Of a stretch of DNA of 14,923 nucleotides, positions 1 through 14,923 are shown piece after piece (position 1 is the first letter of the stretch; every line of letters begins with the position of its first letter). The DNA lies in NCBI GenBank assembly GCA_043819075.1, contig JBDRFE010000069.1, positions 1-14,923 on the forward strand, written 5' to 3'. Both the position numbers and the translations under genes were made by a program. Source of the DNA: an archaeon (GTDB lineage Archaea; Iainarchaeota; Iainarchaeia; Iainarchaeales; 1-14-0-10-31-34). The notes beneath the pieces are model-generated. The model had not been told where the DNA came from. It worked only from the letters and a program-made list of their open reading frames with translations, and searched no databases.

Positions 1-9
1 AATGAAAAA

Positions 10-906
10 ATGTATCCAATTAAAAAAAACACAGAAGACAACTGGTTATACTACGTGTTTGCTGGATTCAAAATTCATTATTATTCTTTAAAAAACCAGG
101 AAAAAAAAGTCAATAGCCTTGCTCTAATAGGCTCTGGAAACGGGGTCGATGCCATAGGCGCACACTACATATTCAAAGAAGCTAATCAAGTTTATCTTAC
201 TGACATTGATCCTGAAACATTGCCACTTGCAATTAAAAATGTCAAAAAAAACAAAAAACCAGGTTCAAATGTAAGCATAAACGGTTTTGTAGGCGATGTA
301 TGCCAACCGCTGGAACAAGAAAACATAAAAGCAGACATGATTTATGCAAATCTTCCTAATATCCCGCTTTGGAAAAACACCCAAACAAATGGGTTTGGGT
401 TATCAACATTTTATACGCCAAGAGAAAAAATCAGAGTGCCTTCAATTTTAAAAAAAAATCTCTTGGAACTGCAACTGCATTTTCTTAATTCCACAAAACC
501 ATGTTTAAATTCAGGCGGAAATGTAATCCAGGTCATAGGCGGGAGGTTTCCTGCAAAAAACTTCAAAATATTATTTGATGAAGCCGGGTTTAATCAACAA
601 CAGCTTTGTGCAGGATTAAAACTACAAACAGAAACAAGAGAAGTTATTAGTGGTTATTCTAAAGCAGAAAAAGAAAACAACAATGAATTCATTTTCTATG
701 ACTATAAAAATGCAGTTAAGTCTCTTAATAAAGGAGGTGAAACTAGTCTTATAACAGGCAAAAAAACAGATTATTTGGAAAAGCGTTTAAAGGATTATTC
801 TATGACTGCAACCCAAGCATTGAAAGAACACAAAAAAGGAATGAAAATAGGGCACACTTGTCATGTATTAAAGGGAAACTTAAAAAACAAAAAACAACCT
901 AAATAA
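10..906 (+). CDS. Class I SAM-dependent methyltransferase, MMT/MmtN (methionine S-methyltransferase)-like; may be 5'-truncated by the window edge
   Basis: Motif I LIGSGNG, acidic motif II TDID, GDV, and IYANLPNIP at the post-beta4 position. C-terminal motifs IGGRFP, LFDEAGF, KLQ, EFIFY and ATQA..KGMKIGH occur in the same order as in MMT/MmtN as I recall them. The frame is open to position 1 (aat gaa aaa atg), so the true start may lie upstream. Confidence 0.8.
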   Translation: MYPIKKNTEDNWLYYVFAGFKIHYYSLKNQEKKVNSLALIGSGNGVDAIGAHYIFKEANQVYLTDIDPETLPLAIKNVKKNKKPGSNVSINGFVGDVCQPLEQENIKADMIYANLPNIPLWKNTQTNGFGLSTFYTPREKIRVPSILKKNLLELQLHFLNSTKPCLNSGGNVIQVIGGRFPAKNFKILFDEAGFNQQQLCAGLKLQTETREVISGYSKAEKENNNEFIFYDYKNAVKSLNKGGETSLITGKKTDYLEKRLKDYSMTATQALKEHKKGMKIGHTCHVLKGNLKNKKQPK

Positions 907-908
907 CT

Positions 909-914
909 GGAGGT
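909..914 (+). promoter_or_regulatory. Shine-Dalgarno site (GGAGGT) for the 921 CDS
   Basis: GGAGGT lies 6 nt before the ATG at 921, just after the stop of the upstream gene, which suggests an operon. Confidence 0.75.
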
Positions 915-920
915 AATTAA

Positions 921-1598
921 ATGGAAAAAATGGATGCAGGAAAACTGTTTGACAACAGAGTAGAAGACTATGATTCATTTGTGAACAGCACAGTAATAGG
1001 CTACGAGAACGTTCTTGACTTGATAAAACAGCTCACAAAAATAATTGTAAAAACCGATTCACCTAAAGTTCTTGACTTAGGAGCAGGAACGGGAAACAGC
1101 AGCATGGCTATCTTGCATGCTTGCCCAAAAGCAAGTATTATTGGTTATGACCTGTCCAAGAAAATGGTTGAAAAAACAAATGAAAGATTCAGTAAATTTG
1201 ACTACAAAGGTGTTTGTGATAACGTACTTAACATAGATTTTGATAATGAATTTGATTTGATTGTGTCCTCGATAGTCCTTCACCATTTAAACGACAAAGA
1301 AAAACAAGAAGTGTATAAGAAAATATTCAAAGCCTTAAAAGGCAAAGGAGTATTTATTTTGGGTGATCTGATGCTGGCTGAAGACAACAGCATTAACAGT
1401 TTCCTGAAAGAACAATGGGAGAACCACATTGTTTATAAAAGAGGAGAAGAATATAAAAATAAAATATTTTCTCTTGAAGACAAACACCATCAATATGCTA
1501 GCCTGAATAACAACCTGAAATTTTTGAAGACAACGGGATTCAAAACAGATGTGATTTACAGGAAACTCAATACAGCAGTAATATTGTGTTATAAGTGA
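921..1598 (+). CDS. Class I SAM-dependent methyltransferase (CmoA-like/Methyltransf_25-type small-molecule MTase)
   Basis: VLDLGAGTG motif I, GYDLSKKM motif II, FDLIVSSIVLHHL, ALKGKGVFILGD; N-terminal FD...YD...Y pattern as in CmoA-like proteins; good SD. Confidence 0.9.
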   Translation: MEKMDAGKLFDNRVEDYDSFVNSTVIGYENVLDLIKQLTKIIVKTDSPKVLDLGAGTGNSSMAILHACPKASIIGYDLSKKMVEKTNERFSKFDYKGVCDNVLNIDFDNEFDLIVSSIVLHHLNDKEKQEVYKKIFKALKGKGVFILGDLMLAEDNSINSFLKEQWENHIVYKRGEEYKNKIFSLEDKHHQYASLNNNLKFLKTTGFKTDVIYRKLNTAVILCYK

Positions 1599-1780
1599 AA
1601 AAAAAAGCCATGCTGTTTTATCCAGATTTAAGTTTCCCTATATTTTTAACTATTATGTGCGTAAGTTGAATAAATGCAAGATTGTTTATGTTGTTAAACA
1701 GTACAAGAAAAGGGACTTGAGTAACCGACATAGCAAAGCACACATGAGTTTAAAACGTCAGACGGAACTATCGTAACCAG

Positions 1781-1797
1781 ATAAAAGAATTTAAAAA
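1781..1797 (+). promoter_or_regulatory. Putative archaeal BRE/TATA promoter for the hydrolase (leaderless)
   Basis: Purine-rich ATAAAAGAA followed by TTTAAAAA (1790-1797), which starts 29 nt before the ATG at 1819; no convincing SD. Confidence 0.45.
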
Positions 1798-1818
1798 CAA
1801 ACAAAAAAAGGTTAAATC

Positions 1819-2730
1819 ATGAAATCAAATCCCAGAAGGGAAGTTAATTTAGGGCAGCATAGGAAAAAAACTATGCTGGAACATTTAAAGAAAACAAAGG
1901 CAAGATTACTTGCCGGAAAGAAAAAAAGAAAACCTTTTTCTGTTCCCTGCAAAATAACACCAATAAAATATAATGGCCAAAAAGTTAACATACACTCAAC
2001 TTTTGTAAAAGGATTCAAAACACCCATAGTTTTTCTTACTGGATTGGGTTGTTCTCAATCAGATTTCAGAAAAGCGTTAGAATCAAAACAACTAAAAGGC
2101 CACACAATATTATTATTTGATTTTCCTGGGCAGGGAACAAACCCAAGGCTTCCGCCTTCAATTCCGCAAAGATTCAAGTTTACGATGGAAGAACTTGCAG
2201 AATTAACCAAAGCAATGCTCGATCATTATGGACTAAAAAAAGTAGCTTTAGTTGGGCACAGCATGGGAGGAATAGTAGGAAGAAAACTTGCTCAAAAACA
2301 CCCTGAAAGAATAGATTTTTTTGTTGATGTTGAAAGCCCATTAGATTTAAGCGAATGCCAAAGATGCATAAAAATAGCAAATGCAAGAGGACAGGAATAC
2401 CCTAAAACTATGACAGAAATAGCAAAAAATTATGCTACTGCAAACAAAAAAGCAGAAGCAAGGCATTCTAATACATTTAAGGGGGCATCACCCCAATCCA
2501 TCAGAAAATATTCCGAATCAATTATCAGGGAAATTGGTAAAAGACACCCGCTAAACGAACTGCCTAAAGGCAACTTTGCTTATTTTGCTGGAGAAAACAA
2601 TAATAGCCCCCAATTAAAGAAGCTTAAAGAAGAAGGGATTCAAGTAATAAGGATCCCAAATTCAGGACATTTTATCATGGAAGACAATCCTCAAAGTTTT
2701 TACGGAAAACTTGCACAACTAATAGGTTGA
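1819..2730 (+). CDS. Alpha/beta fold hydrolase with a Lys/Arg-rich N-terminal extension
   Basis: IVFLTGLG (oxyanion region), FDFPGQG, nucleophile elbow GHSMGG, C-terminal catalytic His in IPNSGHFIMEDNP. Confidence 0.93.
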   Translation: MKSNPRREVNLGQHRKKTMLEHLKKTKARLLAGKKKRKPFSVPCKITPIKYNGQKVNIHSTFVKGFKTPIVFLTGLGCSQSDFRKALESKQLKGHTILLFDFPGQGTNPRLPPSIPQRFKFTMEELAELTKAMLDHYGLKKVALVGHSMGGIVGRKLAQKHPERIDFFVDVESPLDLSECQRCIKIANARGQEYPKTMTEIAKNYATANKKAEARHSNTFKGASPQSIRKYSESIIREIGKRHPLNELPKGNFAYFAGENNNSPQLKKLKEEGIQVIRIPNSGHFIMEDNPQSFYGKLAQLIG

Positions 2731-2747
2731 TTCAGCTACAATAAAAC

Positions 2748-2761
2748 ACTTTCGGCAACCC
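2748..2761 (+). repeat. Left copy of a 14-bp imperfect direct repeat (ACTTTCGGCAACCC) flanking the Fic module
   Basis: 13/14 identical to ACTTTGGGCAACCC at 3881-3894. Confidence 0.55.
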
Positions 2762-2798
2762 CTAAATGAATGCATTTAAAGGCGGTTTTATATAAACC

Positions 2799-2807
2799 AA
2801 AAAAAAA
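2799..2807 (-). terminator. Oligo-T (T9) archaeal-type terminator for the Fic gene
   Basis: An A9 run on the + strand reads T9 on the - strand, about 10 nt after the Fic stop codon. Confidence 0.45.
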
Positions 2808-2816
2808 GCAAAAACC

Positions 2817-3752
2817 TTATTTCAAAAACTCTTTTATTTGCCTGAAAAATTCTTTTAACGTGAATTCAGCTAATTTTTTTGGCAGATCTTTTTCAACCGA
2901 GTCAATCAGCGTTTGAAAATACTGCTCTTTTTTTGATGAAATGTTAAGCAAAGGAAACCCATCATCAATCAGCGTCTTGTTTAAAATCAACCTGCAGATT
3001 CTTTTGTTGCCATCCAAAAAAGGATGAATTTTGTAAAGCCTGTAATGCGCTTGAGCCGCTTTTTCAATCGGATTAAGTTGAGTTGAATTATGCCACCCAA
3101 AAAATGATTCAAGCAATTTGTTAACCTTGCTATAATGCGGTGGCCTGAAAGCAATTTCAGTTCCAAACGGATTTTTTTCGTCTCTTTTTTGCAAATAAAC
3201 CTGCCCAGCTCTAATCTTTCCGGGATTTTTTCCTTCAAAGCTTGCCATAATCGTATTATGCAATTCAAGCAGATAATGCTTGTCCAATACACGTTTTTCT
3301 TTTATTGACTCAACCGCTTTAAGCATATTTTTGCTTACCTGCTCACGCATGCTAAACTGGTTTTCTTTCCCAAAAGCCTGCCTGACATCAGATAAGCTGA
3401 CATCAACATCCTCAGTAGTCAAGGTTGTTAATGTGAAAAGAATTGTGCTGTCAACTTCATATTTTCGCTTTTGAACAGCAGAAAGCGAAGCAAACTTCTT
3501 GTTAAATGCATTCCTGAAAAGCAGTGCTTTTATCAGGTCGTCTTTGGAAATGAATTCATTGAAATAATTCTTTCCTGAAAGTTTTGAAACTATTTCAGCC
3601 CTGAAAGATTGCCCAATCCTTGCAAGCTCACTTTTTGACGGCTTTTTTAAGCCAACATATTTGCTGAAAGTCTTTGATTTGGTTGCAATGAAATAACTTA
3701 AGTCCAAATAATAGTATTTTCTGCCTTTAACCTGTTTCGTGCGAAGCGCCAT
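2817..3752 (-). CDS. Fic (Fido) domain protein with an N-terminal basic beta-sheet extension
   Basis: Fic motif HPFLDGNKRICR (2991-3026); LELH and PGKIR elements; degenerate inhibitory helix TLTTED. Start moved from 3788 to the ATG at 3752 (MALRTKQVKGRKYYYL) because a TATA box ends 24 nt upstream and the extra 12 codons lie in the operator palindrome. Confidence 0.93.
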   Translation of the reverse strand: MALRTKQVKGRKYYYLDLSYFIATKSKTFSKYVGLKKPSKSELARIGQSFRAEIVSKLSGKNYFNEFISKDDLIKALLFRNAFNKKFASLSAVQKRKYEVDSTILFTLTTLTTEDVDVSLSDVRQAFGKENQFSMREQVSKNMLKAVESIKEKRVLDKHYLLELHNTIMASFEGKNPGKIRAGQVYLQKRDEKNPFGTEIAFRPPHYSKVNKLLESFFGWHNSTQLNPIEKAAQAHYRLYKIHPFLDGNKRICRLILNKTLIDDGFPLLNISSKKEQYFQTLIDSVEKDLPKKLAEFTLKEFFRQIKEFLK

Positions 3753-3758
3753 ACTAAT

Positions 3759-3853
3759 AGTTAGGCTGATAAAAGTATTTAAAACCATCAGCCTAACTTT
3801 TCAATCAACTGGTTAGGCTGATAAAAACCGGGCAGAGCATCAGCATAACTTTT
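3759..3853. repeat. Two tandem inverted repeats GTTAGGCTGAT-N16-ATCAGC(C/A)TAAC with a 52-bp period; putative operator
   Basis: Arms at 3760-3770/3787-3797 and 3812-3822/3839-3849. Both spacers are exactly 16 nt but differ in sequence. Left arms are followed by AAAA and right arms by TTTT. Confidence 0.85.
3776..3783 (-). promoter_or_regulatory. TATA box (TTTAAATA) of the Fic gene
   Basis: Consensus archaeal TATA on the - strand, 24-31 nt upstream of the ATG at 3752, inside the spacer of the first palindrome. Confidence 0.65.
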
Positions 3854-3880
3854 TTTGCCAGGCTTTCCAGACAGCAGCGA

Positions 3881-3894
3881 ACTTTGGGCAACCC
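3881..3894 (+). repeat. Right copy of the 14-bp imperfect direct repeat (ACTTTGGGCAACCC)
   Basis: 13/14 identical to 2748-2761. Confidence 0.55.
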
Positions 3895-4074
3895 GCTTAA
3901 CTTTGCGTTAGTACTCTCTTCTTTGCCTTAAAGCTAAATAGTTTGCATAAAACCCAATTTGTTTCAATAGAAGCCTTAAATGCTTGAAGATAAATGGTTA
4001 CATTATAACTCAACCCTATTTAAAGGCTTAAAAGGGTTAAAAAAAAATGTTTTCCTAAAACTCAAACAAAAACT

Positions 4075-4090
4075 TCAACTAATTGGTTGA
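4075..4090. promoter_or_regulatory. 16-bp near-perfect palindrome TCAACTAATTGGTTGA, possible regulator binding site
   Basis: 7 of 8 pairs are complementary; it lies about 90 nt upstream of the 4181 start. Confidence 0.35.
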
Positions 4091-4180
4091 TTGCCTTTAA
4101 CTTAAGCCATAAAAACAAATAAAATAGTGTTTGTAAATAAATTACTGTAATATCTATAAAGAACTTAAGAAGGGGGGTCA

Positions 4181-7100
4181 ATGAAAACAGGCTTTAATGC
4201 AATAACAGCAGTCATGCTTTTTTTTCTTCTTGTTTCAGCGACTGCAGCAGGCAATGGCTTTATTGTCCCGTTATTTGATTCACAAAAAATTTCTGGTTTA
4301 ACTGTCCAAAAACAACCAGAAATAAAAGCTGAACTTAAGCCAAACCTTGAAACACTAAACATTACAGTACAGGAATTTAATGCAATAATACAGGAAACCA
4401 GCATTAAAAAAAGTTTTAGTGTTCAAGGAAAACAAGCTGTTTCAAAAGATTCCACTGAATGCTCTGCTTTAAGTGAAAACCAGAAAATTCCTGCACCAAC
4501 ACAGGCATTGCTTGACATTTCCTGTCAAGGGCAAGCATCTATTGGAGGGTGCTCTGGATTAAATTGCAGTGGCATTCAATCACTTTTATGCAGCTATTGC
4601 TCTAGCGTGAACCCTTCAATAAACCATTTATCTTCCTGCACTCCAAGTTCCTGTCCTTCAGGGTACTTTGACCAAGGAGTTGTCTGTCAACCATCCGGAG
4701 CATGCAATAACTGTGACGGCTCTAACTGCGACTACGACTGTGCCCATCAATCACTTTCATGCACTAGAACCTGCACAACAAATCCCTGCACTAACCCGGA
4801 TTACCCTAATTACTGTGACGGCTACTGCTGGAGTAATTGCTCTAGTGTTGGATTATACGGAGGAAAATGCTGTAATGGTTCCTGGAGATGCTGTAATTCT
4901 TCTAGTTACCCTCAATTATGCTGCCCTGACAGCGGAAACCCAATAATGTGCACAACCCAAAACGATAGCTGTCTTTCAAACGGGTGCTCAGTTAATTATC
5001 CATACAAATGCAACAACAAGTGCTGGAGTTGCCCTACAGGAACAAATTTATGTTGTCCTTCAAGCGGAGACCCATCTCATTGTTGCGGGACAGGACAAGT
5101 CTGCCAAAGCAGCGGAACATGTTATACTCCTCCGACAAATGCAAGAATTTACGGTTACTTAAAAGACCATTACGGCAATCCCCTGCCCGGAAGAACAATG
5201 AGATTAACTGATTGCTCTGACAATACACAATACTCTGATACAACTGAATCAAATGGTTACTGGGAAATAATTGCTCCGGCAAATTCATTCAAGCTAAAAA
5301 CTGATGTGTGGTGGGGTACAATTGTTTGGAATGTCAGTGGACAAGAATGCTATTCTTATAGTGCACAGGATTACTTTCTTGGAGACCTGCAGGTAAACAC
5401 TGAAACAGTAAATTACGGTTACCTTAAAAACGAATACGGAAACGGCTGGAACAATATTTTAGTTGAACTAACCAGCTGTTCAGATAATGTAATAATTTCA
5501 GACAGAACTAATTTAGATGGCTATTTTAATCTCAGGGCATTAAAAGGAAACTACAAGCTAAAAACCCACATGCCTTGGGGTGTAATTGAATGGACTGTTA
5601 ATGAAGTAGAATGCCCATTATATTACTGGAATGAATGGAATATTGGAACACTTCCAATAAACGCTAACGCAATTGTTTCAGGGCAAATTGTCGGGCACCA
5701 AAATAACGGCTTGCAGGGAGTTGAAGCCAAATTAACTCAATGCTTTGGCTCTAATTCATATTCTGATTTCACTGACTTACAAGGAAACTTTTCTGTTAGC
5801 GCGCCAAAAAATTACTATAAATTCCAGACAGTGTTTGGCTGGGGAACAATAAAATGGATTATTGACAACAATGAATGCAATTTATTTACAGGAAACAATA
5901 TTAGCTTGGGAACCCTTCCAAAAATTGATTCAACAATCCACGGTTACTTCCATGATTTGGATAATAATCCTATAAGCGGGTTAAGAGTGGAATTATTTGA
6001 TTGCTCTGATAATTTTGTTGCTTATGTCACTACAAGTTCCACTGGATTTTTTTCAATTTACAATGATGCAGGAAAATACCAGTTAAAAGTTGTTATCCAA
6101 GGTTACAGGATTCCTTTAACTGATTTGCAGGGAAACTCTTGTTTTGTTTTTTTCGGAGACCTTGATTTAGGTACATTGAATATAAATCCTTCAATTAACT
6201 GCTCTGGATTCAATAACACCTGCTATAACAATAACTGGAGACTGTTTTCCTGTTACTTTGATTCAACTGTTCCTTCTTGTGTATGCTATTATGAAGTGTG
6301 CGAGTTTGGCTGCACTGAAAGACAAAATTATTGTAATGCAGGGCAACAGGAATTAATTAAAATTGACGTTGACAGCATAAACAACAATTTTAATGCATTG
6401 CCTGGAGCAAGAATTTACTTGGACAATGAATTCAAGGGAACAACTGATTCTTTCGGAAAAAAAGATGTTTATGCTTTTCCTGGATTCAGAACAATAAAAG
6501 TTTTGTGCCCTGACAGCAGTTTTTGCTCTGAAAAAGGAATTTACCTGAATTCAACTGCATGGGAATACTTTGACTGCTCTTGCGGAATACAAAAAGGGGA
6601 TATTCAAGTAAATGTAGATAATGCAAACGATTATCCTGTTGCCAATGTTTATGTTTTTTTGGATGAAGATTACTCTAAAGAAGCAGGATTAACCAATGCT
6701 TTTGGTTTTACTTATATTGAAGGCATTGCCTTTGGAAGCCATAGAATTGATATAAGATATAAAGTGACAAACCCAGATTACGCAGGAGATTACCAAATAA
6801 CACAATACATTAACTTAAATCAGCCAAAACAAACTGTTGATTTTACTGCAATAATATCATCTTCTTATATAATATCTGATTCAGGAAACTCTGCTGACAA
6901 AAACTTTGGTGCACAAGCTGTTCCGATAGTTGCAGTTGCTTTAGCGGCAGTTGATGTTATTTCTGTAGGATTAAGTACAGAAGAATACTGCAAATGCATA
7001 AACAATGTTGACGGTGAAGCATTTGGCGGCGGATACGAAAACTGTTTTAATTCAATAAAGCAATGCAGTGGAAACATGAAAAGCTGCATTGATGTTATTA

Positions 7101-7984
7101 GAGAAGAAGCAGGTCCAACAGCAAAAAAATGCTGGTTTGAAGAAATAATGCTGGCAGGAGATGCGGCTTCACCTTTAATTCCATTAGGTATGGTAGGGCA
7201 CGGTGCTGTTGCTGTTGGAAAAAGTTCAGCAAAAACAGTGAAAATAATTGACAGTATAGGCAAAGGAATAGGAAAAATTGCCACAGACTTATGGGCTTAC
7301 GGAAAACAAGGAATAGATTATTTTGCCAGATGGCTTGACAATACAGGGGTTTTTAAAAAAGCGGTTAATCTTGGATTTGATACAACAAAATGGGGTGATG
7401 AAGCAATAGAAGGCTTGGAATACTTTGTTAAGTCGTCTCCTGACGGACAGAAAGCAGCAAAAAGAATTGCAAAAGAGTTGGGGGAAGATACTGCTGAAGA
7501 AGCTTTTAAAGCACTAACTAAACTGGAAAAAAAAGGAATAGATACAACAAAATTAAGAAAGGCGATTTATGATTCTGCTATAGACTTAGATAATCAAGTG
7601 GTAAAATACGGCGAACAAAGCGCACAAGCAAACATTGCCAGAGGCTCATTAAATGGCTATTTGTTTGAAGCAAAAGCCAGTTCGCATACTCGTTTTATAG
7701 ATGATGTTAGTGAAATTAGCCATGTTGTAAAAGATCCTGCCACTGGTTTAGACATCACTGATTTTGATGCCATAAGAAAAAATAATTCAATTTTAGAATT
7801 TAAAACCAGTTATCCGACCGCATACGAAATAAAAAGCAAGATAAACAAATTATATAAAGCTAAATTAATTGAAAACAGGGGAAGCATTACATTTGTGTTT
7901 GAAAACCAGCCTCTGCCAGAAGCGATCAATGTTCTCCAAGAGGCAGTGAACCAGGGAAAAATTTTAGGATGGGAAATATTATGA
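4181..7984 (+). CDS. Large secreted modular protein, putative polymorphic toxin with a C-terminal PD-(D/E)xK (REase-fold) domain
   Basis: Signal peptide MKTGFNAITAVMLFFLLVSATAA. Cys-rich region ~4460-5122. Four carboxypeptidase-regulatory-like repeats ~5135-6187. Two PEGA-like domains ~6350-6850. Hydrophobic AVPIVAVALAAV from 6917 and Gly/Ala-rich LIPLGMVGHGAVAVGK. Terminal GYLFE...TDFD...LEFK motif set. G-rich SD at 4172-4178. Confidence 0.75.
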   Translation: MKTGFNAITAVMLFFLLVSATAAGNGFIVPLFDSQKISGLTVQKQPEIKAELKPNLETLNITVQEFNAIIQETSIKKSFSVQGKQAVSKDSTECSALSENQKIPAPTQALLDISCQGQASIGGCSGLNCSGIQSLLCSYCSSVNPSINHLSSCTPSSCPSGYFDQGVVCQPSGACNNCDGSNCDYDCAHQSLSCTRTCTTNPCTNPDYPNYCDGYCWSNCSSVGLYGGKCCNGSWRCCNSSSYPQLCCPDSGNPIMCTTQNDSCLSNGCSVNYPYKCNNKCWSCPTGTNLCCPSSGDPSHCCGTGQVCQSSGTCYTPPTNARIYGYLKDHYGNPLPGRTMRLTDCSDNTQYSDTTESNGYWEIIAPANSFKLKTDVWWGTIVWNVSGQECYSYSAQDYFLGDLQVNTETVNYGYLKNEYGNGWNNILVELTSCSDNVIISDRTNLDGYFNLRALKGNYKLKTHMPWGVIEWTVNEVECPLYYWNEWNIGTLPINANAIVSGQIVGHQNNGLQGVEAKLTQCFGSNSYSDFTDLQGNFSVSAPKNYYKFQTVFGWGTIKWIIDNNECNLFTGNNISLGTLPKIDSTIHGYFHDLDNNPISGLRVELFDCSDNFVAYVTTSSTGFFSIYNDAGKYQLKVVIQGYRIPLTDLQGNSCFVFFGDLDLGTLNINPSINCSGFNNTCYNNNWRLFSCYFDSTVPSCVCYYEVCEFGCTERQNYCNAGQQELIKIDVDSINNNFNALPGARIYLDNEFKGTTDSFGKKDVYAFPGFRTIKVLCPDSSFCSEKGIYLNSTAWEYFDCSCGIQKGDIQVNVDNANDYPVANVYVFLDEDYSKEAGLTNAFGFTYIEGIAFGSHRIDIRYKVTNPDYAGDYQITQYINLNQPKQTVDFTAIISSSYIISDSGNSADKNFGAQAVPIVAVALAAVDVISVGLSTEEYCKCINNVDGEAFGGGYENCFNSIKQCSGNMKSCIDVIREEAGPTAKKCWFEEIMLAGDAASPLIPLGMVGHGAVAVGKSSAKTVKIIDSIGKGIGKIATDLWAYGKQGIDYFARWLDNTGVFKKAVNLGFDTTKWGDEAIEGLEYFVKSSPDGQKAAKRIAKELGEDTAEEAFKALTKLEKKGIDTTKLRKAIYDSAIDLDNQVVKYGEQSAQANIARGSLNGYLFEAKASSHTRFIDDVSEISHVVKDPATGLDITDFDAIRKNNSILEFKTSYPTAYEIKSKINKLYKAKLIENRGSITFVFENQPLPEAINVLQEAVNQGKILGWEIL
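5135..6187 (+). repeat. Four tandem ~88-aa protein repeats (prealbumin-like/carboxypeptidase regulatory-like beta sandwich)
   Basis: Each unit reads xxG(Y/Q)...N(P/G)...L(T/F)xC...T...G(Y/N/F)(W/F)...(Y/F)(K/Q)(L/F)...C...(L/I)G(T/D)L, with two conserved Cys per unit. Confidence 0.85.
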
Positions 7985-9135
7985 GTGACCATTTGACAGC
8001 AAAATTTGATACTGAAGCAACTGATTGCAACCAAGATAATATAAGGAAGAAAATTTTGTATGAGGCAGTTGAATTGTTTCTTGCAATAGAAGAATATATT
8101 TACGGAATAACTATTGGCGGCATAAAAAGCTACGACTATGAAACAAAAAAATACAAGCACTACTATCTTTCTGGAGAACTGGAACTCAAAAAAGAAAAAT
8201 TTGAAAAATTCTATGAACAATATGAAGAACAGCCTGAAACAAGAAAAAATCGTATAAAAGAAAAAAAATTTTTTAAAAAAACAGCAATTCCTTTTGGAGA
8301 ATACAACCCGCTTAAAATAGATTGGGCAATTTCTTGGCACCAAGACAAAAAAAATAAAATGACCATAAAATTTCGTTCGTCACCAGGCGACATTCCCTCT
8401 TTATGCCAAAAAGAGGAGTCTTTATTTGGATATGGTTATTCCCCAAAAAAACCAGTAACCAACGAATTTATTTCATTCCTGAAACAAGCAGTTGAAAAAT
8501 TAAATGGCAAAAACATAGCATTTGGCATATTCCATGATGATGTGAATTTGGCTGAATTTCCCGGAAAAGACAGCGTGGAAGAAATTTATCCAACACAAGA
8601 AAAAGACGAAATCCGGGTGGAAAGAATAATGGAACACAAACTTGGCATGTGCGGAGCAGATGCGCTTCTAGAATTAATGGAGGAAAAAAAGATTTCAGAT
8701 TTTTGGGATCAAAGTGTATTCCATAAAGGGGGAAACGATTTTAGAGGAGACTTTAAAACATGGTATTCAATTAATGAACCATTAGAGGAAGTAAAAAAAG
8801 AAAAAAGAAGATGCATTGAAATAGAACTTGGAATAGACCTAAGAAAAGACTTTGATTGTGCTAAAACTAAGGAAAAAATAAAAAAAGTGGTTACAGAACA
8901 TTTAAAATCAAAGGAAAGAATTTCTGAAATAATGGATCATGAATTAGATAAAGAAACTGAAAAAATGATCAAAGAAAAAGAAATAGAGCACTGGAGTGAA
9001 GACGCAAAACAAGGGCTTAAGTCTTTGATGAAAATAGGTGGCAAACAAGGAATTTCAAGCATCTTTAACACAATGAAATATGTTGAAAAAGAAAAGCAAA
9101 AAACTGGAAAGAAAACAGAAGGTGAAAAAAAATGA
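7981..9135 (+). CDS. Hypothetical cytoplasmic protein, candidate immunity protein
   Basis: The ATG at 7981 forms an ATGA 4-bp overlap with the stop of the upstream gene, so it is preferred over 7969. No signal peptide or TM segment; K/E-rich C-terminal half. The immunity role is inferred from position only. Confidence 0.65.
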   Translation: MSDHLTAKFDTEATDCNQDNIRKKILYEAVELFLAIEEYIYGITIGGIKSYDYETKKYKHYYLSGELELKKEKFEKFYEQYEEQPETRKNRIKEKKFFKKTAIPFGEYNPLKIDWAISWHQDKKNKMTIKFRSSPGDIPSLCQKEESLFGYGYSPKKPVTNEFISFLKQAVEKLNGKNIAFGIFHDDVNLAEFPGKDSVEEIYPTQEKDEIRVERIMEHKLGMCGADALLELMEEKKISDFWDQSVFHKGGNDFRGDFKTWYSINEPLEEVKKEKRRCIEIELGIDLRKDFDCAKTKEKIKKVVTEHLKSKERISEIMDHELDKETEKMIKEKEIEHWSEDAKQGLKSLMKIGGKQGISSIFNTMKYVEKEKQKTGKKTEGEKK

Positions 9136-9168
9136 AAAAATGCCGCCAGAATATTGGGGGGAGTTGAA

Positions 9169-9903
9169 GTGAGCAAAAACATAATTGCCTACAGTTTTTC
9201 TTTGAATAAAATAAGCAATATATTAAAGAGCCAAAAAAAAGACTGCGGCGAAGAAATATTTTTTGTCTTATCTAGAGGGCTCATCAAAAACAAAAAACTA
9301 AAAAACGAAATTATAAGAAGGCTAAATAAATGCATCTTTAACGGAATTCTAAACCTAGAAAAATTTTGGGAATATTTGTATTCTGTCGGCCCTCTGGAGG
9401 AATTAAATTCAATGCAATTTCACGAACAAATAAAATTTTTGGAAGACAACGAAAATACTGTGGGAATACTTGCAGATAAAAAATGGGCAGACGTTGCCAA
9501 AAAAGAGTTTGAAAAAGAAGATTTAAAATACACTATATTTAATCCTTGGAGGAGTTCTGAAAGCAGAGAAAGAGAAGCATACAATATATTATATGAAGAA
9601 CTAAAAAAAGAGGGTTGCGAATATTATCATTCTGTTATAAGAGAAACAGACACAAATAAAATCATGAAAAAAGCAGTTAAGGAATTTCATATAGATAACA
9701 CTAATGGCAATTGGTTGACAAACATCAACAAAATAAATGATTTCAATAAATTCTCAAAAAACACAAAAAAAGAATTGGCTAAAAAAATTCAAAACATAGA
9801 ATGGATTCCGCGACAAGAAAACAAAAAAATACTGGAACCAGTAAAACTTATCAAAAATGCACTAAAATGTAAGGAGGACACAATTCATGAAATGCTTGAA
9901 TAA
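9169..9903 (+). CDS. Hypothetical cytoplasmic protein, candidate second or orphan immunity protein
   Basis: Long open frame; the GTG at 9169 is preceded by GGGGGGAG (9156-9163), so it is preferred over the TTG at 9154. Hydrophilic, no recognised motif. Confidence 0.6.
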   Translation: MSKNIIAYSFSLNKISNILKSQKKDCGEEIFFVLSRGLIKNKKLKNEIIRRLNKCIFNGILNLEKFWEYLYSVGPLEELNSMQFHEQIKFLEDNENTVGILADKKWADVAKKEFEKEDLKYTIFNPWRSSESREREAYNILYEELKKEGCEYYHSVIRETDTNKIMKKAVKEFHIDNTNGNWLTNINKINDFNKFSKNTKKELAKKIQNIEWIPRQENKKILEPVKLIKNALKCKEDTIHEMLE

Positions 9904-10678
9904 AAAAAATTCCAAAAACTTTGTTTTGATTTTCCTGATTTTAAGCCTGGCTTTTTCAGGAGCTGAAACAGAAATGACAGGCCAAATACAGCCTTCAGGC
10001 GGGCTGGAAGTTACACCACAGATTACAATAAATATTCCTTCAGAGGAAATGGAAAAAGAAATTTACACTATTGAAATAACAAAAGAAAACCACGTAATAA
10101 TTGCAGCAGGAATGGAAGTGCAGGAATACAATGCAACAGCAACAGTAACTGAAAAAGAAACAGCAAACCAAAACACTTACACTCCTTCAACCGCAGGCAG
10201 TGTTATAGGAACAGCAAAAAAACAGCCTGCAAGCCAGAAAATAAATGAATTAACTGTAACAGAAGAAGAAGATTCAACTACAATAGAATTCATTTTAATG
10301 GATGAAAAAGAAAACCAGATTAAAATAGAAAAAACAAAAGAAAAAATTTTTTTGGAATCCAACGGAGTTACAGCTGAAACAAAAGAAAAAATAGAAATAA
10401 CAGGCAATGGAATAACAATAGAAAAAAACGGAACAAAAAAAGAATTAAAACTGCTGCCTGACACAGCAAGAGAAAGAGTTTCAGGGTTAATTGATGAAGT
10501 AAAAGAAATTGAGTTACTGGCACTGGAAAAAGAAACAGTCTATAAAACAAGTGGAACAAAAAACGGGAAACTGCTTGCATTAATTCCAGTTAAAATGGAA
10601 ATAAGCGCTGAAGTGAACACTGAAACAGGCAAAATAAAAGAAACAAAAAAGCCTTGGTGGAGTTTTCTAGTGATTTAA
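9887..10678 (+). CDS. Secreted or surface protein with a C-terminal PepSY-like 'LLALIPV...VNTETG...KKPWW' domain
   Basis: SD AGGAGG at 9872-9877; basic N-region plus hydrophobic core FVLIFLILSLAFSG; E/K/T-rich body; C-terminal pattern I recognise from uncharacterised DPANN/CPR proteins. Confidence 0.75.
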   Translation: MKCLNKKNSKNFVLIFLILSLAFSGAETEMTGQIQPSGGLEVTPQITINIPSEEMEKEIYTIEITKENHVIIAAGMEVQEYNATATVTEKETANQNTYTPSTAGSVIGTAKKQPASQKINELTVTEEEDSTTIEFILMDEKENQIKIEKTKEKIFLESNGVTAETKEKIEITGNGITIEKNGTKKELKLLPDTARERVSGLIDEVKEIELLALEKETVYKTSGTKNGKLLALIPVKMEISAEVNTETGKIKETKKPWWSFLVI

Positions 10679-10679
10679 A

Positions 10680-11096
10680 ATGAAATCAGGAAAATTTGAA
10701 AACTGGTTTGGGCTTAGCAAAGAAAGCTTTAAGTCATGCTTAAAGTACGCTCTAATTCTTGGGGCAACACAAGTATTGCTTGGGATACTAAGTTTTATGG
10801 CTTTCGAGTATATTAGTGCTTTTGCTTTGATTATTTTTGCGGTTATTAATTTTGCTGCCACCTTTACAATTGTTTTCTTTGCATTAAAAAGCATTTTAAA
10901 TGCATTTCCAAAAGAAAACAAACTGTATTTAGCTTTGTACATTTTTGGAATAAGTTTAATTGTTTTTTTTGTTGCTGCTTCATTAATTGCCGGGCAGTTA
11001 AGCAATCCTCGCGGGACAGTCATTCAGCTTTTAGCAACAGCTCTTGCCATAAAAATGACAAAAACTCCTAAACAAAAACTAAAGGAGGAAAAATGA
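10680..11096 (+). CDS. Small integral membrane protein (about 4 TM helices)
   Basis: Four hydrophobic stretches with Lys-rich ends; 1 nt after the upstream stop and directly abutting the downstream start. Confidence 0.8.
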   Translation: MKSGKFENWFGLSKESFKSCLKYALILGATQVLLGILSFMAFEYISAFALIIFAVINFAATFTIVFFALKSILNAFPKENKLYLALYIFGISLIVFFVAASLIAGQLSNPRGTVIQLLATALAIKMTKTPKQKLKEEK

Positions 11097-14000
11097 ATGA
11101 AACCCGGAGTTTATGTTTCAGTTGCATTGGTTTTGCTGGTTTTATTGGCTGGTGCATTAAATGCAACAGCATTTTATGATTCAATGATTCCGTTAAATTC
11201 TTTATCTGATAAAGAAACAGTTTACAGCCAAAATAATCCATCAAACAATTTACTGGATTCAAAAATACATAAAGACCTTCAAAACAAAATAAGTGAAGCA
11301 CCAAAAGAAAAAACTGTTACACTATTCAAAGCCACAAATGAAAATGAACTGGATTCAATGGAAGCATTAATTGAATCCGCTGGAGGAAAAGTGTTAAGCA
11401 AAAACAAGATTGGAGATGTAATAACTGCAGAAATTCCTGCTGAAAAAATACCTGAAATAGTATTCAGTGACTCAGTTGAAAGTGCCTGGCCTGACAGAGT
11501 ATTTCATGCAACATTAGAAGAAAGCGTGCCACAAATTAATGCCCCTTTTATGTGGGAAAATGATTTGAATGGAAGCGGAATAAAAATAGCTGTACTTGAC
11601 ACAGGAATTGATTCTTTTCATCCAATGCTTCAGGGAAAAATAATCCTGGAAAACACTTTCACTGGAGAAAGCGCTCAAGATGTTTTAGGGCACGGAACCC
11701 ATGTAGCAGGAATAATTGCCGGAACAACAGAAAACGGAGGAAAATATAATGGTGTTGCCCCAGGAGCGTTATTGTTGAACGTAAAAGTGCTGGACAACAA
11801 CGGCTATGGAAGTGAATCAGAAATAATTAATGGAATTAACTGGGCTGTTGACCCAGACGGAAATTCCGAAACAGATGACGGAGCAGACATAATAAATATG
11901 AGTTTAGGAGGCCCTTACGCTGACCTGAATTCACCAATTGTTTCAGCTATAAAGGATGCAATTCAAGCAGGTGTTATAGTTGTAGTTGCTTCTGGAAACT
12001 GTGGTTCAGGATGCCCTTCAAGCAACTGCCATGGATTCATTGGAGTTGAAACTCCCGGAATTTCTCCTGAAGCAATAACTGTGGGGGCAGTAGACAAGCA
12101 AAACAATTGGGCTTGCTTTTCAAGCGGGGGAACAATAAGCGAAAACATTAAACCAGATGTGGTTGCTCCCGGAGTAAACATTAATTCGTCTGTTCCAGAA
12201 GGTTATGCAGCATATAGCGGAACAAGCATGGCAACACCTCATGTTGCCGGAGCAGCTGCACTGCTTTTGCAGTCAAATGAAAATCTTTCCCCAGAAGAAG
12301 TAAAATATGTTTTGGAAGCAACTGCACAAAAATTAGGCGAACCGGGAAAAGACATTAAATATGGTTCTGGATTAATTGATGCAAGCAAATTCATTCCACC
12401 AAACGTAAACAAATTACTTAAATATAAAGTTGAATTACCTGAAATAGTTTATTTATATGATGAAATAATTATTTCTTTGACTCCTTTGGCTGACAGCATT
12501 GAAAGCGCTTTTGCAGTAATAAAAGACCCTGATAACACAGAATATAAAATTCAGATAACAAACACAAGCCAAAACAGCTGGCAGGGAATCTTTAGCAACA
12601 CTGGAATCACAGGAATTTATTCTGTTGATATTTTCATTTCAAACAAAGTTGGAAACATAACAGAATTCAACGAAAATTTTGGTGCGATAAGATTTGATTC
12701 AAACACTGCATTCATTGAACAAATAATTGCGTCAAACAATGTTTCTTTTGACGAAAATTTTTCTGCAACAATTGTATTCAAAAATAACGGCAGTTCTGAT
12801 GTTAATGCAATAATTGAAGCCCAGATAATTGATGAAAACATTTTAATGGCTTCAATTGAAAAAAATGTTTTTGCAGGGCCAAACAGTGAAAACTACGTTG
12901 ATTTTTTATTTGGTCCCCTAGAAACTCTTGGGTCAAAACAAATTCTTGCAATAGCTTCTTTTGAAGGAGAATACCACACAAAAGAAAAAACTTTTACTGT
13001 AACAGATAACACTGAACCAGTAATTGATTCAGTTAACTTTGAAAGCAGTGTAAACAAAAACCAGCCGGCTGTAATGGAATTAATAGTAGAAGATACAAGT
13101 GATGTCAACGGAAACCTTGTTTTAACAAATTCTCTCAATCAACTCCAGACAATCCCTTTGAAGCTTGTCTGGGGAACCGGAACACAAAAAAAATTAACTG
13201 CAACATATTACGGAACAAACTTGTTAGGTGAAAATGATTTTTATTTAGAAGCATGCGATTCAGTTGGATTATGCACTTCTTCAGAAAATTATGGCTTTAC
13301 AGTGCAGGACTGCAATAACAGGCATGTTTTAATTGTATCAGAAAATGAAAGCAGTGAACCAGAAAGGTTTACAAGTTTTTTGGAAAACTATTGTGTTTCA
13401 TTGCTGAACACCAAAAAAAGCAGTTTGCCTGAAGATTCTTCTTTTTTTGGGAACTTTGAGTTAATTATCTGGCTTACAGGAACAAGGTACAACGAAAACG
13501 TAAGCAATGAAGCAGCTGCATTGCTTTTGGATTCAAATACAAATATTGTTCTGGAAGGAGAGGATATTGCATTCAACCATTTTTCTGATGAATTCATGGC
13601 AAAAGTTGCTAATGCAGTCTTTGACAAAGAACTTTTACTAAAGGATTACAATGGAAGTGTCCAGCTTGAAATAACCAGAAACCATCCTTTATTTAATTCA
13701 CTGGCTGTTTTGGATTTCAATCCAGTTTTATCACTTTTCCCTGATTCATTGATTCCAGTAAACAATGGAGTTGAACTTGCTTCATGGAATGCTGACGGCA
13801 ATAAAAGCAGTGCAATAATTGCAAGTAATACAGGCAGTAAAAAAACCTTGTTTTTGCCTTTCAGTTTGCAGGCATTAGGAAGCAAACAACAAATTTTTAT
13901 CCAGAATATGCTTGACTGGATGTTAACAGATTCTGAGCAAGCAGATTTGGTTCCGAAACTGGTTGAAGTTTATCCTTCAATAGAAGGAAGCAATTTCATT

Positions 14001-14923
14001 GTCCTTAAAATAGAAAACAATGGCGCAGCTAATGCGGTCAATGTGAGAACAGACATTTATTCAGATAATGTTTTAGAAAACACTTTGTTTGTTGAAAGCA
14101 TTCCTGTTTTCAGTTCTGTAACTCGCGCAGTTTCTTTGCAGTTGCCTGCAGGAGAACACGAAATAAAGGTTTCAGTTAATCCTCTCTTTGAAGTAACAGA
14201 AACAAATTATTTGAATAACACTTTATCAGAACAAATTAATTTTATTCCTTTTTCCGCAGACTTGACAGTAAAATCTGTTTCATCTTCTAATGCAAGCAAT
14301 ACAGTAATTAATGCAGAAATCCAGAACATTGGCGGCTCTAAAGCAGAAAATGCTTTGATTCAAGTGTTTTATAATGGCACAAAAGTTTCTGAAAAAACGA
14401 TTACAGTTAATTCAAGAGAAACAAAAACAGTTACTGCAACCACAAGCAAAAAAAACGGAGTTAATTTAATTGAAGTAAAAGTTAATCCAGAGCAAACTGT
14501 TTTAGAAGCAGATTATTCAAACAACAGCCTTTCAAAAGAGAATTATATATGCAGTAAATCAAATATTCTTGTGGTAAACGACAATGATTCAGAGAATTAT
14601 TCAACTGACAATCCAAGCAGTGTTTCTGCAATAGAAGAAATATTAAAAAACAATGGTTATTGTTTTGAGGTTTGGAGTGAAAAAGAAAAAGGTGTTCCTT
14701 TATTAGAGCACTTGAATGAATTTGAAATAGTTATCTGGAGTGCAGGAAATTACTGGAATACTGTAATAGATGAAAATGACATGCAATTGCTGCAGGAATT
14801 TAATGGAAACATTATTTTTGAAGGAGCAGACATTGGGTTTGACCATGCAAATGAACTGTTTTTGCAGGAAAAACTGCATGCCTCACTAGACAAAGACTTA
14901 ATTGCACAAGAACAAGAATCATT
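11097..14923 (+). CDS. Secreted subtilisin-like (S8) serine protease with prodomain, Ig-like/CARDB domains and repeated GATase-like domains; 3'-truncated by the window end
   Basis: Not in the ORF track because there is no stop in the window. SD AGGAGG (11083-11088), ATG 11097, signal peptide MKPGVYVSVALVLLVLLAGALNA, I9-like prodomain. Triad IAVLDTGID (Asp 11598), HGTHVAG (His 11691), SGTSMATPHVAG (Ser 12225); oxyanion ASGN. CARDB-like ADL...N.G...VNP...E..Y.NN at ~13941-14240 and ~14256-14550. The same frame reads sensibly in the last lines of the window. Confidence 0.95.
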   Translation, partial: MKPGVYVSVALVLLVLLAGALNATAFYDSMIPLNSLSDKETVYSQNNPSNNLLDSKIHKDLQNKISEAPKEKTVTLFKATNENELDSMEALIESAGGKVLSKNKIGDVITAEIPAEKIPEIVFSDSVESAWPDRVFHATLEESVPQINAPFMWENDLNGSGIKIAVLDTGIDSFHPMLQGKIILENTFTGESAQDVLGHGTHVAGIIAGTTENGGKYNGVAPGALLLNVKVLDNNGYGSESEIINGINWAVDPDGNSETDDGADIINMSLGGPYADLNSPIVSAIKDAIQAGVIVVVASGNCGSGCPSSNCHGFIGVETPGISPEAITVGAVDKQNNWACFSSGGTISENIKPDVVAPGVNINSSVPEGYAAYSGTSMATPHVAGAAALLLQSNENLSPEEVKYVLEATAQKLGEPGKDIKYGSGLIDASKFIPPNVNKLLKYKVELPEIVYLYDEIIISLTPLADSIESAFAVIKDPDNTEYKIQITNTSQNSWQGIFSNTGITGIYSVDIFISNKVGNITEFNENFGAIRFDSNTAFIEQIIASNNVSFDENFSATIVFKNNGSSDVNAIIEAQIIDENILMASIEKNVFAGPNSENYVDFLFGPLETLGSKQILAIASFEGEYHTKEKTFTVTDNTEPVIDSVNFESSVNKNQPAVMELIVEDTSDVNGNLVLTNSLNQLQTIPLKLVWGTGTQKKLTATYYGTNLLGENDFYLEACDSVGLCTSSENYGFTVQDCNNRHVLIVSENESSEPERFTSFLENYCVSLLNTKKSSLPEDSSFFGNFELIIWLTGTRYNENVSNEAAALLLDSNTNIVLEGEDIAFNHFSDEFMAKVANAVFDKELLLKDYNGSVQLEITRNHPLFNSLAVLDFNPVLSLFPDSLIPVNNGVELASWNADGNKSSAIIASNTGSKKTLFLPFSLQALGSKQQIFIQNMLDWMLTDSEQADLVPKLVEVYPSIEGSNFIVLKIENNGAANAVNVRTDIYSDNVLENTLFVESIPVFSSVTRAVSLQLPAGEHEIKVSVNPLFEVTETNYLNNTLSEQINFIPFSADLTVKSVSSSNASNTVINAEIQNIGGSKAENALIQVFYNGTKVSEKTITVNSRETKTVTATTSKKNGVNLIEVKVNPEQTVLEADYSNNSLSKENYICSKSNILVVNDNDSENYSTDNPSSVSAIEEILKNNGYCFEVWSEKEKGVPLLEHLNEFEIVIWSAGNYWNTVIDENDMQLLQEFNGNIIFEGADIGFDHANELFLQEKLHASLDKDLIAQEQES

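Follow-up and report, generated by a model that had tools for sequence, protein, structure and literature searches.

A predicted S8 protease-linked polymorphic toxin locus in a DPANN archaeon

Polymorphic toxin systems are called rare in archaea in an excerpt of PMC3482391, and the archaeal ones were, as of 2021, predicted but uncharacterised according to part of PMC8416519. A mechanistic precedent comes from the S8-PTS of Staphylococcus aureus, in which, as excerpted from PMC13556192, S8 cleavage activates the toxin, exposes a membrane-active helix and is required for activity. Our literature search returned no paper on an S8-linked toxin system in DPANN archaea; Makarova et al. 2019 (mBio), on archaeal polymorphic toxins, lay outside its scope and may list such loci. 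Here we describe a candidate locus of this kind and compare it with these systems.

Gene run and architecture of the predicted toxin

The window, that is, the whole stretch of 14,923 nucleotides analysed here, is the entire contig G000:C69, and the gene run from 4181 to its end comprises six open reading frames, all on the + strand. The preliminary description had reported six co-oriented, tightly coupled genes, and the ORF coordinates agree with it at every junction. Specifically, g1 (4181..7984, 1267 aa) and g2 (7981..9135, 384 aa) share an ATGA overlap at 7981-7984, a 33-nt gap precedes g3 (9169..9903, 244 aa), g3 and g4 (9887..10678, 263 aa) overlap by 17 nt, and gaps of 1 nt and 0 nt separate g4 from g5 (10680..11096, 138 aa) and g5 from g6 (11097..14923, at least 1275 aa), respectively. 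The start codon of g3 is GTG, preceded by a G-rich ribosome site. A promoter and terminator scan of the run, using bacterial-type models on an archaeal host, gave results at chance level. Coupling this tight is by itself nothing unusual in a small genome, but the recurrence of the S8 linkage described below is beyond chance.

The overall architecture of g1, derived from a Pfam match, Cys counts, the junction and homologues, is that of a polymorphic toxin precursor. The hydrophobic N-terminus carries a Sec-type signal at about residues 1-23 (assigned by eye), and is followed by a Cys-rich region (residues 100-330, from Cys counts) and a stalk of CarboxypepD_reg-like β-sandwich repeats (PF13620, E 6.5e-20). 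Residues 726-910 comprise a conserved two-domain core, while residues 913-1000 comprise a hydrophobic helix and Cys-helices. Comparison of homologues places the conserved helix (residues 913-927; 6917..6961, + strand) behind a polar linker, and a hydrophobic helix is present at this junction in 53 of 56 homologues versus 2 of 363 control stalk windows. Judged from sequence, the polar linker just before residue 913 is a putative protease release point and the helix a candidate membrane-entry element. The region ahead of the tip was modelled as helices and a short β meander, with pLDDT under 70.

The C-terminal tip (7520..7984, + strand) was modelled by AlphaFold2 with pLDDT over 90 and compared with known structures by VIA-align. 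The top matches are 1y88 (Z 10.6, rmsd 2.4 over 99) and 2vld (Z 9.2); the CdiA-CT 4zqu gives Z 7.6, and TseT is among the matches at Z 6.3 only. The modelled tip combines the PD-(D/E)xK fold with the E, D and ExK residues, with a predicted active site of E1163, D1196, E1206 and K1208, and is thereby predicted to be a nuclease. Across 14 tips the K is nearly invariant, while the D and E differ in some relatives. Foldseek with the whole 368-aa model gave no match at E<=0.001, and Pfam searches of the 14 tips named no toxin family.

Exchange of tips and their immunity partners

We collected 34 related loci from the phylum of this archaeon, Micrarchaeota, Woesearchaeota and Ca. Methanoperedens. 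The count leaves out weak core matches (L042 and L044-L056), which belong to a different family of surface proteins that lacks the toxin layout, together with L039 (contig end), L058, L061, L063 and the short contigs L074-L078 of the Methanosarcinales order. The toxin layout was absent from three weak matches of that order (L084-L086), and pattern scans with g1 as the sole query recovered no loci.

The tip region varies even between close relatives. The database protein P0018 is 94-100% identical to g1 over residues 1-800 and unrelated beyond (16-34%), and sister strains carry a different C-terminal third past Cys799. The recombination point after this residue (6577..6578, + strand) was also observed in run X1, where one contig has a different cassette in place of 6578-9929 and joins 6577 to 9514, while run X2 contains a loose end at 6577. 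Both alleles occur in both runs. Tips are exchanged between near-identical strains by recombination at fixed stalk points. On a wider scale, 61 tails (g1 and 60 hand-picked from the 150 representatives among the matches listed) formed 13 clusters, among them two groups of nucleases, HEXXH tails, hydrophobic tails and a WEH-motif group, which we take to resemble BECR RNases. Mini-toxins and immunity arrays (orphan cassettes) were found in L008, L014, L018, L023, L037, L040 and L075.

The first downstream genes co-vary with the tips: where two tips are similar, so are the first genes in 42 of 75 cases, versus 111 of the 915 other pairings (45 toxin/first-gene pairs; permutation p 2e-4, with kin not independent). 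The adjacent immunity gene changing with the tip is thus found at family level. For the commonest first-gene family, all eight Foldseek matches at E<=0.001 are TsiT/Imm52, PA0821 or BPSL2088, and the VIA Z scores are 11.5, 10.8 and 9.9, with the next at 6.0; as modelled, this family has the Imm52/TsiT immunity fold. Sequence searches of the PDB with the immunity and KPWW profiles gave no match.

The preliminary description had named two immunity candidates. The first, g2, keeps this role as the presumed cognate immunity protein by its position, and in the other allele the X1 cassette replacement takes it out along with the tip. It is a singleton for which no relatives were found. Its sequence does not match the Imm52-fold profile, yet L069, whose tip is the nearest to that of g1 (about 58% identity), has an immunity gene of just that family; we counted this against our explanation. 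A resemblance of g2 residues 160-195 to the family, noted by eye, did not score and was dropped. The second candidate, g3, fits the role of an orphan better than that of another cognate gene. It resembles the gene next behind the toxin in L015 (27% over 136 aa, E 4e-8), and the cassette that replaces this region in run X1 contains a 70-nt match to it. We conclude that g3 is probably an orphan immunity gene whose tip would be the alternative one, a class B nuclease. Like g2, it has no match to the Imm52-fold profile. In the ESM Atlas g2 had leads below 0.9 only, and g3 had none.

The S8 protease, its partners and their distribution

The last gene, g6, encodes a secreted multidomain S8 subtilase, as judged by Pfam, motifs and a tree. 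Its S8 identity stands as originally assigned (PF00082, E 6.9e-64), while the gene proves incomplete, lacking a stop codon and being cut by the contig end at 14923. The N-terminus contains a signal and a prodomain-length stretch, the triad D168/H199/S377 is intact by motif check, and about 150 residues lie ahead of the catalytic domain and over 800 behind it, with CARDB and Ig-like domains. With at least 1275 aa and many extra domains, g6 exceeds what a simple maturase needs.

A multidomain S8 gene adjoins the toxin homologue in 30 of the 34 other loci, downstream of it in 29 of these 30. Three of the remaining four are contig ends, and L014 is the one assessable toxin locus without S8. Both subtilase genes found in the genome of this archaeon lie within such toxin loci. 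In the S8 tree, one side of 42 rows (support 99/98) contains 29 toxin-adjacent rows, a nine-row clade and four contig-end rows, while none of the nine rows outside it has a toxin core within 6 kb upstream. The five complete genes of the nine-row clade are S8-stalk-tip fusions, followed by small genes; in two fused proteins, L095 and L097, the pattern of the catalytic Ser motif was not found. Additionally, L063 combines KPWW with a truncated S8 and no toxin, and L012 retains S8 remnants only.

The S8/KPWW/4-TM neighbourhood proposed at the outset recurs in part: S8 is nearly constant, the KPWW protein occurs in 13 of the 34 loci, and the membrane gene g5 has no homologue in any. The KPWW protein g4, secreted and with a PepSY-like C-terminal domain in the family alignment, had been suggested as a possible anchor or presenter of the complex. 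PepSY matches were obtained for seven of the 14 members of its family (best E 2.3e-5; g4 itself gives no match), and from its sequence g4 looks like a secreted PepSY-type protease partner instead, probably a chaperone or inhibitor of the S8 protease. If g4 belongs to the DPANN PepSY-like cluster cls.004634 (PMC6393860, in the portion cited), the locus suggests the missing protease, offering a candidate partner for this orphan family. The hydropathy scan of g5 gives three segments rather than the four transmembrane helices described before, and no family scored over the cut-off. The equivalent slot elsewhere holds RDD (11 loci), Yip1 (6 loci) or nothing, and the membrane gene is interchangeable and accessory.

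A Ca. Methanoperedens contig (L067) shows the same four-gene order, toxin-immunity-KPWW-S8, between methanogen-type housekeeping genes. Its S8 is 47% identical to g6, and both fall in one 11-row clade of the S8 tree; two further genomes of the Methanosarcinales order carry toxin-immunity arrays that share these tips. It is conceivable, if rather doubtful, that the kit is a DPANN-wide protease-activated weapon that is also exchanged with methane-cycling Methanosarcinales, which are perhaps its targets or employ it themselves. If so, this trade would mark a physical interaction between DPANN archaea and methanotrophs and an arms race across it.

Proposed mechanism and relation to known systems

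The locus is probably an archaeal S8-linked polymorphic toxin system directed against close relatives and other neighbours, with toxicity and cleavage predicted. The conserved stalk, variable tips, variable downstream genes and recurring S8 neighbourhood expected of the secreted toxin system first proposed were all seen, and its genomic counter-indications did not materialise: tips differ, downstream genes vary and S8 is syntenic. On the other side stand the isolated position of g2, the Foldseek and Pfam searches of the tip that gave no match, the irregular loci L014, L063 and L012, the Ser motif not found in L095 and L097, and the size of g6. In the proposed mechanism, g1 would be exported by Sec through its signal peptide, and the disulfide-rich and β-sandwich stalk would display or target the exchangeable C-terminal module. 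The co-exported S8 protease would cut g1, and the likeliest site is the polar linker that precedes residue 913. This would release a fragment of about 355 aa with the hydrophobic helix, which may serve for entry, at its start and the PD-(D/E)xK nuclease at its end. The producer would be protected by the cytoplasmic product of the gene next to the tip, by position g2; g3 may be kept as protection against the sister allele, and the PepSY-like KPWW protein would probably restrain or chaperone the protease.

Competitors are favoured as the target because tips are swapped at strain level. The long adhesin-like stalk of g1, and the contact between lineages that the four-gene order and related S8 in Ca. 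Methanoperedens show, would also suit a toxin aimed at the host or prey cell of an attached small archaeon, with S8 and nuclease breaching or disabling it. We consider this improbable, since kin conflict would lead one to expect both orphan immunity arrays and immunity genes that are tightly coupled and co-vary, near-identical strains with different alleles share samples, and some Diapherotrites may be free-living (part of PMC6349945).

The toxin-immunity pair could also be real and S8 a surface protease that hitch-hikes with it, or a weapon in its own right that degrades S-layers or incoming rival toxins, with g1 not processed in either case. The large size of the protease with its CARDB and Ig-like domains, its position downstream of the toxin, versus upstream in S8-PTS, and its absence from L014 fit such a role; we nevertheless regard it as unlikely, given the linkage kept across four archaeal groups, the sister clade that fuses S8 to stalk and tip, and the conserved linker-helix junction of the toxins. 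Cells with reduced genomes can feed by means of extracellular nucleases and proteases, and the genes might encode variable surface proteins that lack any toxic function and serve adhesion, the scavenging of DNA or protein, or self-recognition as in VARTIG. Thermococcales do have hypervariable Ig modules without toxins (PMC8416519, in part), but scavenging would require neither a cytoplasmic Imm52/TsiT-fold partner that varies along with the tip nor the replacement of one enzyme fold by an unrelated one, which makes this reading very improbable.

The usual view casts DPANN cells as reduced symbionts that are passive. Under the toxin system reading, 1-Mb genomes devote at least 10 kb, sometimes twice, to an actively recombining predicted weapon, whose strain-level allele exchange is visible in groundwater data. 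The same kit in several archaeal groups and the tip differences among near-identical strains point to chemical warfare, and the loci supply toxin-immunity pairs open to testing and can serve to mark gene flow between DPANN archaea and Methanosarcinales.

Like polymorphic toxin systems in general (PMC3482391, as excerpted), the archaeal loci have the signal-stalk-tip layout with an immunity gene behind and orphan cassettes, and like Tox-REase/Imm52 and TseT-TsiT of P. aeruginosa they include a nuclease fold and, as their commonest first-gene family, one with the Imm52/TsiT fold; unlike them, the tips have no Pfam Tox-REase match and the mapped loci lack T5SS, T6SS, T7SS or Rhs parts. The system shares with VARTIG of Thermococcales a large secreted archaeal Ig-like protein, a recombining C-terminus and variable downstream genes, but VARTIG tips, in the text available from PMC8416519, are Ig domains, whereas here they are enzymes (in g1 a restriction-endonuclease fold) with immunity partners and S8. 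Closest is the S8-PTS of Bacillales and Actinobacteria, which likewise has a Sec-exported toxin, variable tips, an adjacent immunity gene and an operonic S8 (excerpt of PMC9424270), and whose separate and fused protease forms are mirrored here. Its S8, by the same excerpt, is single-domain, without a prodomain and mostly upstream of the toxin, whereas the archaeal S8, g6 included, is multidomain (1275 to over 4000 aa), has a prodomain-length N-terminus and is downstream or fused. The bacterial toxins have a signal-BetaH-toxin arrangement; the archaeal toxins, of 900-1950 aa with Cys-rich and β-sandwich stalks, differ from it in their overall architecture, and their loci have PepSY-like and RDD/Yip1 partners. 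Together, the archaeal system is analogous to, but not a member of, the bacterial S8-PTS.

The six-gene run and the toxin tip

The preliminary description placed six co-oriented genes with five tight junctions in the window, and our gene calls and coordinates agree with it. The run comprises the toxin precursor g1, the presumed immunity gene g2, g3, the KPWW gene g4, the membrane gene g5, and the S8 subtilase gene g6. The genome is 1.24 Mb with 35% GC, and the window is one entire 14,923-bp contig of it; according to the available text of PMC6349945, it is not established that the group, Iainarchaeota (Diapherotrites), depends on hosts. Within the run, the Pfam scan finds nothing but CarboxypepD_reg-like repeats in g1 and S8 and CARDB domains in g6.

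The AlphaFold2 model of g1 residues 900–1267 is confident in the final 200 residues. PD-(D/E)xK proteins rank first in VIA-align, namely 1y88 (Z 10.6, rmsd 2.4, 99 aligned), 2vld (Z 9.2), 8bao (8.8), and CdiA-CT (7.6 and 7.1); Foldseek with the entire model returns no significant match. Residues E1163, D1196, E1206, and K1208 agree with the motif of PD-(D/E)xK nucleases, the fold predicted for this C-terminal tip.

The first downstream gene lies −23 to +12 nt from the toxin in 40 of 45 pairs, and its family tracks the tip: first genes are similar in 42/75 tip-similar pairs versus 111/915 others (permutation p 2e-4, overstated by kinship). The commonest first-gene family has an Imm52/TsiT-like fold, with 4 of 18 members weakly matching Pfam TsiV; g2 is a singleton outside this family.

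Upstream of the run, a divergent Fic-domain gene (2817–3788) carries over its start a perfect 11-bp inverted repeat with a 14-bp spacer (3787–3822), possibly an operator. Two SAM methyltransferases and an α/β hydrolase (10–906, 921–1598, and 1819–2730) are apparently unrelated to the toxin system.

Exchange of tips between strains

Constant stalks with differing tips would, according to the preliminary description, support its reading, and both relatives compared here show them. The same-genus homologue at locus L009 shares mostly 60–88% identity with g1 up to residue 1113 and 28–38% past it, while the sister allele P0018 (MFH1895714.1, 'archaeon') is 94–100% identical at residues 1–800 and 16–34% thereafter. 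Both alleles appear in two sequencing runs, as contigs, and the window may itself derive from one of them. An X1 contig matches 3999–6577 with 13 differences, continues into 1756 non-window letters, matches 70 letters within g3 (9514–9583, 13 differences), and, after 347 other letters, resumes the window sequence at 9930, inside g4. The X1 flanks (1–4025 and 10488–14923) are near-identical to the window, and the window allele occurs in X1 as short identical pieces at low depth. In X2, a contig breaks off at 6577 with a loose end whose translation gives 9/10 residues of P0018; the window allele is present there as well, at 7780–8851.

A tip of P0018 length would take 1410 of the 1756 letters, leaving 346 before a match that starts 345 letters into g3, so in the X1-contig strain a g3-like gene would start directly behind the alternative tip. 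In L015, whose tip is of the P0018 class, the first gene is a g3 homologue. Together, these data suggest that g3 is an antidote kept from the other allele and that g2 arrived as the partner of the present tip. Against g2 as cognate immunity counts L069, where a tip ~58% identical to that of g1 is followed by a gene of the Imm52/TsiT-fold family. Residues 143–156 of g2 (8407–8448) share 12/14 residues with the L015 immunity gene at and across its stop codon (L015:4889–4930), which suggests a recombination relic; a mosaic origin of g2 is also hinted at by loose ends at 8191 and 8343.

The S8 protease and its probable role in toxin processing

Of the recurring S8/KPWW/4-TM neighbourhood anticipated in the preliminary description, the protease part held firmly, the KPWW part in a minority of loci, and the membrane gene not at all. 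Specifically, counting partial genes and remnants along with whole ones, a homologue of S8 adjoins the toxin in 30 of 34 distinct loci other than the window, one of which, L090, came in via its S8; the remaining four are three contig ends and one true absence (L014). KPWW is found in 13 of the 34 (12 by profile plus a cut gene in L009), upstream in ten, and g5 has no homologue across them; the slot ahead of S8 holds an RDD protein in 11 and Yip1 in six. Both subtilases of the own genome sit in toxin loci, the second being on contig C55 (L008). Elsewhere, a decayed locus of a same-genus genome (L063:10090–11542) retains KPWW together with an S8 stub of 218 aa, with a weakly AbiEi/AbiEii-like pair upstream where the toxin would be. 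In the own genome, a 556-aa paralogue ending in KPWW (L016:1998–3668, G000:C67) belongs to no toxin locus.

For the reverse test we used an S8 tree (51 rows, midpoint root). One side (42 rows, support 99/98) includes 26 rows that are toxin-adjacent by profile, three more by inspection, and four at contig ends; for the nine rows outside it, no toxin core was found within 6 kb upstream. The 42-row side also includes a nine-row clade (support 100/100), from one family within the own order, whose five complete genes fuse S8, a Cys-rich stalk, and a variable tip (L091:1939–6888, L092:13562–18316, L094:5236–10866, L095:1171–6132, and L096:565–6351), each followed by small immunity-like genes. The fused genes have counterparts among stand-alone toxins in both tip and partner: L094 corresponds to L090 (E 1e-33 between the partners), L091 to L033, and L096 to L068, with its HEXXH tip. 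The strongest indication that the protease acts on the toxin comes from these fusions; S8 probably processes it.

In 53 of 56 homologues, a polar linker past the last β-sandwich, commonly ending Pro-Gln or Pro-Glu, precedes a hydrophobic helix and Cys-linked helices; the junction usually lies 320–425 residues from the C-terminal end, and equal hydrophobicity occurs in 2/363 control stalk windows. Since cleavage exposes a membrane-active helix in S8-PTS, the bacterial polymorphic toxin systems with S8 peptidase (available text of PMC13556192), the S8 cut would by analogy release the tip fragment at this linker–helix junction, the exact site being a guess.

Distribution and comparison with known systems

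The core profile (g1 726–970, six sequences) matches 1066 representatives at E≤0.001. The tails of g1 and 60 toxin-like representatives, chosen by hand from the 150 matches listed, form 13 clusters. Of 215 small genomes in the own phylum, 33 are positive, counting the own genome and some weak matches of another protein family; the figures are 6/401 in the phylum of the Woesearchaeota record and 8/284 in the order of the Ca. Methanoperedens record, three of these with toxin–immunity layouts. The distribution is patchy, like that of conflict systems. HEXXH metallopeptidase-like tips occur in P0059, P0114, L068, and L096, and the C-terminal tails of P0004, P0006, and P0045 are hydrophobic, contain Cys, and may be membrane-active. 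The own genome has a second toxin locus (L008:1478–14039, G000:C55) where the tip belongs to a different class and is accompanied by a mini-toxin, a pair of immunity candidates, and an RDD gene; the stalk there shares 51% identity with the L023 toxin, whose hydrophobic tip is unrelated.

L067:8084–19788 (record title Ca. Methanoperedens) has toxin, immunity, KPWW, and S8 genes in the order of the window, flanked by aRF1, RFAP synthase, hisG, and thrS. GC is 39–43% in this island versus 46–51% in the adjoining flanks, with a single 2-kb bin of 37% at the far end of the locus. The L067 S8 and g6 share 47% identity and fall together in the starred 11-row clade of the S8 tree. Transfer of the kit between lineages is likely. 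Tandem arrays of short signal–core–tip genes with immunity genes occur in two further genomes of the Methanoperedens order (L075, L076, L077, and L078). In G245 and G253, of this order, the arrays are on short contigs, making mis-binning possible; MCR alpha is present in G245, and none was found in G253.

Our literature search, which did not extend to Makarova 2019 and limits the novelty claim accordingly, found no account of such a DPANN system, and the available text of 10.64898/2026.07.27.741052 does not mention DPANN. The locus is very probably a polymorphic toxin locus, most likely directed at competitors. A single-domain S8 and an S8 upstream of the toxin, both features of S8-PTS, do not hold here. 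S8-PTS toxins also have a BetaH domain between signal and toxin; in g1, the region preceding the tip is modelled, at pLDDT under 70, as helices with a short β meander. However, the present system would work like bacterial S8-PTS and falls under the general definition of polymorphic toxin systems, of which it is a real archaeal variant.
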